Assembly: GCA_034531195.2 (NCBI GenBank) | Contig: JAVRBO020000103.1 | Span: 16,744-80,743 of the forward strand | DNA: 64,000 nucleotides | Source: Nostoc sp. ChiSLP01 | Lineage (GTDB): Bacteria > Cyanobacteriota > Cyanobacteriia > Cyanobacteriales > Nostocaceae | Direction: 5' to 3' | In this document: positions 1 through 64,000 of the stretch, piece after piece | Layout of the letters: each line of letters opens with the position of its first letter | Position numbering within the stretch: position 1 is the stretch's first letter | Made by a program: the position numbers and the translations under genes | The notes under the pieces: model-generated | Seen by the model: the letters and a program-made list of their open reading frames with translations, nothing else | Databases searched by the model: none | What the model was told of the DNA's origin: nothing

Positions 1-207
1 TTTGTTCGGGGGCGGTTGCGGCTTCGGCTGCTGCTGCGCCTTCACCTGTGCGGTCAATTTCACTAACGCTGAATTGTTGTGCTGCTGCATAATCAGCATC
101 AAAATCCACGTTTGGCGCTTTTTCTTCACCACTAGCTATGTTTTCGGCAGCTAATTGAGCATCATGGGTGGGAGCTTCATTAACATTGGGTTTTATTTCA
201 TCTGGCA
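1..207 (-). CDS. hypothetical protein, N-terminal part only (gene runs off the left edge)
   Basis: The reverse-strand ATG at 205-207 is open to the window edge. It translates as MPDEIKPNVNEAPTHDAQLAAENIASGEEKAPNV..., which is acidic and Ala-rich. I recognise no family. Confidence 0.35.
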
Positions 208-427
208 TATTTAAAACCTTAGGTAAATTTTTATTGCTGGGGCAATCATAGCAAACTAACTCGCTTCTTTCTTACTTTCTAGCGAAAGATTTTTACCTCT
301 ATTAAAAGGTAGATTAATGTTGCAATTGATAATTAATTTAATTCTTTCTCTTGATAGTAGAATCTAATTCTGAAACTTTGGTAAGTCTTAGTTTGGCCTG
401 TTTTTTAAACTGTGTTGGAGAAAAGTT

Positions 428-958
428 ATGAATACAAGTTACGATAAAAATATTTCTCAAGCCCGAAGCAATGAAAGTCAAAAAGTGGTAGATGCGTTTA
501 ACGCCTTAGATACCGATGCAAAATTAGCTTGGTTCTATTTTGTTTATAAAAAAATGGGCGATTCCATTACCCCAGCGGCTCCTGCTGCTACCGATCCGGA
601 ATTAGCACCAAAGTTGCTAGGAGATTATTTTGAGTTATCAGATGACGAGCAATTAAACATTATGCGGGATATTGTTAACCGCAAAGACACAGAATATTCC
701 CGCGCTTATGGGGCGATTAAAGAAAACAATCAGTTGTTAGTTTGGTATGCTTGGGCAGTAGCTATGGGAGATAAAGTAGTTGGGTTACCAGCTAGCTACC
801 AGCCAAGCCAGGCCATTAATGATTTGCTTTCCCAAATAGAAGAGCTAGATTTTGACGAGCAAATTTCGGTGTTCCGGACAATAGCTGGTGAATTGGGTTA
901 CACCGATGTTAAGCCAGTTGAGACACAGGCACAAACTGGTAAAACGTCAAGTCTGTAA
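428..958 (+). CDS. helical carotenoid protein (stand-alone homologue of the orange carotenoid protein N-terminal domain)
   Basis: The 176-aa ORF has GGAG about 10 nt upstream. It is collinear by eye with the OCP N-terminal all-helical domain (LDTDAKLAWFYFVYKKMG..ITPAAPAA..NNQLLVWYAWAVAMG..LPASYQPS..ISVFRTIAGELGY). No NTF2-like C-terminal domain is present. Confidence 0.85.
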   Translation: MNTSYDKNISQARSNESQKVVDAFNALDTDAKLAWFYFVYKKMGDSITPAAPAATDPELAPKLLGDYFELSDDEQLNIMRDIVNRKDTEYSRAYGAIKENNQLLVWYAWAVAMGDKVVGLPASYQPSQAINDLLSQIEELDFDEQISVFRTIAGELGYTDVKPVETQAQTGKTSSL

Positions 959-992
959 TTATGCCAATTTTCGTCGAATAGAGAACATATAC

Positions 993-1020
993 GTAGGGGC
1001 ACAATATATTGTGCCCCTAC
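993..1020. repeat. 28-nt perfect palindrome GTAGGGGCACAATATATTGTGCCCCTAC (dispersed hairpin; likely bidirectional terminator)
   Basis: It lies between the convergent HCP and ABC-ATPase genes. Related copies are at 8697-8724 and 26931-26952. Confidence 0.85.
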
Positions 1021-1055
1021 AATGGCGTGTTTGATTCAAAATTTGGAATTGATAA

Positions 1056-1841
1056 TTAAGAGACAGCAAGTTGATTCAAGTCAGACGGAGTTAGGTTAGA
1101 GTGTACCACCTCACCATCGCGGAACCAAACGATGCGTTGGGTTTGACGTGCTACTTCTGGTTCGTGGGTTACCATAACAACGGTGATTCCGCTAGCATTG
1201 AGTTCGCTAAAGATGTCTAAGACTTCTTGGGTTGTGCGCGAATCAAGTGCGCCGGTGGGTTCATCGGCTAGGAGTACTACGGGACGGTTGACAATGGCAC
1301 GAGCGATCGCTACTCTTTGTTGTTGTCCCCCTGATAGTTGAGTTGGTTTGTTATTGAGGCGTTTTGCTAAGCCGACTCGTGTCAGTGCTTCGATGGCGCG
1401 ATCGCTTCTTTCTTTTGGATTCACGTTAGCATATACCATTGGCAGCATCACATTTTCTAATGCTGTGAGTTGAGGTAATAAGTGGAATTGTTGGAACACA
1501 AACCCCAGCTTTTTGTTACGGATGTGTGCCAATGATTTATCCTCCATTTGCGCCACATCTATATTATCTAAGTAATAATGTCCGTCTGTGGGTCGGTCTA
1601 GACAGCCGATAATATTCATGGCTGTAGATTTACCGGAACCAGAAGGCCCCATAATTGAACAATATTCGCCTTCGTGGATAATCAAATTCACATCGTTGAG
1701 TGCTTTGACTTCGGTTTCGCCACTGCCGTAGACTTTATATATATTTTCTAAACGAATAATAGTTGATTTCGGTACAGGATTAGGAACTAGAGAATCCGTA
1801 ATTGAAATAGTCTTTGCCATAAGGATTTGGTTATTAGCCAA
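1056..1841 (-). CDS. ABC transporter ATP-binding protein (MacB/LolD/DevA type)
   Basis: It has Walker A GPSGSGKST, the signature LSGGQQQRVAIARA, Walker B VVLLADEPTGALD and the H-loop VTHE. No permease or adaptor gene is adjacent; the upstream side holds a MITE-like repeat instead. Confidence 0.9.
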   Translation of the reverse strand: MANNQILMAKTISITDSLVPNPVPKSTIIRLENIYKVYGSGETEVKALNDVNLIIHEGEYCSIMGPSGSGKSTAMNIIGCLDRPTDGHYYLDNIDVAQMEDKSLAHIRNKKLGFVFQQFHLLPQLTALENVMLPMVYANVNPKERSDRAIEALTRVGLAKRLNNKPTQLSGGQQQRVAIARAIVNRPVVLLADEPTGALDSRTTQEVLDIFSELNASGITVVMVTHEPEVARQTQRIVWFRDGEVVHSNLTPSDLNQLAVS

Positions 1842-2003
1842 TGTTGAATATTAATTAATTTTATCTTGCGTATCTCTTTTCTTCTTTTCCCTCTAGCAAG
1901 AACTCCCTCTGCCTCTTGCACCAGTTACTCTGTACGTCATGCAAATGAAAACTGCTATCAGAGGATGTTTGAAAAGTCATGATTGATGTATCAAATATTT
2001 TTT

Positions 2004-2260
2004 ACCCCACCCTAACCCTCCCCTTGCTAAGCAGGGCTGTTTCATTCGATCTCTTGGGTATTTTGTCAAGAGTATGAGTCAGAAATTTGCTTGATTGGGG
2101 AAAAGAAAAGCTACCACCTCAACGAGTAAATTTAAGTGCGATCGCGATTTTATTGCCCAATCAGATTTTTTAGTCACCTGACTTTTTTGCTTGAAACGCT
2201 TGTAAATCAGCGCTTTTTCGGGAACGAAACAGCCCTGCCTTGCTAAGGGGCGGGTGGGGT
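2004..2260. mobile_element. MITE-like element with ~35-bp terminal inverted repeats
   Basis: The left arm at 2004-2043 is ACCCCACCCTAACCCTCCCCTTGCTAAGCAGGGCTGTTTC. The right arm at 2226-2260 is GAAACAGCCCTGCCTTGCTAAGGGGCGGGTGGGGT. No ORF lies inside. The right flank GGCGGGTGGGGTGTTTGAGGATTTGTAAGTAATTAA recurs inverted at 10049-10083. Confidence 0.7.
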
Positions 2261-2611
2261 GTTTGAGGATTTGTAAGTAATTAAGGGAACTTGATATAAA
2301 ACCTTAAGCAAACATTAAGCATATCTACTTATATGTCTTAAGAAAGTAGTTGAGAAATTAGGAAAGCTATATTGTATAGATATAATAAATTATTTTGACA
2401 AATAGAACAAATTATGAATCAAAAGCAAAAAATATCCAACAAAGCTTATATCTGGGTGAATATTGATTTTGATAAGGTTAAAGACAGAATAAATGTGGTG
2501 ACTTCCAAAATTGAGCAGGTTATCCAAAAGTACCAATTTTCAAGAGCTAATGACTCAGGCAAAAGGAACAATTAGGTTGTTACCAAAGCGATTGCAGTTG
2601 GTATTTTTGGC

Positions 2612-3532
2612 TTAAGAACGTCTTACATTCAAACAACACCATTCTTTGCGTTTCCACAGAGTAGCAACCACCCAGCCATGTTTTTCTAAGGCGTCAGCGA
2701 CAGCTTTAGATTGTTCGAGTAAAATACCGCTGAAGATAGCCCAAGTGTTAGGCTTGGCGATCGCACTCATTTCTGGAACCAACTCAATAATTACATTAGC
2801 CAAGATATTGCAAACAATACCGTCCACTGGCTTTTCTAGCAGTTTTGTCAAAGCCTCTACACTTCCCTGTGCAGGTATTAAACGTTCTGCGCTAATCTCA
2901 TTCAAGGTACGATTGCTAATAGTTGATTGCACCGCCAATGGGTCAGTATCCACTGCATAGACTTTCTCTGCTCCCAGTAGCAACGCCCCGATGGAAAGGA
3001 TACCAGAACCACAACCTATGTCAGCAATTACCGTATGCTCTTGTTTACCAGCAGTACCCACAAAGGATTGCGGTACTTCACTTAGACGCATTTCCAAAGA
3101 TTCTAAACATAGCTGAGTTGTAGCATGATTTCCTGTACCAAATGCTACACCTGGATCGAGAAGAATTACTAACCGTTGGTTTGTTTCAGGTAATGGTAGC
3201 CATGCGGGGTTAATCAAAAAGCGATCGCCAATTTCTTGGGGTTGCCAATATTGTTTCCAGCTAGTGGCCCAATCTTCTTCATCAATCAATTCCCAACGCA
3301 AGGTGGGAGATGAAAGCCCTACACAGAGGGCATCTTGACGCAACCGCAGCGATAGTGCTGCCAAATCTAGTAATTGTGTTTGAATTGTCGGCAAGTAACC
3401 CCTGATTAAAGAGGAATTTCCTTTGCTTTCACTAGCTGTGCCACGACAGCCAAAATCTTCCAGCCGCCAAAAGATAGAATCTTCTAGATCCGGATCGCAT
3501 AAAATTTGTAGTTCCCACCAGGTGTTTGCCAT
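2612..3532 (-). CDS. prmA: ribosomal protein L11 methyltransferase
   Basis: The 306-aa ORF has the PrmA N-terminal pattern ([20 protein letters not shown]) and SAM motif [12 protein letters not shown]. Confidence 0.85.
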
Positions 3533-3560
3533 GTTTGAGTGCTGAGTGGTGAGTATGAAA

Positions 3561-3677
3561 GAGTTAGGAGTTAGGAGTTAGGAGTTAGGAGTTTTGGTTT
3601 TTACCTTCTCTATGAGTTAGGAGTTTTATTTTTTAACTTTTAATTCCTCACTCCTAACTTTTCTTCACTCCTAACTT
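3561..3677. repeat. STRR-type heptamer repeats (GAGTTAG x4.5) with inverted copies (CTCCTAACT) forming a long hairpin
   Basis: The direct run is at 3561-3593. Inverted copies lie at 3646-3660 and 3666-3677. The block sits between the prmA start and the serA stop. Confidence 0.9.
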
Positions 3678-3691
3678 TTTTCACTTAGCAC

Positions 3692-5272
3692 TCATAGAGT
3701 TACTGTAAAAGCGTCCCGAATGCCAGGGACTTTAATAATCTCATCTAAGATGCCCTCAGGTAAAGGGTCATCTATGCTCAGAGCCATGACTGCATCACCA
3801 CGGACGATTTTTCGACCGACTTGCATACTGGCAATGTTCACATTGAAACTGCCAAGCAGCGAACCGAGTTTACCAATAATTCCCGGCATATCGCGGTGTA
3901 GGGTAAACAGCATATATTTACTGGGTGGGACGTTAATCGGGAAACCGTCAACGTCGGTGAGATGGATTTCTCGTTCGCCCAACAAAGCGCCTGTGACAGA
4001 ATGAGTACCTAAAGTACCCGTGGCTTCTAGATGCAGCGTGCCGGCATAATCTCTAATGGAAGCATCGCGGGTTTCAATTACCCGAATTCCGCGTTCTTTA
4101 GCTTCGATGCTGGCATTTACGTAATTTACGCGTTCGCGCAAGGCTTGGTAAAGCAATCCTTTGAGGGCAGCTACTACCAAAGGTTGACTTTTGTTGGTTG
4201 CGAGTTCCCCTTGGAGTCGCACATTTAGGACTTCCACTCGTCCGCCAGCTAGCTGTCCCACTAAATTACCTAGAGTTTCTGCTAGTTGCATGTAGGGTTT
4301 GAGTTCTTCCAACACATCAGGGCCGAGTCCGGGGATGTTAACGGCGGAACGTGCGGGTAGGCCTAACAGTACATCCCGAATTTGTTCGGCGACATCGATG
4401 GCTACATTCACCTGTGCTTCCGTGGTGGATGCTCCCAAGTGGGGGGTGAGAATGACTTCCTTGCCTAGCGATCGCAATTCCGATTCTCCCAGCGGTTCTG
4501 ACTCGAACACATCTAAGGCGGCACCTGCGATTTTACCAGCTTTGATTGCTGCTGCTAAAGCTGTTTCCTCAATAATCCCACCACGAGCGCAGTTAACAAT
4601 CCGGGCTGTGGGTTTCATCTTTGCCAGGGTTACGGCATTGATTAAGTGGGTAGTTTCTGGAGTTTTAGGGATGTGTAGGGTGATATAATCTGCTTGCTGG
4701 AAAAGCAAGTCCAGTTCTACTAACTGACAACCAATTTGTTCGGCTCGTTCTGTGGAGATAAACGGGTCATAAGCGAGTAATTTCATCCCCATTGCCTTAG
4801 CCACAGCAGCTACATGGGAGCCAATTTTCCCCAAACCGACAATACCGAGAGTTTTTTTGTAGACTTCTGCACCGATAAAGCTATTGCGATCCCATGCGCC
4901 GCGTTTCACTGAAGCATTTGCATCGGGGATATGGCGAGACAAAGCTAAAATCATCGCTATAGCATGTTCAGCAGCAGCGATGGTGTTTCCCTCAGGCGAA
5001 TTAACTACGACAATTCCTCGGCGTGTGGCGGCGGGAACATCCACATTATCCACACCCACACCAGCGCGACCGATGATTTTTAGCTGGATACCAGCTTCAA
5101 TAATTTCTTGGGTGACGCGCGTACCAGAACGAATCATTAGCGCGTCGTACTCACCAATAATTTCTATCAGTTCTGCTGGTTTTAGACCTGTTTTGACATC
5201 AACAGTAGCAACTTGAGAAAGAATGTCAATTCCAGCTTGGTCAATAGAATCAGAGACAAGAACCTTAGACAT
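3692..5272 (-). CDS. serA: D-3-phosphoglycerate dehydrogenase
   Basis: The 526-aa ORF has a 2-hydroxyacid dehydrogenase core (GIVGLGKIGSHVA NAD fold, catalytic R..E..H context LTPHLGAST). It also carries the long-form intervening domain and a C-terminal ACT domain. Confidence 0.92.
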   Translation of the reverse strand: MSKVLVSDSIDQAGIDILSQVATVDVKTGLKPAELIEIIGEYDALMIRSGTRVTQEIIEAGIQLKIIGRAGVGVDNVDVPAATRRGIVVVNSPEGNTIAAAEHAIAMILALSRHIPDANASVKRGAWDRNSFIGAEVYKKTLGIVGLGKIGSHVAAVAKAMGMKLLAYDPFISTERAEQIGCQLVELDLLFQQADYITLHIPKTPETTHLINAVTLAKMKPTARIVNCARGGIIEETALAAAIKAGKIAGAALDVFESEPLGESELRSLGKEVILTPHLGASTTEAQVNVAIDVAEQIRDVLLGLPARSAVNIPGLGPDVLEELKPYMQLAETLGNLVGQLAGGRVEVLNVRLQGELATNKSQPLVVAALKGLLYQALRERVNYVNASIEAKERGIRVIETRDASIRDYAGTLHLEATGTLGTHSVTGALLGEREIHLTDVDGFPINVPPSKYMLFTLHRDMPGIIGKLGSLLGSFNVNIASMQVGRKIVRGDAVMALSIDDPLPEGILDEIIKVPGIRDAFTVTL

Positions 5273-5876
5273 GATTACTTTATTTAAAGCTACAGGTTTT
5301 GCTGCACAAGACTTTTTAGTTTAGTCTTTATCTGTCGCAATTCAGCAAAAATTATCAGTTTTAATATCAACTTAACCTTGAGTTACACTGCGTGCTGATG
5401 GTAGGTATGCGGGCGCGAGTTGCTTAGTGGTGATATCTGCTGCCTCCTAGTCTTTGAACGCGAGTGGGTGTTTGCACTACCCTGTCGCTAAATATAAAGC
5501 ATGAATGGTATCGACCTCGATATATTTATTAATAGTTAAGAGTTACCAAAAATTTTATCGGCTTCAGCAACTTTGCGGAATATGCCAGATTGGTAAGTTA
5601 AACTAGCCGAGGCTTTTTGTTTGCTGGAGGTATTTTATACGGTGCAAAGGCAGCTAGCTTGTTGTCAGAGGTTGGTTTTTTTGGTTTTTGGATGAGAGCG
5701 ATCGCTATTATATAGAACCCATTTGATGAAAATTAATTCTGCGTTACCCGAAATCCTTGGAAGGAGCGAACAGCTGTTCGCCCCTACATCATTTCTGGAG
5801 ATGTCTATTAAAAATCGTTATAATTCTGGTGACCCAAAAAAACCCAGTATTATTTGAGTTTTCGGGAAACCAAGCC

Positions 5877-6659
5877 ATGTTAGAGTACAACTTGCCAAGG
5901 TACTTGCCTTCAGCCGAAGAACTACCCGACTCTGATGAAACGCCTGTGGATAATGAACTACAAGAATTGATACCAGGGTTGTTAAAGTCGATACTGCTGA
6001 TACTTTGGGCAGAACGCATGGACTGGTTTTTTGGGATAGATATGGGTATTTATTATCACCCCGATAAGCCTGCGATCGTGCCAGATGGCTTTTTGAGTTT
6101 AGGAGTAGAGCGATTTTATGATGAGGAACTGCGTCCTAGTTATGTGCTGTGGGATGAAAACGTTCTACCGATTTTGGTACTAGAAATTGTTTCCCAAAAT
6201 TATCGCAAAGAATATAGCACTAAATTGGATGAATATGCAGCATTAGGTGTACTTTACTATGTAATTTATTCTTCTCGCCGCCGCCGCAAACCTCGATTAG
6301 AAGTGCATAAATTAGTTAATGGTAGATATGAATTGCAAGAAGGAAACCCCGTTTGGTTACCAGAAATTGGTTTAGGAATTGGTTGCGAAAGGGGAAACTA
6401 TAGCGGCGTAACGCGAGAATGGATGTATTGGTATGACGAGACTGGAAAACGCTATCCCACACCAGCAGAACAAATTAAACTAGAAGTAGAACGCGCTCAG
6501 CAAGAAGCACAACGCGCTCAACAAGAAGCACAACGCGCCCAGCAAGAAGCACAACGCGCCCAGCAAGAAGCACAACGCGCTGAAATTGCAGAACAACGCG
6601 TTCAACAATTAGCAGAACAATTAAGAGTGCTGGGAATCGATCCAGATAATCTCCGTTAG
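5877..6659 (+). CDS. Uma2-family (DUF820, PD-(D/E)xK fold) putative endonuclease with C-terminal QQEAQRA heptad-repeat tail
   Basis: I take the ATG at 5877 as the start (MLEYNLPRYLPS...); the track ORF begins at an upstream TTG. The Uma2 core motifs are visible (PDSDETPVDNELQ, VPDGFLSLGV, LVLEIVS). The tail is (QQEAQRA)x4 followed by LAEQLRVLGIDPDNL. Confidence 0.8.
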   Translation: MLEYNLPRYLPSAEELPDSDETPVDNELQELIPGLLKSILLILWAERMDWFFGIDMGIYYHPDKPAIVPDGFLSLGVERFYDEELRPSYVLWDENVLPILVLEIVSQNYRKEYSTKLDEYAALGVLYYVIYSSRRRRKPRLEVHKLVNGRYELQEGNPVWLPEIGLGIGCERGNYSGVTREWMYWYDETGKRYPTPAEQIKLEVERAQQEAQRAQQEAQRAQQEAQRAQQEAQRAEIAEQRVQQLAEQLRVLGIDPDNLR

Positions 6660-6774
6660 GTAGATATTTGAAAATATTTTCAACAAAACTGAAAAATAAT
6701 CTAAAGTACATAAAGATTCGTCTCTTACTCACGGAGAAAAAGTGTTTTACTCTTGAATTCTGAATTTTGCTGTA

Positions 6775-7626
6775 TTACTTTTTAGGAATCACGTTTCTGA
6801 TTCCACTTTTGGGAGAAACAGTATCACCTTTGTAACGGGGGATGATATGAATACTGGTGTGCATAATATTTTGCCCTGCTTCTCGATTTATGTTCATTCC
6901 TACATTAAAACCATTAGGCTCAAATTCAGTTTTGAGAATTTCTTGCACTTTATTTACCATAAACCAGCAAGCAGATTGTTCTTTAAATGGTAGTTCAAAG
7001 TAATTGCTAACATGACGTTTAGGGATAACTAAAACATGTCCTTTACTTATAGGATAGCCATCAAATATAGCGTAAGCTGTTGCTGATTCAGTTAAGAGTT
7101 TGAGATTTTTACGTGGATTACAAAATATACAATTATTAAATGAATTTTGCTGATGATTATAGTGAATATATTCATATACCTCCCGATGCTCATCTAAATA
7201 AAGTGAAGGAAAAGGAAGTTGCACGATACATTGATATGTAGGTTTTTTATGAACATAATGTTCGCGAAAACCTTCTTTTTTAATATCCCTTCTCACAACG
7301 TAATAAGCTTTACATCCAGCTTTTAATAAATGTGATATTTGCATCAGAATATTAGCTTGTTCTTCAGCAAATAAAACATTTAAAACATAAAAGCAAATTA
7401 TTGTATCAAATTTATTCTGAGGATATTCTGGAAAATAATAAGGATCGTAACCTGTAATATCACAGCCTTTTTGGCGTAAAATTTTCACATCATTACCAAA
7501 GCCACAACCAAAGTCTAGTATTTTCCCTTGCAGCAGATTTTGATTTAATAAAAACTGTGCTGGAAATGATAGATAAGTTCTTTCGATCGCAGTTAGATAG
7601 CTGAATTGATTTTTTTGCTGTTTCAT
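6775..7626 (-). CDS. fusion protein: class I SAM-dependent methyltransferase (N-terminal) + HIT-family domain (C-terminal)
   Basis: The N-terminal half has methyltransferase motif I ILDFGCGFGND and post-I GYDP. The C-terminal half is HIT-like (CIFCN...AIFDGYPISKGHVLVIPKRHV...GFNVGMNINREAGQNIMHTSIHIIPRYKGD). The triad reads H-T-S-I-H rather than H-x-H-x-H. Confidence 0.75.
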   Translation of the reverse strand: MKQQKNQFSYLTAIERTYLSFPAQFLLNQNLLQGKILDFGCGFGNDVKILRQKGCDITGYDPYYFPEYPQNKFDTIICFYVLNVLFAEEQANILMQISHLLKAGCKAYYVVRRDIKKEGFREHYVHKKPTYQCIVQLPFPSLYLDEHREVYEYIHYNHQQNSFNNCIFCNPRKNLKLLTESATAYAIFDGYPISKGHVLVIPKRHVSNYFELPFKEQSACWFMVNKVQEILKTEFEPNGFNVGMNINREAGQNIMHTSIHIIPRYKGDTVSPKSGIRNVIPKK

Positions 7627-7686
7627 AATAATTATGGGGTATATGCACCAAAATTATTATTCCCAGCATTTTTGAGGTTATGCGAT

Positions 7687-7710
7687 GTCTACGATGAGCT
7701 ACGCCTACAC
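7687..7710 (+). repeat. 24-nt dispersed motif GTCTACGA[C/T]G[G/A]GCTACGCCTAC[G/A]C, copy 1
   Basis: The sequence is GTCTACGATGAGCTACGCCTACAC. It overlaps the stop codon (7705-7707) of the Uma2 gene. Confidence 0.85.
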
Positions 7711-8550
7711 ATCAGGGTCAACTCCTAATTCGCGTAATCTAGCTGCTAATATATCAGCACGTTGGCGTTCTTGTTCGGCACGTTGGCGTTCTTGTTCGGC
7801 ACGTTGGCTTTCCTGTTCGGCACGTTGGCTTTCCTGTTCGGCACGTTGGCTTTCCTGTTCGGCGCGTTGGCGTTCCTGTTCGGCACGTTGACGTTCTTGT
7901 TCAGCTTGTTCGCTACTCCACAAAAGCAAATTTCCTTCTTTATCCCACCATCGCAGCCAATTTGTGCTGTTGCAAAGTCTTTCGCCATACCAAATTCCCA
8001 GGAATAAATCCAACTCAGGAATCCAAAAGCGTCCATTGCTATCTGCTTGTTGCAAAGTATATCGTCCATTTTGCAAGCAGCGTACTTCTAAATTGGGTTC
8101 GTAGGGATCGTAGGTTACGTAGGTTGGAACCTTAAGAATTCGTTCGTAAAAATAGAGCTTACCATAGGGTGGAGTTGAGCGAACCGAGAGTTCTCCACCT
8201 TCTGTGTCTGAGAGAAATTCCATCACCACACCAACAGCAGCGCCTTCTAAGTTCTGCGTGTAGCTACGCCGAATTACATCAGCGGCTACAGGGTGTACTT
8301 GAGAGACGTAAAACCAGTCTGGTGCTTTGACGACGATTTTTTTATTGACTGTGGCGACCAGTCCAAAATTAGAGCCAATTAGCATCTGCGGTTGGATGCG
8401 TTCTGCGGTTCCCAAAGCATCGGTAAGCGCCGCAGCGAGAACGGGTTGTTGAATATTTTCCACTGGATCGTCAGGTAAAATAAAGTCAGCTGGGAGCGCT
8501 TCCCAAGTAACAATTGGTTCTTTTTGGGTGGGTTGAATTTGTAGAACCAT
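7705..8550 (-). CDS. Uma2-family putative endonuclease with C-terminal (QRAEQE[RS]) heptad-repeat tail
   Basis: I take the start at MVLQIQPTQKEP (8550). The Uma2 core is present (LPDDPVENIQQP, APDWFYV, VVMEFLS). The tail is EQERQRAEQERQRAEQESQRA... followed by LAARLRELGVDPDV. The stop codon lies inside a 24-nt dispersed motif. Confidence 0.8.
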   Translation of the reverse strand: MVLQIQPTQKEPIVTWEALPADFILPDDPVENIQQPVLAAALTDALGTAERIQPQMLIGSNFGLVATVNKKIVVKAPDWFYVSQVHPVAADVIRRSYTQNLEGAAVGVVMEFLSDTEGGELSVRSTPPYGKLYFYERILKVPTYVTYDPYEPNLEVRCLQNGRYTLQQADSNGRFWIPELDLFLGIWYGERLCNSTNWLRWWDKEGNLLLWSSEQAEQERQRAEQERQRAEQESQRAEQESQRAEQESQRAEQERQRAEQERQRADILAARLRELGVDPDV

Positions 8551-8661
8551 AAAACGACTCCTAATATCAATTTCCAAGTTATCAGTTATTAGGGCTGTCT
8601 AACTCTTTAAGTTTGAGGCTTTTAATTGAACCTACGTATTCTGTCGCATTTTGCTGACTTT

Positions 8662-8724
8662 ACAGCAGATTGCTACTTTGTGAGGTACAGATAATTGTAG
8701 AGGCACAATATATTGTGCCCTTAC
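8662..8724. repeat. ~60-nt dispersed element ending in the GTAG..CTAC palindrome
   Basis: The sequence ACAGCAGATTGCTACTTTGTGAGGTACAGATAATTGTAGAGGCACAATATATTGTGCCCTTAC matches 26896-26952 with 2 mismatches over 57 nt. Confidence 0.9.
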
Positions 8725-8991
8725 CTATGTACTTTATTTACCTGAAATACGGTGTAAGTTGTTGCTTTAAACAACAGCATAATCTGTAAATTGTCGTTTG
8801 AATGTTTGAACGTTGAATAATCGTGGTTGTAAATACCTAAACTAGTTATAAATCCTCACAAACAACAAAACTTTTCTCAATCATCCCACTCAAGAAAAAC
8901 TGATAGGATTGATTTAAAGACTTGTGGAATCTCCTCTTCGTAAACAGACTGGACTTGCATAAATTACTATCAACAATTTTCGGCTCACCTT

Positions 8992-9387
8992 ATGAACCGC
9001 TTTGCCTCTATTTTTCTCGCAGGCTTGATAGCTTCTGGTTCAGCTTTGGCTATTTCTCCTAAAGCTGATGCCTCTTATCTTGCTGAGTTAGATAGCTATA
9101 GCTATCATCAAAATGATGATGCTAACTATGAGCTTCAGAGTCGTCACTATAGACATCGCGATTACGATCGCGATCGCGACTTCCGCAACATTCGTGACAA
9201 TCGCCGTCGTTACGACCGAGGCAATCATCGCCGCCATGACCGCGACAACTATCGCCGTGATGACGGCGAGAATTATCGCCGTTATGACCGCGACAACTAT
9301 CGCCGCCATGACAGGGATAACGACTTTCGCAATATTCGTGACGATCGCCGTCGCTATCAACGCGATCGCTATTGGGATCGTTATTAA
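8992..9387 (+). CDS. secreted low-complexity Arg/Asp/Tyr-rich repeat protein
   Basis: It has a Sec-type signal peptide MNRFASIFLAGLIASGSALAISPKADA. Repeats of DRDNYRRHDR / DFRNIRD(N/D)RRRY follow. This is the only frame that begins outside the repeat, and it begins with a signal peptide. Confidence 0.55.
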   Translation: MNRFASIFLAGLIASGSALAISPKADASYLAELDSYSYHQNDDANYELQSRHYRHRDYDRDRDFRNIRDNRRRYDRGNHRRHDRDNYRRDDGENYRRYDRDNYRRHDRDNDFRNIRDDRRRYQRDRYWDRY

Positions 9388-9737
9388 TCCCTCCGCTTTG
9401 ATTTATTAAGCTTGGTTCTACTTGTCGGTAGGACAGACACAATCTCTTTTTCCACTCATTCCCAAAGCTGACTTTTCACTCTTATTTAGAAAACTTTGCT
9501 TCTATTTCCAAGTAAGAATGCTTGCTTAGAAGTTAGATTTAGCATTAGTTTTTTCACATGACGTGAAAAGTCAGATTTCATCGTTCGCAATTGCTAAATC
9601 AAGACTATAGCGAAGTTTGTTAATTATTAGACCTGTTGCAAAAGTCCCAAACACCCCACCCCCAACCAAGGCTACCGCGTACACATAAGTTTTTTAGAGT
9701 TGTTGTGTAAGACACAGAAGGTTAATTTTTGCTCTTC

Positions 9738-9901
9738 GATGCAACAAAGGTGCAAGGCAATGCAACAAAGGTGCAAGGCGATGCAACAAAGGTGCAAGGC
9801 AATGCAATAAAGGTGCAAGGCGATGCAATAAAGGTGCAAGGCGATGCAATAAAGGTGCAAGGCGATGCAATCAAGGTGCAAGGCGATGCAATAAAGGTGC
9901 A
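9738..9901. repeat. 21-bp tandem array A (about 8 units, GATGCAA[C/T]AAAGGTGCAAGGC)
   Basis: I counted the units directly, starting at 9738, 9759, 9780, 9801, 9822, 9843, 9864 and 9885 (the last partial). The reverse complement shares TTGCACCTTTA[AT]T with array C. Confidence 0.95.
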
Positions 9902-10353
9902 GATCGAGATACTTGTGTCTACACCGTAGCCTTACAAGGGGAGGGGAGCTTTTACTTTATTCAAATGCGGGGTGGGGTTCCTTATTTTTGATTTATGCAA
10001 GAGGTCTATTTTTTTGTTGCTGAATAAATACCTAATATCAAGTTCGCTTAATTACTTACAAATCCTGAAACACCCCACCCGCCTTACGGCACCCTCCCCG
10101 AAGCTTGGGCAGGGTTGGGGAGGGGTAACGCGAGGACTGCAATTAACTAATCATCCGAACTTGATATAAATTTTTGGAAACGAACCACAAAGAACGCATT
10201 CGCGCACCGTCTCGTTAGAGAAGAACGCAAAGGAAGAAATTGCACGCTTCAAACACAGAGGCGCAGAGAGATAAGAAAGATTTTTTGAAATGGGTAATTA
10301 CAACTCAACTGTTGACTTCTTCTTTGCGCCTCTGGGTGAAACTAAATTTCTAC

Positions 10354-12606
10354 TTATACTAAACTTTCCACGCTTTCTTCTACTAAAGTGGGAACTTTGA
10401 CTTCTTGTTCAACTGCCAAGTCAAAGTCATACCACTCATTACGCCATTGCAGGCGAAACTTCAAACGCGTCCAGTGAGGTGGAAGATTGGGACAAGCCAC
10501 TGGCCCAAATTGAGTCATGCGGATACCGCCAAATCCAAAGACTACTGCTTGCCAAACTCCTCCAGCACTGGCGGCGTGAATTCCTTCACCTGCGTTGAGC
10601 CGCACATCTTCTAAGTCTACCAAGGCCGATCGCATGAAATGTGTATAAGCTTCGGTTGGTTGATTCAAGTCGCAGGCTAAGACTGCGTGAATGGCTGGGC
10701 CGAGTGATGAACCGTAGGTGTGGTCTGTGCGTTGGTTGTAATAGTCCCAGTTAGCGGCGAGGGTGTTATGGTCATAACGCTCCCGCATCAAATACAACAG
10801 CATCAACACATCTGGCTGCTTGAGAATCTGCTTTTGGCTTGTGGCTTCAATTCCCAATAGACCTTGCAGAGATTTGGTACGCGGTTCGTAATCAGCAAAG
10901 TTAATGTCTTCTAGCTGGAAAAAGCCTTCAAACTGCTCAATTAAACCTGTTTTTGCATCTTGATTCACGAATAAATGCTCTGGAATTTCTGCCCAACGGT
11001 GCAGACGTTCTGTAGTTAAGTTGAGTTTTTGCGCTAATTGGGCTGAGGTTTCGGGGTATGCTTGCTTGAGCCAGTCCCACAGCGCTAAAGCTGATTGTAA
11101 GTGCCAGTCTACCATGAGATTGGTGAAGGCATTATTATTGACGCGATCGTGATTTTCGTCAGGCCCAATTACATCCAGAATGTCATAGCTGTGGCGCTCT
11201 TGGTTCCACTGGACGCGACTTTCCCAGAAAACCGCCGTATCTAGGATGATTTCGGCGCCATAATCCCGTATCCATTCATCATCGTTGGTGGTGTGCCAAT
11301 AGTGTAATGCTGCATAAGCGATATCTGCGGTGATATGCACTTCGATGTCACCGCACCAAATACGGACTAATTCGCCGATTGGAGTTGGCACCCAGCGCGG
11401 GGTGACTTCATCGCCGGTAGCAGCACTTTCCCAAGCAAACATCGCTCCTTGATAACCTGCTTCTTGGGCTTTGCGTCTAGCTCCTGGTAAAGTGTGATAG
11501 CGGTAGGTGAGCAAGTTCCGGGCTAAAGCTGGCTGAGTGTAGGTGAGGAAGGGAAGAATGAAAATTTCCGTATCCCAAAAGATGTGTCCGCTATAGGCAA
11601 AACCAGAGAGGCTTTTGGGAGGAATGCTCACTCGGTCATCGTTACGCGGTGTAACGGCTAGTAATTGGAACAGATTATAACGGACGCTTAATTGAGCTTG
11701 GCGATCGCCTTCAATAATAATGTCACTGTCTTGCCACACTTGCTCCCATGCAGCAATGTGAGCAGCTAACAGAGTCGCGTACCTCGGTTCATCACTTAGC
11801 CTTTCTATGGCTGCGGCAATGGGGATTTCTTTCTCTCGTGAAGTAAATACAGTGACAATCTTTTCCACAGCCACTGTTTTTCCTGGGTAAAACTCAAAGG
11901 AGGTTGCCAAAGTCGGAGAACCGCAAACATTTTCGACGCGCACAGCTGTAGTGTCGTCTTCTACCACTAACTTAGCCGCCATCCCCAGTTGAATAGCTGA
12001 GTGCAGAGTTTGACTGTTCAGCCAGATAATTCGATCTACACCACTTTGGTTTATCGTTCGCCAATGTCTAACGCCTTGGGTATGTGGTTCGGCATCAAAC
12101 CTCGCTTCTACAGTAACCTCACCCTCAAAGTCTACGGATGTGATTTGAGTCCGAATTGCTAAAACATGTCGATCTGCTAAACTAGCGAACCGCTGAAAGT
12201 GAAAATCTAAAGTATGACCGCTAGGACTACGCCAGCGCACATCACGGCTAACTAAACCCAAACGCAAATCAAGCCGACGCTCATAGTTAAGAATTTCACC
12301 ACTGTCCATGCTAAAGCGTTCGCCTCCTACTTTGACTGTCAATGGCAGCCAGTTAGGACAGTTCACAAGTTCAGTATGAGCAATTTTTACATCATCATAA
12401 ACACCATGAATGAGCGTCGCACAAGAATCTTGAGAATACCCTTCCTCGAAACTACCTCGCACTCCCAAATAGCCGTTAGCAAGGGTGAAAACTGTTTCTT
12501 TGTGATGCAATCGCGTCGGGTCGAATTCCGTTTCAATAACGTTCCAATCAGTAGTATCAATCAATTGCTGATTTTGTTGAGAATTGTGAGTGGACGCGTT
12601 GAGCAT
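10354..12606 (-). CDS. glycoside hydrolase family 65 protein (kojibiose/trehalose/maltose phosphorylase-like)
   Basis: The 750-aa ORF shows the N-terminal GH65 beta-sandwich pattern (ETVFTLANGYLGVRGSFEE). The catalytic (alpha/alpha)6 region is also present (GHIFWDTEIFILPF, YHTLPGARRKA, GAMFAWESA). Confidence 0.85.
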   Translation of the reverse strand: MLNASTHNSQQNQQLIDTTDWNVIETEFDPTRLHHKETVFTLANGYLGVRGSFEEGYSQDSCATLIHGVYDDVKIAHTELVNCPNWLPLTVKVGGERFSMDSGEILNYERRLDLRLGLVSRDVRWRSPSGHTLDFHFQRFASLADRHVLAIRTQITSVDFEGEVTVEARFDAEPHTQGVRHWRTINQSGVDRIIWLNSQTLHSAIQLGMAAKLVVEDDTTAVRVENVCGSPTLATSFEFYPGKTVAVEKIVTVFTSREKEIPIAAAIERLSDEPRYATLLAAHIAAWEQVWQDSDIIIEGDRQAQLSVRYNLFQLLAVTPRNDDRVSIPPKSLSGFAYSGHIFWDTEIFILPFLTYTQPALARNLLTYRYHTLPGARRKAQEAGYQGAMFAWESAATGDEVTPRWVPTPIGELVRIWCGDIEVHITADIAYAALHYWHTTNDDEWIRDYGAEIILDTAVFWESRVQWNQERHSYDILDVIGPDENHDRVNNNAFTNLMVDWHLQSALALWDWLKQAYPETSAQLAQKLNLTTERLHRWAEIPEHLFVNQDAKTGLIEQFEGFFQLEDINFADYEPRTKSLQGLLGIEATSQKQILKQPDVLMLLYLMRERYDHNTLAANWDYYNQRTDHTYGSSLGPAIHAVLACDLNQPTEAYTHFMRSALVDLEDVRLNAGEGIHAASAGGVWQAVVFGFGGIRMTQFGPVACPNLPPHWTRLKFRLQWRNEWYDFDLAVEQEVKVPTLVEESVESLV

Positions 12607-13650
12607 GAGTAATAAAACCTATATCTTGGGACTAGCTGTAAACGGAATGAAATACACGTAGGAATAATATGGGAATCCGATTTGATTTGGAGAATCGCTC
12701 GTAAAAGAGAGGGAACGGGTAAAAAGGAATAAAGATGTACTAAGTTCTGTCGAAAAATCAAGTATGAATTCCATATCAAAATGATTCATTCCTTGTCTTT
12801 AGCGTCTACACTGAAATATAGGCTAAACACAAAGAAGCCACATTCTTAACAACAGTAACGTTTCACATTTCATCTGTCTACAGTTAGATTTCCTTAATAA
12901 TGCAAATTACAACCAATAAATCTCCATCAGATACAAATTGATACGATTTTTCTCCAATTTATTGCATACATCAGGACTGAGGTTTAAACGTGTATTGAGT
13001 CTGGTTATTAGCATTATGTTTTTGTGTTTGTCGCTGGTGAATGAAATTTGCAGTTTATCTTGCACCCACTCACCCATTGTGGAATAAAGAATATTTTCCA
13101 AACCTTGTTCGCTTTTCACGTCATCTCGAAAAATCCACGAAAAACCTAACCCTCTAACCTCTTTCCCGATGCGGGAAGGGGGAAAATTTAAAGTCTCTCT
13201 CTTTGCAGGAGAGAGATTTAGAGAGAGGTTTTCCAGATCCCGTGAAAAGTCAGCTAAACCTTAGACTTATTGCAGAAGTCGGGAAAAGGGGGTGCATGTT
13301 TGGTATTTTCCCTTTCCCCAATAAAGATGTATCCCTTTTCCCACAAGAGTGCAAAAAGTAATGAAAGCAAGAGGTCTCTTGTTATCCAGGCTTTAAACTG
13401 CAAACGTCGAGTTCTAAACTGCAAATGTCAAGGTTTTTTCTTGAAACTTCATAACTTTTTGTTCTTGTGCCAGAAGTGATATATTGGCACTTGAGCAAAA
13501 GAGGACAAGGGAAAGGGGAGAATTGAAAGGCGACAGCAAGAAAAAAGCCTTGTTCCAAATTGTACAATCCCTCGTCTTGTCTACGGTAGGCTCCCCGAAC
13601 ACACGTGAAATAATTTAAAAGGTTTGTATCGAGACACGTGGTGCTATACA

Positions 13651-14348
13651 TCAGGCGTTCATATTACAAGCTCTATCTTTAGATATGGGATTGTCACTTT
13701 AAACTCCATGCTGGCGATCGCCAAAGCACCGCAAAACGAAGTATACGACCTTTTGAGCGAACAACAGCGCCAGTTTCTAAATAATCTTTAAAATAGCGCC
13801 AAGAATCTCTTGGAATTAATCAACCCATCCTCGACCTAGCCAATATTAAATCTAAAAAAATGGAACTACAACTAGCTTCGATTTCAATTCAAGAATTATG
13901 TGACTCTTGTCTGAGCTTTGTTAAACCTTTAGCATTGCAAAAAAATATTCAGTTGAGCGTACAAATACCTGAAGAACTCGCACCCATCCAAGTTGATGAA
14001 GAGCGTATTCGAGAAGCGTTCATCAACCTGTTAAGCAACGCTGTTAAATATACTCCAGACGGGGGCAAAGTTTGGATTGAAATCCAACCACACCCCACAA
14101 AGAAATATATCTTTTTCAGCATCGTAGATACTGGCATTGGTATTCCTTCCGATGACCTGTTCCAATTATTTCAACCTTTAGAGCCGGATGAAAGTTCGCA
14201 CGCCCGTCGTTCTGCAAACACAGGTTTAGGATTACTAACTGTGCAAAGAATTGTAGAATCGCACGGTGGTAGCGTCCATGCTGAAAGTCAATTAGGCAAA
14301 GGCAGTAGATTCACAATCAAGCTTCCTTGGAAGAAGATGGGGGAGTAG
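13651..14348 (+). pseudogene. histidine kinase remnant (HisKA decayed, HATPase_c ORF intact)
   Basis: The 13860..14348 ORF is a complete HATPase_c domain (N-box NLLSNAVKYT, DTGIGI, GLGL). Upstream, HisKA-like sequence (..TLNSMLAIAKA..QQRQFLNNL*NSAKNLLELIN) carries an in-frame TAA at 13789-13791. A 1-nt deletion sits between LIN and ILDLANIKSKKMEL at about 13825. No sensor or N-terminal region is present, and the 5' limit is uncertain. Confidence 0.75.
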
Positions 14349-15322
14349 GGCGTGGGCATTAACAATTCAAAATTCAAAACTTGTACTGAGCTTGTCGAAG
14401 TATTCAAAATTCAAAATTAAAGACAATTTAAGAGCATGTTTGAAAAGTTTTGCGCGAATATAATTCGCTACTACACAAACGTTCGCGTAGCGTCTCGCAG
14501 AGAAGTCCCCCTGCGCGGACTAAGGTCAAATTAAGCTTTTTGAACCCACGTTCGCCCTTGGCGTTCCCGAAGGGTAGGTGGGTTTTGTTTGTGTAGCCGC
14601 GATTTCTAATCGCCGGGTCTGGTATGAATTTAGACTTTTCAAACAACCTCTAAGGCGGGGATTTAAACCCCGGCTGAAACTGGGGCTACCTGGAGAGATA
14701 GGGGTCTTAAACCCTTTTATTTACGATAAGGGACGCGGGGACGTGGCGAAAATTTCGGAACTAAAAAGTAGCCTTTGCAAAAAATCTACCCTTGTGAGGG
14801 AGTGGGGGAGCAAAGGAGAACTTGCTATAAGTCTTTCCCTAAACCTCCGTAACTCTGATGTTTTCACACAGAGAAATTTTAATAATGAAGCATATTTCAG
14901 CACAGAATCTGGCTGTAAAAACCAGACAGCAAAGAACTTTTAACCCTTTTGCCCGTTGCCTATTGCTTGTTCCCCGTATAAGTGATTATCCGTATTTCAT
15001 CCCAGTCGAGAGGCTGTGATGCAAAGATGTACAGAGATATTAATAAGTGATTATCCGGAGTTAGCATCTATTCCGGTTGAATAATTACAGTATTTTTCTA
15101 TATTTACGTATTAAGAGTAGTTTGCTAAATTCTATATTCAAATATTCCTCAGTGGTCGAGCTTGCAAAGCTTAAAATACGATGAACAACTTTTTTTTGCG
15201 TATTTGCACTGATTTAATTTTTTACAATAAATCCGATTATTCATAATATAAAAAAATAGTAAAGAAATTGGGTTTATATGTACAACTTAGACTAAAACTT
15301 CCCTTAAATCAAAACTAAAGAA

Positions 15323-16480
15323 ATGCAGAGTATGTCAGATATAGTTACTAAAAAGTTGGGAAATTTTTTGCAAGAGATAGAACAGCGATCGCACTTTCAC
15401 GCCGGCTATCCATACAATTTAACTTGTGATTATAGTGAGATAGTTAAATCTTTTAATTACATGTTAAATAATGCTGGCGATCCCTACGTAGAGCCAGACT
15501 TTGGTCTACACTCTCGTCAATTTGAACAAGAAGTATTATCTTTTTTTGCTCAACTTTATAAGATTCCAGAATATAAATTTTGGGGTTATGTAACTGCTGG
15601 GGGAACTGAAGGAAATTTATATGGGATGTTTTTAGCAAGAGAAATTTATCCCAATGGAATTCTTTATTCATCACAAGACTCTCATTACTCAATTCCGAAA
15701 GCAGCTAGATTATTTCGCATCAAACATCAAGTTGTAGATTCGCAAATTAATGGTGAAATGGATTATGACCATTTTGCAGAACTAATTAGCCAAAATCGTG
15801 AGTATCCAGCGATAATAAATTTAAATATTGGCACTACTGTTAAAGGTGCGATCGATAACCTAGACAAAGTTATCGAAATCTTAGAGCGTTATCAAATTAA
15901 AAATTACTATATTCATTGTGATGCCGCGCTTTCAGGATTAATATTACCCTTTTTAGATGGCGCTCCTCAAGTTAATTTTCAAAAACCCATAGATAGCGTA
16001 GCCATTTCTGCTAAATTCATGGGTTCTCCATTGCCTTGTGGCGTCGTCTTAACTAAGAAGAAATGGGTAGAAAGAGTGGAAACAATGATTGAATATATTG
16101 GTTCCAAAGATACAACTATTCTCGGTTCTAGAAACGGCCATACTCCTTTAATTCTCTGGTATGCACTGCAAAGCAGAGGTTACAACGGCTTAGCCAGAGA
16201 AGCAAAGGCCTGTATTCAGAATGCTCAATATCTTTTTCAACAACTTCAATTGAGAGAATACCCATGTATGCTCAATAAGTTTTCTACTACTGTCGTGTTT
16301 AAAAAACCATCTCAAAAATTAATTAAAAAGTGGCAGTTAGCAAGTTTTGAGAATTGGGTACATATTGTAGTCATGCAGAATATCGATAGAGAAAAAATCG
16401 ATACTTTTATTGATGAGCTTGTTTTAGAACAAAGGTTGTTTGAGCAAGTACAAGATTTACAGCTACAGGCAGTCAGCTAA
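15323..16480 (+). CDS. hdc: PLP-dependent histidine decarboxylase family protein (group II decarboxylase)
   Basis: The 385-aa ORF is collinear with Gram-negative PLP-type HDC (HAGYPYNL.CDYSE, FEQEVLSFFAQLYKIP..FWGYVTAGGTEGNLYG, DSHYSIPKAARL, NIGTTVKGAIDN, HCDAALSGLILPF, GSRNGHTPLILW). The PLP-lysine region reads ISAKFMGSP. An alternative start is at 15332. Confidence 0.8.
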   Translation: MQSMSDIVTKKLGNFLQEIEQRSHFHAGYPYNLTCDYSEIVKSFNYMLNNAGDPYVEPDFGLHSRQFEQEVLSFFAQLYKIPEYKFWGYVTAGGTEGNLYGMFLAREIYPNGILYSSQDSHYSIPKAARLFRIKHQVVDSQINGEMDYDHFAELISQNREYPAIINLNIGTTVKGAIDNLDKVIEILERYQIKNYYIHCDAALSGLILPFLDGAPQVNFQKPIDSVAISAKFMGSPLPCGVVLTKKKWVERVETMIEYIGSKDTTILGSRNGHTPLILWYALQSRGYNGLAREAKACIQNAQYLFQQLQLREYPCMLNKFSTTVVFKKPSQKLIKKWQLASFENWVHIVVMQNIDREKIDTFIDELVLEQRLFEQVQDLQLQAVS

Positions 16481-16537
16481 ATTATTATAAGACATGGGGC
16501 ATTGGTAATTAGTTTTAGACTAATGACTAATAACAAT

Positions 16538-19500
16538 TTAGTTCCTTAAGAAGTCTTTGTAACAAAAGTTAGCGGCAAGTAATCTTTCTACTTCTCCACT
16601 TTGCATAGGTGGTAAGAAGAAATATCCTTGTCCATAATCACATTGCAATGCCTTAAGTTGTGCTAACTGCTCTACAGTTTCTATTCCTTCTGCTGTTACA
16701 GACATATTCAAATTATGAGCTAACGTAACAATCGCTCGCACAATTTCTAAATTTTCTCCTCGACTACCTATATTATTGACAAAAGAACGGTCAATCTTAA
16801 TAGTTTTTATTGGTAGCCGATGTAGATAATTCAAAGACGAATAGCCAGTACCAAAATCATCCATATGTAACTCCACATCCAGCGCAGTTAACTCGGAAAG
16901 TACAGTATTAGCTAATTCAAAATTATCCATCAACAAACTTTCAGTAATTTCCAATTTCAATCTACATGGCTCTAGCCCAGTTTGCTGTAAAATCTGTTTA
17001 ACTTGTTTAAAGATATCGGCTTGGGTAACCTGTTTACCAGAAAAATTGACGCTAATTGTCAAGTTTAACGAACTAGGAAATTGTTGATGCCATGTATGCA
17101 TTTGTTGGCACGCTTGATAAAGTACCCATTGCCCGATACTAACAATCATTCCAGTTTCTTCTGCCAAGGGAATAAAATCTTGAGGGGAAACAATTCCTCT
17201 TTCTGGATGATGCCAGCGTATCAATGCTTCAAATCCAATAATTTTGCCAGTTATCAGTGAAACAATTGGCTGATAGTAAAGGCGAAATTCCTCTTGCTTG
17301 AGCAGCAATGCATGTCGCAGAGCAGTTTCTAATTCTAAGAGCAAAGATGCACTCTCGTGCATTTTTTCATCAAACACCTCATAACGTGCTTTACCAAGTG
17401 CTTTAGCAGAGTACATTGCCACATCGGCATCGCGGATAATCTGCGCTGCTTGCTGATAATCTGCTTTACTCAAAGCAATACCGATACTAGCATTAGTGAA
17501 TACCCTATGTTCATTCAATTGAAATGGTAAAGCTAGTACCTTTTTAATACGTTCAGCTATTTGTGTAGCGGTGTCAACATCATCAATTTCTTCAATTAAA
17601 ATTGTGAACTCATCTCCACCAAAACGGGCAACTATATCTCCGTTTCGGACAACTGATTTGAGACGATGAGAAATTGCAATCAAAAGTTGATTTCCTAGTA
17701 GATGTCCCAGGCTATCATTTACGACTTTAAAGCGGTCTAAGTCTAAGAAAAGTACAGCAAATAAATAATTTTTTTCCTGTTTAGTACGTTCTATTGACTG
17801 CTGCACCCGCTCGATAAATAAACGTTGATTGGGTAACCCAGTTAGTCCATCATGAAGGCTATTATGTAGTAATTGTTCTTGTGCTTCTTGACGCTTGATA
17901 ATGTCTTGTTGGAGTTGTTGATTAACTCGAATAAGTTCAATGGTGCGTTCTAAAACTAGTTGCTCAAGCTGGCAACGGTATTGGACTAATTCTTCCTCTG
18001 CCAGCTTACGTTGAGTGATGTCGCGTACAATCACAACATACTCTCGTAGTTGGGGATTAAACGGTCGGGAAACGGTCGATTCAACAATTCGCAGACCTTG
18101 GTTGATTTTTAAAGTTTGTTCGCTTCTAATAGACCATTGCTCAGGTTTGCCGTGATAGCACATTAAGAGTTGATTTAAATTTTGCCCAAGCAATTGCTGA
18201 ATAGTCAATTCAAATAATTCTTCAGCAGCTGCATTTGTTTGACAAATCATACCGTTTTCATCTAAGACTAAAACAGTATCTGGAACTGTATCGAGAGTAG
18301 TGATAAATAAGTTTTTTGCTTGTTTGCGTGCCTCATCAATAGCAACAATTTGTGGTAGAGTTGTCCAACAGGCGATCGCCACTCCTGCAAAAGAAAGCGT
18401 TACTAGTAAAATCGCTAATAAAGAGTTATGACTATCATTAGTAACTTTGCCTAATAAATCCCGGATAAACCAACTACTTGTAGCAGTAATACAAATTAGC
18501 GATACTAAGACAATCACCTGTAATACAACAAAGTCTGAATTGTGTTTGCTAGACTTTCCATCATAAAAGTCTGTCCAAAATTTTGGATACAATGCTGCAA
18601 AACTTACGCGACTTAGTACTGCATTTCCTAACATCAAAAAAAACGGTAATGATAATCCAACTAAAAAATATTTCCAATTCCAAGCTAAACCTCCTACTAT
18701 TAGAACTATCGTTTCTACAAAGAAAAAGCTAAGTGACCACCAAGGCCATAAAACCTCCGGTTGACCTCGACACAACCATAATCCTAAATGTAGCCCCATA
18801 ATCGACAACAGATAACAAGTACCTGCCACGGTTACTAATTGAGATACATTTCCTAAATTTAAACAAAGCAGACTGAGGAGAAAGGCAACTAAAATTGCTG
18901 GCCCAAGAACGCCTTGACGAGAAACTACTGTAAATATCTCAGAAACATGTCCGTCTAAGGCAAGTTGATATAATACGCGAGGAGAATTAGAAACTGCCGT
19001 AGCAGAACTTAAAAGGCAAGATACAGTAATTAAAAGTGTTACTAAAAATGAGGCATATTTGCCCCAAAAATGTACAGAAGCTGCTAGCAAATTTAAAAAA
19101 GCATCGTCGCCTATTGTTCTATTTGGGGCGGAACACATTAATACCCAAGAACTACCTAAAAAAACCGGAGGAATTAAGTAAGCAGCCACCGTTAAAAACT
19201 TCAAAGTTTTATCTGGATTGTGGCTATCAGCAACAAAAGAAGAAGTAGTTTCACAAGCATAAATTGAATAGCTAGACAGGAAAAACCACTTTGCCCATTC
19301 TTGAAAGCTCAAGTCTATACTAATTGCAGGTAAGTTAAAACTAGTGCTTGAGAAAGTTAACCATACTAGACCTTGAATGCAAAATAAAAACAGTAATAAA
19401 ATCGCTGGTAATACAAAAAATAAGTGCAGTAGCGCTAAAGCACGACTACCACTGAATGCCACAATAAAAGGAATTGCTGTAAATACAACCTTTAAAAAAG

Positions 19501-19921
19501 TTTCCGGACAAACAATATCTAATGTTTGAAAATTGACTTTAATCAGATTTGTCAGAATAATTGCGTACAGTGCTGGTGCTGCTGCCCAGCTAAAAAAGTA
19601 TCCTAAAGCTACGTAACGGCCTAAGTAAGGAAAGTTTTTTAAGAGTCTTGTGGTATAGTTCGGTGTTCCTCCTGCAACATCTGACCAATGTCTTCCTAAA
19701 CTTTGTACCTGCAAATTAAGTAAAAAGGAGACGATTGTGCCAAATAACCAAACTAAGATAGCTTTAGACCCTAATGCTGCGTGAATAATCGTGGCAGTAC
19801 CAATCCATCCAACATGACCCGTCAACCCAAAACCCCAGGTTTCTAAATAACTCAGAGTACGCGGTAAACGCATTCGCAAGGGTTGGTTTTTCTCTGTCTG
19901 TAGAGAATCGTTACTAGTCAT
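16538..19921 (-). CDS. APC-superfamily transporter-like membrane domain fused to PAS, GGDEF and EAL domains
   Basis: Residues 1-520 are polytopic with APC-like motifs (GGTPNY, YACETTSSFVADSHNPDKT, SPRVLYQLALDG). A PAS domain follows (VLVLDENGMICQTNAAAEELF). The GGDEF domain is intact (RFGGDEFTIL) and so is the EAL domain (FEALIRWHHPERG, DDFGTGYSSL). Confidence 0.85.
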   Translation of the reverse strand: MTSNDSLQTEKNQPLRMRLPRTLSYLETWGFGLTGHVGWIGTATIIHAALGSKAILVWLFGTIVSFLLNLQVQSLGRHWSDVAGGTPNYTTRLLKNFPYLGRYVALGYFFSWAAAPALYAIILTNLIKVNFQTLDIVCPETFLKVVFTAIPFIVAFSGSRALALLHLFFVLPAILLLFLFCIQGLVWLTFSSTSFNLPAISIDLSFQEWAKWFFLSSYSIYACETTSSFVADSHNPDKTLKFLTVAAYLIPPVFLGSSWVLMCSAPNRTIGDDAFLNLLAASVHFWGKYASFLVTLLITVSCLLSSATAVSNSPRVLYQLALDGHVSEIFTVVSRQGVLGPAILVAFLLSLLCLNLGNVSQLVTVAGTCYLLSIMGLHLGLWLCRGQPEVLWPWWSLSFFFVETIVLIVGGLAWNWKYFLVGLSLPFFLMLGNAVLSRVSFAALYPKFWTDFYDGKSSKHNSDFVVLQVIVLVSLICITATSSWFIRDLLGKVTNDSHNSLLAILLVTLSFAGVAIACWTTLPQIVAIDEARKQAKNLFITTLDTVPDTVLVLDENGMICQTNAAAEELFELTIQQLLGQNLNQLLMCYHGKPEQWSIRSEQTLKINQGLRIVESTVSRPFNPQLREYVVIVRDITQRKLAEEELVQYRCQLEQLVLERTIELIRVNQQLQQDIIKRQEAQEQLLHNSLHDGLTGLPNQRLFIERVQQSIERTKQEKNYLFAVLFLDLDRFKVVNDSLGHLLGNQLLIAISHRLKSVVRNGDIVARFGGDEFTILIEEIDDVDTATQIAERIKKVLALPFQLNEHRVFTNASIGIALSKADYQQAAQIIRDADVAMYSAKALGKARYEVFDEKMHESASLLLELETALRHALLLKQEEFRLYYQPIVSLITGKIIGFEALIRWHHPERGIVSPQDFIPLAEETGMIVSIGQWVLYQACQQMHTWHQQFPSSLNLTISVNFSGKQVTQADIFKQVKQILQQTGLEPCRLKLEITESLLMDNFELANTVLSELTALDVELHMDDFGTGYSSLNYLHRLPIKTIKIDRSFVNNIGSRGENLEIVRAIVTLAHNLNMSVTAEGIETVEQLAQLKALQCDYGQGYFFLPPMQSGEVERLLAANFCYKDFLRN

Positions 19922-20071
19922 TGTTTCTTAGCTAGATTTACTGGCCTTTTCACTCAATAACTGAATCTAGCTATTATAGCTTCAGTATAAGTACTGGATT
20001 TGGCAAAATATAAGCTTAATTATTACCAAATTTTATTTTTTTATATATTATTTTTCTATATAAAAATCAGC

Positions 20072-20109
20072 AAAGAAAAATTCCCTAATTATTTGAAAAT
20101 TAGGGAATT
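20072..20109 (-). terminator. rho-independent terminator after the ParA-like gene
   Basis: A perfect 12-bp stem AATTCCCTAATT / AATTAGGGAATT with a 7-nt loop is followed by TTTTTCTTT on the minus strand. Confidence 0.75.
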
Positions 20110-20136
20110 TCGTTGTTTATGAATGATTACTTAAAG

Positions 20137-21021
20137 CTATAGTTTTTGCAATAACTCCTGAGTTAATTGAAAAAATGCTTTTGAACCAGGTGATTGAGGA
20201 GCATTTAAAACAGCTGGCATAAAACTATCAACAGCTTTAGCAACATTAACATCAACTGGTATTTGTACCTTACAAATTTTTTCAACACCGAAATCTTCAA
20301 CAACACGGTGCATCACTTGTTTATAATATCTACCAGTCAGTAGATTAGCACTAGACATACTAAAGACAATTCCTAGCATTTTTATATCTATCTTTGTTTC
20401 ATTTCCGTGGCTATCTTTTAATTGAGCAATCCGTCTTTCTAGTAGTTGAATACCCACTACAGACAAAGGTTCGGGTTTCGCAGGAAGTATGTAGAAATCG
20501 CTGGCAGCTAAAGCGCTACGGGTTAAAAGATTATAACCAGGGGCGCAATCAAGAAGGATAAAATCGTATTCTTGCCGCACAGGTTTTAAAATATTGTTTA
20601 TCAAAACTCTTTCAAAGCGATTCCAAATCGTTTCAAAGTCTTGTTCGCCTAAAGCAGTTGCTTGTTGATGCAGCATTTCTGACACAACAAATTCATCATA
20701 TAAATCGATATCTCCTGGTAATAAATCTAGTCCAGGAAGATTACAAACCTGGGAATGAATAATATCTTGAATTGTCAGCTTTGCTTCTGGTTCTGGATTG
20801 ATAACCTCATCTATGAGATATCTAAATGTCTTACTTTGTTTACGACGTTTAGCAAAATCTAATGGTGACATCAGACTAAGCGTGGCGCTAATCTGGCTGT
20901 CCAAATCAAGAACAAGCACCCGCTTGCCATGATTTTTAGCTAAACAGGTAGCTAAGTTGACAGTAAGGGTGGTTTTACCAACGCCACCTTTCATATTTGC
21001 AGTTGCAATTACATATCCCAT
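20137..21021 (-). CDS. ParA/MinD-family P-loop ATPase (orphan, no parB-like partner seen)
   Basis: It has the deviant Walker A NMKGGVGKTT, Walker A' LVLDLDSQ and Walker B FILLDCAPG. Total length is 294 aa. Confidence 0.85.
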   Translation of the reverse strand: MGYVIATANMKGGVGKTTLTVNLATCLAKNHGKRVLVLDLDSQISATLSLMSPLDFAKRRKQSKTFRYLIDEVINPEPEAKLTIQDIIHSQVCNLPGLDLLPGDIDLYDEFVVSEMLHQQATALGEQDFETIWNRFERVLINNILKPVRQEYDFILLDCAPGYNLLTRSALAASDFYILPAKPEPLSVVGIQLLERRIAQLKDSHGNETKIDIKMLGIVFSMSSANLLTGRYYKQVMHRVVEDFGVEKICKVQIPVDVNVAKAVDSFMPAVLNAPQSPGSKAFFQLTQELLQKL

Positions 21022-21125
21022 CGATCGAGTCCTTTGTTAACGCATTCTCATCTAGGTAGCGTACACCCCTGTGGATCTATCAAATCTTCCATTAAATTTA
21101 ATATTTTGACACAAAAATACTAACT

Positions 21126-21176
21126 GTAGGTTGGGTTACCCTGCGGGATCTTGCTGCGTTCGCCAACCCAAACTAC
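21126..21176. repeat. GTAGGTTGGGTT...AACCCAAACTAC hairpin repeat
   Basis: I read the inverted arms directly. A related, larger copy is at 58286-58358. Confidence 0.75.
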
Positions 21177-21234
21177 GAAACTCCTGACTCAAAATTAACA
21201 GTCAATAGTCAGCGTTCCCAATGCCCTTTTTTTT

Positions 21235-21834
21235 TTACCAAAACATTGATTCTGTAAGTTCAGAACCCCCTGCTTGACGCCCTAAGAAATAGTGAATCAC
21301 TGCAAATAAAATAACCATTGGTACTGAAGCAAAGTGAACAATTCGTAACGCTTGCCAACTACCAAAAAAATCTACAATCCAATGGAATTGAGCAGGTTTA
21401 TACATTCCTATTCCTGTAAATAATGCTAATAGTAAAATTGGAATAATTGCTGTATATGCGAGACGATGCCAAGCATAAATTAGTCGCTTGGAATTTTGAG
21501 TTTTTTGTAATGCCTTGATGTCGTTAGCTCCAACAAATCGATGTCGCCAGCGCCGGGTAATTAAAATATAAATTCCATACCACAATAGATTCAATGAAAA
21601 TAGCCACATTGCTGCAAAATGCCAATGTCTACCTCCTGCAAGCCAACCTCCCAAGGTAAATATTGGTGGAATATGTAAGCCTGCGCGTCCACCAAAAACA
21701 GGGTTGGCGTTGTAGATTTGTAGTCCACTAGTGAGCATGAGAAATAGACTAATGATGTTACACCAATGAAATATTTTTGCTCCGATCGCTTGGGTGGGTA
21801 ACTTCCGAGGTTTGGTGGAAATGCTTGAAGTCAT
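21235..21834 (-). CDS. cytochrome b561 / Ni-hydrogenase-type b-cytochrome family membrane protein
   Basis: I take the start at MTSSISTKPRK (21834). It has four TM helices with His ligand candidates (FHWCNIISL.., HWHFAAMW, WHRLAY, IVHFASV). The longer track ORF adds an unlikely STRR-derived N-terminus. Confidence 0.6.
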   Translation of the reverse strand: MTSSISTKPRKLPTQAIGAKIFHWCNIISLFLMLTSGLQIYNANPVFGGRAGLHIPPIFTLGGWLAGGRHWHFAAMWLFSLNLLWYGIYILITRRWRHRFVGANDIKALQKTQNSKRLIYAWHRLAYTAIIPILLLALFTGIGMYKPAQFHWIVDFFGSWQALRIVHFASVPMVILFAVIHYFLGRQAGGSELTESMFW

Positions 21835-22027
21835 AGATTTTAGTTTTAAGTGGGGAGTCGGGACTAGGGATTGGGGACTGGGGAAGAAATCTTTCCTCTC
21901 TCTTCCTACACTCCCCATACTGGCCTCTCTCCTCAGGGCTATCAACAGTATAAGTATCTTACTTATTTGTATTTAGCTATTGACCGATCTACATTCAAAA
22001 AATGGGCAATTGTAACCAAAACTGTGA

Positions 22028-22243
22028 CTATAAGATTTCTGTCTTAGTATCGTGATAGTGTAGCGGGCTACCTTGCGATCCGGGTGGCAGTTCAAATCGG
22101 AATTTTACATACTCTCCATTGGTATCATAAGTTGAGCGAAGAATCGTCATGCGATCGCCCGTTACAGGGTTCTTAATTTGTTCGCTGTTTGAGTCTGCGG
22201 TGAAAGATGCGTCAGTATGAGGGTGTAATTGTGCAGATATCAT
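22028..22243 (-). pseudogene. cupin-domain gene fragment (truncated after cupin motif 1)
   Basis: The sequence ..NPVTGDRMTILRSTYDTNGEYVKFRFELPPGSQGSPLHYHDTKTEIL* stops directly after the G(x)5HxH..E motif. No cupin motif 2 follows. It is divergent from the decayed AraC gene. Confidence 0.45.
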
Positions 22244-22368
22244 TTTCAGAAATTCCGTTGGCGTTGTTCGTACTCTCAAGGTACGCTGTCTGCAAAATCT
22301 TGAATTGACATCCTGCGCCAAAGAATTGACAGAAGACGCCGATTTAGAAAACTCCGCCTGAATGCTTT

Positions 22369-23388
22369 ATGAAAGAGGCTACTTTCTCCGTCTCCATTGT
22401 TCGAGATATCGTTTAATATGCAGCAACCTACGGCGTAGATACGAAGAAGTTGTGTGATGCTGCGGGAATTGAACTAGCGCTGATAGATATGCCAGATCGG
22501 CAAATTACCGGAGCGCCGCTAAAAGCTTTGTGGCGTGAAGTAGTTAAAATGACAGGTGATGAAAACTTCGGCTTGCACTTAGGGGAAGCTTTTAATGTAG
22601 CTGCGATCGGTATTGTCGGCTATGTGCTATTAAATTGCAATACATTCAAGCAAGTTCTAGAAAAACTCTCTCGTTACACTAATTTATTCAGCTAAGGAGT
22701 TTACATTAATTTTTCAGTTTTGCAAGGGCAAGTATTATGTGATTGCGAAATCGTAGACCACTTAAAAAATTATTTATTGGAATAACCCCGGCATCCCATC
22801 GAAAGTACTTTTACTGCCTTGATGGCTGCAACAAAAATGCTCACAGGAAAGCAGCTTTATCTCCAGACAGTTTGGTTTCAACATCCATGCCCAAATGATA
22901 TTTCCGAATATCAGCGGATTTTTTCCACAGATATACGTTTTTGGGCACCGACAAATCGAATAATTTTTGATGCCAACTGTTTAGATTGGCCAGTTTTATC
23001 GGCAAACCCTAGCCTGTTGTCTATTTTTGAACAACATGCAAGAGCCATGTTAGACGAGATGAGCCAAGAAAAAAGCTATAGCAACCTTGTTATTCAAGCA
23101 ATTTCTCAACACTTAAAAGGAGAAGTTCCTGCAATCAAAACCATTGCTCGCAATCTAGCTATCAGCGTCCGTAACTTGCAGCGAGAGTTGCAAACAGAAG
23201 GTACTTCATATCAACAACTTTTGGATGCGACGCGCAAAGAATTAGCACTAAGACACTTAAAAAAAACAGATACTCCAATACATGATGTAGCTTTTTTGCT
23301 GGGCTTTTCTGAACCAAGTGCCTTCAACCGCGCCTTTAAGCGATGGACAGGAAAAACGCCAGGGGCATACAGATCTGTTGACTGTTGA
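22369..23388 (+). pseudogene. AraC-family transcriptional regulator interrupted by three in-frame TAA codons
   Basis: It is a single reading frame from the ATG at 22369 (MKEATFSVSIVRDIV*YAATYGVDTKKLCDAAGIE...) to 23388. TAA codons lie at 22414-22416, 22693-22695 and 22783-22785. The C-terminus has an intact-looking AraC HTH (IARNLAISVRNLQRELQ..., FLLGFSEPSAFNRAFKRWTGKTPGAYR). I saw no frameshift. Confidence 0.75.
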
Positions 23389-23427
23389 CTGAGGAATTTA
23401 TTGCTCTTTCCTCTGCCCCCCATCTCC

Positions 23428-23751
23428 TCATCTCCCCATCTCCCCATTCGCAACTCCCCGCTTCACTTCAAATCCCCGTAACCCTTCTGGTTCTTCGTAC
23501 TCAACTGCAACCTCTTTAACTACAGCAGCAGGTGGCCCGGAGTGACACCAGCGAACCATCTCATCTACAATCTCTCGCGCCCCTTCAAAAACTGCTTCTA
23601 CTCGGCTATCGGGAAGATTCCGCACCCAGCCAGTTAATCCTAACTGACTAGCTGTATCCACAGTGGCGTAGCGGTAGCCTACTCCTTGGACTCGGCCAGA
23701 AACGAATACATGGGCGCGGACGATCTTTGGCAGTGCTGTGGAATTCTGCAT
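23428..23751 (-). CDS. acyP: acylphosphatase
   Basis: It has the pattern VFVSGRVQGVGYRYAT...GLTGWVRNLPDSRVEAVFEG...GPP.A.V. The C-terminal tail ANGEMGR is encoded by an octamer tandem repeat. Confidence 0.85.
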   Translation of the reverse strand: MQNSTALPKIVRAHVFVSGRVQGVGYRYATVDTASQLGLTGWVRNLPDSRVEAVFEGAREIVDEMVRWCHSGPPAAVVKEVAVEYEEPEGLRGFEVKRGVANGEMGR

Positions 23752-23828
23752 AGACTGGTCTGTTCTTTACGATATCCAGTCTACCTAGTTTTGTATACAC
23801 AACCTGTTTTTAACTCGAACTTGAGAAA

Positions 23829-24200
23829 TTAATCGCGGTCTTCGTCTTCATCGTCATCTCTGTGGCGATGTCTGTACTCGCGGTCTTCATCGTCGTCCTT
23901 GCGGCGATGTCTGTACTCGCGGTCTTCATCGTCGTCTTTGCGGCGATGTCTGTACTCGCGGTCTTCATCGTTGTCTTCGCTGCGATATCTGTAGCCATAG
24001 TCTTCGTCTTCTTCGTCTTCGCTGCGATATTTGTACTCGCGGTCTTCATCGTCGTCTTTGCGGCGATGTCTGTACTCGCGGTCTTCATCGTCGTCTTCGT
24101 CGCGATAACTATATTGGGTGCGATCGCGATTATCCCATTCTTCATCGCGTTGTTTCTGCTTGTTACCGACTATATTCTTAAACAAATCGCCTATTCCCAT
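23829..24200 (-). CDS. extremely charged Asp/Glu/Arg/Tyr repeat protein (hydrophilin-like, unknown function)
   Basis: A strong SD (AGGAGG) lies 8 nt before the ATG. The N-terminus is MGIGDLFKNIVGNKQKQ. About seven 13-aa repeats of KDDDEDREYRHRR follow (39-bp DNA unit). Other frames are open only because of the repeat. Confidence 0.6.
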   Translation of the reverse strand: MGIGDLFKNIVGNKQKQRDEEWDNRDRTQYSYRDEDDDEDREYRHRRKDDDEDREYKYRSEDEEDEDYGYRYRSEDNDEDREYRHRRKDDDEDREYRHRRKDDDEDREYRHRHRDDDEDEDRD

Positions 24201-24401
24201 AATTTTTTCCTCCTGAGGAAAGTGAATGCCCTAATCTAGGGTCACTTTTAGTAGTTTGTCTAATGCTTGTAGCAGATAAATCTTCCAGCGGGCGGAGATA
24301 AAAATAAAATTGCCCCTATCTTTGGAAGTGTAATAGGCTAATCTTAAAGGTTTTCTTAGATTCTGATTTCTGGATTTTGAATTCTCAATTCTTATTTACT
24401 T

Positions 24402-24779
24402 ATGTCTAATCTGCCACCACTCAATACAGACACAATTTGGGCAATTCTCAACGATCAACTAGATGATGCCACAGTTAATCAGTTGCTATGGCATTATTTG
24501 GGCTATCGCTATGATTCATCAACTGGACAATGGGATAATAGCCAAGTTGCTCCAGAATGGCAGGATGAGTACCCACAACCGCCAGATTTTATTGACTCTC
24601 GCCCCGCAACAGTCAAATTAACTCGTTCTATTCCTACTGAAAATAAACAATCACTTAAAGAAAAACTGGGCTTCAAAGGTTACAAAATTGGTGAATTTGG
24701 CCCTCGGCAAACTCGCAGGGCTACAGCAGCTAATTGGTTGTTAAGTTATCTGCAACAAAATAGCACACAAATCGATTGA
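24402..24779 (+). CDS. conserved cyanobacterial/plastid-lineage hypothetical protein (DUF1823-like)
   Basis: The 125-aa ORF has the pattern LLWHYLGYRYD..W..EYPQPPDFIDSRPATVKLTRSIP...LGFKGY..GEFGPRQTRRATAANWL. The family name is from memory. Confidence 0.55.
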   Translation: MSNLPPLNTDTIWAILNDQLDDATVNQLLWHYLGYRYDSSTGQWDNSQVAPEWQDEYPQPPDFIDSRPATVKLTRSIPTENKQSLKEKLGFKGYKIGEFGPRQTRRATAANWLLSYLQQNSTQID

Positions 24780-25112
24780 AACAAACTTTATAATTCAGAA
24801 TTTAGAATTCAGCAATGTCTAAAGTATAAGATTTATAACCGTCTTTTATTGATTCTGACTCCTGAATTCTGAATTTTGCTTTGATTTTTGTTTTTTTTGA
24901 AATTAATTTTATTTTTATGTCACTACATTTTAATTAATTAATAATATAAAAAAGCCAAATTTCAAAAAAATAGCTAAATTTATGAAAAATATTTCTCAAT
25001 TATTCCTGAAGATAGAAGCGCTACTTATTTAATTCATTCTCTAGAGCGATTTGCAAATTTAATTAATCATCAGAGAATACTTCTATCAATCCTTGGTTTT
25101 ACAAACACTTCT

Positions 25113-26771
25113 ATGGCAAAGCCAGTTGAATTTAATTTATTTGCGCCATACAACAAAGGAGCCGCATTAATAGGTTCTTTTTCTGATTGGAAAGAAATTC
25201 CAATGGAAAAAGGTGAGGATGGCTATTTCCGCACAAGTGTTGAATTAGAAGATGGCGATTATCAATATAAATTTCGAGTTCAAACAAATTCATGGTTTTT
25301 TGAACCAGAACAATGGGTTGAAGTTACAGACCCTTATGCAACTGATATAGATGAAGTGGGTGGAAAAGATAACGGTATTGTCCGTATCAAAGATGGGGAA
25401 AGAATTGTTGATACTTATGTTTGGCGACATGATGATAAACCGTTACCTGCTGACCACGAATTAGTAATTTATGAACTGCATGTTGGTGATTTCTCTGGTG
25501 GTGAAGATGACCCTTATGCACGTGGCAAATATAAACACGTTGTTGAAAAATTAGATTATTTGTGCGAATTAGGAATCAACGCTATTGAGTTGATGCCAAT
25601 AAAAGAATATCCTGGCGATCATAGCTGGGGTTATAATCCTCGCTATTTCTTTGCAACAGAATCTAGTTATGGTACTACTGCTGAGTTGAAAAACTTGGTT
25701 GATGAGTGCCATGCTAGAGGCATTCGTGTAATTAATGATGGTATTTATAACCACTCAGAAGCATCTAGTCCGTTAACGCAAATTGACCACGATTATTGGT
25801 ATCATCACTCTCCCCGCGATCCTGATAATAATTGGGGGCCTGAGTTTAATTATGAACATTACGACGAAAATTTAGAAATTCATCCAGCACGGAAATTTAT
25901 TGGCGATACAATCCGTTTTTGGATTCAGGAATATCATCTTGATGGTATTCGGTATGACGCAGCGCGGCAAATTGCCAACTATGATTTCATGCACTGGATA
26001 GTGCAAGAAGCCAAAAATGCTGCTGGGCCGAAGCCTTTTTATAACGTTGCCGAACACATTCCTGAAACTACTAGCATTACCAATTTTGATGGGCCGATGG
26101 ATGGTTGCTGGCATGACAGCTTCTATCATTGCATTTTAGAACATATCTGCGGCGATACATTTGATTTAGAACGCCTTAAAGATGTTATTGACTGCAAACG
26201 TCAAGGTTTCTTGGGTGCTACTAATGTGGTAAATTACCTCACTAACCACGACCACAATCATCTCATGGTTGAATTGGGTAACCGTGAGATTTTTGATGAA
26301 GAAGCTTTTAGGCGGATTAAATTAGGAGTGGCTATCCTAATGACTGCTATTGGTGTGCCTTTGATTTGGATGGGTGAGGAATTTGGCGAGTATAAACCTA
26401 AACAACCTGAATCAGCTAAAATCGATTGGACGCTGTTAGGTAACGATCTAAATCGTGGTTTGTTTGAATATTACAAAGGCTTAACTAATCTGCGTAAAAG
26501 TAATCATGCTCTCTACACTGAAAACATTGATTTCATCCACGAAAATCCAGAGGCAAAAGTATTAGCTTATAGCCGTTGGAATGAGGAAGGTTCTCGTGTA
26601 GTTGTGGTGGCGAATTTCTCAGAAAATTTCCTAGCTGGCTATCATATTCCTAACTTTCCTGACGCTGGTACGTGGCACGAATGGACGGCGAATTATGATG
26701 TCGAAGCTGGTGATGATGGCATCATCATTGATTTGGGGCCATACGAAGCTAAAGTGTTTGTGTGGCAGTAA
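25113..26771 (+). CDS. GH13 alpha-amylase-family glycoside hydrolase with N-terminal CBM48-like module
   Basis: GH13 regions I-IV are present: GIRVINDGIYNH, DGIRYDAARQI, YNVAEHIPE, VNYLTNHDHN. The N-terminal 90 aa are beta-sandwich-like (FSDWKEIPMEKGEDGYF..YQYKF). Confidence 0.85.
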   Translation: MAKPVEFNLFAPYNKGAALIGSFSDWKEIPMEKGEDGYFRTSVELEDGDYQYKFRVQTNSWFFEPEQWVEVTDPYATDIDEVGGKDNGIVRIKDGERIVDTYVWRHDDKPLPADHELVIYELHVGDFSGGEDDPYARGKYKHVVEKLDYLCELGINAIELMPIKEYPGDHSWGYNPRYFFATESSYGTTAELKNLVDECHARGIRVINDGIYNHSEASSPLTQIDHDYWYHHSPRDPDNNWGPEFNYEHYDENLEIHPARKFIGDTIRFWIQEYHLDGIRYDAARQIANYDFMHWIVQEAKNAAGPKPFYNVAEHIPETTSITNFDGPMDGCWHDSFYHCILEHICGDTFDLERLKDVIDCKRQGFLGATNVVNYLTNHDHNHLMVELGNREIFDEEAFRRIKLGVAILMTAIGVPLIWMGEEFGEYKPKQPESAKIDWTLLGNDLNRGLFEYYKGLTNLRKSNHALYTENIDFIHENPEAKVLAYSRWNEEGSRVVVVANFSENFLAGYHIPNFPDAGTWHEWTANYDVEAGDDGIIIDLGPYEAKVFVWQ

Positions 26772-26827
26772 TTAAAGATATTAGTTTGCAGGCAATATCC
26801 CAATAACGAACATCCAATAACAAACAA

Positions 26828-26854
26828 CAGGGGCGATATTTCGCCCCTTTTATT
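26828..26854 (+). terminator. rho-independent terminator of the GH13/CBM48 gene
   Basis: A perfect 8-bp stem AGGGGCGA / TCGCCCCT with a 4-nt loop is followed by TTTTATT. Confidence 0.8.
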
Positions 26855-26895
26855 GCTTGCAGTTAGGCAAAGATTTCTACAAGGGAAGCGTTAAT

Positions 26896-26952
26896 ACAGC
26901 AGATTGCTACTTTGTGAGGTAAAGATAATTGTAGGGGCACAATATATTGTGC
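26896..26952. repeat. second copy of the ~60-nt element, with its right palindrome arm cut off by the stop codon of the 26954 gene
   Basis: The sequence ...GTAGGGGCACAATATATTGTGC is followed by ATTATATTTCTC, the reverse complement of the gene's last codons plus stop (..REI*), instead of CCCTAC. Confidence 0.85.
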
Positions 26953-26953
26953 A

Positions 26954-28840
26954 TTATATTTCTCTTAAAAAACTTGCATAATTCGCCCGAACTGTCATAG
27001 TAGTAGGATGACTGACACCTAAAGTCCGTTCGCAAATTTTCAAAGCTTGCTCAAACAGTGGTTTGGCTTTCCTGTAGCGTCTTGTATGGCGGTAGAGTGC
27101 TGCTAAATTATTCAGACTAATGGCGACATCGGGATGGTTTTCTCCCAAAAGACGTTTAGTCAGTTCCAAAGCTTGCTTATAGAAGGGTTCGGCTTCGCTG
27201 TAGCGTCCTGTAGATTCGTAAAGTTGTCCTAAATTGTTCAAGCTAGTAGCAACATCGGCGTGTTCTTCTCCCAGTAGCCGTTTTCTCAGCTTTAAAGCTT
27301 GCTTGAGCAAGGGTTCGGCTTCGCTGTAGCGTCCTGTAAAACAGTACAATGCTCCTAAATTGTTCAGGCTAGTAGCCACATGGGGATGTTCTTCTCCCAC
27401 TAAGCGTTTCCAGAGTTCTAAAGCTTGCTGATACAAAGATTCGGCTTTACCATAGCGTCCTGTAGATTCGTAGACTACTGCTAAATAGCTCAAATTAGTA
27501 GCGACATCAGGATGTTCTTCTCCTAGCAGGCGTTTTCTCAGTTTTAAAGCTTGCTCAAACAAAGGTCTGGCTTCGGTATAGTGTCCTGTAGATTCGTAGA
27601 GTAATGCTAAATTGTTGAGGCTAGTGGCGACATCAAGATGGTTGTCTCCCAACAGACGTTTTGTCAGTTCTAAAGCTTGCCGATACAAGGGTTCGGCTTC
27701 ACTGTAGCGTCCTGTAGATTCATAAAGTCCTGCTAAATTGTTGAGGCTAGCAGCGATATAAGAATGTTCTAAACCAAGATGATTTTGAGTTAGTTTTACA
27801 CACCGTTGCAACCAAGATTCTGCTTGCTGATAAAGTCCTTGTCCTTGATAAAACCAAGCTAATTTAGTAAACACAGCGATGAGGTTTTCATCGCTGAGAT
27901 ACTGGGATAGGTGGGTTGCAACTTCTGTAATGTGCGGGATATGTGGAGTGAAATTGACAATATCTTCAGGATTAGGCTGTTGCGGAATTAGATTTGCTAC
28001 CTCTAACATCATTGCTGCAAATTTAGTTTTTGCTTCATCCGCTTCATTTGAATTATCTAACTTTATTCGGAGAAGTTGCCGAATTAAGGGATTTAAAAGA
28101 TAAATTACTTTACTTTTCTGTTGTAGCAAATGCAATTCTAGTAAATCGGCGATCGCTTTTTCATCGAGCTGTTGTTTTTTCTCGTCTTCTATCGTCTCCA
28201 CAGATAAAGGAATGTCAGCTAAAGCACACAAACTCAGCAAACAGCCAAAGCTTTGTGCATTCTTATCTAGTTGTTCCCAACTCAATTCAAAAGCTTCAGC
28301 TACACCGTATTCGTAATGCATCAACGAGTTAGCATTGGCTACGGGTTCATGTTCTTCTCGCTTTTTCTCTAGCCGCTTTAGCAGTATTTCTAAAGACAAA
28401 TCCGGTATTTTATTGAGATATCGCCCCACTAACTCTAAGGCTAAAGGTGAATATCCCAAAAATTTACAAATTCTTTTGGCGACCCAGGGTTCTTGTTGCA
28501 GCCTTTCTCGAACCACTAGCGATTTTAATAGTTTTATCGCCGCTAATGGTTTGAGGACATCTAATTCGCTATTATATTTTGCCCTCAGGTAAGCTTGTAA
28601 CTTTTCTAGTTTGCCCTGACTTTTGGAAATAGCTAATTCAGGATAATTCTGGGCAAATTTGTCATATAGCTCGCCCATCCACTTTCTAAAAGTAGGGATA
28701 TCAACGTTTAATTCGCTGGCAAGTTGAGCTTCAGTTTTACCTAAATTTTCAGTCTTAAAATAGTTTACAAAAGCTACAGTCTGTTCAAGGGATAAGCCAG
28801 TAGTAGCAGCTTCTTTGGCTAGAAAATTAGCCCATTGCAT
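26954..28840 (-). CDS. HTH / ARC-remnant / TPR protein: paralogue of 30211..32601 lacking the P-loop NTPase core
   Basis: The N-terminal 90 aa are homologous to the neighbour (MQWANFLAKEAA..LSLEQTVAFVNYFKTENLGKTEAQLASELNVDIPTFRKWM). The sequence then jumps directly to LKPLAAIKLLKSLV..GYSPLALELVGRYL and 42-aa TPRs. No Walker A, Walker B or TTR motif is present. Confidence 0.85.
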   Translation of the reverse strand: MQWANFLAKEAATTGLSLEQTVAFVNYFKTENLGKTEAQLASELNVDIPTFRKWMGELYDKFAQNYPELAISKSQGKLEKLQAYLRAKYNSELDVLKPLAAIKLLKSLVVRERLQQEPWVAKRICKFLGYSPLALELVGRYLNKIPDLSLEILLKRLEKKREEHEPVANANSLMHYEYGVAEAFELSWEQLDKNAQSFGCLLSLCALADIPLSVETIEDEKKQQLDEKAIADLLELHLLQQKSKVIYLLNPLIRQLLRIKLDNSNEADEAKTKFAAMMLEVANLIPQQPNPEDIVNFTPHIPHITEVATHLSQYLSDENLIAVFTKLAWFYQGQGLYQQAESWLQRCVKLTQNHLGLEHSYIAASLNNLAGLYESTGRYSEAEPLYRQALELTKRLLGDNHLDVATSLNNLALLYESTGHYTEARPLFEQALKLRKRLLGEEHPDVATNLSYLAVVYESTGRYGKAESLYQQALELWKRLVGEEHPHVATSLNNLGALYCFTGRYSEAEPLLKQALKLRKRLLGEEHADVATSLNNLGQLYESTGRYSEAEPFYKQALELTKRLLGENHPDVAISLNNLAALYRHTRRYRKAKPLFEQALKICERTLGVSHPTTMTVRANYASFLREI

Positions 28841-28966
28841 AATAGTTTATTAACTTTATTTTTGATTCTACTTTGTCTCGATTTGCAAACCTCCTCTCTT
28901 TGAGGGAAATATACATTTATATAAAAAGATTTAAAAGCAGTTGCCACCTTTAGCCAATTGTCAGTT

Positions 28967-29239
28967 GAGCCTCAGAAGGTCAACGTCGAGCCTCAGAAGG
29001 TCAAAGTTGAGCCTCAGAAGGTCAACGTCGAGCCTCGGAAGGTCAACTTCGAGCCTCAGAAGGTCAACTTCGAGCCTCAGAAGGTCAACGTTGAGCCTCG
29101 GAAGGTCAAAGTTGAGCCTCAGAAGGTCAACTTCGAGCCTCAGAAGGTCAACGTCGAGCCTCGGAAGGTCAAAGTTGAGCCTCGGAAGGTCAAAGTTGAG
29201 CCTCAGAAGGTCAAAGTTGAGCCTCGGAAGGTCAAAGTT
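28967..29239. repeat. 21-bp tandem array B (13 units, GAGCCTC[A/G]GAAGGTCAA[C/A][G/T]T[C/T])
   Basis: I counted 13 contiguous units from 28967 to 29239. Variation is confined to 4 positions. The array begins 127 bp upstream of the start of the 26954..28840 gene. Confidence 0.95.
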
Positions 29240-29267
29240 GGCATTTAGAACTTAAAATGCTCGAGCT

Positions 29268-29291
29268 GTCTACGACGGGCTACGCCTACGC
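29268..29291 (+). repeat. 24-nt dispersed motif, copy 2
   Basis: The sequence GTCTACGACGGGCTACGCCTACGC begins 28 nt after array B. Confidence 0.85.
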
Positions 29292-29659
29292 GCTTCGATC
29301 GCTTACTATGAGAATCGAACCGCAAAGGAAGAGAGAAGAAGGAGCGATCGCTCTTTGAAGGTAGAATTGAAGGGCGATCGCTTTTAAGCTTTAAACTACA
29401 ACTATTGTGTAGCATCAATTTGGTGTGGTTTTGGGATAAAGGGGGCGATCGCTATTCTCGTGCTTGTTGTTTGAGCAAATTCACCAAAGTATCCGACAAC
29501 CACAAACCAGTGTCATGCATTAGAGTTCTTTTTTATTAATCTTTTTCGCACTCATTCGAGTGCAAATAAAAGTTCTGTTAAAGATTGACTCTCGATTTTT
29601 AAGAAGCGGTTTAACCGCAAAACGCAGCGGCGGCTTTCGTCTGTCCGCTGCCGTGAAGT

Positions 29660-30199
29660 TTAGCCTGCCCGCCGCAGGTTCTTGCTAACCCATTCCCTCG
29701 CTGCTGTCGGTGCTAATCGCTGCAACTCGGCGCAAAATCGTTTGTAGAAGGCTTCGTATTCACTGATAAACTCCCGATAGCTAAACCTTACTTTCTGCCA
29801 TTCGTCATTCCCTTCGCCATCCGATATCGCGGAATCTATGATGGATAAATACATCGTCTCGCCCTCTCGCTCAAAGAGAAATGCCGGCTGCCCTTGCTCC
29901 CCTTCGTCAAAACAGTAGCGGGCTTGAGCGCTACCTTTGAACTCGTGGCGGATTCTTTCGAGTTCCTCAATCCACTGAGAGAAGCACACGTCATTCGCTC
30001 CCCAATAACCCATATATGGGACGAAACGATTACCAATATTAATCAATAAAGCGCCATGAATGTGGCTGGAGGCATCTAATTCCGTCAACGGCAAGCGGGT
30101 ATTATTACCAACTTTGATGACAGCCAGATCCTCGAAAGTAATTTTGATAATGGAATTTTGTTGCATAAGCTTCAGATCGTGGTGTGATTTTGGGAGCAA
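29660..30199 (-). CDS. hypothetical protein, co-oriented immediately downstream of the NB-ARC/TPR gene
   Basis: It is 179 aa from TTG 30199 or 168 aa from ATG 30166, lying 12 or 44 nt after the upstream stop. I recognise no family (..FVPYMGYWGANDVCFSQWIEELERI..). It appears soluble, with no TM helix or signal peptide. Confidence 0.6.
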   Translation of the reverse strand: MLPKSHHDLKLMQQNSIIKITFEDLAVIKVGNNTRLPLTELDASSHIHGALLINIGNRFVPYMGYWGANDVCFSQWIEELERIRHEFKGSAQARYCFDEGEQGQPAFLFEREGETMYLSIIDSAISDGEGNDEWQKVRFSYREFISEYEAFYKRFCAELQRLAPTAAREWVSKNLRRAG

Positions 30200-30210
30200 G
30201 GGGGCGATCG

Positions 30211-32601
30211 CTAGCGATATGCTTCTCTTAAAAACCTGGCATGATTTCCCCGAACCGTGATTGTATCAGGATGACCTACACCTAAAACACGCTCATAAAT
30301 AGCCAAAGCTTGCTGATATAGAGGTTCAGCTTCGCTGTAGCGTCCTGTAGAACGGTAGAGTTCTGCCAGATTGTTCAAGGTAGTGGCGACATCGGGATGG
30401 TTTTCTCCCAGTAAGCGTTTTCTCAGTTCTAAAGCTTGCTGATACAGAGGTTCAGCTTCGCTATAGTGTTCTGTAGAACGGTAGACTGTTGCGAGATTGT
30501 TCAAGGTAGTGGCGACATCGGGATGGTTTTCTCCCTGTAGGCCTTTTCTCAATGTCAAAGCTTGTAGATGCAAAGCTTCAGCTTCGCTGTAGCGTCCTGT
30601 AGAACAGTAGAGTACTGCCAGATTGTTCAGGCTAGAGGCGACATGGGGATGGTTGTCTTTGAATAAGCGTTTTGTCAGTTCTAAAGTTTGCTGCAAGAGA
30701 GGTTCAGCCTCGCTGTAACGTCCTCTAAAACGGTAGAATAATCCCAGATTGTTCATGCTAGTGGCGACATCGGGATCGTTGTCTCCCAGTAACCGTTTTC
30801 TCAGTTCTAAAGCTTCCTTATAAAGCTGTTCAGCTTCTTTGTAGCGTCCTCTATAATCGTAGACTAATGCCAAATTGTTCAGGCTATTGGCGACATAAGA
30901 ATGGTTGTCTCCCAGTAAGCGTTTTGTCAGTTCTAAATTTTGCTGCAAGATAGGTTCAGCTTCGCTGTAGCGTGCTGTAGAAAGATAGAGTATTCCTAGA
31001 TTGTGGAGGCTAGCAGCAACATGGAGGTGTTCTAAACCAAAACGATTTTTAGTCACTTCTACACACTGCTGCAACCAAGGTTGTGCTTGCTCGTATAAGC
31101 CTTGTCCTGTATAAAACCAGCCTAAACCCCTGAATATGTAAATTAAATCTTCATCGTTGACGTAGCTAATCATATAATTAGCTACTTCTACCAAATGAGG
31201 GATAAAAGGGGTGAGTTGTTGAATCAAATCACGGTTAGGGAATTGCGAAATTTGCTTTGCTTTCTCTATCATGTGAACGGTAAAAGCAGTTTTCACTTCA
31301 TCAGCCTCGCTAGACTTATTTAGCTTCATTTGAAAAAATTGCCGAATCAGTGGATGTAGTCGATATATTCCTTTACCCCGACGTTGTAGCAAATGCAGTT
31401 TTAGCAACTCAGCTATAGCTTTTTCCTTGAGTTCTTGTTCTTCGTCATTTTCTACCGCCTCAACAGAAAAAGGAATGTCAGCCAAAGCATACAGACTCAG
31501 CCTACAGCCTAATCTTTGTGCATTTTCATCCAACTGTTCCCAACTCAATGCAAAAGCTTCAGCCACACCATATTCATAACGCATCAATGGGTTAGCCTTG
31601 GCTATTGCTTCATGTTCCAGTCGCTTTTTCTCTAGCCGCTTCAGCAGTTTTTCTAGAGACAAATCTGGCATTGTATCCAGATATCGCCCCACTAACTCTA
31701 ACGCCAAAGGTAAATATCCCAAGTCTCTACAAATTTTTCTCGCAACCCAAGGTTCGCTTTTCAACCGTTCTCTGTCAACCAGCGATTTTAATAATTTCAT
31801 CGCCGCCAATGGTTTGAGAACACCCAAAGGTAATTGTGGCAAAGTTCTATCAAACCCCAAGCGCGTTGTCAGCAATACTTTAAACCGAAGTGATTCTGGC
31901 GGTAGATAAGACTGAACCTGTTTTTTGTAGTCGGTGACATCATCAAACACCAGCAGCACTTCACCTTGTTGCCAATTCTGCCAGCAGTATCTCAGCCTAT
32001 CTGCTAATTCCCAATCATCCGGTGCAATGAGTTTAAATTTTAATTGAGCAAATCTGAGAATTTGAATTCCGACATCTATTCCCTGTACAGATAACCAGCA
32101 AACCCCACCTTCATAATTCTGCAAATACTGTTTGGCGTATTGGGTAGCAAGTTCAGTTTTCCCGACTCCACCCATACCCGCCACAGCTACAATTGCAACT
32201 TGCCGAGATGTTTGTAATTTCTGGTGCAGTTCTTCTAGTTTTGTCTCACGCCCCACAAATTTTTCAAATGGAACAGCAGGCGGAATATTTTCATAAATCT
32301 GCTTAACTGTGGGGTGGGCATCTTGCCCGCCATTATATTTCTTTATCAGGCAAGCCCGTAACTTTTCTAGCTTACCGCGACTGTTAGAAGTGGCTAATTC
32401 AGGATAACTCTTGGCAAACTTGTCATACACCTCAGCCATCCGCTTTTTGAAAGCAGCCGCACCAATGTTTAATTTGCTGGCTAGTTTCGCTTCACTCTTT
32501 CCTGAGTTTTCAGTCTTCAACCGCTCTACAAAAGCTGCCGTTTGCTCTGGGGATAAGCTATTAATAGCAGCTTCTTTGGCTAAAAAATCAGCCCATTCCA
32601 T
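30211..32601 (-). CDS. STAND NTPase: LuxR/sigma-r4-like HTH + NB-ARC + kinesin-light-chain-type TPR array
   Basis: The HTH-like pattern is LSPEQTAAFVERLKTENSGKSEAKLASKLNIGAAAFKKRMAEVYDKF. NB-ARC motifs are present: Walker A AGMGGVGKTELA, Walker B VLLVFDDV, LLTTR, GYLPLALELVG. About nine 42-aa TPRs follow (LNNLAxLYxxxGRYSEAEPL). Confidence 0.9.
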   Translation of the reverse strand: MEWADFLAKEAAINSLSPEQTAAFVERLKTENSGKSEAKLASKLNIGAAAFKKRMAEVYDKFAKSYPELATSNSRGKLEKLRACLIKKYNGGQDAHPTVKQIYENIPPAVPFEKFVGRETKLEELHQKLQTSRQVAIVAVAGMGGVGKTELATQYAKQYLQNYEGGVCWLSVQGIDVGIQILRFAQLKFKLIAPDDWELADRLRYCWQNWQQGEVLLVFDDVTDYKKQVQSYLPPESLRFKVLLTTRLGFDRTLPQLPLGVLKPLAAMKLLKSLVDRERLKSEPWVARKICRDLGYLPLALELVGRYLDTMPDLSLEKLLKRLEKKRLEHEAIAKANPLMRYEYGVAEAFALSWEQLDENAQRLGCRLSLYALADIPFSVEAVENDEEQELKEKAIAELLKLHLLQRRGKGIYRLHPLIRQFFQMKLNKSSEADEVKTAFTVHMIEKAKQISQFPNRDLIQQLTPFIPHLVEVANYMISYVNDEDLIYIFRGLGWFYTGQGLYEQAQPWLQQCVEVTKNRFGLEHLHVAASLHNLGILYLSTARYSEAEPILQQNLELTKRLLGDNHSYVANSLNNLALVYDYRGRYKEAEQLYKEALELRKRLLGDNDPDVATSMNNLGLFYRFRGRYSEAEPLLQQTLELTKRLFKDNHPHVASSLNNLAVLYCSTGRYSEAEALHLQALTLRKGLQGENHPDVATTLNNLATVYRSTEHYSEAEPLYQQALELRKRLLGENHPDVATTLNNLAELYRSTGRYSEAEPLYQQALAIYERVLGVGHPDTITVRGNHARFLREAYR

Positions 32602-32735
32602 AGACAGCTTGTGAGATTTCTTCTCGATTCTACTTAATTTCTACTTTTTTTCTACTTTGTCTCTATTTCTAGGGAATTTCCTCTTCTTTGGGCAGAAATA
32701 CGATTTGCATAGAAACATTTAGAAGAGGTTTAGCC

Positions 32736-32984
32736 ATGAAAACTGCTTTAACAAATCCAGTCAACGCTAATCAAACCACCCAAACTTCGCAATTAATCCC
32801 CGCCTCGCCAACATTAGTAGAAAATCCATCTACTTGGATGCGAAACGGAGACAGTCCAGGCGAAATTATCCTTGCAGTGGCAATTTTGACTTCAGTGTCC
32901 ATTGCTGGAATTGCCTCTGTGATTGTCGCAATTACAGGTTTAGTTAAAGTTTTAGTACACCCGACAAGCGAAAAAACTAAATAG
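32736..32984 (+). CDS. small hypothetical membrane protein, divergent from the STAND gene
   Basis: An ATG with GAGG 9 nt upstream opens an 82-aa ORF. The N-terminal half is polar. A single C-terminal TM helix is present (IILAVAILTSVSIAGIASVIVAITGLV). Confidence 0.45.
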   Translation: MKTALTNPVNANQTTQTSQLIPASPTLVENPSTWMRNGDSPGEIILAVAILTSVSIAGIASVIVAITGLVKVLVHPTSEKTK

Positions 32985-33103
32985 AAGCACTTCTAAAGGC
33001 AAATTCTTTGCTTTGTTGCTATCCCGCCTTGGAATCAATTCCAAGGCTAGTAGCCTAAGTCCGTTCAAACGGACTAAATTTTAGTTAATTTTAGCCTCTG
33101 AAC

Positions 33104-33334
33104 CTCAACGTTGAGCCTTTTATCTTCAACGTTGCATCTTTTATCTTCAACGTTGCACCTTTAATCCTCGAAGTTGCGTCTTTTATCCTCAACGTTGCAC
33201 CTTTAATCCTCGAAGTTGCGTCTTTTATCTTCAACGTTGCACCTTTGATCCTCGAAGTTGCGCCTTTTATCTTCAACGTTGCACCTTCGATCCTCGAGGT
33301 TGCGTCTTTTATCCTCGAAGTTGCACCTTTTATC
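33104..33334. repeat. 21-bp tandem array C (11 units, alternating [C/T]TCAACGTTGCACCTTT[A/G]ATC and CTCGAAGTTGCGTCTTTTATC)
   Basis: I counted 11 units from 33104 to 33334 plus a degenerate 12th. The first unit and its left flank (AGCCTCTGAACCTCAACGTTGAGCC) resemble array B units. Confidence 0.95.
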
Positions 33335-33373
33335 TTTAAGTTTGGTGTTGGAAACTCGAAACGACTAAGCTAT

Positions 33374-33398
33374 CTCTACGACGGACTACGCCTAAGCT
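33374..33398 (+). repeat. 24-nt dispersed motif, copy 3 (2 mismatches)
   Basis: The sequence TCTCTACGACGGACTACGCCTAAGC begins 39 nt after array C. Confidence 0.8.
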
Positions 33399-33717
33399 GT
33401 AATAATATGAATTATTTAGCGACTATTGGCGATCGCAGCTCTATATTTGACCGTATTATGTAATACGCACCATCTCAACACTAGAACGAATTCTTCCTGA
33501 ATCTGAAAGATGCTGGTGGCGATACTGACAAATAAAAAAATATCCAATCAACTCTTGTGAGATAGGCGTCTCGCCTTTAAGCAAAGTCCCATAAAATCGC
33601 CATCCCACAAAAGGTAGATAAATTAAGTAATTAAAAAATCTCACTTAATAACCACCATAGCGATCGCACCTTTTAAAATTAATTACCATAGCTAATTACT
33701 GCTGGAGGTACTCCAAT

Positions 33718-35052
33718 ATGAAACAGCTAAAGTCCGCAGAGGAAATGCCTGGTACTTATGGCTTGCCCTTCTTGGGCGAGACTTTAGAAATATTCCGCGA
33801 TTTAGAACTGTATGTATGGCGACGATTCCATCAGTATGGTTCAGTTTTTAAGACCAGGGTACTGGGACGTAAACGTGCTTATTTAATTGGCCCTGATGCT
33901 AATCGCCTGGTGCTGGTAGAGCAAGCAGAACACATGTCATCGCGGATAGGTTGGTATTTCCTGGAACCGACATTTGGCAACAATATCTTATTACAAGACG
34001 GGGAAGAACATCGGGTAACTCGTCGCTTAATGTATCCAGCGTTTCATGGAAAAGCGATCCCTACATATTTCGACACAATTAAAAATATAGTCGAAGATTT
34101 CCTCAAAGATTGGGGAGAGGGCAAAACAGTTTCTTTAAATTCTAGTTTTCGTCAGTTAACTCTAAAAGTAGCTACTCGCCTATTTTTAGGAAGTGAAAAC
34201 GAAAGCGAAGTAGAGCAAACTAGTAAGTGGTTTACACAACTAATCGATAGCAGTTTGGCATTACTTAAATGGAATGTTCCTTTTACTTTATATGGTCGCG
34301 GTCAAAATGCCAGAAGTGAATTAGTAGCTTTTTTGAATCAAGCGATCGCTAAACGTATTGAAAACGGTAATTTAGAAGAATCAAAAGATGTTTTAGGATT
34401 ACTATTAGCTGCTGTTGATGAAGACGGCAATAAGTTAAACCAAGCACAAGTAATTAACGAAGCATTATTACTGCTGTTTGCAGGACATGAAACCACAGCT
34501 TCTTTGCTCAGTTGGGTAATATTTGAATTAGGTCATCGTCCAGAATGGCGAGAGCGACTGCGTAAAGAACAGTTAGCAGTTGTGGGAAATAATCCTCTAA
34601 CTCTGTCGCATCTCAAACAATTTCCAGAGTTAACCAACGTCCTCAAAGAAACAGAACGCCTTTACCCTCCAGTCTATGCCTATAATCGTGGCGTCCTCAA
34701 AGATATTGAGTATGCAGGCTATCGCATTCCCGCTGGTTGGTTTGTGACAATTTCCCCAATGCTGACTCACCGCCTACCAGAACTGTACGCCGATCCCCAT
34801 CGCTTCGACCCCGACCGCTTTGCACCACCTCGCGAAGAAGATAAAAAGCATCCTTTTGGACTAATCGGTTTTGGTGGTGGTTCCCACAGTTGCTTAGGCA
34901 TGGAATTTGCCCAAATGGAAATGAAAATTGTGCTTTCTACACTACTTCGCCATTACGATTGGACAGTAAAACCTGATTATTCTGACGTTGCTCCATATTG
35001 TAAAGCTTCTAAAGTTAAGGATACTTTAGAAGCATATATTACAGTACTTTGA
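33718..35052 (+). CDS. cytochrome P450 (CYP120-like size and pattern)
   Basis: It has the I-helix AGHETTAS, the ExxR motif ETERLYPP, PERF-like DPHRFDPDRF and the heme loop FGGGSHSCLGMEFA. Confidence 0.9.
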   Translation: MKQLKSAEEMPGTYGLPFLGETLEIFRDLELYVWRRFHQYGSVFKTRVLGRKRAYLIGPDANRLVLVEQAEHMSSRIGWYFLEPTFGNNILLQDGEEHRVTRRLMYPAFHGKAIPTYFDTIKNIVEDFLKDWGEGKTVSLNSSFRQLTLKVATRLFLGSENESEVEQTSKWFTQLIDSSLALLKWNVPFTLYGRGQNARSELVAFLNQAIAKRIENGNLEESKDVLGLLLAAVDEDGNKLNQAQVINEALLLLFAGHETTASLLSWVIFELGHRPEWRERLRKEQLAVVGNNPLTLSHLKQFPELTNVLKETERLYPPVYAYNRGVLKDIEYAGYRIPAGWFVTISPMLTHRLPELYADPHRFDPDRFAPPREEDKKHPFGLIGFGGGSHSCLGMEFAQMEMKIVLSTLLRHYDWTVKPDYSDVAPYCKASKVKDTLEAYITVL

Positions 35053-35107
35053 TGTTTTGCTGTTGCTAATTTGTATGAAAGTTATTAGTTGTGCAACCAA
35101 AACCATT

Positions 35108-35135
35108 GTAGAGACGTAAAATTTTACGTCTCTAC
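35108..35135. repeat. 28-nt perfect palindrome GTAGAGACGTAAAATTTTACGTCTCTAC
   Basis: It lies between the convergent P450 and membrane-protein genes and overlaps the stop of the latter. It has the same GTAG-N20-CTAC architecture as 993-1020. Confidence 0.85.
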
Positions 35136-35677
35136 TGTCTAGCTGCTGCTATCAAATGCTGATGTAATAAATACTCAAATTGATAAAGATAGGCAGCAAT
35201 AATTACTTGAATGAAGATTGAGAGTGTCGGCAAATGTGGTACTTCATTCTTAAATAAAGTTAATAAATTAAATAAATCAGGAGATGGCAAGAAAAGCCCT
35301 AAAATACCAAATGCTATTACCGCTGAGAAAATATTTACTGACCAACCATATAGTCCTTCCCACCAACTGAGCAAGCTGGGGAAAACTCCTGGGGCTGATT
35401 CTGTTTCGGGTACTCGACTTTCTGGGAAGAAGGAATCTAAAAACCGATGCAGCCAATGGTGAACAAATGCTACCACTATGATGGGGGACAGTTGGGCTAC
35501 CAAACTAAATAAATACATTAGCTTGAGAAAAATCACTCTGGGTAGCAAATTAATCAGCATAAAAATAATCATTCCCAGATAGGCGATCGCATATTGTAAA
35601 CCAATTATTAATAGAATGAGAGCGATCGCATTTACCCAAAACCGGGGAGTAGGAATCCAAGAAGGCCAATTTTGCAT
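35132..35677 (-). CDS. hypothetical integral membrane protein
   Basis: The 181-aa ORF has 4-5 predicted TM segments. I recognise no family. Confidence 0.5.
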   Translation of the reverse strand: MQNWPSWIPTPRFWVNAIALILLIIGLQYAIAYLGMIIFMLINLLPRVIFLKLMYLFSLVAQLSPIIVVAFVHHWLHRFLDSFFPESRVPETESAPGVFPSLLSWWEGLYGWSVNIFSAVIAFGILGLFLPSPDLFNLLTLFKNEVPHLPTLSIFIQVIIAAYLYQFEYLLHQHLIAAARQ

Positions 35678-35856
35678 AAATTTTTTTAGAATGTTTGGAA
35701 AGCTGTAATCCTAGCTGAATTTCAGAATTTTGATGAAGTTTTGTCAGGAAACTTGCACCATCACCTTAAAAGCTGAAATGTGAAATACTTATGGTGGCAG
35801 GACTCCTGAAAATCATCTCAATACTAATCTACTGGTAGCAAAATTAAAAGGCAATT

Positions 35857-36432
35857 ATGACTACCCTAATTCTGAACCTCAGCCCCACAATTGAATTAAC
35901 AGATGAGCAATTCTTCCAACTGTGTCAAAATAACCGAGATTTGCGACTTGAGCGCACCGCAGAGGGAGAATTAATAATCATGCCACCAACTGGATGGCAA
36001 ACTGGAAATCGCAATAGTAAACTGACACAGCGCTTAGGTAATTGGGCTGATGCTGATGGTACGGGGCTGACTTTTGACTCTTCAACGGGTTTCAAACTTC
36101 CTAATAGTGCAAATCGGTCTCCTGATGCGTCTTGGGTGAGTCGCCAGCGATTAGAAGCCCTAAATCCAGACCCCAACAGATTCTTACCAATGGCACCCGA
36201 TTTTGCGGTGGAATTACGCTCTGCTTCAGACAGCTTAAAGACTGTGCAACAAAAAATGCAGGAGTACATTGACAACGGTGTACGTTTAGGATGGCTGATC
36301 GATCCGCAAAACCAACACGTGGAAATTTACCGTCCAGGACAGGATGTGGAGGTTTTACAATCGCCTACTAATTTATCAGGAGAGGATGTATTACCTGGGT
36401 TTGTATTGGATTTAGCGCAAATTTTGAATTAA
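35857..36432 (+). CDS. Uma2-family putative endonuclease (short form, no repeat tail)
   Basis: The 191-aa ORF has the patterns LTDEQFFQLCQNN.DLRLERTAEGELIIMPP, SPDASWV, APDFAVELRSASD and EYI.NGV.LGWLIDP. Confidence 0.85.
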   Translation: MTTLILNLSPTIELTDEQFFQLCQNNRDLRLERTAEGELIIMPPTGWQTGNRNSKLTQRLGNWADADGTGLTFDSSTGFKLPNSANRSPDASWVSRQRLEALNPDPNRFLPMAPDFAVELRSASDSLKTVQQKMQEYIDNGVRLGWLIDPQNQHVEIYRPGQDVEVLQSPTNLSGEDVLPGFVLDLAQILN

Positions 36433-36440
36433 GTATCGTC

Positions 36441-38927
36441 TTACGTCAAAATCGCCCCACCCATCAACCGTTGATACCGATATTTCAACTCTTCTTTCAT
36501 CAAAGCCCAGCGCTCCAAAGTAACATCCATCTCTATAATTTTCTCGGCTGCTTGGCGTGCTAAAAGTAAAACCTCTTCATCTTCAACCAAACTCGCTAAA
36601 GTAAAATCCGGCACTCCAGATTGACGAGTTCCCAGTACTTGCCCCGGCCCGCGAAAACGCATATCCATTTCCGAAATGAAAAAGCCATCCTGGGACTGTT
36701 CCAAAACCCTCAATCTTTGTTGTGCGTCAGGATTCCTAGAACTGCTCATCAACAAACAGTAGGATTGAGCCGCGCCACGACCAACACGCCCGCGTAATTG
36801 GTGCAGTTGCGATAACCCAAACCGCTCTGCATTTTCAATGAGCATAACTGTAGCGTTAGGAACGTCTACACCTACCTCAACAACAGTAGTCGAAACTAAA
36901 ATTTGTGTTTCGTTATCGCGAAATTTAGTAATCGCGTCGTCCTTTTCAGCCGAACTCATGCGACCGTGCAGCAGCCCCACCTGAAAATCTGGAAAAACGC
37001 TTTCCTGTAACTTTTGATGCTCGTCTACAGCTGATCGCAAATCTAATTTTTCTGATTCTTCCACCAACGGCAAAACTACATAAACTTGTCTGCCTTGGGC
37101 AATTTCTCGACGCATCAAGTCGTAAGCATGGTTGCGTTGCTGACCTGATAGCACTGTTGTTTGTATCTTTTGCCGCCCTGGTGGTAACTCATCAATTTGG
37201 CTAACGTCTAAATCGCCGTGTATTGTCAGTGCTAAAGTTCGCGGAATCGGAGTAGCTGTCATAGTTAACACATGGGGTTGCTCCCCTTTTTGCTGTAAAC
37301 GCGCCCGTTGTTCTACCCCAAAGCGATGCTGTTCGTCAATCACCACTAACCCCAACCGCTGGAAATTTACAGGGTCTTGAATCAAAGCGTGAGTTCCCAC
37401 TAACAGCGGTAATTCACCCGTTTCTAACTGAGAATGTATTTGTCTGCGTTTAGTAACTTTAGTAGAACCTGTCAGTAATTCCACTGGTAAATGCAGCAGG
37501 TTAAACCAACTAACTAACTTGCGATAATGCTGTTCTGCTAAAACTTCTGTGGGAGCCATCAGCGCCGCTTGGTAGCCAGATTGAATTGCTGCAAGGATAG
37601 CCAACACCGCAACTACAGTTTTACCGGAACCGACATCGCCTTGCACCAAACGATTCATTGGTGCGGGTTTTTGTAAGTCGTTGAGGATATCGTTGATGAC
37701 TCGTTGCTGTGCCCCAGTGAGTTTAAAAGGCAGTATTTCGTAGAATTTTTCTATCAGTTGGCCGCGTGGTGCAAGGATGGCGGCCTTTTGAATTGCCTTT
37801 GCTTGTTGTTGACGTTGCAGTAAGCCGAGTTGCAGGTAGAAAAATTCGTCAAACACTAGGCGACGACGGGCGACTTGCAGAGTTTCGCCATCTTTGGGAA
37901 AGTGGATATTGGCGATCGCATCTTTCAATTCCATCAAAGCATATTTCTGCCGCAAGCCACTTGGCAAAGGGTCTTTCAACTGAGTCGCAGCTGGCAAAGC
38001 AGCAATTACCGCTTGTCGCACTGCATTCGCCACCACTCCCTCAGTCAATGCATAAATTGGCACCACGCGTCCAATATTCAATGACTCAATGGGATCTCCT
38101 GGATTTGCCAAAACCTCTAATTCTGGATTATCCAGCGTCAACCCGTATTTACTTTCTTTTACCAACCCGCACGCCGCAACAATACTACCTACGGGATAAC
38201 GGCGTTTTAAATTTTCTTGCCAACCGCGACTGCTATAACGCGTACCTGCGTAAAAACGACCGATTTTAATTTGACCGCTGTTATCTTTTACTAACAGTTC
38301 TAAAATTGATAATTTCTGATTTTTGGGGCTAGTAAAGCAGTTGCAACGCTTCACCGTCGCCACTATTGTCACAGTTTCACCCGCCTGTAACTCACGGATA
38401 TTCACCTGACGCGCATAGTCAATGTGGTCGCGGGGATAATAAAAAAGCAAATCGCGGACGGTATATAAACCAAGACGTGCTAAATTATCAGCTCTTTTAA
38501 AGCCTATTTCCGGTAAATCACTCAGTTTTTGCTCAATTTTCGGAGCAAGTCTCCGGCTCACCTCAGCAACAATTGGAGATGTCGGATTTTGAGTTTTAGA
38601 TTGATAACTTCTCCTCTGCTCCCCTGCTCCCCTGCTCCTCTGCTCCCCTTCCTCGTCCTCCTGCTGTAGCTGGTGAAGATACCTACGAGTCTCTGCTACC
38701 AAATGTTGCCTTTCTTCCAATACCAAATGTGGATAACTAGCAAATTGCACCGCTAGTCCTTGCCAACGGCGGCGTTCGCTTTGGGGTAAGCCTGTGGGAA
38801 ATTTTCCCAAAGTCAGGCTCAGAAATTCGCTGAAGCGGTATTGTCTGCCCATCAAATCTGTAAAGCCATGTTCGGCTTCTACTGCCAAAGCTTTATGCAA
38901 TCGTATCCAATCTGGTTTTTCACTCAT
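36441..38927 (-). CDS. recG: ATP-dependent DNA helicase RecG
   Basis: The 828-aa ORF has a wedge domain, Walker A GDVGSGKT, DEQHRFG, and helicase motifs through QLHQLRGRVGRG. The cyanobacterial N-terminal extension contains a repeat-encoded insert. Confidence 0.92.
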   Translation of the reverse strand: MSEKPDWIRLHKALAVEAEHGFTDLMGRQYRFSEFLSLTLGKFPTGLPQSERRRWQGLAVQFASYPHLVLEERQHLVAETRRYLHQLQQEDEEGEQRSRGAGEQRRSYQSKTQNPTSPIVAEVSRRLAPKIEQKLSDLPEIGFKRADNLARLGLYTVRDLLFYYPRDHIDYARQVNIRELQAGETVTIVATVKRCNCFTSPKNQKLSILELLVKDNSGQIKIGRFYAGTRYSSRGWQENLKRRYPVGSIVAACGLVKESKYGLTLDNPELEVLANPGDPIESLNIGRVVPIYALTEGVVANAVRQAVIAALPAATQLKDPLPSGLRQKYALMELKDAIANIHFPKDGETLQVARRRLVFDEFFYLQLGLLQRQQQAKAIQKAAILAPRGQLIEKFYEILPFKLTGAQQRVINDILNDLQKPAPMNRLVQGDVGSGKTVVAVLAILAAIQSGYQAALMAPTEVLAEQHYRKLVSWFNLLHLPVELLTGSTKVTKRRQIHSQLETGELPLLVGTHALIQDPVNFQRLGLVVIDEQHRFGVEQRARLQQKGEQPHVLTMTATPIPRTLALTIHGDLDVSQIDELPPGRQKIQTTVLSGQQRNHAYDLMRREIAQGRQVYVVLPLVEESEKLDLRSAVDEHQKLQESVFPDFQVGLLHGRMSSAEKDDAITKFRDNETQILVSTTVVEVGVDVPNATVMLIENAERFGLSQLHQLRGRVGRGAAQSYCLLMSSSRNPDAQQRLRVLEQSQDGFFISEMDMRFRGPGQVLGTRQSGVPDFTLASLVEDEEVLLLARQAAEKIIEMDVTLERWALMKEELKYRYQRLMGGAILT

Positions 38928-38938
38928 TGGTTAGTAAA

Positions 38939-39046
38939 GTTAGGAGTGAGGAGTTAGGAGTGAGGAGTTAGGAGTGAGGAGTTAGGAGTGAGGAGTTAGG
39001 AATAAATAACTCATAACTCACAACTCACAACTCATAACTCATAACT
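38939..39046. repeat. STRR-type repeats: (GTTAGGAGTGAGGA)x4 then AACTCAT/AACTCAC heptamers
   Basis: I read these directly in the intergenic region between the recG start and the stop of the 39047 gene. Confidence 0.9.
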
Positions 39047-39916
39047 TTATTCAAACCAACTAGCACGCCAGGCAGCTTCAGCTTCAGCAACTGCCCTTTC
39101 TCTAAGTTTCTTTTGATACTCTCGTTCTAGCTTGTTTAGCTGAACTAAGATACCGCGGATCTGTCTGCGTTCGGATGAGAGTGTAGGGTCAGCAAATTCA
39201 ATTTCCCCTAGTCGCAAATTAATAGCCATAATCTGCGTCAGACTAGAATCTTCTGACTGCTGGTCGTTTTCAATTTCAATTACTAAGTTTAATAAGTTGG
39301 GCGGCCCTGGCATTACCTCAGCAGATGCTTCTGATGCCGCAGCCGCCGCAGCTGCTAAAATCGGTTCTGGTAATTTTTTAGGTAATATCCCAGTTTTTTG
39401 TAATAAAACATTAGCATCATGGGAAACTTTTTTCAGTACCTCTTGGGTAACCTCCTCTAAGTTCTGTTGCCATTTTGCCAGTTCTATTGGGCTAGAGGTG
39501 TCTGGAGATGAGGGGGATGAAGGGGGCAAGGGAGACAAGGAAGACAACGAAGAATTTTCTCCCCCCTCTACCTTGTCTTCCTCCTCTACCTTGTCTCCCT
39601 CTGCTTCCTCATCTCCCTCATCTGCGCTAGTTTCCTCACTGTTAATAAAAGTAATCAACTGCTCAGCTGCCACTTGACCTAACTTGCGGATGGCTTGTTG
39701 CAATTGTTGGCGTTGATTCAATGATAAATGCAGGAAGTTTTCGGGATACCCTTGAGTACAAAGGTGATAAGTAGCTAGAATCAACTGTTTTTGTAAACTT
39801 ACTCCCAAGGTGGCTAGATAACTAGCATAAGCGGTTTGTAGTTCTAGTGCGATCGCTCTAATCGCTTCTTTGAGTGCTGCAATATCCCGCTCAATTCGCT
39901 CGATTGCTCTTGCCAT
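39047..39916 (-). CDS. hypothetical coiled-coil protein with acidic/Ser-Pro low-complexity insert
   Basis: The 289-aa ORF has helical N- and C-terminal parts. The central insert EGDEEAEGDKVEEEDKVEGGENSSLSSLSPLPPSSPSSP is encoded by short repeats. Confidence 0.55.
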   Translation of the reverse strand: MARAIERIERDIAALKEAIRAIALELQTAYASYLATLGVSLQKQLILATYHLCTQGYPENFLHLSLNQRQQLQQAIRKLGQVAAEQLITFINSEETSADEGDEEAEGDKVEEEDKVEGGENSSLSSLSPLPPSSPSSPDTSSPIELAKWQQNLEEVTQEVLKKVSHDANVLLQKTGILPKKLPEPILAAAAAAASEASAEVMPGPPNLLNLVIEIENDQQSEDSSLTQIMAINLRLGEIEFADPTLSSERRQIRGILVQLNKLEREYQKKLRERAVAEAEAAWRASWFE

Positions 39917-40040
39917 AACTTCTCGTTCTTAACCCATATCAACTCTTTTATAGTACAAATGCACTTATTTATTTTAGGATAACTTTCCCAGGCATTTTAA
40001 ATTCTGAATTATACGCGAAATTTCGCTGTATTAATAAAAT

Positions 40041-40067
40041 ACAGGTCAGGCTATTGGCTTGACCTGT
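40041..40067 (-). terminator. candidate terminator downstream of tsf
   Basis: The stem ACAGGTCA / TGACCTGT is followed by an A/T-rich tract (ATTTTATT) on the minus strand. Confidence 0.5.
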
Positions 40068-40077
40068 CCTTAAAGAA

Positions 40078-40156
40078 GTTAGGAGTTATGAATTATGAGT
40101 TATGAATTATTAAGCCAACTCCTAACTCCTAACTCCAAACTCCTAACTCCTAACTA
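40078..40156. repeat. STRR-type heptamers (GTTAGGA/GTTATGA/ATTATGA) with inverted TCCTAAC run
   Basis: I read these directly. The block lies just downstream of the tsf stop (40161). Confidence 0.9.
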
Positions 40157-40160
40157 AATA

Positions 40161-41105
40161 TTACTTACCGCCCATTTGTGCGGCGACTTCTTCAGCAAAG
40201 TTACTTTCTTGCTTTTCAATGCCTTCGCCCAGTACATAGCGGACAAAGCGATTTACTTGGATGTCTTCGCCTACTTGCCCCTTGACTTGCTTTAACAATT
40301 CTTCTACAGAAATACTTTGATCGCGAATATAAGGTTGATCTAGCAAAGTCAATTCTTTGAGGCGTTTGTCAATTCGTCCCTGAACAATCTTTTCTTTGAT
40401 GTTATCTGGCTTGTTTGCCAAATCATCTTTGCCCATTTCAATATCTTTTTCTTTTTGGGCGACTTCGGTAGGAATTTGATCTAGGCTGACATACTCAACA
40501 TTGGGGCAGGCTGCAACTTGCATGGCTGCGTTCCGTGCCAAGCTTTGGAACTCTTCTTTAGCAGCAGCTGAATCTGTTTGGGAACCCAACTCTACCAATA
40601 CACCAACTCGACCGCCAGTGTGAATGTAACTGTCCACGATACCTTGGGTGCCTTCTGCTAGTGCAAAAGTGATAAAACGACGCAGTTGGATGTTTTCGCC
40701 AAGGGTGGCAATAGTTTGCTTGATGAATTCATCTACAGTCACGCTTTCATTTTCAATATAGGGTTGAGTTAACAAAGACTCAACACTATCAGCAGTCACA
40801 GCTTGCTTTGCCAGGTTCTTGACTAAAGCTTTAAAAGCTTCGTTACGAGCCACAAAATCAGTTTGGCAGTTGACTTCTATGAGTACACCCACCCGGCCGC
40901 CTGGTTGAATGTAGGTGTCTACTAGACCTTCAGCGGCAATGCGATCGCTTTTTTTACCCGCCGAAGTGATGCCTTTTTTCCGTAGCCAGTCTGCGGCTTC
41001 TTCTATGTTGCCATCAGTTTCTTTCAGCGCCTTTTTGCAGTCCATCATGCCAGCGCCAGTTTTTTGGCGTAGCTCTTGGACGAGTTTTGCAGATATTTCC
41101 GCCAT
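40161..41105 (-). CDS. tsf: translation elongation factor Ts
   Basis: The N-terminus reads [40 protein letters not shown]. Duplicated EF-Ts core repeats follow. Confidence 0.93.
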
Positions 41106-41333
41106 GTTCCCTCAATTCCTAAACTTGACCTCGAATTATAATCGCTGACCTAATTTAGTGCTGAGTCACCGAAGCTCAAAGCAACTTGAGCCGCTGTAGC
41201 TTCTAGCTGAGTTTTGAGTGTTGAGTTATCAATTCAAAATTGATAACTCCCAACTTCAAAAATCAAAACTCAGCACTATCCAATTTGCTGGGTATTTCTA
41301 TCTTACTCAGCAGCTTTACGCAAGAATGAAGCA

Positions 41334-42131
41334 CTATTCTTCATCTTCATCATCGTCGGGAATCAGGGTGTCAGTATAGTCGCTTTCCTCGTATTCTTCG
41401 TCATACTCAGTGCCGTCGTAATCTTCGTAATCTTCTTCAGCATCAAGCTGACCGTGACGACCTTCATAAATGGCATCTGCCAATTTTCCGACTATCAGCT
41501 TAATCGATCTGATGGCATCGTCGTTTGCAGGGATAGGGATGTCAACTACATCTGGGTCGCAGTTTGTATCCAACATGGACACAATGGGAATGTTGAGTTT
41601 TTGGCATTCTTGAACAGCGTTATATTCCCGACGTTGGTCTACAATCACAACGATATCGGGTACTTTTCGCATTGTTTTAATACCACCCAAATATTTTTGT
41701 AGCTTCGCCATTTCCCGACGCAGCATCGACGCTTCTTTTTTCGGCAATAAATCTAATGCGCCGCTTTCTTCGCGCCGTTCCAAATCTTTGAGGCGGTCTA
41801 CCCGTGTTTTAATAGTTGCCCAGTTGGTCAGCATTCCGCCCAACCAGCGCTGGTTAATGTAGTGCGAACCGCAACGGCTGGCTTCTTGAGCAATAATTCC
41901 AGCAGCTTGCCGCTTTGTGCCGACGAAAAGAAATTTCTTTCCTTGCTCTGCCTGCGATCGCATATAACTATAAGCATCTTCCATCAACTGGGCAGTCTGC
42001 ACCAAGTCGATAATATGTACACCATTGCGAGAGGTGTAAATGTAAGGAGACATTTTTGGGTTCCAACGCCGGGTCTGATGCCCAAAGTGAACCCCTGACT
42101 CCATCATTTGAGCCAATGAAACAACTGGCAT
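41334..42131 (-). CDS. rpsB: 30S ribosomal protein S2
   Basis: It has the patterns [24 protein letters not shown], and [20 protein letters not shown]. It lies upstream of tsf, as in the conserved rpsB-tsf pair. The C-terminal tail is acidic. Confidence 0.95.
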
Positions 42132-42349
42132 AAATTTTTAACTCCGATTCGGGTTAAACCTCCATCCAAGCGTATTTCCCAATTGAGAAACACCCGAATT
42201 CTTAGATGTGCGAGATTAGTCAACCATACTAGGTTAGCATATTCGCTAAATTTAGGAGAAAGGGCAAAAGGGGAAAGGGAAAGGGAACAAGAAAATATAT
42301 CGGTAATTATTCTCTGTCTCTTCTCCTTTACCCCTTACCCTTTCCCCAA

Positions 42350-43399
42350 TTATGCAAACTCGATAGTCTCAACAAACTCTAAAATATTTTCCTTGATATA
42401 TTCGGCTTCTTCTTCGATGGAATCGGGTGTTTCGCCGTTGAAAAAGCTGTGCTGGCTGCTAACTATATACAAAAATTCACCACTGATAAAACTTAGTATC
42501 CCTCGATACGCATCTAATCTAACAGCAGTTCCATTATTTTCTTGCTTGGAAATCGTTGAACCTTTGGGCATATCAACTAATGCATAGTAAGCTCCTGAGA
42601 AAGTATCTTCTAAATATTCAGTATATTCTACACTAGCATTTGGTACATTTGCTAAAATTGCTTGGGGCACGTACTTGTCTACTAAAATTGATTGTAAATA
42701 TTTTTGTTGTCCAACAGATTCCAGTTCCTCTAACTGTTCGGTTGGAAAAGGATAGTAGTCAATTCTCAGCAAAGTACCGATGTCATCAGAAAAGCCCACT
42801 ACTCCTTCCTGGCTTTGAATTCTACCTCCATTTTCAGGATCGACTGGCACCAGCACTGTAAAATTACCTAAGGGAGATTTATAGGTCTGTTGGGTATATT
42901 CATCTATAACTACTGTTTCATCTTCGTCATCTGCATATTCCTCCTCTTCTGCTTCTTCAAAGGCTGCAATTACCTCTTTAATGATTTCCTCTGCTTCTTC
43001 ATCTTCAAGTTCCAAGGCTGTTTGTAGCTTTTTGAGGTAGCCTTGTTTTTGTTTGGGAATGGCGAGTTCATCGTCTAAAAGTACTATCACCCCAGCAGCG
43101 AAACCATCGAGTACTAATTCATCGGAGAGAGAAATTTTAGCGGTATTAAATAAGACACCAAGTCCTTCGTCTTCTGCAATACCTATGAGTCGATCTACAA
43201 TTTCGACAATTTCATCTTCGGAGTATTCTTCAAAAACCTCGAATTCCCAAAGGATACCTGCTAAGCTTTCTGCATCGACATCTTCAATGGATAAATCAGC
43301 GATCGCTGTTACAGTTGCGATGGCGGCCACGGCTTCCTCTGGACTTAGCGATTCCTCTGAGGTCTCGGATGAGTTAAAAATCTTGTCATACTTGCTCAT
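42350..43399 (-). CDS. acidic hypothetical protein with TerB-like N-terminal domain
   Basis: The N-terminal 150 aa resemble the TerB-like helical bundle (EEAVAAIATVTAIADLSIEDVDAESL...DELVLDGFAAGVIVLLDDE). I do not recognise the C-terminal 190 aa. Confidence 0.5.
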   Translation of the reverse strand: MSKYDKIFNSSETSEESLSPEEAVAAIATVTAIADLSIEDVDAESLAGILWEFEVFEEYSEDEIVEIVDRLIGIAEDEGLGVLFNTAKISLSDELVLDGFAAGVIVLLDDELAIPKQKQGYLKKLQTALELEDEEAEEIIKEVIAAFEEAEEEEYADDEDETVVIDEYTQQTYKSPLGNFTVLVPVDPENGGRIQSQEGVVGFSDDIGTLLRIDYYPFPTEQLEELESVGQQKYLQSILVDKYVPQAILANVPNASVEYTEYLEDTFSGAYYALVDMPKGSTISKQENNGTAVRLDAYRGILSFISGEFLYIVSSQHSFFNGETPDSIEEEAEYIKENILEFVETIEFA

Positions 43400-43681
43400 A
43401 ATTGTTACCAGGATCGATTGCTTTATAGTAATAACAGTTTGAAAGTGACAATGGTCAGTTTAGCAATGGAGCGAATCTCCAAAAGAAAAACTTCAGTAAT
43501 ATGCGGATTACAACAATGTAAAATTTGAAATTTGCGATTAAAACTCTTTAGCAAAAGGCTGTTGAGTGGAATTTGCCACAAACTCCATTACTAGAAAATC
43601 CCCCTACCAGTGATGAAAAATATTTCTTCCTCCTCTATTCCATACAAACGCTATGAATCGCGTCTCTAGCCACTCCCTTTT

Positions 43682-44917
43682 TTATTTCTCATCCTGATTC
43701 GCTACATACAGGAAGCGTTCGGCAATGTTTTCGTAAAAATTTGCATCGAACCAGTAACCTTGGTGCCCTTGGTCACCCCAAGATGCTTCATATTTCATTT
43801 CAACGTTATCCAGGTTTTCATAGTAATCTAGGTGACCGCTGATTGGATCTTTGAGATGGTAGTAATTGACCCAACGAACTCGATCTAGTTTGTATTCAAC
43901 TGGACTTTTGATTGAGTATTGATTTTTTTGTGTAAATTCTGGTTTCACACGGAAGGAGTTGAGGTGTTCTAAAATCCGCTGCCTAATATACTGTCCCTCC
44001 TGTGCTACCTCTCGGAAGAAAAAGGCGATTTTATCAAGCGGTGAACCAAAGGTAATTAATCCTTTAATTTTATCCAATAAAAGATTTTTATTCTCATCTG
44101 GAGAAAGGCTTGTTTCAACACACAGAAGGTTTAACGTGTCGTAAGCAATACAGCTACCAAGGGAATGTCCAGCTATTATTACTTGGTCGTAATTTGCTTG
44201 TTTATCTTTAAGAATTGCTTTCAGCAATGTTAAAGATTCCCTTAGTATTTGCTGACGAATTATTCTATAGGGTGATTTTGGGTCGGTGGTACTGTAGATA
44301 GTTATATCACCAATAAAATTAACCAAAGGTGGAGTGACAAGTTGTTTACTTAACTGCCAAGCTGACTGGAGAAAACGACCTTTGAGAAATGGGCCGGCCA
44401 AAAACAGAATTAACCAAACTGCCATTCGTAATACTGGATATAAAAAGTTAAATATCCGCAGTAATATGGTCAGCGATCGCAGGCGATATGTAAAAAAACT
44501 TTTCCTATTTCTGTTAGCCAAAAGGCTATCTAATAGAGGTTGATTTTCCTTACGATTATAAAACTTAATTGTGCCATCTAGAGTTTGTTCTGCCCATTGC
44601 AAAATCTCAGGTACAGTGATTTTATTTTCTGTATAAGCTGACCAGTAGTACTCGTGAACATCAATTAGCCAATCTTCATTGCTATCAGTTGGTTTCAGTC
44701 TCACAAAGCTTTCTGTCCAAAGAGACCCGGTTGATAGTCTGCGTTTAGCAATTAGATGTTCTAAATTGAAATCAAAACTTTGCTTATCGAAATATTTAAG
44801 AAAATTATGGGTGAAAAAGTCTACAGTTTCAAAAGGATTTTGTTCGCCAATACCGTGGATGAACAAAAATGCTGTGCGACCTTTGAGCAATCTCACCCTT
44901 TTTTGTTTATCTGTCAT
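43682..44917 (-). CDS. alpha/beta-hydrolase (lipase/esterase-like) protein with internal hydrophobic hairpin
   Basis: It has the nucleophile elbow AGHSLGSCIAYD and an N-terminal FIHGIGEQ oxyanion-type motif. A hydrophobic stretch LTILLRIFNFLYPVLRMAVWLILFLAGPFL lies between them. Confidence 0.55.
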   Translation of the reverse strand: MTDKQKRVRLLKGRTAFLFIHGIGEQNPFETVDFFTHNFLKYFDKQSFDFNLEHLIAKRRLSTGSLWTESFVRLKPTDSNEDWLIDVHEYYWSAYTENKITVPEILQWAEQTLDGTIKFYNRKENQPLLDSLLANRNRKSFFTYRLRSLTILLRIFNFLYPVLRMAVWLILFLAGPFLKGRFLQSAWQLSKQLVTPPLVNFIGDITIYSTTDPKSPYRIIRQQILRESLTLLKAILKDKQANYDQVIIAGHSLGSCIAYDTLNLLCVETSLSPDENKNLLLDKIKGLITFGSPLDKIAFFFREVAQEGQYIRQRILEHLNSFRVKPEFTQKNQYSIKSPVEYKLDRVRWVNYYHLKDPISGHLDYYENLDNVEMKYEASWGDQGHQGYWFDANFYENIAERFLYVANQDEK

Positions 44918-45386
44918 ATGGGTTTTTCAATTTAGTGGTGTAGGATTAGTGGCGGGTTTAAATCCACCAATAATTAATTCAGAATTCTCTTTTAATCTTA
45001 TTTACTTTATTACTTTATTGAAAAACATCGAAGATAATTAGTTATTTTTTAAACAATTAATTTCACTCAATTTATTTATGAAGCTTAACTAACAACTGTG
45101 AGACAGGATGTGTCCACTTTACTCAAATATAATTTGACCTCAGTACTTGCTAAAAATATGTATAAAATGCTACTATTGTTGATTATTGTTAACAAGTGAT
45201 GACATTAATAGCTGCTATATTCTTTTGTTTTTATCCTCTAGCAGATGAATTATATCTGCCGATAGAATTATAAACTAGCTAACGATAGATACCTACATCG
45301 CAGGCCAGATGTCACAATACCGACGTTTGCAGTTACACAAGATATTCAAAACACATACTGTAATTAAGTGAAATTTTGAGTTTTTT

Positions 45387-47315
45387 ATGGTAAAAACACC
45401 TCCATCCCAATTCTCACCAGAACAATACACAGTTGATTCTTCAACGGAAAAAGTAGAAGCTTTAATACAAGCGCCGCCATCAGATACCGAAATCGATTTA
45501 GACTTTCTGTATACTAGGGATATTGAATTTCGTCAGGAGACAATCTACTTTCTTGTGGTCGATCGCTTTTATGATGGCGATCCAGATAATAGCGAAGGTG
45601 CAAACTCAGAACTCTACGATCCTACTAGGCAAGATTGGGGTAAGTACTGGGGTGGCGACTTGCAAGGTGTGATTGACAAATTAGACTATCTCAAAAATAT
45701 GGGAGTTACCGCCCTTTGGTTAACTCCGCTGTTTGAGCAAGTAGAAGAGTTATTTGTCGGTAATGCAGCGCTACACGGCTATTGGACAAAAGACTTTAAG
45801 CGACTTAATCCTCGGTATATTGCTGATGGCGAAAACCCTTCTTTAAACGCTACTCAAGAAGAAAAAAATACGACCTTCGATCGCTTAATTACCGAACTGC
45901 ACAAGCGCAACATGAAGCTGATATTAGATATTGTCTGCAACCATAGCAGTCCTGATACCAGCGGTAGCAAAGGTGAATTATATGATGATGGCGTCAAAAT
46001 TGCTGACTTCAATGATGATGTCAATCATTGGTATCACCACTATGGCGAAGTGCAAGACTGGGAAGACGATTGGCAAGTGCAAAACTGTGAACTATCTGGT
46101 TTAGCAACTTTCAATGAAAACAATTCTGAATATCGTGAGTACATCAAATCAGCAATCAAACAATGGCTAGACCGGGGTGTAGATGCACTGCGGGTGGATA
46201 CCGTCAAGCATATGCCGATTTGGTTTTGGCAAGAATTCACCGGTGACATTACCAATCACAAACCAGATGTGTTTATTTTTGGTGAGTGGATTTATGGTCA
46301 TCCTGGTGACGATCGCTCTGTAGAATTTGCCAATCACTCAGGCATGTCCATGCTAGACTTTGGGCTATGCGTGGCTATTCGGGCAGCACTGGCGCAAGGT
46401 TCCGAAAACGGATTCCATACAATTCAATATATTTTTGACCAAGACCATCGCTACAGTGGGGCTACAGAGTTAGTTACCTTCATCGATAACCACGATATGC
46501 CCCGCTTCCAATCGCTCAACCCCGATCCAGCTATGCTAAGGGTGGCGATCGCTTTGATTATGACATGTCGCGGAATACCGTGTATATATTACGGCACAGA
46601 ACAGTATCTGCACAACGACACTGACGGCGGTAACGATCCGTATAATCGCCCGATGATGGAAAGTTGGGATACAGATACAGAGATATATCGTTACATCAGG
46701 TTATTGTCTGGCTTACGGCGACTCAATCCCGCAGTCTCAATGGGTAGCCATTGGCAAAAATACTTAACAAACGATGTTTATTGTTACGTCCGCCGCTATC
46801 GGGATTCCCTGTGTTTTGTAGCTTTGAACCGGGGAGGAGAAGTTACTCTACCAGTAGTAGAAACAGAATTACCTGATGGCGAACATACTTGTGTCATAAC
46901 TCGCAACAAGTATGAGGTAAAGGATGGTAAAATTCACGACTTAGTAATCGAAGAACGGGGAGTAATTGTTTTCAGCCACGTTGGAGAAAGGATAAAAGGG
47001 CAAACCATAGTCCGCGTACAACTGAATGGCGTACAAACTCAACCTGGCGAAACCATTGTTGTGACTGGAGACTGCCCAGAGTTAGGCAACTGGGATATCA
47101 GCAAAGCTTATCCCTTGGAATACATCAATACTAATACTTGGTTTGCGGAGATTCCTTTTAATGAGAGTGCAGGTAAACTGATTGCTTATAAATATGCCAT
47201 GTGGCGGGAAGGGCGATCGCCCCTGCGGGAAAATCTTGTTAACCGCCGCTGGGTGATTGCCAAAGAAGGCACCGTTAAATGGCGTGATACTTGGGCTACG
47301 GGACGGGAATCGTAG
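45387..47315 (+). CDS. GH13 alpha-amylase-family enzyme with C-terminal CBM20 starch-binding domain
   Basis: GH13 regions I-IV are present: KLILDIVCNHSS, DALRVDTVKHMP, FIFGEWIYG, FIDNHDMPRF. The CBM20 pattern is VRVQLNGVQTQPGETIVVTGDCPELGNWD...AYKYAMWREG. Confidence 0.88.
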   Translation: MVKTPPSQFSPEQYTVDSSTEKVEALIQAPPSDTEIDLDFLYTRDIEFRQETIYFLVVDRFYDGDPDNSEGANSELYDPTRQDWGKYWGGDLQGVIDKLDYLKNMGVTALWLTPLFEQVEELFVGNAALHGYWTKDFKRLNPRYIADGENPSLNATQEEKNTTFDRLITELHKRNMKLILDIVCNHSSPDTSGSKGELYDDGVKIADFNDDVNHWYHHYGEVQDWEDDWQVQNCELSGLATFNENNSEYREYIKSAIKQWLDRGVDALRVDTVKHMPIWFWQEFTGDITNHKPDVFIFGEWIYGHPGDDRSVEFANHSGMSMLDFGLCVAIRAALAQGSENGFHTIQYIFDQDHRYSGATELVTFIDNHDMPRFQSLNPDPAMLRVAIALIMTCRGIPCIYYGTEQYLHNDTDGGNDPYNRPMMESWDTDTEIYRYIRLLSGLRRLNPAVSMGSHWQKYLTNDVYCYVRRYRDSLCFVALNRGGEVTLPVVETELPDGEHTCVITRNKYEVKDGKIHDLVIEERGVIVFSHVGERIKGQTIVRVQLNGVQTQPGETIVVTGDCPELGNWDISKAYPLEYINTNTWFAEIPFNESAGKLIAYKYAMWREGRSPLRENLVNRRWVIAKEGTVKWRDTWATGRES

Positions 47316-47423
47316 AATTGGGGCATGGGGCATTGGTTATTCTCCGTGTCCCCGTGTCTCCCCACCTCCTATTAAGTTGTTAAACTAAAGAACAAACCTT
47401 AAAAGAGTGCAAAGGCAGTCTCT

Positions 47424-48293
47424 ATGACCTCTGCAACCGATCCATCCACCGCCCTGACTCCTTTCCCTGACCATACGCAGCTACCAGAGTCTAATGGCAC
47501 ATTTGTGAAAAATTGGCAAGAACATCCGCAAAGCATCTTACTAACTGACTCGATTACACCTGTTCTCAAACAATTACACCCTGATGGCCAATATTGTATC
47601 GGTCAGGACTTAGGTATTTACTGGCGGTTGACAGAGCCTCTAGAAAAAGGCGCCGAAGCACCAGATTGGTTTTATGTGGCAAATGTACCGCCTTTACTGG
47701 ATGGACTAACGCGCAGGTCTTATGTACTCTGGCGAGAATTTATTGCACCGTTGATTGTGTTGGAATTTGTCTCTGGGAATGGCGATGAAGAACGAGACAA
47801 AACTCCTTTGAAGGGCAAATTTTGGATTTATGAGCAAGTGATTCGTCCTCCTTTCTACGGCATTTATGAGGCGAACAAAGCGAATCTCGAAGTGTATCAT
47901 TTAATTGAAGGCAAGTATCATTTACTACCAAAAAATGAACGAGGACGCTATTATATTCCCTACTTAGAAGTTGAATTAGGTTTATGGCGGGGAGTTTATC
48001 AGAATGTAGAATTACCTTGGCTGCGTTGGTGGGATTTACAAGGTAATTTGTTGCTGACTGGCTCAGAAAGGGGCGAACAGGAAGCCCAAAGAGCCGAACA
48101 GGAAGCCCAAAGAGCCGAACAGGAACGCCAAAGGGCTGAACACGAATCACAAAGAGCCGAACAGGAACGCCAAAGGGCTGAACACGAATCCCAAAGGGCT
48201 GAACAGGAACGCCAAAGGGCTGAACACGAATCCCAAAGAGCCGAACGTCTAGCTGCTCAGTTACGATCGCTTGGTCTAGAACCAGAAATATAA
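47424..48293 (+). CDS. Uma2-family putative endonuclease with C-terminal (QRAEQE/QRAEHE) repeat tail
   Basis: The Uma2 core is present (APDWFYVANV, IVLEFVS, WIYEQVIRPPFYGIY). The tail is EQEAQRAEQEAQRAEQERQRAEHESQRA... followed by LAAQLRSLGLEPEI. Confidence 0.8.
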   Translation: MTSATDPSTALTPFPDHTQLPESNGTFVKNWQEHPQSILLTDSITPVLKQLHPDGQYCIGQDLGIYWRLTEPLEKGAEAPDWFYVANVPPLLDGLTRRSYVLWREFIAPLIVLEFVSGNGDEERDKTPLKGKFWIYEQVIRPPFYGIYEANKANLEVYHLIEGKYHLLPKNERGRYYIPYLEVELGLWRGVYQNVELPWLRWWDLQGNLLLTGSERGEQEAQRAEQEAQRAEQERQRAEHESQRAEQERQRAEHESQRAEQERQRAEHESQRAERLAAQLRSLGLEPEI

Positions 48294-48395
48294 TATTTTG
48301 CTACGAATTATAAATCGAAAATGGCTGGTGTAAAATTATCATCTGTGGCTTAATTTGTTTAGGCACAGATTTTACTGCTACCAGGTGCGATCGCG

Positions 48396-49535
48396 ATGAC
48401 AAATAGACCTCCTTCCGAACCAGAGTCATCTCAAAGAAATGCCCTTGGCTTTGATGAATTTATAGCCATTCTGGTTGCTTTCACTACTATTGGAGCAATT
48501 ATTTTTTGGTCGTTGTCGCGCAGAGATTCTAGTTGGAATTTCAACAGTTTGCTCTCACCTTCCCCCACTCCTTCTAGTCGCGCTTACCCCGATAAAGTAT
48601 TGCCTTCCCCTACTCCTAAAGTAGAACCAAATGCGGCCGACAATTTCAACTCATCTCCACCTGCGGCTGTTGAACCCAAGACACCTTCATTGCCGAATAA
48701 TAGCGCAACTCCTTCCCCTGAAGTGTTACCATCTGCCGAGGTAAGGCCGACTCAATCTCCAAAACCACAAACACCTGTATCCTCTTCATTAGGGTTTGAG
48801 TCATCAATTAAATCGGCAGCATTGCCTTTAGTAACTCCAGCAAAACCAAAATCAATTATTCCGCCGCCAATTGCATTTAATGATGTGCCTAATAACTTCT
48901 GGGGTCGGCGTTTTATAGATGTTCTTTCTTCTCGTGGTATTCTTAAAGGATTTCCTGATTATTCTTTTAGACCAAATCAGCCTGTAAACCGTGCTGAATT
49001 TGCTGCCATATTAGAAAAAGCTTTTGACCAAGAATTGTCAAAGAATGCGATCGCATTTCAAGATGTACCGACAACATTCTGGGCAAATCCAGCAATTAAC
49101 CAAGCCATCAGTAGCGGATTTCTCAAAGGCTACCCGAAAAAAACCTTCAAGCCACAAGAAAATATATCAAGAGTACAGGTTTTAGTTGCCCTTGCTAGTG
49201 GGTTGAATTTAAGAACACCTACTTCGCCGAATCAGATTTTAAGTATTTATAAAGATGCTAAAGATATTCCACCATATGCTAGGAGTAAAATAGCTGCTGC
49301 TACAGCTAATGGACTTGTGGTTAACTATCCAAACCCTGAAGTCCTTGCTCCTAATAAAGTAGCGACTCGTGGTGAAGTGGCGGCGATGATTCATCAAGCT
49401 TTAGTCAAACAAGGCAAATTGAAGGGAATTTCATCTGAAAATATAGTGCGCTCTCCAAATATATCTCCACAACCATCACGCACTCCAAAACAGAACCCAA
49501 AAGCTAACTTATCAGCAGGCGGCTCATCTCAATAA
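48396..49535 (+). CDS. S-layer homology (SLH) domain protein
   Basis: It has an N-terminal TM/anchor and a Pro/Ser-rich linker. Three SLH repeats follow (FNDVPNNFWGRRFIDVLSSRGILKGFPDYSFRP, FQDVPTTFWANPAINQAISSGFLKGYP, YKDAKDIPPYARSKIAAATANGLV). Confidence 0.85.
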   Translation: MTNRPPSEPESSQRNALGFDEFIAILVAFTTIGAIIFWSLSRRDSSWNFNSLLSPSPTPSSRAYPDKVLPSPTPKVEPNAADNFNSSPPAAVEPKTPSLPNNSATPSPEVLPSAEVRPTQSPKPQTPVSSSLGFESSIKSAALPLVTPAKPKSIIPPPIAFNDVPNNFWGRRFIDVLSSRGILKGFPDYSFRPNQPVNRAEFAAILEKAFDQELSKNAIAFQDVPTTFWANPAINQAISSGFLKGYPKKTFKPQENISRVQVLVALASGLNLRTPTSPNQILSIYKDAKDIPPYARSKIAAATANGLVVNYPNPEVLAPNKVATRGEVAAMIHQALVKQGKLKGISSENIVRSPNISPQPSRTPKQNPKANLSAGGSSQ

Positions 49536-49964
49536 ACAAAAGTCAGAATTAAGAATTTTGACAAAATTCGCTCCTCCGTTTTTGAGAAATCAAAAAGCTC
49601 AGCTTTACTTATACCAATTCCAACAATCTTTGCAACACATCAACAGATGATAAAACTTAGCCACAAAGCGAAAAGTTAAGCCAGTGCTACGAGAGCGCCT
49701 TGCGTCAGAGCGGCGGCTTTTGCCTTCGCCCTTGGCGTTGCCGCAGGCATCTGTTAGCGCAGCGTTAGCGACGCAGGAGCGTCACTTTTCAAGATAAAGA
49801 CTTTTCGCCCAGTCCCCAGTCCCTTGCTATAGATAAAAACTTCTCCTATGAAAGACGCTACGCCTAGCAAAATCGCGATGGGTGGGTAAAGACTCACAAT
49901 CAAGCCTGATTTTGAATTAGAGCATTTGCGTAGCGTCTTTGCAGGAGAAGCAATAGTTCAGATA

Positions 49965-50402
49965 TTAAGCTTCTGGAACTTGTTTACCAACAACTTGTGA
50001 TTTAAGAGTAGTGATTTCAGTAGTTAACTCTTTTCTGGTTGAGGCTTTGAGTAAATAGCGGTAAACAAACCAAACAGAGTAACCAATACCAATCAACTCA
50101 AAAGTAGGAGCAACCAAGGGAATATCATTTAGAGCATCTAATACTGCCAAGAGTACTTTAACTCCAACAATTGCTCCCACAATTAGACCAATGCTAACCA
50201 GGGGCTGCTTATATTGGTTAAAGAAGTTTCCTACGTATTCAGGTAATGATGCTAAAAAGCTAGAAATTTGCTCCCCATATTTTAACCATTCGTCTTGGGG
50301 TTGCGCGGGAGGCTGGAGTTTGGTGATGGTTCCCGTTTGGCTGTTAATTTCTGGCACTGTAGCCTCTTTGGATGTGGTTTCCGTAAATTCTTGTTCTGGC
50401 AT
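49965..50402 (-). CDS. CAAD-domain / CURT1-like thylakoid membrane protein
   Basis: I take the start at MPEQEF (50402). The C-terminal pattern YKQPLVSIGLIVGAIVGVKVLLAVLDALNDIPLVAPTFELIGIGYSVWFVYRYLL is typical of CAAD/CurT two-helix domains. Confidence 0.75.
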   Translation of the reverse strand: MPEQEFTETTSKEATVPEINSQTGTITKLQPPAQPQDEWLKYGEQISSFLASLPEYVGNFFNQYKQPLVSIGLIVGAIVGVKVLLAVLDALNDIPLVAPTFELIGIGYSVWFVYRYLLKASTRKELTTEITTLKSQVVGKQVPEA

Positions 50403-50955
50403 TTTTACTCCCAATAAATTTGACTGTTGAGTTTTTCTAATTTGGATAATTACAACCAAAAGCCTGTTGATTAGGTAATGTACGAGTCCACCACTACAAT
50501 TAGGTCAATGGCAGAAAACGGTTTTAGTATCCTATAACCATAATTGCCCGTAACATCTACTGCATCAACTACAAGGTAGAAAGTCAGTAGGAGCATATAA
50601 CTCACAAGGCAGCATAATGTATTATAATCAGCCTCCTGAGTTGTATTTTTTGTCATCAACTGAAATCCTCAGGTTGTAGATTATCTGATTTCGTGTCATT
50701 TGCCCATAATCGTACTAAATCTAGGTACAAATCATGCAAAAATTAATCCACCTCTCATTTATATAAGCTTAAAAGCCGATTTTATCCGATATTAAAGCTA
50801 TCTTAAGGCGGGGTGGCTAATAAACGCGTTGGTATTGATATTAATACGTAATCTCAGTTTTTCTGTGTTCGCATATACTAGACTTTCAAACGATTTTATG
50901 ATAAAGGAATTGAGTATTAGATACTGGCTATTGGGTACTGGGAAATCTTCCTCAT

Positions 50956-50973
50956 CCCCAGTCCCCAGTCCCC
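50956..50973. repeat. STRR1-type heptamer run (CCCCAGT)
   Basis: The sequence is CCCCAGTCCCCAGTCCCC. Similar short runs lie at 49808-49823 and, inverted, at 21859-21885. Confidence 0.85.
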
Positions 50974-51119
50974 GGCATAAGCTTATCCTAATTAATTGGT
51001 AACTAATGATTTGCTCTTGCTATAAAAGAGGATAATCTAGATGTTAACCACCAGTTGAAGTGTTTGCACAAGCTAGACTGATTTGGTGATGTTTGCGGGA
51101 AGGCAAGGAGGTTTGAGAA

Positions 51120-52844
51120 ATGCCGACTCAAAAGCCAACCCCTATTGACAGCAGTTCAGAAAACAAAAAAGTGTCAGCGTCAGAGCCATCAACAGACGAA
51201 CTCCCGACTATAGAATTTCCCTCGCGAGGGAAACTCAAAGCCAGTTCTTGGCGCATCCATCAAAAAATTGGCTATGGCTACTTTGTAGCTATTGGAATTG
51301 GCTTTTTTGGTTCGCTGACTGGATTGGTAATTGCCAACTATTACCGCGGAAGGGAAGTCAGGCAATTCAATCAAGCCTACGAACAAGGACAACTACTGAG
51401 TAATTATAAGGATGCAGTAGTAGGGGCACAATTGCATAGTTCCAACTTAGTTGCCGTGTTGGAAGATTCAGAAAGGTTACGAAGCAAAAAAGCTGATTTT
51501 CTCAAAAGTTTTGAAAAAGCTAAGCAACTAGAGTCAGAAATTAACGGATTTATCGACAGTAAACCTAAGAGACTAGCCGCAACAAGTTCTACTTTACAGA
51601 CTTTATTGCAGGATTATAAAACTAATTTAAAAGCTTATGTTGACCAAATAGAAGCGGTTTTAAACAAAATTGACTCCCAGCCAGTACGGCAAGAGCAAAT
51701 TTCCTTGGCGCGATCGCAGTTATTAGAAATTATACGTAGCGATACAGCCCTGCGGCTAGATCAGCTGTCGCAAAATTTGACTAATATCCTGCAAACTGCG
51801 GAAGATCAGGAGCAAGAAAAGCAAAGATCCGTTGAGGAAGCAAAAGTAGTTGAGCGATTCATTGTAATTGCGAGTATGCTGGTTTCCGTGGCGATCGCAG
51901 CTATTGTAGCTTGGCGGACTAGTCGAGCGATCGCTGAGCCAGTGATCCTTGTCACCCAAGTAGCTGAACAAGTGGCGAGGAAATCTAATTTTGATTTGCG
52001 AGCTCCCATCACCACTGAAGATGAAATTGGCCTGCTCGCCAAATCTCTAAATCGTTTGATTGAGGCAGTTTCTGAGCGAACTAGAGAATTACAACAAGCC
52101 AAAGAATTAGCTGAAGCTGCTAGCAAGGCAAAAAGCATATTTCTCGCAAATGTCAGCCACGAGTTACGCACACCCTTAAATGCTGTGATTGGCTTGAGCC
52201 AACTTCTAGAAGACGACGCTACCGATCTTGGTTTATCGCCAGACTTTATCACAGACTTAGAAACAATTAACACTGCTGGTAGGCACTTATTAGAACTGAT
52301 TAACGACATTCTCGACTTGTCAAAAATTGAAGCGGGGAAAATGACTCTCTATCCAGAGACATTCGAGATTGCAACGCTGATTCATAACGTCGTCCTTACA
52401 GTCAAACCAACTATCGAAAAAAATGCCAATGTCTTAGAAGTGAATTTTGATGAACAACTTGGCACGATGTACGCCGATCAAACTCGGATGCGACAAGTGT
52501 TATTAAATTTACTTAGTAATGCAGGTAAATTCACGACAAACGGCAAGGTAACTCTGACAGTTAAAAGAGAAAAGGACGATTTTAGACTAGAAGCTCCTTT
52601 AGGGAGCATTACTTTTACTGTCACTGACACAGGCATAGGTATGTCTTACCGTCAACAGCAGCAGTTATTTCAACCTTTTACACAAGGGGATACATCAACT
52701 ACCAAAAGATACGGCGGTACAGGACTGGGTTTGGCAATTAGCCGTCACTTTTGCCAGATGATGGGTGGCGAAATTATTGTCCACAGTCAGCCGGGAGTTG
52801 GTTCTACTTTTACTATTCGTCTGCCAATGACTGTGCAGGAATAA
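51120..52844 (+). CDS. membrane-bound sensor histidine kinase (HAMP-HisKA-HATPase_c)
   Basis: Two TM segments flank a roughly 190-aa extracytoplasmic helical region. It has a HAMP domain, the H-box [11 protein letters not shown], the N-box [12 protein letters not shown], and DTGIGM and [11 protein letters not shown]. No response-regulator gene is adjacent. Confidence 0.9.
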
Positions 52845-53085
52845 CAATTCAAAATTCACGCATTAAAGACAGTTTCAAGTGGGGAGTTAAACCCCATCTG
52901 AAACTGATGCTACGTGTAATGGTTGGGGTTTTAAACGCTTGATTTTACGAAACCTTTCCCCCTTTCCCCTTCCCTTTTTCCCGACTTCTGCAAGAAGTCT
53001 AATGATTAGCTGCAAACAAGTAAGGATAAAAAAAGTGGTTCTGCAATCAACAGAACCACTAAAGCTTTTGCAAAACTGTGATGAC

Positions 53086-54162
53086 TTAACGAGCTACGCC
53101 TTGAGCAGAAGCAGCATCAATGGGTTTCATCAAATACAGCCGTAACAACTGCCAGCCAGTGGAGACGAGAATTGGCAGTTTTTGGAAGAATTGCAGGAAT
53201 TTGGGAGTATTGGAGTTAGCGATCGCACTCAGCTTATCGTTATTTTCTATACAAACATCCAACCGTTGATAAAACTCTGGATTGTCAACGTCCAGCATCA
53301 GCGGGAAGACTCTACCTGCGGTCTCATTGGTCTTCTTAATTACATGAATGTCGTATTCTCGCGCATCCAGTCCAAGGGTGGCATAAAAGTCTTTGCGTTG
53401 GATGTCATTGAGATACATTGTTGCAAACACTGACAACAAGAAGAACCGACTCCAGAGCCGTGCCTTCCAATCATTGAGCATTTGCGGTTGGGATTTCATT
53501 ATGGCATCAAAGAAATCACCGTGACGGTTTTCATCTTGACACCAGTTTTCAAAGAACCGGAAAATCGGATAAATCCGGTCTTCGGGATGTGTTTCTAAAT
53601 GACGATAAATGGTGATATAGCGCCAATAACCAATCTTTTCAGAAAGATAAGTAGCGTAGAAGATAAATTTTGGCTTAAAGAAGGTATAATTGCGGCTCTT
53701 AGTCAAAAACCCTAAATCTAGGGACAGATTAAAGTCCGACATGGCTTTATTCAAAAAGCCAGCGTGACGTGCTTCATCCCGTGACATCAGGTTAAAGCAC
53801 TCTGCCAAGACGGGGCTTTTGTCTTTCAAGCGACGGCCGAGTTCTTTATACAGCAAAAATCCAGAAAACTCTGCTGTACAGGAACGTTCTAGAAATTCAA
53901 CAAACAACCGACGAGTGTCTCCATCAATATGATCCCAGGATTGTTCAAACTCGGCATCCCGAACAAAGTGATGGCGGTTGTAGTCAGCGCGAAATTCTTC
54001 GAGAATGGCTCTTAATTCGTCTTCGTTGACGGAAATATCCATCCGCGCCATTTCATCAAAATCGGTAGTATAAAACCGAGGTGTTAACAGGGTTTCTTTC
54101 GCGGGAACTTTAATTCCTGGCCGTATTTCTTCAAAGCCTGGTTTTTTGAGGGAATCTACCAT
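53086..54162 (-). CDS. acsF: Mg-protoporphyrin IX monomethyl ester oxidative cyclase
   Basis: I take the start at [16 protein letters not shown] (54162). It reads [13 protein letters not shown] and has the diiron motifs [19 protein letters not shown] and [16 protein letters not shown]. Confidence 0.92.
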
Positions 54163-54911
54163 GTCTTGATTGCAATGAGTGTCTTTATTATCTTGAGTAC
54201 ACCACCAAAGGCAAAGATAATGCTCTGGCAACGCTCAACAGCCGACAAATAATTCATTTGTATAAAGTTCAGTCTACCAAGGCGCGGGCGACAAACAAGT
54301 AAGCAAAACATTAAGAGTTGCAACAACAATTCAACTTTTGCGGAATCGACAATGGGTGATTGGTAGTCAAATTAACATCGGCAACCTGAGATATTCCACC
54401 TAGTCTCCGGATTAGAAATTGCCGTTCATGCCGCACACAAACTCTTTTTGGCTCTGCAAAGTCAAGCAATTTAAAACCTATGGAGGTGGATTTTCTACGT
54501 ATAGTCCAGCTAGTGCTTTGGCGTTCAGTTCCTCGACTGCAAACAAGTGACGCGATGGGAGTTGGTTGGTGCGATTGCAGTCATTTTCTGTCGTTCTGAC
54601 TACAATAAATAAAGCAGCCTTATCAATAAGTTGCTCATCTTGAAATTAATAATCCATGACTGGCACGATTAGTAAATACTTCTAATGACTTTACTCCGTA
54701 GCTCGCACCATTATTAATAATTGTAGACAAGGCACTTTTTATAACATAAGAATCAGGGTTTTAGCGGGTACTCACCAGTGCCAAACTAGAAAAATTCTCA
54801 TCAAATAATCGGTGCGAGATATTAACTGAGCTATCCATACTGTTCTGCAATAAAACAGTATGAGACACCCATTTTAGACAACAAGAGCAAATCCAAAGGG
54901 TTAACAACAAG

Positions 54912-55409
54912 ATGAATCCTGAAAATAATCAGCATAAAGACCGACTTCTTGTTTCTTACATCTTGTGTGGAGTCGGATTTTTTGGCTTAGGGGGACTACA
55001 CCGCTTATACAATGGCAAGATCGGGACGGGATTGTTATGGCTGTGTACTTTTGGTTTATTTTATATTGGGCAGGCTGTGGATTTGCTTCTCGTCCCCAGT
55101 ATGGTTGACGAATACGAGACCAACCTAAGACTAAAAGCAGGTGTATCCCCATTTGGTGTACCTTTAAATCAGCCTACAGCGATCGCCACTCAAGTTCACC
55201 CCCCAACTGGCAATCAACTGATGATTAAACTGATTGAAGTGGCGGAAAGCAGGGGTGGTAGTCTCACCGTCACTCAAGGGGTAAAAGGCACGGGAGCTAG
55301 CTTCGCTGAAGTAGAAAAAGTTCTCAAAGAAATGTATAAATCAGGTTATGTAAAAATTGATAACGACCCCATTACTGGAGCCGTTACCTATCATTTCCAC
55401 GAACTTTAA
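54912..55409 (+). CDS. TM2 domain-containing protein
   Basis: The TM2 pattern is present (YILCGVGFFGLGGLHRLYNGKIGTGLLWLCTFGLFYIGQAVDLLLVPSMV). A soluble C-terminal winged-helix-like part follows. Confidence 0.75.
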   Translation: MNPENNQHKDRLLVSYILCGVGFFGLGGLHRLYNGKIGTGLLWLCTFGLFYIGQAVDLLLVPSMVDEYETNLRLKAGVSPFGVPLNQPTAIATQVHPPTGNQLMIKLIEVAESRGGSLTVTQGVKGTGASFAEVEKVLKEMYKSGYVKIDNDPITGAVTYHFHEL

Positions 55410-55475
55410 TTGTTCTTTGTCATTAGTCATTTGTCCTTCGTTATTCCCTAATGACCAATGACCAATGACCAATGA

Positions 55476-56126
55476 CTAATTCCTACCTAGCCACTTTTGA
55501 CCATCTAAACGCTGCACTAGACCATATACCAATAGGTCTAGTGTAGTTTTGCGCTCATCAATTAAGAATGATTCAAGAGTACTGGGTTTTTTGCCTTCAT
55601 TACAAGAAAAACCCTTTTTCCCTTGAATATCTTCTTCAGGAAAATACAAATTAAAATTATACAGACCGTTTTGCAAACTGCCGATAATTTGCCAAGATTC
55701 TTCAGCCGATTCAAAGCCCTTGATTGGAACTTTTTGTTTAGCAAAAGTCACTTTGAAATCTTGTACACCTTGCTGAGCGATCGCTTTTTGTAAAGCTGGC
55801 AAGTAGTCTTGCTCAATGAACTCTACAAATGGTTTATCTTCAACAGATGGGGCTTTTTCCTTCTTAGCGGCTTTAGCTGCGGCTGGTTTTTCTTCTCCTG
55901 CGGCGGCGGGTTTTTCTCGCTTGGGTGATGCCGCAGCGGGTTTAGCAGCATTGGGGTTATCTTCGGGGTTTGCGGCTTTAGGATCTGGCGCGTTGGCAGT
56001 AGGGATGTCTGTCGCTTCGGGTGAATCTGTACTAGGAGCATTTTCTTCGGCGACACTGGGAGCCTGCTTGTCAACAGTGCTGGGAGCTACCTCTCCCGCT
56101 TCATTGTGATTCGGTTCTTCTGCCAT
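55476..56126 (-). CDS. conserved cyanobacterial hypothetical protein (DUF2996-like) with Ala/Pro/Glu-rich N-terminus
   Basis: The C-terminal pattern is FVEFIEQDYLPALQKAIAQQGVQDFKV.F....W.IIG....G.Y.FNLYFPEEDIQGKKGF. The family name is from memory. Confidence 0.5.
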   Translation of the reverse strand: MAEEPNHNEAGEVAPSTVDKQAPSVAEENAPSTDSPEATDIPTANAPDPKAANPEDNPNAAKPAAASPKREKPAAAGEEKPAAAKAAKKEKAPSVEDKPFVEFIEQDYLPALQKAIAQQGVQDFKVTFAKQKVPIKGFESAEESWQIIGSLQNGLYNFNLYFPEEDIQGKKGFSCNEGKKPSTLESFLIDERKTTLDLLVYGLVQRLDGQKWLGRN

Positions 56127-56334
56127 TACTCAGGTCAATCCTTTAATCTTGCTTGATTGAGCGATCGCTCACCTTGAGATATCGGGTATTTTCATTTTGA
56201 CATACTAGTGCAACTGTGAAGAATGGGGAGATGGAGAGGTGTGGCAGAGGAAGCACGGGAAAAGGTTAAAGGTTAAAGGGAAAAGGGATAAATTTAATCT
56301 TTCCCATTTTCCCCTTACCCCTTTCCCCATACCC

Positions 56335-57396
56335 TTAAATCCCTTTAAACCCCATATTAGTTTCTACCTGTTGTTGTGTTTGCATAGAATTGACTTTGGC
56401 AGAGGCAATTCTGCTATGAGTCTTACGCCTAATGCCAAGGTGGCTCAGGGATATGCCTAATAAAATCAAGCTACCGCCAATATATTGAGCTAAGGTAGGT
56501 ACTTCACCTAAAATTAGATACGCTGCTAGAATGCCTGCAATTGGGCTAAATGAGCCAATTAAGGAAGCCATAGATACAGTGGAAGTTTTTAGGCCTTTAA
56601 TCCAGAATGACTGACCCATTACTACAATCAATCCACCATATAGAAACATCCACTGCCAAAGAAATGGCGAGAGTACATCAGCAAAATGATCCCTGCTATA
56701 AAGTATTAAAGCAAGAAAGAAAAAGATTACAGTTCCTAGTGCAGTGCGAAAGATACTATAGATTCCCAAAGGAACCTGCGAAAGGTATTTCTTGCCAATA
56801 ATTGTAGAAGCGGATATAGCTACAGATCCTGCTACTGCCAAAAGTTCTCCTATGCCTAAACTCAAACCTCCCATATTCATCATCGCTTCTTGTGGGGGTT
56901 GGAGAATAATAGTTAGGATAACGCCAACAAAGGCTGCGATCGCTCCTGCAATTTCCCAAAGATGTACTCGTTCGCTCAATAACCAAATCGATAAAACCAG
57001 AGTCAACGGTGGTTCCAAGCGTCCAACTAAGATAATATTGTTCACACCCGTCAGTGCTAGTGCTTGAAAAATTAAGCCAGGGGCAAGCGCTCCTGATAAG
57101 ATAGCTACTGCTGTTAGACTGACCCAATCCTTCTTAGAAAGCTGCTTCAAAGTCGTTTTGTTCCACTGTCGCCCATAAATTACAATTAGAAGTATCAAGG
57201 CACACAAATTGCCTACGAACAAAACATTACACAAAGAAATCGGATTGCGACCCCCCATAAAATGTTGGGCACCAATTTCTGTAAGCTTGCGGGTGACTGC
57301 GCTAGATGCTCCAAAAATTAGCATTGCTAGCCAGAGATATGTTTGTCCGGAAATTGTTTTAGGGATGAGGCGAGGTGGTCTTTTGGGTCTAGTCAC
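56335..57396 (-). CDS. DMT-superfamily (EamA-like) transporter
   Basis: The 353-aa ORF has about 10 TM helices in two EamA-like halves. Confidence 0.75.
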   Translation of the reverse strand: MTRPKRPPRLIPKTISGQTYLWLAMLIFGASSAVTRKLTEIGAQHFMGGRNPISLCNVLFVGNLCALILLIVIYGRQWNKTTLKQLSKKDWVSLTAVAILSGALAPGLIFQALALTGVNNIILVGRLEPPLTLVLSIWLLSERVHLWEIAGAIAAFVGVILTIILQPPQEAMMNMGGLSLGIGELLAVAGSVAISASTIIGKKYLSQVPLGIYSIFRTALGTVIFFFLALILYSRDHFADVLSPFLWQWMFLYGGLIVVMGQSFWIKGLKTSTVSMASLIGSFSPIAGILAAYLILGEVPTLAQYIGGSLILLGISLSHLGIRRKTHSRIASAKVNSMQTQQQVETNMGFKGI

Positions 57397-57652
57397 AATA
57401 ACATTACCGCAATCGAGGCATTGTTAATTATATTAATTTGCTATATTCAAGTTAAAAATGAGGTTTTGCTGAAAAAATACTTAAATTTACCTTTGATTTC
57501 TAGCCACCATTGTTACCTGAAAAAATGCTGAGAATTGACTAAATTTTCTTCAGTTAGAAATTCATGAAACTACTGTCTTAGTTTCAGTTATGCTTCAGTC
57601 CCAACTGCGATGCTTTGGTTGTTCGGGATAGATGAGACTTCAGGAGTAACAA

Positions 57653-58009
57653 ATGAAACTTGCACCACTACTCACTAGTGTAGCTTTGGTTGGTTTTTTC
57701 ACAGTTTGGGATGCGCCACTCAAGGCGATTAATCCTTCATTAGTTCAAGCATCAGCGGCGGAAGAATTCTCTGTCTCACAAAAACTAGACTTGCTTACTA
57801 AGAGTAAAGGTCAAATTGGTAGTGGCGACCAACTGCGTCGTTTTTTCTTTGGTGACTTGGAGCCAATTGGTATCCAAGCAGGTGGAGCAGGTCATGTAGT
57901 TAATCTTTATAACAAAGCTAATGATGTTACATTTTCTTACTGTTCAACTTATGATGTAATTGTTGCCATTAAAAAGGTAAAGTGGCAAAGTTCGATCCCA
58001 ATGAAGTGA
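57653..58009 (+). CDS. small secreted hypothetical protein
   Basis: It has the signal peptide MKLAPLLTSVALVGFFTVWDAPLKA and GGAG upstream. I recognise no family. Confidence 0.5.
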   Translation: MKLAPLLTSVALVGFFTVWDAPLKAINPSLVQASAAEEFSVSQKLDLLTKSKGQIGSGDQLRRFFFGDLEPIGIQAGGAGHVVNLYNKANDVTFSYCSTYDVIVAIKKVKWQSSIPMK

Positions 58010-58059
58010 AGTAAGTTAAGAAGCGATCGCCTGCAAAAATTAAATTATTTATCAACAAG

Positions 58060-58098
58060 ATTCCCGACTTTTCAAAAAAGTCAGGAATCTATGGTTTT
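58060..58098 (+). terminator. candidate terminator after the 57653..58009 gene
   Basis: The hairpin ATTCCCGACTTTT / AAAAGTCAGGAAT has one mismatch. It is followed by CTATGGTTTT. Confidence 0.5.
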
Positions 58099-58103
58099 CA
58101 ATT

Positions 58104-58253
58104 CTAGATTTAGGATTGTTATACTTGGATGCTAATAACATTGCTATTACCAAACGCATAGTCAACGCTCATAATGGCGAGCTATTAATCTCTTCTGAAC
58201 TATTAACAGGAACTACTGTGACTGTTGAGTTACCTATAGTTAATATTCAGTAG
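58104..58253 (+). pseudogene. C-terminal remnant of a histidine kinase HATPase_c domain
   Basis: The frame reads ..LDLGLLYLDANNIAITKRIVNAHNGELLISSELLTGTTVTVELPIVNIQ*. This corresponds to the G2-box/C-terminal strand pattern GLGLAI.KRIV.AHGG.I...S....GTT....LP. There is no upstream kinase sequence or start codon. Confidence 0.5.
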
Positions 58254-58285
58254 TGGACTGACACAGCTAAAATAGTGCATTAGGA

Positions 58286-58358
58286 GTAGGTTGGGTTGAG
58301 GAACGAAACCCAACATTGATCCGGGTGTTGGGTAACGCATTGCCTCAACCCAACTTAC
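58286..58358. repeat. nested hairpin repeat GTAGGTTGGGTTGAGG...CCTCAACCCAACTTAC
   Basis: A 16-nt outer stem has one mismatch. Inner GTTGGGT/ACCCAAC stems are also present. It sits next to the kinase remnant. Confidence 0.8.
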
Positions 58359-58478
58359 AATTTTTGCATCAATTTAGGCTGGTCGCGCCATTACAATAAG
58401 AACAAAAGAAAAACAAGGAAGACAAGAAAGTAATTTGCTCTCTATCTTCCTTGTCTTTCTTCACCTGCTTAAACTCAA

Positions 58479-58871
58479 TCAATCGCTAACTAACACAATT
58501 CTCGGTAAAGATAGGGCTTGATTTTCACCCAAGTCACCAGCATTAATTTTATCTGCTCCTATTTGTTGCAATGTCTTCAACAATGGTACGCTTTGACTCA
58601 ATAGCTCATCTATATCAATACCACCGTAACTAGATGGGTAATGCCGCAGGCGATTGCTGCCTTCTCCCAGCAGAATTACCGCACCTCGCCAGTTACGATT
58701 TTCTAGATGATACAGTGCTACAGCAATTTGCAGAATGCCTTGATAAAAGCTTTTTTCTGGTTCGCTGGCTTCAATCCATAGAGCCTCTAAAGTGTCATGG
58801 CAGGCGTAAAACTGACCAGAATTGAATTGTTCTATGCCTTGCCAAAACTCTTGGGGCATGGTTTCGCTCAT
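58479..58871 (-). CDS. DUF309 domain-containing protein
   Basis: It reads FNSGQFYACHDTLEALWIEASEPEKSFYQGILQIAVALYHLENRNWRGA. Its start overlaps the ftrC stop by 4 nt (ATGA). Confidence 0.75.
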   Translation of the reverse strand: MSETMPQEFWQGIEQFNSGQFYACHDTLEALWIEASEPEKSFYQGILQIAVALYHLENRNWRGAVILLGEGSNRLRHYPSSYGGIDIDELLSQSVPLLKTLQQIGADKINAGDLGENQALSLPRIVLVSD

Positions 58872-59233
58872 CCCATGCTGTCTCGCACTTCTTTAATTGT
58901 TTCCAAAGAAATTTCTTGTTTGTCTCCAGCAAACTCATTTTCAGGGGTGAGGAATAACATACAGTGACATTCTTTGCGTTCTCTCATTGGTACGCAGGGA
59001 CAGTTCCAATATGTGGCGTGAACCTCAGCTTCTTTATCTTCGTAATGGCGACAGGGACATAAAGGCGAACCGAGTTCGTCTTTATGTTTGGCTAGTCCTT
59101 CAATCACCACTGCGGTAACAGAAGGCTCAGAACAGAAGTATGTTCCAGTACGCTTGGCGTATTGTTCAGAAAAATGCCGCATTGCCTCAAGGCTTTTATC
59201 GCTGGATTTTGTGTTAACTTCTGATGATATCAT
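58868..59233 (-). CDS. ftrC: ferredoxin-thioredoxin reductase, catalytic subunit
   Basis: It has the CPC...CPC...CHC cluster/disulfide motif (SPLCPCRHY...WNCPCVPMRERKECHCMLF). Confidence 0.92.
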   Translation of the reverse strand: MISSEVNTKSSDKSLEAMRHFSEQYAKRTGTYFCSEPSVTAVVIEGLAKHKDELGSPLCPCRHYEDKEAEVHATYWNCPCVPMRERKECHCMLFLTPENEFAGDKQEISLETIKEVRDSMG

Positions 59234-59487
59234 GTGGATCGGGCACTCATAATTTAAATATTTCTTTGCATTGTACCTCAGCCGCAGTAGGGGATTACTG
59301 GGTGTATTTCCCCAACCTTAGCCGCTGAGATTGTTTTACCTTTGCTAAAGGCTGATATATCTGGTGTGTTGCGATCGCAGAAAATCGCACAGAATCTAAG
59401 AAATCACAGAAGCCTAACTTCTAAGCTTATCAAAATACTGCGTTGCATCTTCAAGCAGAACTAAAAGTTTTTTTACGAAAGTGTTGA

Positions 59488-60651
59488 TTAATATGAACCT
59501 AATGTTTTTTGCAGTTGGGGTTGTAGTGGGCGATCGCTTTGCAAAATTATACCAGGATGCTCCCAATTGATAACTTCTGGTTCTGGTGGCGAGGAGATAT
59601 TTTGCCACAAAACCCAACGACTACCTTGAGGCAGAGTAGTAAGGCTGTGGGAGTTCTGAGTCAGCCAAATCAAAGGATGACTTTTGGGAACTACTGTACT
59701 GGCATCTTCTAGGGTAGTGGTTGCTGCTAGAGTTTCTAAAACAAAACGCTCACCTTTGATTAAACCTGTGGATGCTGTCCACAGTTGCACCTGTAGTTGC
59801 TGCTTTTGTGCATAAAAATACAATGAAGCTGCGGCGATTACTGCTTGCTCAAAGTTTTCTTCTTGCCAATTGCTAGCGCTATCAAGGGCAATAACTATCT
59901 CTTGTCCGCCAGTAACCATTTCTAACTCTCGTACCCGCAATTCTCCGTAACGGGCGCTAGTCCGCCAGTGAATCAGACGGGTGGGATCTCCGACGCGGTA
60001 AGGACGTAGCGATCGCACTAATCCTGTTGTTGCTGTCTGCAAAGGTTTACCGCGGGAATCGCTTCTTTTGCTTTCTTCTTGCCCCATTTCATCCACTAGG
60101 GGACAGGTAGCCAAGGGTAATACTGTCGGATAAACAATCGCTATTGCAGCACAATCACGCTGACGACGACACCAAAACAACCCCAAAGGCGCACCAGAAC
60201 CGAGTTCGACTGTGTGCCAGCGATAGACGCCCCGGCGCTCGGTAGGGTGATAATACACCCAACGGTAACTGCCTTGACTAGGAATTGTCTCGATCGCCTT
60301 TTGTACTGGTTTACCCAAGACGAAAGGCAGCGTATCCTCGACTTGCAACAAGCTGACAGCGTGCTGTGTCTGATTGCAGATTTCTAATTCTACCCTCAAC
60401 TCATCACCTGCTGACACAGGCGCAATGGGACGGCGGGTGATGGATAGATTTGTGAGCGATCGTGGCGGTAAGATGGCCGCTACTGCCAAAAGGGCAAAAC
60501 TGATGCCGCTAATGGCATACAGCCAACCAGCCATCGTATTGATACCTGCGCCAAAAAAACAAATAGCCGTAGCCGCTAGCACCCAACCGCCGTATGCAGG
60601 GGCACTGGCGCGGGTTTCTAAAAAGTTGGTGATGGGTTTGATGATTTTCAT
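59488..60651 (-). CDS. DUF58 domain-containing protein
   Basis: I take the start at MKIIKPITNFLE (60651). It has two N-terminal TM helices and the DUF58 pattern LRPYRVGDPTRLIHWRTSARYGELRVRELE. Confidence 0.7.
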   Translation of the reverse strand: MKIIKPITNFLETRASAPAYGGWVLAATAICFFGAGINTMAGWLYAISGISFALLAVAAILPPRSLTNLSITRRPIAPVSAGDELRVELEICNQTQHAVSLLQVEDTLPFVLGKPVQKAIETIPSQGSYRWVYYHPTERRGVYRWHTVELGSGAPLGLFWCRRQRDCAAIAIVYPTVLPLATCPLVDEMGQEESKRSDSRGKPLQTATTGLVRSLRPYRVGDPTRLIHWRTSARYGELRVRELEMVTGGQEIVIALDSASNWQEENFEQAVIAAASLYFYAQKQQLQVQLWTASTGLIKGERFVLETLAATTTLEDASTVVPKSHPLIWLTQNSHSLTTLPQGSRWVLWQNISSPPEPEVINWEHPGIILQSDRPLQPQLQKTLGSY

Positions 60652-60708
60652 AGTTTCTTTTTTAACCCAACACCACCCGAAATTCACAGTCTTTTAGGGT
60701 TTGGCTAT

Positions 60709-60732
60709 GTCTACGATGGGCTACGCCTACAC
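60709..60732 (+). repeat. 24-nt dispersed motif, copy 4
   Basis: The sequence GTCTACGATGGGCTACGCCTACAC lies 98 nt upstream of the DUF433 start. Confidence 0.85.
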
Positions 60733-60830
60733 CCAGATTTTTCAAAGCTGTAAGACTGAGAACAAAGTTAGATTATAAATAAACGAAATAGACGTGGAAG
60801 ATTTATTGATTTAGTTAGAGTAGAAAAAAC

Positions 60831-61124
60831 ATGGTAGCAATAGTTAATATTGGAACCTTAATTGTGACGACACCTCAAGTTGCTGGAGGTCGTCCTTGCA
60901 TTGCTGGTACGCGCATCACTGTTCAAAATATTGTGATGGATTCTCAAGCAGGCTTATCTCCTCAAGATATTGTGACAGAGTATCCACACTTATCCCTAGC
61001 CCAAGTTCATGCTGCGCTTGCCTATTACTATGCTAATCAGGAGGCAATGGATAGAGAAATTGCTTTATATCAAGCAGAATGTAATGCTCTGGAAACAAAG
61101 TGGATGTCAGGTAATTGTGCATGA
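60831..61124 (+). CDS. DUF433 domain-containing protein (antitoxin-like HTH)
   Basis: It reads VAGGRPCIAGTRITVQNIVMD...AALAYYYANQEAMDREI. Its stop overlaps the next start (ATGA at 61121-61124). Confidence 0.8.
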   Translation: MVAIVNIGTLIVTTPQVAGGRPCIAGTRITVQNIVMDSQAGLSPQDIVTEYPHLSLAQVHAALAYYYANQEAMDREIALYQAECNALETKWMSGNCA

Positions 61125-61498
61125 GCCAAATTCGCTTTTATTTAGATGAAGATGCTGGCAAGAAATCTTTAGTTAATGGCTTACGCAACGCTAGGATTGA
61201 TGTAATGACAACGGCTGAGGCAGATAGATTAGCATCATCTGATGATAGCCAATTAATCTGGGCAATGGAACAGAAGCGCGTTATTTATAGTTTCAATGTT
61301 GGTGATTTTTGTCGATTGCATAAAGCTTATCTCGAACAACAACAAAAGCATTGGGGTATTGTACTTGCTGCCAAGCAGAGCTATTCAATTGGAGAACAAT
61401 TGCGAGGATTGTTGAAATTAGTAGAAAGTATGGAAGCCGAGGATATGGCGAATCAATTAGTTTTTTTGAGAAAATATATTGAAACTGAAACTTTTTAG
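61121..61498 (+). CDS. DUF5615-family PIN-like protein (toxin-like partner of DUF433)
   Basis: It reads MSQIRFYLDEDAGKKSLVNGLRNARIDVMTTAEA...SDDSQLIWAMEQKRVIYSFNVGDF. It is translationally coupled to DUF433. Confidence 0.7.
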   Translation: MSQIRFYLDEDAGKKSLVNGLRNARIDVMTTAEADRLASSDDSQLIWAMEQKRVIYSFNVGDFCRLHKAYLEQQQKHWGIVLAAKQSYSIGEQLRGLLKLVESMEAEDMANQLVFLRKYIETETF

Positions 61499-61551
61499 CC
61501 TGCTAACTTTAAGGCGATCGCTTTTTGTAAAAATCCCCCCCGATTAGCGAT

Positions 61552-61575
61552 GTTTACGACGGGCTACGCCTACGC
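61552..61575 (+). repeat. 24-nt dispersed motif, copy 5
   Basis: The sequence GTTTACGACGGGCTACGCCTACGC lies 53 nt downstream of the DUF5615 stop. Confidence 0.85.
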
Positions 61576-61647
61576 ATTGTAAATTGATGCTGGTAGTTAG
61601 CGATCGCATATCATCAATAGTCATGAAAATTATATATTTGAATACTA

Positions 61648-62235
61648 TCAATTTTTCCGCTGTAACCAAGCAAAAATTTCATCAGCAGTAAGTGTCAAAT
61701 TTATATCTTCTAACACTGGTAATATATCTTGTCCTGCTAACAAATCTGGTAAATTATTAGGCTGATAAACTAAAATACAGCGATCGCTTGGATCGATTAA
61801 CCATCCTAGCTGACTGCCATTTCTCAAACAATGTAAAATATTGCCAGTGACTTTAGTTTGACTTTGAGCAGGGGAAAGAATTTCTATTATCCAAGCAGGT
61901 GCAAAATCAATACCACTGCTAATAATTTCACCGCTTTCATCTAGTGGTAGTTGATTGGTAGAGATAACAGCTACATCAGGAACAACTGAACGATTACCGC
62001 AGGTACAGCGCAATTCCGGAAAAGCTTCGTAGTTACTACCTAACGCATCAATTACTGCAACTAAACGTTTTTGCAATAAGCTGTGTTTACCTCCTGCCAT
62101 TGGTTTTTGAATTGCCTCTCCGTTAATATATTCCCAAGCTGGTGACTCCTCAATATATGGAAGTTTTAAGAAATTTTCTAAAGTCGTGCTTTGTGGAGTT
62201 GTAATTTTTCCTTGCGTCAACTCAATATTTTTCAT
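61648..62235 (-). CDS. Uma2-family putative endonuclease (short form)
   Basis: The 195-aa ORF has the patterns TLENFLKLPYIEESPAWEYINGEAIQKPM, VPDVAVIS, APAWIIEILSPAQS and GSQLGWLIDP. Confidence 0.8.
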   Translation of the reverse strand: MKNIELTQGKITTPQSTTLENFLKLPYIEESPAWEYINGEAIQKPMAGGKHSLLQKRLVAVIDALGSNYEAFPELRCTCGNRSVVPDVAVISTNQLPLDESGEIISSGIDFAPAWIIEILSPAQSQTKVTGNILHCLRNGSQLGWLIDPSDRCILVYQPNNLPDLLAGQDILPVLEDINLTLTADEIFAWLQRKN

Positions 62236-62440
62236 AATTTAGTTACAAGAAAAATCGGCTCGGCTGTTGGAATCAGAGTCTTCTGTTTTTAGTATAGGTT
62301 GAAGCCTTAAGTAGTTTTGAGCGTAGCTTGCCGCTGTAGGCATCCCTCAGATTGTTCAAGCAGTCATTCTGGTGATATATTTCCACATCTCACTATGTAA
62401 GAGGTAGAAAAACTCTATATTATTAAATAATGGAATAGAT

Positions 62441-62779
62441 ATGGAAGATTCACTAATGCAATTAGTCAGTCGAGAGCATATTGCGATCGCTCCTGATGTG
62501 CGGAGTGGAAAACCCTGCATTATCGGTACTCGCATTGCTGTAGAAGATGTGGCGGTGATGCATTTAAAGCTTGGGTATTCTTTGGTAGAGATTGCTGGTA
62601 AATATGACCAGTCACTGGCATCTGTTTATGCAGCGATGGCTTATTACTTCGATCGCCGAAACGAGATCGATAGCCGCACAGCAGAAGAGGATGAGTTAGT
62701 TGAGGTACTGAAGCAAAATTATCCCTCGCGTCTACAAGAGAAACTTAGACAATTCTCTTCATTTTTAATAGAATCCTAA
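62441..62779 (+). CDS. DUF433 domain-containing protein (solo, no intact partner downstream)
   Basis: It reads APDVRSGKPCIIGTRIAVEDVAVMHLKLGYS..EIAGKYDQSLASVYAAMAYYFDRRNEID. An alternative start is at 62456. Confidence 0.7.
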   Translation: MEDSLMQLVSREHIAIAPDVRSGKPCIIGTRIAVEDVAVMHLKLGYSLVEIAGKYDQSLASVYAAMAYYFDRRNEIDSRTAEEDELVEVLKQNYPSRLQEKLRQFSSFLIES

Positions 62780-62928
62780 CAACATCGCGGTCGGCTAATC
62801 TTACATAGCGTTTAGCGCGTTGGTAAAGCAAAGGATGACTCGGTAATCGTGTGGCGGCTATTGCAGTTATCTCAATCGCGCTAATGTTTCAGAAAAATCA
62901 AAATAACTTTTTATTCTTAATCCTGATA

Positions 62929-63438
62929 TCAATTTCTTCGTTTTCGGAAAAACAATAATAAGCATCCTATCAAGAATATACCTAAGCCCGCAAAAAAGTA
63001 CCCCAAGCAGTAACCACACTGGAAGTTTGGTGCAGCCATGAAAATTCCTGCTGCCATCAGAGCGACTCCTACAATTATGAACAGGCTCCCTAATGATGTC
63101 ACAAGGACGTTAGATGAACTATCAGGATTAGCTCTTTCGTATCTAGGCTGTGTCGGCAATGATGAAGTTGATTTGTTTGAGGCAGAATAGGTTTGCTGAG
63201 ATTGAAACTTATCTTGGTGACTTACTTGAGTAAGTTGCTGCTCAAGTTGAGTAAGTTCTTGCTCAATCACAGCAAGTTCCTGCTCAATACTTTTAATTTG
63301 ACGGTCTAGTTTAAATTGATTTCCTGGATCTGTCTCAATCAGTTTAGCTTGACGAAGAGAAGTCAAGCGCTCGTGAACAACCTCCCACTCCTGCTGTTTA
63401 CTGTCATACATTGCTTGCAAACGTCGAACAGATGACAT
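62929..63438 (-). CDS. small protein: N-terminal coiled coil + low-complexity linker + two C-terminal TM helices (paralogue 1)
   Basis: It reads MSSVRRLQAMYDSKQQEWEVVHERLTSLRQAKLIETDPGNQFKLDRQIKSIEQELAVIEQELTQLEQQL. A Ser/Gln-rich linker follows. The TM hairpin is LFIIVGVALMAAGIFMAA / YFFAGLGIFLIGCLLLFF. Confidence 0.65.
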   Translation of the reverse strand: MSSVRRLQAMYDSKQQEWEVVHERLTSLRQAKLIETDPGNQFKLDRQIKSIEQELAVIEQELTQLEQQLTQVSHQDKFQSQQTYSASNKSTSSLPTQPRYERANPDSSSNVLVTSLGSLFIIVGVALMAAGIFMAAPNFQCGYCLGYFFAGLGIFLIGCLLLFFRKRRN

Positions 63439-63477
63439 CAGATTTGCTCCATCAGCTACTTAGCTTACTCTGTATAT

Positions 63478-63981
63478 TTACCAAAGATATATTCCAATCC
63501 CTCCAATAAGCAGTCCTAGCGAACCATATAATGCTGCTGCTGGTACTGCATAGGGGGCAACAATCATAATATAGATTGCAAAACCTATCAAGCCAATTCC
63601 AGTCATAATGAGGAAACCAGCAAGAATCTTGCGTTTGGATGATGTTGTTGGCTTGGAAGTATAAGATGATTGATATGCTCCGAAATCAGAGCTTTCTCGT
63701 CTCTGCTGTTGGGTGAAATAAGTTTGTTTAACTTGTTCAAGCGTAGACTTATCTTTACTATTTCCTAACAGATCGAGTTGATGCTCAATTTGATTAAGTT
63801 CATCTTGAATAACTTTTAACTCTTGCTCAATTACTTTGATTCGACGATCGAGTTTGAATTGGTTTTCAGGATCTGTTTCAATAGTTCTGCTCTGACGGAG
63901 AGAACTCAACCGTTCATGAACTGCTTCCCATTCTTGCTGTTTGCTTTCATATATAACCTGCAAACGTCGCGTAGATGACAT
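63478..63981 (-). CDS. small protein: N-terminal coiled coil + linker + two C-terminal TM helices (paralogue 2)
   Basis: It reads MSSTRRLQVIYESKQQEWEAVHERLSSLRQSRTIETDPENQFKLDRRIKVIEQELKVIQDELNQIEHQL. The TM hairpin is ILAGFLIMTGIGLIGFAIYIMIV / LYGSLGLLIGGIGIYLW. It lies 39 nt upstream of its paralogue. Confidence 0.65.
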   Translation of the reverse strand: MSSTRRLQVIYESKQQEWEAVHERLSSLRQSRTIETDPENQFKLDRRIKVIEQELKVIQDELNQIEHQLDLLGNSKDKSTLEQVKQTYFTQQQRRESSDFGAYQSSYTSKPTTSSKRKILAGFLIMTGIGLIGFAIYIMIVAPYAVPAAALYGSLGLLIGGIGIYLW

Positions 63982-64000
63982 TAATTCTTTCTCCGTCAGC

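Follow-up and report, generated by a model that had tools for sequence, protein, structure and literature searches.

Overall, the locus analysed here probably represents (at a probability of roughly 0.6) a conserved two-gene unit, in which a transporter-derived, putative small-amine sensor is coupled to c-di-GMP turnover. It lies within a window of 64,000 nucleotides from Nostoc sp. ChiSLP01 and consists of a gene for a PLP-dependent decarboxylase and a convergent gene for a membrane-bound fusion protein, with the following features:

15323..16480, + strand: PLP decarboxylase gene, 385 aa (open reading frame, Pfam/NCBIfam)
16481..16537: intergenic spacer of 57 nt between the convergent stop codons of the decarboxylase and sensor genes
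16538..19921, - strand: APC-PAS-GGDEF-EAL fusion (sensor) gene, 1127 aa (open reading frame, Pfam/NCBIfam)
18332..19921, - strand: sensor input module, residues 1-530 (Pfam, structure model)
17912..18331, - strand: cytoplasmic PAS domain, residues ~531-670, connecting membrane module and catalytic domains
17357..17911, - strand: GGDEF diguanylate-cyclase domain, residues ~671-855
16538..17356, - strand: EAL phosphodiesterase domain, residues ~856-1127
20137..21021, - strand: ParA/MinD-like P-loop ATPase gene, upstream of the sensor gene and in the same orientation

Both reading frames were found as the first-pass annotation had described them, convergent and 57 nt apart, and because of this orientation the two genes are not co-transcribed in Nostoc. 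A terminator-like hairpin was sought in the spacer (16481-16537) and none was detected. A hairpin is present at 20077-20111, between the sensor gene and the ParA/MinD-like ATPase gene, and the latter is therefore probably transcribed separately from the sensor gene. In about 58 of 70 Nostoc loci the ATPase gene is found along with the two genes, at 96-100% identity, and it is only a possible member of the functional unit.

The suspected AT-richness of the 15-21 kb region is real and of moderate extent. The GC content of positions 15323-21021 is 36.4% compared to 41.4% in the window, which is about 2.8 SD under that of windows of the same size, and GC3 amounts to 0.25-0.28 compared to a mean of 0.356 (SD 0.061), a departure of 1.3-1.8 SD. 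We considered a recent horizontal transfer as the reason for the low GC content and found no support for it, since GC3 departs only this little and the pair occurs in approximately 70 Nostocales species, with the two genes in a constant position to one another. The decarboxylase gene had been regarded as non-standard for cyanobacteria, with a hint at foreign origin. In fact, it is widespread in the genus, where its partner is conserved, and the genomes of about 70 Nostocales species carry it. Among the best 120 of 3444 homologs (E ≤ 1e-10) the named organisms are nearly all Nostoc or other cyanobacteria, the one eukaryotic entry being Picochlorum. As the gene is this common in cyanobacteria, a recent transfer is not indicated; an old acquisition of the pair is possible.

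The identity of the decarboxylase is of special interest for the ligand of the sensor. The protein matches Pfam Pyridoxal_deC and reaches 524.3 bits with the NCBIfam equivalog NF002748 "histidine decarboxylase" (cut-off 305), and its orthologs carry the name histidine decarboxylase in the source databases. Along with the conserved pairing of decarboxylase and sensor, this agrees with the idea that the gene encodes a genuine histidine decarboxylase (HDC) and that the APC module, as a relative of the histidine/histamine antiporter, senses histidine or histamine and transmits this to c-di-GMP. We nevertheless regard this explanation as unlikely, since several lines of evidence contradict it. The closest solved relatives of the enzyme are the plant serine and alanine decarboxylases AtSerDC and CsAlaDC (PDB 8JG7, 8JIK; PMC11407765) with 400 and 388 bits, compared to 318-319 bits for bacterial HDC, although the gap in sequence identity is small (46-47% to SerDC versus 43.5% to HDC). 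Neighbor-joining trees were calculated for the decarboxylase and the sensor module, without support values, and the former places the enzyme inside a clade of cyanobacterial proteins and plant SerDC, apart from the characterized bacterial HDC 7ERV, which groups with non-cyanobacterial loci.

The active-site segments point in the same direction. The specificity motif YPY is part of GYPYNL (residues 28-33), where HDC has GYPESA, and GYPYNL and IEYIGSKD align with GYPYNL and VEYLASRD of 8JG7. The enzyme thereby shares with AtSerDC and CsAlaDC the tyrosine in the third position of the YPX motif (AtSerDC Tyr111), which is a determinant of serine specificity, as well as the catalytic-loop tyrosine corresponding to AtSerDC Tyr341 (PMC11407765). 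The segment GDP..E....HSR.FE is likewise common to these proteins, whereas HDC reads GDWAEY..LLNSFDFE. All segments of the HDC type (GYPES.., GDW.EY, LLNSFDFE) and the PLP-lysine motif SGHK are absent and replaced by GYPYNL, GDPYVEPDFGLHSRQFE and SA-K. YPY was present in 92 of 121 surveyed decarboxylase sequences. Plant SerDC converts L-serine to ethanolamine and bears a C-terminal zinc finger. By these sequence criteria the enzyme belongs to a cyanobacterial and plant serine-decarboxylase-like clade and is unlikely to be a genuine histidine decarboxylase, contrary to what had been annotated. With the group II HDC that is accompanied by the antiporter HdcP (PDB 7ERU/7ERV), it has in common the PLP fold-type I group II superfamily, a score above the NF002748 cut-off and a neighboring APC-fold membrane protein, but the membrane partner in Nostoc is not an antiporter of the HdcP type (TIGR04298).

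There are also differences between the enzyme and its plant relatives. Its PLP-lysine motif is atypical, as SA-K (VAISAKFMG, residues 226-234) takes the place of SGHK, and EPDFG is found where SerDC has ESNYG. The one-residue deletion (S[AG]-K), by which the histidine is lost, occurs in 75 of 75 homologs with at least 69% identity and in none below 69%, while the more distant cyanobacterial relatives keep SGHK. The clade defined by this deletion is exactly the one that is linked to the sensor. Because of the lost histidine and the altered EPDFG segment, the specificity of the enzyme may differ from that of both SerDC and HDC.

The canonical relatives of the decarboxylase in Fischerella and Chroococcidiopsis adjoin genes for ethanolamine-permease-like proteins (341 and 378 bits with TIGR00908), which score just 44 and 26 bits with the histidine-histamine antiporter model TIGR04298; this also speaks against histidine as the substrate. 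These permeases were considered as ancestors of the sensor module and discarded, since they belong to the ethanolamine-permease subfamily and show no BLASTP similarity to the module at 1e-3. A requirement for ethanolamine in phospholipids is not known in cyanobacteria, which counts against ethanolamine as the product.

The sensor protein was predicted in the first-pass annotation to combine an APC-like domain of at least 12 transmembrane (TM) helices with a PAS, an intact GGDEF and an intact EAL domain, and Pfam and NCBIfam agree with this. The motifs GGTPNY, ETTSSFVADSHNPDKT, SPRVLYQLALDG, GGDEF, EALIRW and DDFGTGYSS are all present. In the membrane part, AA_permease_2 matches residues 37-409 with 49.2 bits (cut-off 27) and AA_permease with 42.3 bits (cut-off 24.6). 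A search of PDB sequences with the module alone gave no match, and a search of the solved structures with the family profile found LysP only (E = 0.009). As the sequence searches remained nearly empty, the fold had to be settled by structure prediction. The AF2 model (pLDDT 83.4, pTM 0.84) comprises a 12-TM core of the APC/LeuT type (residues ~20-440) and two extra TM helices (~458-520), which add up to 14 helices. With Foldseek it matches the solved structures of LAT1, y+LAT1, AdiC, ApcT, BasC, LysP and GadC with probability 1.00; for LAT1, y+LAT1, AdiC, ApcT, BasC and GadC the E-values range from 5e-9 to 1e-6 and the target-normalized TM-scores from 0.65 to 0.75. On the basis of this model, the module can confidently be assigned to the APC/LeuT fold, as had been expected.

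This module shows no kinship to the histidine/histamine antiporters, since it gives no match to TIGR04298 at E ≤ 0.01. Its sole NCBIfam match is the TMAO permease model NF053774 (32 bits), and its nearest stand-alone relatives match TMAO permease, followed by ethanolamine permease.

The cytoplasmic part consists of PAS (residues 539-640), GGDEF (689-844, 157 bits) and EAL (867-1105, 264 bits); Pfam detects neither a HAMP nor a STAC linker in the fusion protein, and the two extra TM helices and the PAS domain are found instead. The GGDEF motif at residue 768 is conserved in 75 of 76 orthologs and the RxxD I-site (RNGD at 759, five residues before GGDEF) in all 76. The EAL domain is complete, with EALIRW, SVNFS, EITES, DDFGTGYSS, KIDRSF, EGIET and GQGYF, each of which is kept in at least 74 of 76 orthologs if I/L, S/T and Y/F variants are allowed. 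Judged by their motifs, both domains are catalytically intact, in the window as well as in 75-76 of the 76 orthologs, and 75 of 77 orthologs have the fusion gene at full length.

Among the 231 homologs of the module, every one with a named organism is cyanobacterial, and the fusion partners are HisKA/HATPase, GGDEF-EAL, in some cases PF07228 SpoIIE, or a PAS domain only. A search of 1.84 billion proteins yielded 117 representatives at E ≤ 1e-30, the full-length ones of which nearly all have 640-1590 aa, and stand-alone versions are rare in this set. The output classes of the metagenome loci are assigned with histidine kinase (HK) and GGDEF/EAL references only. Such interchangeable outputs on one and the same module are the behavior of a sensor input module.

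It is also conceivable that signals flow the other way, so that the APC body actively transports the decarboxylase substrate or product and is gated by the PAS-GGDEF-EAL tail through a cytoplasmic signal or c-di-GMP. KimA, an APC-fold K+ transporter, is gated by c-di-AMP, and KimA with bound c-di-AMP is among the fold matches of the module. The canonical APC signatures at TM1 and TM6 are retained and invariant (the conserved family signatures being WGFGLTGH in TM1, GGTPNY, and YACETTSSFVADS..P.KT in TM6), the conserved I-site could bind c-di-GMP, and a transporter belongs to the classic decarboxylase systems. However, histidine kinases and SpoIIE domains on the same module are signal outputs and not transporter regulators, and the complete active sites in both GGDEF and EAL, the rarity of stand-alone modules and the extreme divergence from working transporters speak against such gating as well, so that we consider it quite improbable.

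The pairing with the decarboxylase is an argument for a functional unit. Of the 70 Nostocales species loci that could be assessed, 68 have the decarboxylase gene next to the sensor gene, by which the expected co-occurrence in other genomes is borne out, and the pair is present in 6 of 7 Nostoc-type metagenome loci. The outer flanks turn over at the same time, as GH65 is found in 11 of 70 loci and cytochrome b561 in 9 of 70, both retained in the closest relatives only. In Aliterella, locus L072 and seven metagenome loci (nine loci), a decarboxylase of the same clade is divergent from a fusion of the module with a histidine kinase, and a PatA-type regulator follows the APC-kinase gene in these loci. 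Moreover, a paralogous decarboxylase (46-47% identity) adjoins a paralogous APC-kinase in three loci (L150, L159, L165). Nostoc sp. C117 also has a paralogous APC-kinase (P0071), but no decarboxylase adjoins it, so both pairs were not found in one genome. In the neighbor-joining tree the decarboxylase-linked HK modules and GGDEF-EAL modules form sister clades. The closest unlinked relatives of the sensor (60-63% identity) are the PCC 7509-type HK and a second GGDEF-EAL group.

Since the pair persists amid changing flanks and recurs in the Aliterella type and in the paralogous pair, the pairing, as far as gene order and phylogeny tell, exceeds passive synteny. The bulk of the pairing evidence is drawn from one genus. 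That the adjacency is merely an inherited gene order, with a sensor ligand unrelated to a decarboxylase of ordinary metabolism, would suit the separate transcription of the convergent genes, the many members of the wider sensor family without a decarboxylase within 6-8 kb, the loss of the pairing in three loci (L067, L070, L101) and the dominance of a single genus, but it is very improbable in view of the far lower retention of the flanking genes, the recurrence with another orientation and output in another order, the paralogous pair and the exact coincidence of the histidine-deletion clade with the sensor-linked clade.

We therefore return to the sensor coupled to c-di-GMP turnover as the preferred explanation. 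The input of the 1127-aa receptor would be a transporter body of the APC/LeuT fold, complete with its 14 helices although strongly diverged, which might bind a small amine or its amino-acid precursor at the customary TM1/TM6 site, with or without translocation. A conformational change would then travel along the additional helix pair and PAS, shift the balance between GGDEF and EAL and thus alter the c-di-GMP level, while the cytosolic decarboxylase would produce the sensed compound or consume its precursor. Since the enzyme is serine-decarboxylase-like with a remodelled PLP motif, histamine is a less likely candidate for this compound than ethanolamine or another small amine like it. Of the amine-sensing transceptor proposed earlier, the transporter-derived, c-di-GMP-coupled and decarboxylase-linked ligand sensor stands, on the strength of co-occurrence, fold, intact motifs and swapped outputs, whereas histidine or histamine as its ligand does not fit the SerDC-like enzyme.

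Type IV pilus motility or hormogonium behavior is a plausible downstream target, because the output of the sister clade is a kinase combined with a PatA-type regulator. Type IV pilus motility in cyanobacteria is steered by PatA-type regulators and c-di-GMP (10.1101/2021.06.11.447907, PMC9090330). One could go further and assume that cyanobacteria-specific APC-fold receptors co-evolved with an active-site-remodelled decarboxylase to form a self-made, ethanolamine-like signal, so that the cell reads its own amine and sets c-di-GMP (Nostoc) or drives a PatA-type regulator (Aliterella type) to control type IV pilus behavior, for instance hormogonium motility or symbiotic colonization. This extension is speculative and unlikely as a whole. 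If it were true, cyanobacteria would possess an autocrine or quorum-like signal based on an amine, and the receptors would be the first bacterial APC-fold family of this kind with a defined ligand source.

For Amt and SLC5 proteins, the use of transporter folds as receptors is already on record. The permease LysP perceives the lysine stimulus of the Cad system. This resembles the situation described here insofar as an APC-family permease fold serves (putatively so in Nostoc) as an amino-acid sensor tied to an amino-acid decarboxylase pathway. However, LysP itself transports lysine and signals through protein-protein contact with a ToxR-like regulator, which is a separate protein, whereas the Nostoc-type module forms one polypeptide with c-di-GMP enzymes or a kinase. 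LysP-CadC-CadBA also controls its decarboxylase pathway (the cadBA/CadC system of E. coli is described in PMC3096576), while a control of the decarboxylase gene would be hypothetical for the Nostoc pair.

The closest parallels in architecture are Sd-Amt1 of Shewanella denitrificans (Amt-GGDEF) and Ks-Amt5 (Amt-kinase), receptors with an ammonium-transporter fold (PMC11152129). There, too, an entire transporter fold has become the ligand-binding input (putatively so in Nostoc) and is covalently joined to a GGDEF or kinase transducer in the cytoplasm, a small nitrogen compound is the ligand (again putatively in Nostoc) and the outputs vary within the family. In contrast, these proteins have the trimeric Amt/Rh fold with 11 TM helices and a HAMP linker instead of the APC/LeuT fold with two extra helices and PAS, and they possess neither an EAL domain nor a dedicated neighboring enzyme that makes the ligand, both of which are found at the Nostoc locus, the ligand-making role being putative. 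CbrA and CrbS, in which an SLC5 (sodium-solute symporter) domain is followed by STAC and a histidine kinase (PMC5715377, PMC8871633), share with the Nostoc sensor a LeuT-fold transporter domain that is fused to a signaling output and acts, putatively so in Nostoc, as sensor or transceptor. They differ in being proteobacterial SSS/SLC5 proteins with a STAC linker and kinase output only, compared to an APC/SLC7-like module without STAC according to Pfam.

In the literature on Nostoc hdc and histamine, cyanobacterial serine decarboxylase, APC-kinase fusions and transceptors with c-di-GMP, we found nothing on a decarboxylase-sensor system and no description of an APC-fold receptor family. The pairing gives the impression of a genuine circuit for the sensing of small amines that has not been described before. 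The sensor family is small, sharply bounded and apparently restricted to cyanobacteria, judging from all members with a named organism, and for one of its clades the co-inherited decarboxylase is a built-in clue to the ligand. An orphan c-di-GMP input in Nostoc thereby becomes directly testable with a short list of candidate ligands, in organisms whose motility, development and symbiosis depend on c-di-GMP and PatA-type regulators. Furthermore, a systematic mis-annotation is likely, as the cyanobacterial "histidine decarboxylases" look serine-decarboxylase-like in sequence. The loss of the near-universal histidine of the PLP-lysine motif in one decarboxylase clade is also relevant to PLP enzymology.

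A link to siderophore pathways, which had been brought up for PLP-type hdc, could not be established, since neither the window nor the sampled Nostoc loci have NRPS or siderophore genes adjoining the pair. An NRPS-like gene is located upstream of the unlinked PCC 7509-type sensor only. Seven positions of the sensor module (S111, I150, A222, F275, S301, S313 and Q336) are fixed in the decarboxylase-linked clade and absent in its sister; we considered deriving the ligand specificity from them and dismissed this, as they are too few and too conservative. One of them, A222, falls within the TM6 signature.

Comparative evidence gives good support to the idea of a transporter-derived c-di-GMP sensor that would be functionally tied to the neighbouring decarboxylase. 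This part of the amine-sensing 'transceptor' proposed in the first-pass annotation stood, the histidine/histamine identity proposed with it did not. Both reading frames were recovered by ORF calling exactly where they had been placed, and all domains claimed for them were confirmed by Pfam and NCBIfam.

Gene and domain layout (ORF calls; domains from Pfam/NCBIfam)
15323..16480, + strand: decarboxylase, 385 aa
16538..19921, - strand: sensor, 1127 aa
Sensor residues 37-409: amino-acid-permease region (49 bits, cut-off 27)
Sensor residues 539-640: PAS domain
Sensor residues 689-844: GGDEF domain
Sensor residues 867-1105: EAL domain

The stop codons of the two genes face each other across a spacer of 57 nt, in which no terminator-like hairpin was found. 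Because of this convergent layout, coupling in Nostoc would proceed via a metabolite or convergent transcription, not via an operon. The suspected AT-richness is real but moderate: the stretch 15323-21021 has 36.4% GC (window 41.4%) and lies about 2.8 SD under same-length windows, and the GC3 of its three genes is 0.25-0.28 versus a mean of 0.356. A foreign origin of the stretch, at which the first reading had hinted, was not supported. The lowest GC of the window (0.318; GC3 0.208), below that of the genes in the decarboxylase/sensor region, belongs to an ORF at 6778-7626 (-). Its syntenic counterpart in L003 (L numbers denote loci from other genomes or metagenomes) combines methyltransferase and HIT/DcpS_C domains.

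The decarboxylase was sought in one genome per species, and each locus was then searched for the proteins of the window. Closest to the window were Nostoc paludosum FACHB-159 (98%), Nostoc sp. ATCC 43529 and N. linckia NIES-25.

Window proteins at most 10 kb from the decarboxylase in assessable Nostocales loci
APC-PAS-GGDEF-EAL sensor: 68/70 (exceptions L067 and L070)
ParA-like ATPase: ~58/70
GH65 hydrolase: 11/70
Cytochrome b561: 9/70

The two genes do co-occur in other genomes, as had been supposed. In the Nostocales loci they are nearly always convergent and 60-400 nt apart, with insertions of 1.4 kb in L065 and 3.2 kb in L068. The orthologous decarboxylase of Aliterella atlantica (71% identity) is divergent from an adjoining 987-aa APC-PAS-PAS-histidine kinase, which is followed by a PatA-type response regulator, and this arrangement is also present in L072 and in seven metagenome loci (L105, L106, L109, L112, L114, L118, L124). 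Furthermore, a paralogous decarboxylase (46-47% identity to that of the window; YPY motif, canonical SGHK) is paired with a paralogous APC-kinase (49-51% identity between the modules) in L150, L159 and L165. In a neighbour-joining tree of the modules, i.e. the membrane parts (residues 1-530 of the window sensor), the Nostoc GGDEF-EAL clade is sister to the clade of decarboxylase-linked kinases. Since the Aliterella-type arrangement recurs, paralogous pairs exist, and the decarboxylases of the sister clades share a unique change, the pairing goes beyond passive synteny.

The pairing is clade-specific and not family-wide. No decarboxylase was found within 6-8 kb of the PCC 7509-type kinases (62-63% identity) or of a second (60-63%) and a third (57-58%) GGDEF-EAL group, and about 45 more distant kinases likewise had none nearby. 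The closest sensor that is not decarboxylase-linked is the APC-PAS-kinase of Synechocystis sp. PCC 7509 (62% identity). In the stretch L086 5534-12661, it begins 9 nt past a 1485-aa NRPS-like gene with AMP-binding, methyltransferase, PP-binding and terminal NAD_binding_4 reductase domains, suggesting that the ligand of that clade is produced by another partner.

A single-sequence search with the module detected no relative among PDB sequences, and the profile of the module family matched only the lysine permease LysP there (E = 0.009). The AlphaFold2 model, based on an alignment of 20 sequences, was confident (pLDDT 83.4, pTM 0.84) and has about 14 transmembrane helices. Foldseek matched it to LAT1, y+LAT1, SLC7A10, AdiC, ApcT, BasC, LysP and GadC (probability 1.00, target-normalised TM-scores 0.65-0.75, approximately 15% identity). 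The membrane domain therefore does model as a LeuT/APC fold, as predicted, and according to the model it consists of an APC-fold body plus two extra helices that return the chain to the cytoplasm. Near-invariant binding-site signatures (WGFGLTGH, GGTPNY, YACETTSSFVADS..P.KT) lie at the unwound TM1/TM6 positions. The suggested tie to histamine antiporters found no support: the module does not match the NCBIfam histidine-histamine antiporter model, its single NCBIfam match being the trimethylamine N-oxide permease model with 32 bits.

Judged from its family, the module is a sensor input and not an ordinary permease. Homology search yielded 231 module homologues, and all organism-named ones are cyanobacterial. 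The module is mostly followed by PAS and HisKA/HATPase domains, otherwise by GGDEF-EAL or PAS alone, and in some cases by a SpoIIE domain (PF07228), so that its outputs are interchangeable across the family. Among 1.84 billion representative proteins, the module profile had only 406 matches at E ≤ 1e-3, of which 117 reached E ≤ 1e-30. With few exceptions, the full-length members have 640-1590 aa and thus carry fused outputs. Matches under about 150 bits are ordinary permeases of 440-490 aa, with the trimethylamine N-oxide permease as top NCBIfam model (131-322 bits), followed by the ethanolamine permease.

The tail of the sensor was aligned to the solved GGDEF-EAL proteins 5M3C and MorA (4RNH). 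Its GGDEF motif is intact, with an RxxD I-site five residues upstream, and all EAL catalytic motifs are present. These motifs are kept in 74-76 of 76 full-length orthologues, and 75 of 77 assessable loci have the gene in full length. The only exception is a Nostoc MAG, in which a frameshift splits it into an 878-aa APC-PAS-GGDEF and a 265-273-aa EAL protein (L001 10001-13382; L002 5878-9259, an independent assembly, probably of the same sample).

The decarboxylase is a pyridoxal-dependent group II decarboxylase (Pfam, NCBIfam) and, with 524 bits, exceeds the cut-off of the NCBIfam equivalog 'histidine decarboxylase' (305). The label 'histidine' could nevertheless not be upheld. Among solved relatives, the tea alanine decarboxylase (400 bits) and the Arabidopsis serine decarboxylase (AtSerDC; 388 bits) score highest, ahead of the bacterial histidine decarboxylase (HDC) 7ERU/7ERV with 318-319 bits. 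In the plant enzymes, the third residue of the YPX motif sets the substrate (Tyr111 for serine, Phe106 for alanine) and Tyr341 is essential (PMC11407765); the equivalent of Tyr341 is retained in the window enzyme.

Motif segments of the window decarboxylase, AtSerDC and bacterial HDC
YPX motif: window GYPYNL; AtSerDC GYPYNL; bacterial HDC GYPESA
Second segment: window GDPYVEPDFGLHSRQFE; AtSerDC GDPFIESNYGVHSRPFE; bacterial HDC GDWAEYSNYLLNSFDFE

In a neighbour-joining tree, the cyanobacterial enzymes group with the plant serine/alanine decarboxylases and 7ERV with non-cyanobacterial 'HDC' loci. By identity, the window enzyme is only slightly closer to the plant enzymes (46-47%) than to HDC (43.5%), and its canonical cyanobacterial relatives are so by a larger margin (51-52% versus 43-44%). 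Stand-alone permeases adjoin the decarboxylase in Fischerella PCC 9605 and Chroococcidiopsis CCMEE 29. The ethanolamine-permease model gives them 341 and 378 bits, respectively (cut-off 382), the histidine-histamine antiporter model just 44 and 26, so this independent context agrees with the non-histidine reading. The gene immediately after the decarboxylase, with the same orientation, encodes a short-chain dehydrogenase in two Nostoc lineages (L067 11348-12112; L068 11414-12178) and in Aliterella (L085 11148-11954), a slight hint that an amino-alcohol product might fit better than histamine. The next ORF in L067 and L068 has 611-613 aa and no Pfam domain.

The PLP site is remodelled in the clade of the window enzyme. 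Each of the 75 retrieved homologues with 69% identity or more has the Schiff-base lysine motif S[AG]-K, a form of the otherwise conserved SGHK that lacks the His, and EPDFG where relatives have ESNYG. These 75 are precisely the Nostoc-type and Aliterella-type enzymes with sensor neighbours. Below 69% identity, SGHK is kept, or replaced by SAYK within a YPL subgroup. Since the window enzyme keeps the other PLP-site residues that the alignment shows and the clade is well conserved (76-98% identity within Nostoc), the His-less protein is expected to be an active enzyme with shifted specificity or regulation. The separate cyanobacterial YPL/SAYK subgroup, with Tyr replacing His before the PLP lysine, has another non-canonical PLP motif (proteins P0204, P0210, P0211, P0213-P0215, P0220, P0221, P0224-P0226).

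The module is proposed to bind a small amine made by the decarboxylase, or the amino-acid precursor of that amine. The signal would pass via helices 13-14 and the PAS domain and bias c-di-GMP synthesis versus hydrolysis. Pilus-based behaviour is a plausible downstream theme common to the GGDEF-EAL and kinase clades, since a PatA-type regulator accompanies the sister-clade kinase, the type IV pilus motor is a target of PATAN-domain regulators (10.1101/2021.06.11.447907; PMC11181946), and the direction of phototaxis in Thermosynechococcus is switched by c-di-GMP (PMC9090330). Further amine-related sensing genes are possibly represented by dCache_1-HAMP histidine kinases that adjoin the decarboxylase or lie near it in UBA12227 (L090 11247-14468) and Nostoc sp. 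C117 (L173 1894-4098), and by a nearby histone-deacetylase-family gene (PF00850) in the latter.

LysP is a co-sensor in the CadC control of lysine decarboxylase, which the window locus resembles in logic. The CadC system is described in PMC3096576. Among working systems, the sensor comes closest to the Amt-fold receptors Sd-Amt1 (Amt-HAMP-GGDEF) and Ks-Amt5 (Amt-kinase) (PMC11152129) and the SLC5-STAC kinases CbrA and CrbS (PMC5715377, PMC8871633). The window locus differs from all three systems in its APC fold, its linker of two transmembrane helices plus PAS, its bifunctional GGDEF-EAL tail and the co-inherited ligand-related enzyme. Neither the APC-module sensor family nor the gene pair of Nostoc was found described in the literature searched.

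Upstream of the sensor gene lies a ParA/MinD-like ATPase gene (20137-21021, -), with a 13-14-bp palindrome (hairpin 20077-20111) between the two. The ATPase is 96-100% identical over about 58 Nostoc loci, its neighbours approximately 80%, and it stays with the pair where the outer flanks differ (L001). A histidine kinase gene remnant at 13624-14348 (+) comprises an ORF with HATPase_c alone (13860..14348) and, ahead of it in a different frame, the start of an H-box ('EQQRQFLNNL'). This remnant is restricted to the closest relatives (L005-L013 and L069, 77-95% identity); Nostoc at a slightly greater distance lack it and have GH65 nearer to the decarboxylase. Finally, a tandem repeat block at 23810-24239 (repeats e.g. 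TTMKTASTDIAAK, DDDEDREYRHRRK) contains long overlapping ORFs on both strands.

Follow-up and report, generated by a model that had tools for sequence, protein, structure and literature searches.

A STAND paralogue of Nostoc that lacks the P-loop domain and appears to be maintained under selection

STAND and NLR proteins are defined by a nucleotide switch. A gene called S, which resides in a 64,000-nucleotide stretch of DNA from Nostoc sp. ChiSLP01 (the window), carries a natural and long-term deletion of this switch domain at domain boundaries, and lies close to a full-length paralogue called L. This arrangement raises the question of whether S is a broken copy or a protein that functions without its switch. 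Comparisons with other genomes indicate that S encodes a functional protein of a kind not described before and is no gene in decay: its ADP-locking histidine has been replaced, purifying selection is evident across at least 75 species, and its TPR array is kept more faithfully than that of L. S therefore offers a tractable bacterial system for learning what an ARC scaffold, a sensor and an output domain are capable of once nucleotide control is gone. It bears on how a permanently unlocked STAND transcription factor changes, and on whether regulation by truncated NLRs, as in plants, arose independently in multicellular cyanobacteria.

The block that separates two paralogues

The original prediction described two collinear, neighbouring reading frames of 628 and 796 amino acids, the shorter of which lacks an NTPase core of about 170 residues. 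Both frames were recovered at their predicted positions on the minus strand, and the following features define the difference between them.

26954–28840, minus strand: S gene, encoding a 628-aa paralogue without the nucleotide-binding domain (NBD); parts are the N-domain, HD1, WHD, HD2 and TPR array
30211–32601, minus strand: L gene, encoding a 796-aa STAND protein (HTH-like N-domain, NB-ARC and TPR), paralogue of S
31822–32319, minus strand: segment of L without a counterpart in S (residues 95–260, P-loop NBD); dN/dS of 0.27 among L orthologues
28553–28570, minus strand: deletion junction of S (residues 91–96, NSELD/VL), where helix 5 of the N-domain is joined straight to the first HD1 helix

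The exact S protein is recorded at NCBI as MFN6564918.1 (Nostoc sp. ChiSLP01/CmiSLP01) and L as MFN6564920.1. At present S is annotated merely as a 'tetratricopeptide repeat protein', an annotation blind spot that extends across all these genes.

Alignment by BLASTP and MAFFT bears out the collinearity of the two proteins. Residues 1–94 of S and L are 63% identical, and S residues 93–627 match L residues 259–793 without gaps at 66% identity, leaving a single indel comprising one block of 166 residues (approximately L95–L260). This block holds Walker A (GMGGVGKT, L142–149), Walker B (LLVFDD, L216–221) and the KVLLTTR motif (L241–247), which confirms that the core is missing from Walker A through TTR. 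Consistent with this, L matches the Pfam NB-ARC model at residues 118–329 (E = 6e-20) and S yields no Pfam NB-ARC (PF00931) match. Thus, the P-loop NTPase with Walker A and Walker B that typifies STAND proteins is present in L and absent from S.

The junction occupies the identical position in all 75 S genes, and the sequence KYNSELD/VLKPLAAMKLLK was found again in 74 independent genome assemblies, a recurrence far beyond chance. In an AF2 model the junction forms a short loop between helices spanning residues 77–93 and 98–108. Breakpoints are defined to roughly 4 codons at best, because the 'SELD' residues of S can be aligned to either flank, and microhomology at the breakpoints is weak (G(A/G)TG).

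Origin of the short gene and selection on it

A search of related strains for the short form, which the original prediction had proposed, revealed S orthologues with the same junction in 74 other Nostoc and Desmonostoc genomes, and the S reading frame is intact in 75 of 75. Complete genomes with S include those of N. commune NIES-4072, N. sphaeroides CHAB 2801, N. edaphicum CCNP1411, N. linckia NIES-25 and Nostoc sp. UHCC 0926, C110 and DSM 114161. The split between S and L in the tree has 100/100 support, and therefore points to one ancient deletion. Gene conversion between the paralogues is unsupported, since identity between S and L within a genome (0.684) is about equal to that between genomes (0.681).

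Maintenance of S had been argued previously from the many differences between the two copies. This argument does not hold, because the divergence of the paralogues could all predate the deletion; pairwise dN/dS values between S and L (0.34–0.45), which blend both branches and both pre- and post-deletion time, were dropped as proof for the same reason. Comparisons among S orthologues were used in their place. These pairwise NG86 estimates, which are not tree-based, give a post-deletion dN/dS (omega) of 0.31 for S and 0.32 for L, far from the value near 1 that would speak against maintenance. By region, S values are 0.45 for the N-domain, which is its least constrained part, 0.28 for ARC-WH, 0.22 for HD2 and 0.20 for the TPR array. 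The corresponding TPR value in L is 0.42, and dN for this array is 0.074 in S versus 0.175 in L. Moreover, a neutral simulation gives a probability of only 0.004 that the reading frame would stay open at just 0.05 substitutions per site. The conclusion of the earlier argument thus stands on other grounds (75 of 75 intact frames, dN/dS and single origin), and sequence evidence strongly supports S as a gene kept under selection rather than freshly broken.

Broken L-type genes are frequent in this family, which could favour reading S as a pseudogene, a recent lesion or an assembly artefact. However, neither a broken frame nor an omega near 1 is seen (regional values are 0.20–0.45), and 75 independent assemblies carry an intact frame with the same junction, an omega that is mostly 0.2–0.3 and a fixed histidine-to-asparagine change. 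These observations refute this explanation, whose probability we regard as negligible.

Domains retained in the short protein

What S retains was assessed by profile searches, AF2 models and Foldseek comparisons, with the following assignments.

28565–28840, minus strand: N-terminal domain of S (residues 1–92), five helices, putative HTH resembling sigma70 region 4 (r4) and LuxR (AF2, Foldseek)
27836–28558, minus strand: retained ARC module of S (residues 95–335: HD1 with GxP motif, winged helix and HD2); AF2 pLDDT of 88
28091–28093, minus strand: Asn250 codon (AAT) of S at the MHD-type switch-histidine position; Asn in 75 of 75 S genes
31354–31356, minus strand: His416 codon (CAT) of L, MHD-type switch histidine; His in 31 of 31 L genes
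26957–27835, minus strand: TPR sensor array of S (kinesin-light-chain-type TPR_12/TPR_10; 42-aa/126-nt units; Pfam, TRF period of 126)

The N-domain of S is modelled with a pLDDT of about 85–88. Its best Foldseek matches are region 4 of the sigma factors SigL, SigC, SigD and SigE, along with HTH domains of the LuxR/FixJ/NarL type (probability 0.8–0.9), although these same matches are weak (E = 0.27–3, TM = 0.4–0.67). No Pfam or NCBIfam match to Sigma70_r4, Sigma70_r4_2 or GerE appears even at E ≤ 10, a profile search against PDB sequences gave only marginal matches (ChrA, 0.36; FliA, 0.87), and Pfam, NCBIfam and PADLOC searches with the N-domain and a 179-aa reading frame gave nothing informative. 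Protein A, the top match of the profile search against PDB, was discarded as a weak three-helix motif summed across repeats. A search with the N-domain alone, whose matches were apparently limited to lengths under about 1.75 times the query, recovered just short reading frames that are mostly broken L genes and give no evidence of a stand-alone N-domain family. The previous description of S as an HTH plus sensor without the nucleotide switch is therefore upheld at the level of the fold. The sigma-r4/LuxR-like assignment is a tentative one, given Foldseek E-values of 0.27 or more and no HMM match.

These weak E-values and the missing HMM matches to Sigma70_r4 or GerE would also suit an N-domain that acts as a homotypic adaptor or RNAP-binding module, with S serving as a scaffold between a second protein and the partner bound by its TPRs, rather than as a transcription factor. 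Sigma region 4 also binds the RNAP beta-flap and anti-sigma factors, and such complexes are among the structural matches. Nevertheless, almost all top matches are DNA-binding r4 or LuxR domains, and the pattern LSxEQ..AF..(K)SEAKLASEL.I..AAFKKRM.EVYDKF fits their helix-turn-helix layout. In addition, cyanobacterial proteins are on record in which sigma70-type (r4/ECF) modules occur together with NB-ARC and TPR domains (PMC11119718). On balance, we consider a role other than DNA binding very unlikely. The proteins in the available portion of that source are recognised by Pfam sigma70 models, whereas the S and L N-domains are not, and the same portion describes no NBD-less derivative.

The ARC module of S resembles Apaf-1 (3sfz, E = 7.7e-4; also 3shf and 1z6t), ZAR1 (6j5u), NRC2, RPP1 and CED-4 in Foldseek comparisons. 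The GxxPLALELVG motif, which was assigned to the winged helix in the original prediction, was misplaced there: GY(L/S)PLALELVG sits in the helical HD1 (ARC1) subdomain, which has an Apaf-1/ZAR1 fold and carries the motif proline in 73 of 75 S and 31 of 31 L proteins. S shows good conservation of HD1 and WHD (omega 0.28, entropy 0.31–0.50). The WHD fold is present in the model (beta-hairpin 240–248), yet the ADP-contacting MHD-type histidine of STAND proteins is replaced by Asn in every S protein. The equivalent L residue, His416, aligns with His603 of AfsR, an experimentally defined activation-switch residue, and AfsR becomes constitutively active when H603/D604 is mutated by design (bioRxiv 10.64898/2026.09.02.748808).

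AfsR (a large SARP of Streptomyces; PDB 8k60/8jke), MalT and the LAL family share with L an N-terminal DNA-binding module (putative in L), an NB-ARC-type NOD and TPRs. The solved structure nearest to the L NOD is AfsR 8k60 (E = 3e-17 and 1e-12; L residues 130–424 versus 318–611), and L His416 corresponds to the histidine of the AfsR F/Y-HD switch. L scores 125 bits against the NCBIfam AfsR model, far under its cut-off of 1430. The AfsR N-terminus is a SARP module (OmpR-type wHTH plus BTAD), for which no Pfam or NCBIfam match was found here, whereas that of S and L is a five-helix domain of putative sigma-r4/LuxR type. S differs further from AfsR in lacking the whole NBD and in carrying Asn at the switch position. 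The literature searched contained no natural NBD-less paralogue of the AfsR or MalT type with a retained ARC module.

The C-terminal repeat sensor expected of a STAND protein is present in S (TPR_12/TPR_10, E = 1e-122), and TPR copy number differs between species in 42-aa steps. RNPP-type regulators (PlcR, NprR, PrgX and Rgg) are one-component HTH plus TPR regulators that have no NTPase; their HTHs are of the XRE type and they are not derived from STAND proteins. Like them, S couples an N-terminal HTH (putative in S) to a TPR sensor of ligands or partners without an NTPase, and the underlying logic is probably the same. However, the RNPP TPRs are unrelated and only S has an HD1-WHD-HD2 relic between HTH and TPR, and so the likeness is convergent and does not imply membership.

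Locus context and candidate modes of action

A pentapeptide gene followed by gcvT-gcvH-gcvP lies beside S in 53–59 of 75 loci; FHA proteins, endonuclease V and GH13 are also neighbours, making this a conserved housekeeping context. A PADLOC test for anti-phage defence STANDs (Avs/bNACHT) gave generic TPR matches only, and no defence-island context was seen. L and S form a same-strand tandem in the window and in no fewer than 29 other genomes, for a total of at least 30, which is about half of the species. Another 29 genomes carry S with no L within 10 kb, the distance over which absence was judged, such that L-type paralogues may occur elsewhere in those genomes. S is equally constrained in both settings (omega 0.29 with and 0.31 without an adjacent L), L occurrence is patchy on the S tree, and decayed L fragments lie beside an intact S at three L-less loci.

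The upstream regions of the two genes are also related.

28841–28970, minus strand: 5′ region of S, homologous to that of L; common block at about 28907–28933
32696–32721, minus strand: counterpart of this common block upstream of L, TAAATGTTTCTATGCAAATCGTATTT

Footprinting of the regions upstream of 69 S and 32 L genes revealed a 26-nt block, TAAATGTTTCTATGCAAATGGTATTT, that is identical in both consensus sequences; the S copy in this window is more diverged (TAAATCTTTTTATATAAATGTATATTT). This block is the only lead kept from the footprinting. Strong non-coding conservation of the upstream region was rejected (identity of 0.775, versus 0.833 at third positions of codons in the neighbouring coding sequence). 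A promoter-like match at 28935–28908 in the S 5′ region is not above the chance rate, a promoter and terminator consensus scan was uninformative, with counts equal to shuffled expectation, and an Rfam search returned nothing relevant.

We consider it somewhat probable that S is a functional, vertically inherited HTH-ARC-TPR regulator that is independent of nucleotide. S arose once, before the sampled Nostoc and Desmonostoc species radiated. An HTH-NB-ARC-TPR STAND gene underwent a tandem duplication that took in its 5′ region, after which one of the copies shed exactly the linker and P-loop domain in frame. The product retains the putative HTH, the HD1-WHD-HD2 scaffold and the TPR sensor, and is predicted to be unable to bind nucleotide or build a canonical NOD ring, its ADP-locking His now being Asn. 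In such an 'unlocked' regulator, output would be governed solely by binding at the highly conserved TPR/HD2 surface, and the molecule bound there is probably a cellular partner or ligand that is itself conserved. Its target promoters may be akin to the ones that L-type paralogues recognise, and may include its own. The neighbouring L does not appear to be needed for S function, because constraint is equal at loci that have no L within 10 kb, although S may buffer or compete with L-type proteins where they occur.

S may act alone or may modulate L-type paralogues as NRG1C does in plants. NRG1C retains WHD-LRR, is located in the NRG1A/B cluster and outcompetes NRG1A for EDS1-SAG101 (PMC12177489). 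NRG1C (and N. benthamiana NRG2) and S are both paralogues of full-length STAND/NLR neighbours that have lost the nucleotide-binding and oligomerisation domain; both NRG1C, which is functional, and S keep a WHD and repeat sensor and are evolutionarily retained (PMC12177489). By analogy, S would compete with L-type STANDs for a ligand or partner through WHD-HD2-TPR, or for operator DNA through the HTH, and, being unable to oligomerise, would damp L signalling or set its threshold. The tandem arrangement, the common 5′ block, which suggests co-regulation, the similar recognition-helix regions of S and L, and the NRG1C precedent all fit this role. Antagonism has been shown for NRG1C, whereas for S it is a candidate role that we judge possible but rather unlikely. 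NRG1C is N-terminally truncated and lacks its CC-R output domain, whereas S arose by an internal, domain-precise excision and keeps its full N-domain (residues 1–92), HD1 and HD2. Furthermore, S is bacterial and genus-wide, its clustering with a full-length paralogue is not universal (29 loci lack L within 10 kb, with equal constraint on S), and it persists where its neighbour has gone or decays. The S TPR array also evolves at half the rate of that of L, and therefore does not track the L sensor.

The same rate difference, together with the persistence of S where L is lost or decayed, argues against S as an obligate subunit that docks on activated L or another NB-ARC paralogue via ARC/TPR and adds a second HTH or sensor, as modelled on sensor/helper NLR pairs. 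Such docking would fit the conservation of HD1 and WHD, through which protomers contact one another in NOD oligomers, and the tandem layout in about half of species. Nonetheless, S lacks the NBD, the main oligomerisation surface, and the near-equal same-genome and between-genome identities give no hint of pair-specific co-adaptation, making the heteromer improbable.

A more far-reaching reading casts S as a 'network modulator' of bacterial NLR/STAND proteins, in which a stable, genus-wide, open HTH-ARC-TPR core sits on a conserved partner, and fast-evolving, often-lost L-type sensors are accessory inputs that compete or co-assemble on shared promoters. This idea is tentative and, in our estimation, possible but rather unlikely. 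If true, it would be the first bacterial example and a prokaryotic counterpart of NRG1C that arose by a different, domain-precise excision.

Other NBD-less relatives of independent origin, sought as proteins without PF00931 or starting near residue 1, were rejected because none has the N-domain; these candidates are 3′ fragments starting inside the NBD or gene calls starting at HD1. Broken L-type genes are themselves common, and include N-domain-only reading frames, 3′ fragments and a relic in Komarekiella with a different deletion and a frameshift.

Extent and structural context of the missing block

The analysis concerns two homologous genes on the same strand:
26954–28840, minus strand: S, an ORF of 628 aa for the paralogue without a P-loop nucleotide-binding domain (NBD)
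30211–32601, minus strand: L, an ORF of 796 aa for the full-length STAND protein

BLASTP and MAFFT align residues 1–94 of both proteins at 63% identity, and L 259–793 with S 93–627 at 66% identity without a gap. Within the aligned region, the sole length difference is a single 166-residue block (L ~95–260) that contains Walker A (GMGGVGKT), Walker B (LLVFDD) and the KVLLTTR motif. In L, Pfam recognizes NB-ARC (PF00931, residues 118–329, E = 6e-20) ahead of TPRs of the kinesin-light-chain type (TPR_12, TPR_10); in S it finds the TPRs and no NB-ARC match. The original prediction of collinear copies, with the whole P-loop core missing from S, was therefore accurate, although the GxP motif it placed in the winged helix belongs to the helical HD1/ARC1 subdomain. 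The breakpoints are resolvable only to ~4 codons and show weak G(A/G)TG microhomology.

Modelled with AlphaFold2, S 1–335 (mean pLDDT 88.4) consists of a five-helix N-domain (1–93), a short loop, a helical bundle, a winged helix (β-hairpin 240–248) and a further helical domain. Foldseek matches it in the PDB to Apaf-1 (3sfz, E = 7.7e-4; 3shf; 1z6t), ZAR1, NRC2, RPP1, Roq1 and CED-4, which indicates that the modelled protein keeps the HD1–WHD–HD2 portion of the NB-ARC NOD module. The excision takes out exactly the linker and the P-loop α/β domain, with a folded domain on either side. The closest solved structure to the NOD of L is the STAND transcription factor AfsR (8k60).

The N-domain has no match in Pfam or NCBIfam, and its profile gives marginal matches to PDB sequences. 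Modelled alone (pLDDT 85.6), its top Foldseek neighbours are nearly all σ70 region 4 (SigL, SigC, SigD, SigE) and LuxR/FixJ/NarL-type HTH domains (probability 0.8–0.9, E at least 0.27). A σ-r4/LuxR-like HTH is likely but not proven. Cyanobacterial fusions of σ70-type domains with NB-ARC/TPR have been documented (PMC11119718).

A single deletion and selection on S

One GTDB genome per species was scanned, which yielded 76 loci, nearly all from Nostoc and Desmonostoc. S residues 1–334 matched collinearly over ~1,002 nt in 74 of them, and thus the deletion is common to those loci; the NTPase-less form that the original prediction proposed to seek elsewhere is present well beyond this strain. With the window copy included, all 75 S genes have a complete ATG-to-stop ORF and an identical junction, KYNSELD/VLKPLAAMKLLK. 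Orthologues span 504–683 aa, with modes at 588 and 630 that differ by one 42-aa TPR unit. A neighbour-joining tree of 335 shared positions separates S from L in 100 of 100 bootstraps, and median identities are 0.83 (S–S), 0.82 (L–L) and 0.68 (S–L). S–L identity is equal within (0.684) and between (0.681) genomes, which argues against gene conversion. There was therefore a single deletion event, which predates divergence of the sampled species, and S–S divergence is wholly post-deletion.

Many cultured, completely sequenced strains carry S, among them N. commune NIES-4072, N. sphaeroides CHAB 2801, N. edaphicum CCNP1411, N. linckia NIES-25 and D. muscorum CCALA 125; its annotation is invariably 'tetratricopeptide repeat protein' or 'hypothetical protein'. 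The window proteins are identical to database entries from Nostoc sp. ChiSLP01/CmiSLP01. When S 1–335 was searched against 1.84 billion 50%-identity representatives, exactly one (630 aa) aligned from residue 1 to 335 in a single stretch, and it is the S clade itself; in the other matches listed, the ARC region follows an NBD far inside the protein, or the match is a fragment without the N-domain.

The original case for maintenance, S–L divergence with an open frame, was insufficient, because full-length divergence followed by a recent deletion was possible. The S–L dN/dS of 0.34 (NG86) was likewise rejected as evidence, since it cannot separate the two branches. Pairwise values within each clade were used instead.

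Pairwise dN/dS by region
Shared head (overall): S–S 0.31; L–L 0.32
N-domain: S–S 0.45; L–L 0.34
NBD: S–S absent; L–L 0.27
ARC-WH: S–S 0.28; L–L 0.26
HD2 linker: S–S 0.22; L–L 0.37
TPR array, last four units (69 S, 27 L genes): S–S 0.20; L–L 0.42

Purifying selection is as strong on S as on L overall, and stronger in S over HD2 and the sensor parts. In neutral simulations of the window coding sequence, the 628-codon frame stayed open with a probability of 0.004 at 0.05 substitutions per site. The claim that S is maintained is supported by far stronger evidence than was first offered: the uniformly intact ORFs, the shared junction and the S–S ratio.

In both genes the TPR arrays (27038–27770 and 30305–31004) are 126-nt tandem repeats in the DNA (75–79% matches). 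S orthologues vary by whole 42-aa units (588, 630, 672 aa), which implies that the array undergoes unequal recombination even though its sequence is under strong purifying selection.

Relation to L and possible roles of S

Full-length L lies 2–5 kb upstream of S on the same strand in 30 loci and is absent from 29 further loci that have at least 7 kb of upstream sequence. L presence is patchy across the S tree, and dN/dS of S is 0.29 with L and 0.31 without it; constraint on S is independent of an adjacent L. Decayed L fragments sit just upstream of intact S in three L-less loci, and broken L-type genes are common in databases. Of the two copies, then, the NTPase-less one is stable and the full-length one volatile.

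One short ORF, P0113 (Komarekiella delphini-convector, 140 aa), has its own deletion, distinct from that of S: the segment before the P-loop runs directly into '...YLDTMPDLSLE' within HD1, after which the frame is lost. Many other short ORFs among P0109–P0126 represent just the N-domain of L-type genes. Deletions across the NBD and the decay of L are thus recurrent, with only the S event kept. An L-type subclade (L038:6634, L059:6533, L062:6792, L064:6444; 884–926 aa) departs from the canonical P-loop: in its version, G(M/I)SMSGVGKT, two inserted residues place Ser at a position where Walker A requires G/A. A further insertion follows GGQD (FGVSAT...). These paralogues may be NTPase-impaired full-length forms.

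At 16 positions, both clades are at least 90% conserved, each for its own residue. The MHD-type position is His in 31 of 31 L proteins (His416, YRLHPLIRQ) and Asn in 75 of 75 S proteins (Asn250), and His416 aligns directly onto AfsR His603. In plant NLRs this histidine hydrogen-bonds the ADP β-phosphate and locks the OFF state. The H603G/D604V double substitution renders AfsR constitutively active (bioRxiv 10.64898/2026.09.02.748808). In addition to losing the NBD, the S lineage has fixed another residue at the nucleotide-reading position, with the GxP motif and remaining scaffold conserved. Regulatory truncated NLRs in plants and STAND transcription factors in bacteria are already known; the literature searched describes no bacterial genus-wide STAND paralogue combining domain-precise internal NBD excision with a fixed MHD histidine replacement.

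S is a selected derivative without the nucleotide domain, its N-domain, ARC scaffold and sensor intact. Lacking the NBD and the locking histidine, it would be unable to reach an ADP-bound closed state or to build a canonical NOD oligomer, and so should act as an 'unlocked' HTH–TPR regulator, controlled only by ligands or partners of the very conserved HD2/TPR surface. RNPP-type regulators have an HTH–TPR architecture, on which the final architecture of S would have converged.

We slightly favour such an autonomous, switch-less regulator. By analogy with NRG1C (PMC12177489), S could instead compete with L-type STANDs, a tentative reading that we consider clearly less probable, although the two are not mutually exclusive. 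A role as an obligate heteromer subunit is unlikely; its obligate-neighbour version is weakened, and S is equally constrained where no L is adjacent. It is more doubtful still that the N-domain, given its HTH-like fold neighbours, is a non-DNA-binding adaptor, and with every frame intact the chance that S is a pseudogene is negligible.

Genomic surroundings and 5′ regions

Downstream of S, 53–59 of the 75 loci carry a convergent pentapeptide-repeat gene and then gcvT-gcvH-gcvP; upstream, endonuclease V and genes for FHA-domain proteins are present in 32–36 loci. The downstream position is taken instead by a GH13/CBM48 alpha-amylase gene (25113–26771) in the 10 loci of the window's sublineage. 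PADLOC returned nothing but generic TPR matches. The S locus is a conserved housekeeping neighbourhood, not a defence island, and its synteny argues for vertical inheritance. The pentapeptide-repeat gene adjoins S in most Nostoc species, and its product is secreted.

The 5′ regions of S and L are homologous. The two clade consensus sequences agree fully over a 26-nt block, TAAATGTTTCTATGCAAATGGTATTT, while coding regions are only ~75% identical; overall, conservation of the 5′ region does not exceed that of third codon positions. The block is a lead for common cis-regulation, not a demonstration of it. The hexamer AAATGG/AAATGT occurs three times in the shared 5′ block (28866–28933 and 32650–32721, minus strand; consensus of 69 S and 32 L upstream regions), and AAGTAGAA(A/T) has three copies in L versus one in S. 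Both might serve the HTH as operator or promoter repeats.

At 28963–29240, some 120 nt before S begins on its upstream side, 13.2 copies of a 21-nt unit, AGTTGAGCCTCAGAAGGTCAA (91% identity), give rise to two spurious repeat ORFs. Other species do not conserve this repeat upstream of S, where sequences diverge beyond about −130. Two further ORFs lie in the window:
29660–30199, minus strand: 179-aa ORF starting 11 nt past the L stop
23829–24200, minus strand: putative, highly charged DEDRE/YRHRRKDD-repeat ORF

The 179-aa ORF has no Pfam, NCBIfam or PADLOC match, and its exact sequence is absent from the protein collection. Of the 76 loci, only that of Nostoc linckia NIES-25 has it (94% identity), and it does not belong to the conserved S/L unit. 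The charged ORF overlies a 39-nt tandem repeat (23844–24097; 6.4 copies, 83% matches) that underlies overlapping predicted ORFs on both strands.

Follow-up and report, generated by a model that had tools for sequence, protein, structure and literature searches.

Heterocystous cyanobacteria contain short tandemly repeated repetitive (STRR) sequences. To our knowledge, the heptamer repeats of cyanobacteria have been recognized for decades and lack a mechanism. MalT, a STAND regulator, binds arrays of MalT boxes. G-rich heptamer repeats occur in Nostoc and Xanthomonas, as described in a report by Rehm et al. (2015, PMC4692102). We compared such systems with a 21-bp tandem array, here called array D, located upstream of a gene for a STAND-related protein in Nostoc sp. 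ChiSLP01. The array lies within a 64,000-nucleotide stretch of DNA that was analyzed as a whole and that we refer to as the window. The host genome of the window is cyanobacterial (9.07 Mb in 111 contigs), and the window itself is rich in HIP1 and has 41% G+C. DNA near-identical to the host genome is also present in root-metagenome runs. The DNA contigs of the source sample break at array D and hence provide no copy-number information.

TRF detects array D at positions 28963-29240, with a period of 21 bp, 13.2 copies, 91% matches and a score of 409; no strand is assigned, and the unit reads GAGCCTCRGAAGGTCAAMKTY on the + strand, corresponding to TTGACCTTCYGAGGCTCRAMK along the gene strand. Set in register from 28967, the array comprises 13 head-to-tail units of GAGCCTC[A/G]GAAGGTCAA[C/A][G/T]T[C/T] spanning 28967-29239. 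Variation is confined to unit positions 8, 18, 19 and 21, and the period is exactly 21 bp, with 0 indels across the 13 units. A distance of 127 bp separates the first unit from the start codon (ATG at 28840) of a 628-aa gene. TRF and the register thus confirm an earlier description made from the DNA letters (hereafter the sequence-only reading), which had reported 13 units with four variable positions 127 bp upstream of this start codon. That description had extended the array to 29291, which overshoots by 51 bp, as the array stops at 29239/29240; the remaining segment (29241-29291) consists of a short hairpin-like sequence and a 24-nt small dispersed repeat and is not array. We agree that the array is not CRISPR, the units being contiguous and free of unique spacers, and that open frames crossing it are artefacts of its periodicity: ORFs 28941-29255 and 28958-29248 contain nothing but repeat and match no Pfam family significantly, the latter giving a single sub-threshold match (E 0.002, 18.8 bits versus a 35-bit cut-off). 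For array D, a coding function was rejected on the grounds that no family match is significant and that the variable positions are synonymous in no frame. The 21-bp units contain no 7-nt sub-period, with self-match at lag 7 at chance level, and a STRR in the strict sense, with a heptamer unit, is excluded by the 21-bp unit of array D. Scans of the window with Rfam at gathering thresholds and for tRNAs returned no matches, and a megablast search of a plasmid collection likewise found none.

The 628-aa gene (26954-28840, - strand) encodes an HTH-like N-terminal domain of ~95 aa (the N-domain), assigned with an N-domain model and a fold search, followed by TPR_12/TPR_10 matches in Pfam and no NB-ARC. 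Its leader and promoter region (28841-28962, - strand) is conserved in 14 aligned orthologues and is abutted at its distal end by array D. A promoter scan predicts a promoter-like site for this gene at 28935-28908 (TTTAAA-16-TATATT). The sequence-only reading had placed a gene with an HTH-like start on either side of the array. This holds for the 628-aa gene, whose 5' end faces the array. On the other side, however, the immediate neighbor is an ORF of 179 aa (29660-30199, - strand), which has no family match and is found only in this genome and in the relative G032. Only then follows the 3' end of a full-length 796-aa paralogue (30211-32601, - strand), in which Pfam and tblastn locate the same N-domain, then NB-ARC and then TPR. 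The 24-nt dispersed repeat, GTCTACGACGGGCTACGCCTACGC, occupies 29268-29291 on the + strand and is separate from array D. Its other copies in the window are found at 33374-33397, 7687, 60709 and 61552, and most 628-type orthologues have it upstream as well, in reverse orientation. We considered this motif as a leader behind arrays D and the related array E (see below) and rejected it as an independent repeat with 77 genome copies at ≤4 mismatches, 6 of which lie within 150 bp of a 21-bp array.

Divergent from the 796-aa gene is a small ORF of 82 aa (32736-32984, + strand), which is single-TM and has no family match. By tblastn it is matched in all 21 sampled 796-type upstream regions and at two other loci (23 loci besides the window's own, mostly at 74-95% identity), which indicates that it is a genuine small gene paired with the STAND gene. 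Downstream of it TRF locates array E (33103-33334, no strand assigned), 11 units of a related 21-bp repeat that reads CAACKTYGAGGATAAAAGGYG along the gene strand. The gene beyond array E (window 33335-35052) is convergent and of FHA/FAD type in most species and a cytochrome P450 gene only in this genome and G032. In the relative G025, homology ends exactly at the proximal edge of the array at the E site. This end of homology and the swap of neighbors together indicate that rearrangement breakpoints coincide with the array.

Only three homologues of the ~95-aa N-domain are present in this genome: the 628-aa gene, the 796-aa gene and a split gene on contig C57. The C57 paralogue (C57:253278-257674) seems to be broken into three ORFs, the first (78 aa) containing the HTH and the next two measuring 403 and 753 aa, and a single TAA falls within the tblastn match. 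Divergent from the split gene is a 99-aa membrane ORF, with a D-type array 80 bp beyond that ORF, and the G025 orthologue is arranged alike; we detected no homology between the small divergent ORFs of the window and of C57. All three N-domain genes have a D/E-type array upstream, within ~130-740 bp. For the 796-aa gene this is array E, ~500 bp upstream beyond the divergent 82-aa membrane ORF, and for the C57 gene a D-type array ~610 bp upstream beyond the other small divergent ORF. By our estimate, ~15 D/E places cover ~0.4% of the genome, and the linkage is therefore not a matter of chance: the array family is non-randomly linked to the N-domain gene family, and this link is real. Across 60 relatives, at least 17 of 21 loci of 796-type orthologues have a 21-bp array placed between roughly -570 and -1040, with 5-21 copies of related units (consensus CAACGTTGAGGWTMAAAGGYK). 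Within the E-type unit, the AAAGG and CAAC-N-T blocks are conserved, and the other positions turn over. Both these blocks and the retention of the array could reflect selection. For most species, the E array is found between the 3' ends of the 82-aa-type small ORF and the convergent FHA/FAD-type gene, which is not a promoter region, and the divergent proximal promoter of 796-type genes contains no unit-like site. A correlation between N-domain gene presence and D arrays across genomes, prompted by three gene-less genomes with 0-1 pattern matches, was dropped because several gene-bearing genomes also lack D arrays and because G023 is rich in E-type arrays.

We examined the orthologous site of array D in relatives. 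Upstream of 628-type orthologues there is a well-conserved block of ~170 bp, and just distal to it every orthologue has at least one unit-like element, TTGAGGTTCAAAGGCTCAA, which ends ~25-30 bp upstream of the predicted -35 hexamer. A single unit is found in eight genomes (G026, G028, G009, G007, G016, G001, G005 and G006), two units in six (G002, G003, G013, G020, G029 and G035) and about two in G008, and three genomes have ~9-11 (G030, G032 and G015), with 13 in the genome studied here. The comparison of unit numbers suggested by the sequence-only reading as a check for VNTR behavior is thus positive, with ~1, 2, 9, 11 and 13 units at one orthologous site. Most 628-type orthologues have 1-2 units, and high multiplicity is the exception among them. 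At the G032 site the unit is of D type and oriented as in our genome. Together with the series of unit numbers, this indicates that array D arose from an ancestral unit by lineage-specific expansion.

The D unit is dispersed in the genome and across the genus. At a threshold of at least 19 of 21 bases it is found at 12 places in this genome, 10 of which are contig ends, so that the true number of loci is ~7. Contigs that end inside D-family arrays are C6, C30, C32, C44 (at both ends), C75, C81, C97, C102 and C105, and many further contig ends stop within other 21-bp families; 21-bp repeats are a main cause of fragmentation of this short-read assembly. The flanks of D-family loci do not align and share no common sequence, and the neighbors include histidine kinase, glycosyltransferase, DedA-type and ABC-permease genes, toxin-antitoxin pairs and another P-loop/TPR gene. 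A MITE or REP element was rejected, as we found no common flank sequence, conserved ends, terminal inverted repeats or target duplications. Of the 37 genomes of the genus, 32 matched a pattern of two D units; the 24 genomes examined from other families did not, and the reversed pattern, used as a control, had 0 matches. The complete genome G032 has at least nine D-unit loci. In G020 (8.23-Mb chromosome), a 16-unit D-type array (L091:1471-1798, equivalent to G020:C1:1729970-1730297) is found in frame within an ORF that exceeds 1100 aa and has P-loop and WD40 motifs, the repeat being translated as (SEGQxxx)n, and another D-unit copy in G020 has a radical-SAM gene on one side and a permease gene on the other. 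The D repeat family thus serves as a protein linker in a relative, and RNA contigs of a relative show an in-gene copy transcribed together with its gene. E-type arrays are abundant in G023, a genome without an N-domain gene. The families D, E and Fam0 are each patchy among species, with abundances that differ by family.

Array D belongs to a much larger class. Genome-wide TRF output reduced to primary periods yields 124 period-21 arrays of at least 3 copies in this genome, which fall into 45 sequence families, 18 of them multi-locus. Neighboring periods are nearly empty, with 1 array at 19 bp, 2 at 20 bp, 0 at 22 bp and 1 at 23 bp; there are 11 at 18 bp, 8 at 24 bp and 13-17 at 27 bp (17 in the tally, 13 counting exact-length units only). 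In two complete genomes of the genus, 400-kb samples taken arbitrarily contain 4 and 3 period-21 arrays and none at 17-20, 22 or 23 bp. Tandem repeats longer than 9 bp in the genus are almost exclusively of 21 bp and belong to dozens of unrelated families. The largest family in the genome (GATGCAAYAAAGGTGCAAGGC, 25 loci) is represented in the window at 9737-9901 (no strand assigned), unrelated to any STAND gene. The 21-bp families as a whole have no motif in common beyond chance, and an AAAGGTGCAA block recurs in several of them. The self-complementarity of 21-bp units exceeds that of shuffles only slightly (mean 11.6 versus 10.8), and palindromy was therefore rejected as a property of the class. 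Genome-wide, 21-bp arrays have no polarity, orientation or preferred gene end relative to neighboring genes. Members of one family are found between genes and within long open frames alike, and unit sequences are near-identical across loci and species despite unrelated flanks. In the searchable literature we found no account of 21-bp arrays in cyanobacteria. As a side observation, a protein family of ~125 aa (M..RKKRS..LEK.E.RL.G.KSI...) is encoded within 1.2 kb of eight 21-bp arrays from seven or eight families, for example at C108:44976-45371, C16:253-645 and C50:229451-229846, and a second family of ~155 aa (MA.N...SL...D..AVMQAI..IREKLPFL) adjoins four 21-bp arrays.

How may array D be explained? 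According to the sequence-only reading, it could be an iteron-like operator whose 21-bp phasing suits cooperative binding by an oligomerizing protein. On this idea, the STAND-type proteins encoded next to the array would recognize its units through their HTH N-domain, as MalT does on its boxes, and would thereby autoregulate the locus or be titrated. The HTH-like domain reported for the neighboring gene is in line with modeling: an alignment model of the N-domain yields a helical bundle of the sigma70-region-4/LuxR type (pLDDT 80), whose top Foldseek matches are mainly ECF sigma region 4 and NarL/LuxR HTH domains, at E values of 0.2-2, which are not significant. For the C57 paralogue, Pfam matches to Sigma70_r4 and GerE stay below threshold, and a sequence search of the PDB with the N-domain profile was uninformative. 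Binding would also fit with arrays upstream of all three N-domain genes that are syntenic across species, with the unit that each 628-type orthologue keeps near its predicted -35 box and with a dyad symmetry, TCAACGTTGA, in some unit copies. It is the center of this dyad, however, that varies most within the unit, whether units are compared inside an array or from one species to another, and we found no covariation of the predicted recognition helix with the repeat unit. The helices of the C57 type (TEATVKSRFAGIY) and the 628 type (DIPTFRKWMGELY) are strongly unlike while the unit is identical, and the 796b-type helix, GVGVFKKLMTKVY, is accompanied by E-like arrays in G029 or by an unrelated GATGCATTCACAATGC array in G024 and G007. 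The position of the E array, mostly between convergent 3' ends and 570-1040 bp from the STAND start codon, the divergent 796-type promoter without a unit-like site and the one or two units of most 628-type orthologues likewise speak against an operator. D units are moreover common at loci without such genes, also within ORFs: ~five further D-unit loci occur in this genome, at least nine in G032 and an in-frame copy in G020, and E-type arrays abound in G023 without any N-domain gene. The repeats are hence not confined to a controlled locus or regulon. This frequent occurrence elsewhere, which the sequence-only reading had itself regarded as weakening its proposal, leaves the dedicated iteron-like operator unsupported, and we consider it unlikely that the units serve the N-domain as binding sites.

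The sharp preference for 21 bp, with 124 arrays versus 0-2 at the neighboring periods, 45 unrelated families and the same picture in three genomes, could point to a trans-acting factor of the genus whose footprint spans two helical turns. Such a factor, either a protein that binds DNA or an activity of recombination/repair, would make, homogenize or use 21-bp arrays, and array D would be one of its substrates. Near-identical units at loci and in species with unrelated flanks, and the AAAGGTGCAA block of several families, are consistent with such a factor. Yet no candidate gene was identified, the families as a whole share no motif, their self-complementarity is close to that of shuffles, and there is no conserved leader or boundary sequence. 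A passive filter could contribute as well; arrays in genes are tolerated because 21 is a multiple of 3. We regard a factor of this kind as improbable. A combined explanation appears a little more doubtful still: an undescribed Nostoc-type activity that counts two helical turns, a DNA-binding or recombination factor, would seed, expand and homogenize 21-bp arrays of many sequences, and HTH-STAND proteins, at whose loci D/E arrays would have been kept from before the duplication, would use them as phased landing pads, making array D both the product of a two-turn-counting system and a working multi-site operator. Finally, array D could act in RNA. Read-through from the 796-aa gene and the 179-aa ORF would carry its - strand, whose predicted long, imperfect hairpin may be a terminator, processing site or insulator before the 628-aa gene. 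The first 150 nt of the - strand (28963-29112) fold with -70.4 kcal/mol (z = -7.3 versus shuffles, compared with z = -1.7 for the + strand), and the structured strand at each of the three STAND loci runs in the direction of the gene that turns its 3' end towards the array. Tandem repetition itself inflates such z-scores, however, the family has no fixed orientation relative to genes genome-wide, no terminator-like site was found at the locus, and Rfam gives no match. The predicted hairpin would be relevant only if read-through transcripts cross the array, and a role in RNA is in our view very unlikely. The gap in fold stability between the - and + strands stems from G:U pairs in the quasi-palindromic unit.

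It is rather likely that array D is a variable-number expansion of an ancestral unit and a member of a genus-wide, dispersed superfamily of 21-bp minisatellites, and it is probably not a control site built for the neighboring regulator gene. The ancestral 21-bp unit would have occupied its place next to the leader of this gene family, on the upstream side, from a time before the gene duplicated. Unit number would then expand and contract by replication slippage or unequal recombination, and gene conversion may homogenize units within arrays and between loci. The 13-fold multiplicity would have no dedicated regulatory role for the 628-aa gene, and any regulatory site would be limited to the basal one or two units. 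Two observations run counter to an entirely neutral repeat: the arrays upstream of three of three N-domain genes are beyond chance, and at least 17 of 21 species keep the E-type array at the 796-type gene, which means fewer losses than one would expect of a neutral repeat. For the locus, a tempting but poorly supported regulatory story gives way to a testable one, in which the basal unit rather than the multiplicity is the conserved part of a variable-number repeat. Array D itself is ordinary for these genomes, and what merits further attention is the 21-bp rule of the class as a whole. Beside the heptamers it is a second, sharply defined ruler and provides a new handle on the origin and spread of such repeats, and 21-bp arrays explain many contig breaks in short-read Nostoc assemblies.

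We compared array D and its class with known repeat systems. Like iterons and MalT boxes, array D consists of phased direct repeats beside a gene whose product is STAND-related and probably contains an HTH. In contrast to these sites, the 21-bp repeats are not restricted to one locus or a regulon-like set, occur in a genome lacking the protein, take up non-promoter positions and do not covary with a recognition helix. Bacterial VNTRs or minisatellites of the contingency-locus type also differ in unit number at one orthologous site just upstream of a promoter. The 21-bp steps of array D, however, preserve helical phase, the array is placed upstream of the -35 box rather than between -35 and -10 or in an ORF, and its variation is known here from comparison between genomes. 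REP/BIME and MITE-type elements are similarly dispersed, intergenic and partly palindromic, but the 21-bp arrays have no terminal inverted repeats, conserved ends, target duplications or transposase, and the tandem array itself is the repeated entity. With STRR and heptamer repeats, the 21-bp class shares non-coding tandem arrays at many intergenic sites with unrelated flanks. Both kinds are specific to particular lineages, vary in copy number and lack an assigned function, and they abound in the same genomes; the present genome has 861 heptamer arrays. The 21-bp class differs from these repeats by a 21-bp unit without a 7-nt sub-period, by dozens of unrelated units of exactly that length and by members that are also found in frame in genes. 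The nearest known relatives of the 21-bp class are thus the heptamer repeats of cyanobacteria.

Follow-up and report, generated by a model that had tools for sequence, protein, structure and literature searches.

STAND proteins with DNA-binding heads (AfsR, MalT and GutR) are metabolic regulators, those with enzymatic heads are antiviral sensors, and GutR has its HTH in the N-terminal position. In AfsR a DNA-binding domain at the N-terminus is followed by a NOD and TPRs; the protein binds two 11-bp direct repeats that overlap the -35 element, and is held in check by its NOD and TPRs until ATP relieves the inhibition (PMC10936776); MalT/LAL proteins and GutR have been cited as non-immune STAND regulators (PMC13581612). 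Two catalogues of domain architecture cover related fusions, one recording STAND and TRADD-N conflict proteins headed by an ECF-like HTH (Kaur et al. 2021, PMC8195603) and the other cyanobacterial region-4-only 'sigma' proteins with NB-ARC, TPR_MalT, WD40 or AAA_35 domains (BMC Genomics 2024, PMC11119718), and in both a transcriptional output is predicted. The initial annotation of the locus described here had presented its composition as one not known to be characterised, which was an overstatement given that HTH-STAND fusions are already listed in those two catalogues; our literature search found no experimental characterisation of the catalogued fusions.

The locus was analysed within a 64,000-nt stretch of DNA (the window) from Nostoc sp. 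ChiSLP01. Its largest gene and the parts of its product are as follows.
30211..32601, minus strand: HTH-NB-ARC-TPR STAND gene, 796 aa (ORF and Pfam matches)
32326..32601, minus strand: sigma-70 region 4/LuxR-type HTH, aa 1-92, as assigned from an AF2 model, Foldseek ranking and Pfam matches of relatives
31615..32250, minus strand: NB-ARC NTPase module, aa 118-329 (Pfam NB-ARC, E = 6e-20)
30232..31146, minus strand: about seven kinesin-light-chain-type 42-aa TPR units (TPR_10 matched in 7 stretches)

The three-part order of HTH, NB-ARC and TPR proposed initially for this ORF was confirmed by the ORF, Pfam and HTH evidence combined. The protein is identical to MFN6564920.1 of Nostoc sp. ChiSLP01, which carries the NCBI name 'tetratricopeptide repeat protein', and orthologues of the gene were found at 75 loci in the species-level set (62-90% identity). 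Pfam NB-ARC matched aa 118-329 with 71.9 bits, above the curated threshold of 23.5, and all four hallmark motifs named in the initial annotation were located and are intact, namely the P-loop GMGGVGKT (aa 142-149, nt 32155-32178), the Walker B motif LLVFDDV (aa 216-222, nt 31936-31956), the sensor (TTR) motif LLTTR (aa 243-247) and the GxP/GLPLAL-type motif GYLPLAL (aa 295-301, nt 31699-31719). The closest solved structure to this module by sequence was AfsR (8k60/8jke, E = 3e-17). The C-terminus was matched by TPR_12 (E = 1e-115) and TPR_10 (E = 1e-94), with kinesin light chain as the best PDB sequence match, and comprises six canonical 42-aa units with cores at aa 529, 571, 613, 655, 697 and 739, one degenerate unit and a cap, a 126-nt periodicity being evident in the DNA; thus the kinesin-light-chain type of the repeats stood, whereas their earlier number of about nine was reduced to about seven. 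These matches place the 796-aa protein in the NB-ARC/AfsR clade of STAND NTPases, and its head is assigned to the sigma-70 region 4/LuxR-type HTHs.

The assignment of the head was made because fold ranking and transitive homology through family members agreed; Pfam HTH models did not match the protein's own N-terminus even at E <= 10. The AF2 model of the N-terminal ~92 residues (pLDDT 84) contains five helices, and Foldseek placed region 4 of SigL, SigC and SigD together with NarL at the top of a list whose first 50 entries were mostly sigma region 4 and NarL/FixJ/LuxR proteins (probability <= 0.96, target-normalised TM 0.57-0.72), so that the ranking favoured the HTH-like fold suggested initially for these ~90 residues, whereas no E value was significant (best E = 0.26). 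Among 48 members of the HTH family, 19 matched Sigma70_r4_2 (best E = 3.3e-8), 13 matched GerE (best E = 1.1e-5) and 11 matched Sigma70_r4 (best E = 2.7e-6); one relative (P0136) carries a precomputed Sigma70_r4_2 match, and the family profile matched the LuxR-type regulator ChrA (E = 4e-4). The putative recognition helix retains the basic K/R residues of LuxR-type regulators. We therefore place the N-terminal domain, by homology and modelling, in the sigma-70 region 4/LuxR HTH superfamily, its DNA binding being a prediction. It is not a complete ECF or sigma-70 factor, as evidenced by the fact that Sigma70_r2 and Sigma70_ECF found no match and only the region-4-like domain is present. The domain occurs in 207 representative clusters, nearly always at residues 1-95, and in 71 long members its fusion partners were NACHT (31), NB-ARC (25), nSTAND5 (20) and nSTAND3 (18); it is a mobile N-terminal module heading NB-ARC, NACHT and nSTAND proteins, in the slot where STAND proteins usually hold an effector. 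A sigma-4-type head shared in this way falls between the regulator and antiviral groups.

Upstream of the STAND gene lie two further features, the second of which was absent from the initial description of the locus.
32602..32735, no strand assigned: divergent control region, 134 nt (identity comparison and repeat listing)
32736..32984, plus strand: divergent 82-aa gene, the conserved partner (intact in 56 of 61 orthologous loci)

The 82-aa gene stands 134 nt from the STAND gene, a distance that is constant in 35 loci, and appears as 'hypothetical protein' in many Nostoc genome annotations. The encoded protein combines a polar N-terminus rich in Q, T and P with an NPSTW motif, a single hydrophobic helix and a basic tail, and in the Nostocaceae it is a predicted single-pass membrane protein of 82-86 aa. 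A small divergent ORF was present in all nine metagenome loci (the copy in L093 being frameshifted) and a comparable ORF in 4 of 6 distant representatives, a small sample: beside an HTH-NB-ARC protein with a non-TPR C-terminal domain (L088) and, in the same design, beside nSTAND5 (L087), NACHT+HEAT (L091) and distant NB-ARC (L085) members, though not in L086 or L089. Homology among these small proteins across clades is weak, with only one W and one L invariant. The conserved adjacency suggests that the HTH-STAND gene and the divergent small membrane-protein gene belong to one module.

The control region and the 82-aa gene are under strong constraint, the region being more conserved than synonymous sites (mean pairwise identity 92.5% versus 80% at third codon positions of the flanking genes). 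AGTAGA occurs three times on its minus strand as direct repeats (32651-32656, 32640-32645 and 32629-32634) at 11-nt spacing, that is, one helical turn. RGTA[GT]A repeats with 11- or 23-nt phasing precede 7 of 10 distant HTH-STAND genes (17 observed versus 0.31 expected, a statistic inflated by the post hoc definition of the motif); in the other three loci (L086, L087 and L089) there were no repeats near the start codon, and two of these carry a different kind of upstream ORF. Conservation of the phased repeats across clades suggests that they form an operator. The octamer AAGTAGAA is over-represented across the whole window (14 versus 3.1 expected).

A second HTH gene, not mentioned in the initial annotation, follows in tandem.
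26954..28840, minus strand: tandem paralogue, 628 aa (BLASTP against the STAND protein)

In this paralogue the same HTH is joined straight to the equivalent of STAND aa 259-796, such that the nucleotide-binding domain is missing while the HTH, helical, winged-helix and TPR parts are retained; by BLASTP the two proteins are 63% identical over aa 1-94 and 66% identical over aa 259-793, while aa 95-258 found no match. The paralogue is present in about half of the Nostocaceae genomes, the identical junction recurs at 36 further loci, and of 34 complete copies 33 retain an intact ORF (588-633 aa). A copy of the octamer AAGTAGAA is found 26-33 nt before the ATG of the paralogue.

We favour, with a rough probability of 60%, the reading that the locus encodes an AfsR-like, ATP-switched transcription factor with a divergent membrane-protein gene, the 168-aa gene downstream being a passenger. 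As in AfsR, the NOD and TPRs would hold the DNA-binding head inactive until ligand and ATP changed the conformation or oligomeric state and released it; copies of the HTH would then occupy the phased repeats, and their occupancy would control both the promoter of the STAND gene itself and the divergent membrane-protein gene, the latter being the likely output. The paralogue without a nucleotide-binding domain could modulate the switch through competition at the operator or through mixed oligomers.

A more far-reaching interpretation, which we consider possible but rather unlikely, is that HTH-STAND proteins together with the small divergent membrane-protein genes beside them would constitute an NLR-like system, widespread in multicellular cyanobacteria, whose output is transcriptional. 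Here the repeat domain (TPR, HEAT or other) would recognise an invader or danger signal, ATP-dependent assembly would align the sigma-4-like heads on the phased RGTAGA repeats, and a small membrane-active protein would be switched on to arrest or kill the cell; the paralogue would serve as a brake or decoy, in loose analogy to plant NLR sensor/helper pairs. The overall plan resembles that of Avs/bNACHT proteins in placing an output domain at the N-terminus, a STAND NTPase in the middle and ligand-sensing repeats at the C-terminus, and the same HTH also heads NACHT and nSTAND proteins. Unlike those systems, however, the STAND protein has no enzymatic effector, and its gene is widely conserved within one cyanobacterial family, whereas Avs/bNACHT genes are patchy.

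It is more doubtful that the sigma-4-like head does not bind DNA and is instead a protein-interaction module, with an anti-sigma-like membrane protein tethering the STAND protein at the membrane until a signal arrives, or that it docks onto RNA polymerase as sigma region 4 does. The best Foldseek match, at a non-significant E, was region 4 of SigL bound to the membrane anti-sigma factor RslA (3hug). ECF sigma factors usually have a single-pass membrane anti-sigma factor as partner, and the conserved partner at this locus is itself a predicted single-pass membrane protein. The small gene is divergent, however, whereas anti-sigma genes are normally co-transcribed with the sigma gene, and no anti-sigma domain was recognised in the 82-aa protein. 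STAND proteins do often carry adaptor domains in the N-terminal slot (PMC8195603), yet the phased non-coding repeats conserved across clades are explained more simply as a putative operator, and the basic residues kept in the recognition helix likewise speak for DNA.

It seems improbable that decay or rapid diversification of a repeat-gene cluster explains the locus, which would then lack any coherent function, the paralogue and the short HTH-only proteins being pseudogene remnants of recombination between repeats. Truncated relatives are indeed many (121-aa HTH-only ORFs and an HTH fused to the last TPR), one copy is frameshifted (L047), TPR number varies (proteins of 741-1174 aa in ~42-aa steps), and HIP1 sites and tandem arrays flank the genes.
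28921..29303, no strand assigned: 21-nt tandem repeat array upstream of the paralogue (families D4 and D5)

A twin 21-nt array lies beyond the 82-aa gene (33066-33376), the D4/D5 arrays share a conserved 23-nt flank (D12), and comparable arrays occupy the equivalent position in many related loci. However, the full-length STAND gene is uninterrupted in most species, the paralogue keeps its junction and open frame as described above, and the constraint on the 82-aa gene and intergenic region is strong.

The last two features concern the gene that follows the STAND gene on the same strand.
29660..30166, minus strand: 168-aa gene of an unnamed family with a DEGEQGQPAF motif (homologues 38-100% identical)
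29421..30213, minus strand: 759-nt insertion with 34-nt flanking direct repeats (repeat search and empty-site comparison)

The initial annotation had given this ORF as 168-179 aa at a distance of 12-44 nt; the gene is real and conserved, and its start was settled at the ATG at 30166 (168 aa, 44-nt gap), with homology in L007 beginning ~6 nt before that ATG and the NCBI annotation also giving 168 aa. A single-sequence search returned 15 homologues and a profile search at least 528 across phyla, all ~165 aa and without a Pfam domain. The AF2 model is well folded (pLDDT 90.6), and the earlier statement that no family could be recognised was borne out by Pfam (to E <= 10), NCBIfam and PADLOC, none of which gave a family match, and by Foldseek against PDB and BFVD, which gave no meaningful structural match. 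One UniRef name for an orthologue is SMI1/KNR4 (SUKH). As a candidate identity, an immunity protein of the SUKH type found no Pfam match at E <= 10, and the best Foldseek PDB hit had a TM of 0.32 with no SUKH entry.

The insertion has a G+C of 0.485 versus ~0.42 nearby, and its 34-nt direct repeats (30180-30213 and 29421-29454; a pair found twice versus 0 expected) were also recovered as repeat family D11. The empty site, with a single copy of the 34-nt repeat, occurs in at least 25 orthologous loci, and in other strains the same spacer carries a UPF0175/DUF3368 pair, a methyltransferase or a secreted protein. Judged by this comparison, the 168-aa gene is a passenger, brought by an unrelated recent insertion into a spacer of variable cargo. 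There is no terminator-like site between the two genes, so the 168-aa gene is probably co-transcribed with the STAND gene in Nostoc sp. ChiSLP01 and a secondary, strain-specific interaction is conceivable; a hairpin with a T-run follows the 168-aa gene (about 29618-29651, -20.3 kcal/mol), inside the insertion, and the pair is retained in the close strains N. linckia NIES-25, N. paludosum FACHB-159 and DedQUE12a. Nevertheless, the initial proposal of a dedicated two-gene unit for sensing or conflict, in which the small protein would be effector or cofactor, is refuted by its own synteny criterion and is left with very little probability: of 75 species-level orthologous loci only one has the 168-aa gene behind the STAND gene and the other 74 lack it, homologues of the 168-aa gene adjoin mutL, hisS, a pyridine-nucleotide oxidoreductase, UDG and an AraC regulator, with a STAND gene in none of six other genomic contexts, and its family is large and spread across phyla. 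The passenger outcome shows how little weight tight spacing within one genome carries as evidence of a module.

Compared with known systems, the STAND protein shares with AfsR, the large SARP regulator of Streptomyces coelicolor, a DNA-binding domain, an NB-ARC-type NOD and TPRs in the same order, the NOD of AfsR being its closest solved relative, and the 11-bp direct repeats of AfsR have a counterpart in the three repeats with 11-nt phasing just upstream of the STAND gene. The two differ in the head (an OmpR-type winged helix plus BTAD in AfsR versus a sigma-4/LuxR-type tetrahelical HTH here), in the partner (afsS versus a small membrane protein) and in the host (an actinomycete versus a cyanobacterium). 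Membership of the SARP/AfsR family was rejected: NCBIfam AfsR scored 124.9 against a cut-off of 1430, over the NOD only, and neither Trans_reg_C nor BTAD was found. MalT/LAL proteins and GutR are likewise STAND NTPases, ligand/ATP-switched activators with helical-repeat sensor domains, yet MalT/LAL proteins carry the LuxR HTH at the C-terminus and an NTPase of the MalT clade, whereas the HTH here is N-terminal; as a MalT/LAL candidate the protein scored 17.6 against a cut-off of 537 (NCBIfam MalT), with its HTH at the wrong end. Identity as an Avs or bacterial NLR antiviral protein was also rejected, PADLOC giving only the generic TPR model PDLC01169 and sub-threshold PDC matches (E >= 4e-4), with an HTH as the N-terminus. 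The catalogued HTH-STAND fusions have a sigma region 4-like HTH at the N-terminus and occur in multicellular cyanobacteria, and their heads probably belong to the same domain family as the HTH described here, because its relatives match Sigma70_r4_2. These reports list domain architectures only, and a keyword search of PMC8195603 and PMC11119718 returned no divergent membrane-protein gene, phased repeats or paralogue lacking the nucleotide-binding domain. The comparison suggests that the STAND locus is a variant of these fusions, to which it adds those three elements; if true, it would provide a concrete promoter-and-target pair for NLR-like output in multicellular cyanobacteria.

The initial annotation had described a 796-aa ORF headed by a DNA-binding-type domain and followed by an ORF of 168-179 aa with which it would form a two-gene sensing module, and both ORFs were found as described. 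The features considered were the following (window positions):

30211..32601, minus strand: STAND gene, the 796-aa ORF
29660..30166, minus strand: 168-aa gene, a 179-aa ORF (29660..30199) whose product is 168 aa long when read from the ATG at 30166
26954..28840, minus strand: paralogue of the STAND gene, 628 aa, HTH fused directly to the equivalent of STAND residues 259-796
32736..32984, plus strand: 82-aa gene, divergent from the STAND gene
32602..32735: candidate control region, 134 nt between the STAND gene and the 82-aa gene
30180-30213 and 29421-29454: copies of a 34-nt direct repeat, 759 nt apart (0 chance matches expected)
28921-29303: 21-nt tandem repeat array 1, upstream of the paralogue
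33066-33376: 21-nt tandem repeat array 2, beyond the 82-aa gene

An exact match to the STAND protein is annotated 'tetratricopeptide repeat protein' in Nostoc sp. ChiSLP01/CmiSLP01. Pfam NB-ARC matched residues 118-329 at 71.9 bits (cut-off 23.5) and the NTPase motifs proposed at the outset were all unbroken (GMGGVGKT at 142-149, LLVFDDV at 216-222, LLTTR at 243-247 and GYLPLAL at 295-301), a score and motif set that place the protein in the STAND NB-ARC clade as judged from sequence. The very strong Pfam matches to KLC-type TPR models bore out the predicted type of repeat but not the predicted number, as approximately seven units of 42 aa were counted and not nine. In a PDB sequence search the nearest solved structures were AfsR for the NTPase (E 3e-17) and kinesin light chain for the repeats. 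Among the orthologous STAND loci (L010-L084), protein lengths spanned 741-1174 aa and differed by steps of ~42 aa, which indicates that single TPR units are gained and lost. Frameshifted or truncated copies occurred in several loci, e.g., L047 (121 aa + 597 aa), L025, L048 and L069, and HTH-only fragments of 74-160 aa were frequent in databases.

The N-terminal domain had been read as an HTH from the raw sequence, a reading that proved right on the evidence of profile search and the Pfam matches of relatives. Residues 1-115 matched no Pfam model even at E<=10. An AlphaFold2 model built with 16 homologues (pLDDT 84) contained five helices, and its Foldseek ranking against the PDB consisted mostly of sigma region 4 structures (SigL, SigC, SigD, SigE) and NarL/FixJ/LuxR DNA-binding domains, with no significant E-value among them (best 0.26). 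When the domain profile was run exhaustively with HMMER, it recovered 207 representative clusters at E<=1e-3, in which the domain occupied residues 1-95 almost without exception. Among 48 diverse members of this family, Sigma70_r4_2 was matched by 19 (best E 3e-8), GerE by 13 and Sigma70_r4 by 11, and the family profile aligned with the recognition-helix region of the LuxR-type regulator ChrA (E 4e-4). By transitive homology, with the predicted fold pointing the same way, the head is thus assigned to the sigma-70 region 4/LuxR-GerE HTH superfamily. A match of the profile to staphylococcal protein A was dismissed as chance, being a sum of weak repeats with E >=13 each. The regions following the HTH in 71 long members matched NACHT (31), NB-ARC (25), nSTAND5 (20) and nSTAND3 (18), with further matches to nSTAND1, AAA_35, NACHT C-terminal domains, HEAT and TPR, and because these STAND-type regions are so varied, the HTH is a mobile N-terminal module common to many STAND clades. 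Within the window, no gene other than the STAND gene and its paralogue carries it.

The dedicated two-gene module with the small downstream ORF, in contrast, was refuted. Adjacency to the 168-aa gene was observed at only 1 of 75 orthologous STAND loci, each from one genome per species (L011, Nostoc sp. DedQUE12a), while the close strains NIES-25 and FACHB-159 also have the gene, as inferred from accession order. Homologues of the 168-aa gene in six other contexts were neighbored by mutL, hisS, an oxidoreductase, UDG/DUF4291, an AraC regulator and a small-ORF array, and by a STAND gene in none (0/6). Furthermore, the gene lies in an insertion. The 34-nt repeat (TAGCGATCGCCCCCTT..TCCCAAAA.CACACCA) flanks it on both sides; at least 25 orthologous loci have just one copy, after the STAND stop codon, and the sequence beyond that copy is the one found downstream of the window's second copy, which identifies those loci as empty sites. 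The inserted segment has a G+C content of 0.485 versus ~0.42 and is closed by its own hairpin and T-run, and the HIP1-containing 34-nt sequence at the STAND stop codon may be a recombination site. Since no terminator-like site separates the STAND and 168-aa genes, the two are probably co-transcribed in ChiSLP01; this follows from where the segment landed and says nothing for a module. The 168-aa gene is a passenger.

The passenger's product is nevertheless a real, conserved and well-folded protein (AF2 model pLDDT 90.6), whose exact match in Nostoc sp. ChiSLP01/CmiSLP01 is annotated 'hypothetical protein'. In keeping with the earlier statement that the small ORF had no recognizable family, searches of Pfam, NCBIfam and PADLOC returned no family match, a PDB sequence search gave chance matches only, and Foldseek found no meaningful match to the model in the PDB or BFVD (TM at most 0.43). 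At least 528 stand-alone relatives of ~165 aa were found in several phyla, none with a Pfam domain, and a DEGEQGQPAF core was invariant in the alignment; the family defined by this motif seems not to have been described before as a domain family. An orthologue is called 'SMI1/KNR4 family protein' in one UniRef entry. At L004 (2827-8307), a locus in a metagenome-assembled genome, a homologue lies within a co-oriented run of small unannotated ORFs near transposase and integrase fragments and a PemK toxin gene, an arrangement that resembles an accessory or immunity-gene island. A SUKH immunity-protein reading, prompted by that UniRef name and the L004 small-gene array, found no support, neither Pfam nor Foldseek reproducing the name.

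A better-supported and testable module would consist of the STAND gene, the divergent 82-aa gene and phased repeats between them. The 82-aa product is a single-pass membrane protein: its N-terminus is polar and Q/T/P-rich, it carries an NPSTW motif and a single strongly hydrophobic helix (18 residues with a Kyte-Doolittle value of about 2.2), and its tail is basic. Its gene was intact at 56 of 61 orthologous loci, and in 35 of those the intergenic distance was exactly 134 nt. The mean pairwise identity of this region was 92.5%, compared with 80% for the third codon positions of the CDS on either side, and it contains three AGTAGA direct repeats spaced exactly 11 nt apart, the last of which stops 28 nt short of the STAND start codon. 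In the window as a whole, 14 copies of the octamer AAGTAGAA were counted (3.1 expected), four of them in the promoters of the STAND gene and the paralogue; the ten remaining sites are located in coding regions, shortly after them or in an unannotated stretch, and from this placement there was no sign in the window of further target promoters or a wider regulon. The two 21-nt arrays contain 13 and 10 in-register copies (131-nt and 122-nt reference stretches, 21-nt spacing) and share a conserved 23-nt flank, TCTACGACGG.CTACGCCTA.GC; similar 21-nt arrays occupy the equivalent place in many related loci.

A comparable arrangement recurred at several distant carriers of the HTH that were looked up one by one. 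Divergent ORFs of 87 aa (124 nt upstream), 83 aa and 71 aa (135 nt upstream) accompany the STAND-type genes of L085 (NB-ARC/TPR), L087 (nSTAND5/TPR) and L091 (NACHT/HEAT), respectively, and at L088, where the NB-ARC protein has a C-terminal domain other than TPRs, the divergent gene is clearly orthologous to the 82-aa gene. All four are built alike, starting with a Q/T/P-rich stretch and carrying NP(x)xW (in L085, NLPDW), a hydrophobic helix and a basic tail. Such an ORF was present at 9 of 9 metagenome loci retrieved with a more restricted HTH alignment (one copy frameshifted), so that the survey of distant members is a small one; L086 and L089, of the divergent 'MLPREFL' subclass, have upstream ORFs of a different kind. 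RGTA[GT]A repeats with 11- or 23-nt phasing lay in the 80 nt preceding the start codon at 7 of 10 distant loci, with 17 occurrences there versus 0.31 expected from the rest of the loci, a figure that is inflated because the motif was defined after the sequences had been inspected. This non-coding pattern is most simply explained as a putative operator of the HTH, since it is retained next to HTHs of only ~40% identity whose NTPase is from another clade. At L088 (477-3089), the 870-aa protein P0042 has the same HTH, NB-ARC and divergent 82-aa-type gene as the STAND locus, with the TPRs replaced by an unrelated C-terminal domain that has no Pfam match; in effect, the sensor has been exchanged while the regulator-partner core stayed constant.

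The tandem paralogue is 63% identical to the STAND protein in the HTH and 66% over residues 259-796, and lacks exactly residues 95-258, i.e., the linker, P-loop, Walker B and sensor, while keeping the HTH, the helical/winged-helix region and the TPRs. The same HTH-259 junction was found at 36 other loci, and 33 of the 34 complete copies had an open frame of 588-633 aa, which argues that the paralogue is maintained and not debris. One AAGTAGAA copy lies upstream of it in a position equivalent to that at the STAND gene. It may be a nucleotide-independent partner or antagonist. In one Nostoc genome (L051, 6001-12909), two tandem units of the 82-aa gene and a full-length STAND gene are followed by a paralogue lacking the nucleotide-binding domain. 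The spacer from the STAND gene to the next gene varied from 332 nt to 4.5 kb among strains and acts as a landing pad between STAND gene and paralogue. Its cargo (L012, L013, L016, L020-L022, L027, L029, L041, L047, L054, L073) included, in 8 loci, a UPF0175/DUF3368 pair that we take to be toxin-antitoxin; in 5 loci, a 176-aa ORF with what looks on inspection like an N-terminal signal peptide; in 2 loci, a SAM methyltransferase; and TPR fragments.

The best characterized analogue of the HTH-STAND protein is AfsR, in which an N-terminal DNA-binding domain is followed by a NOD and TPRs, the target is two 11-bp direct repeats overlapping the -35 element, and activation is inhibited by the NOD and TPR parts until ATP binding relieves the inhibition (PMC10936776). 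Domain identities, synteny, the insertion and sequence conservation are demonstrated by the data above; from the AfsR analogy we infer DNA binding, a direction of regulation, a signal and a role for the membrane protein. A ligand on the TPRs, together with ATP, would release or align the sigma-4-type heads; the heads would then occupy the phased repeats, and occupancy would control the 82-aa membrane-protein gene as well as the promoter of the STAND gene itself. The paralogue could modulate the step taken by the heads through operator competition or mixed oligomers. Alternatively, the membrane protein might be an anti-sigma-like tether for the sigma-4-like head, as the top Foldseek match, SigL region 4 bound to its anti-sigma factor, would suggest; however, the divergent orientation of the 82-aa and STAND genes, the conservation of the repeats and the absence of any anti-sigma domain from the membrane protein speak against it.

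The initial annotation knew of no characterized module of this composition, yet HTH-headed STAND proteins are already catalogued in three sources. Kaur et al. 2021 (PMC8195603) place an ECF-like HTH among the N-terminal modules of cyanobacterial TRADD-N/STAND conflict proteins, for which they infer a transcriptional response; a 2024 survey (PMC11119718) gives NB-ARC, TPR_MalT, WD40 and AAA_35 as accessory domains of cyanobacterial sigma-70 homologues; and a bNACHT study lists DNA-binding domains among 'adaptor' heads. We found no experimental work on HTH-headed STAND proteins in the literature, and a keyword search of it turned up nothing on the divergent membrane-protein gene, on phased repeats or on a paralogue lacking the nucleotide-binding domain.

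Compared with known regulators, the STAND protein is not a SARP, since it has neither an OmpR-type domain nor a BTAD and the AfsR model gave 124.9 versus 1430; nor is it a MalT/LAL protein, since its HTH is at the opposite end and the MalT model gave 17.6 versus 537; and the lack of region 2 sets it apart from the sigma factors. No recognized system was matched among the PADLOC defence-system models. As to defence versus physiology, there are points on both sides for the STAND/82-aa module: the HTH fusion partners, the TPR copy-number variation and the frequent truncated copies favor a conflict role, while the wide, high-identity conservation in Nostocaceae and the lack of defence-model matches favor a regulatory one.
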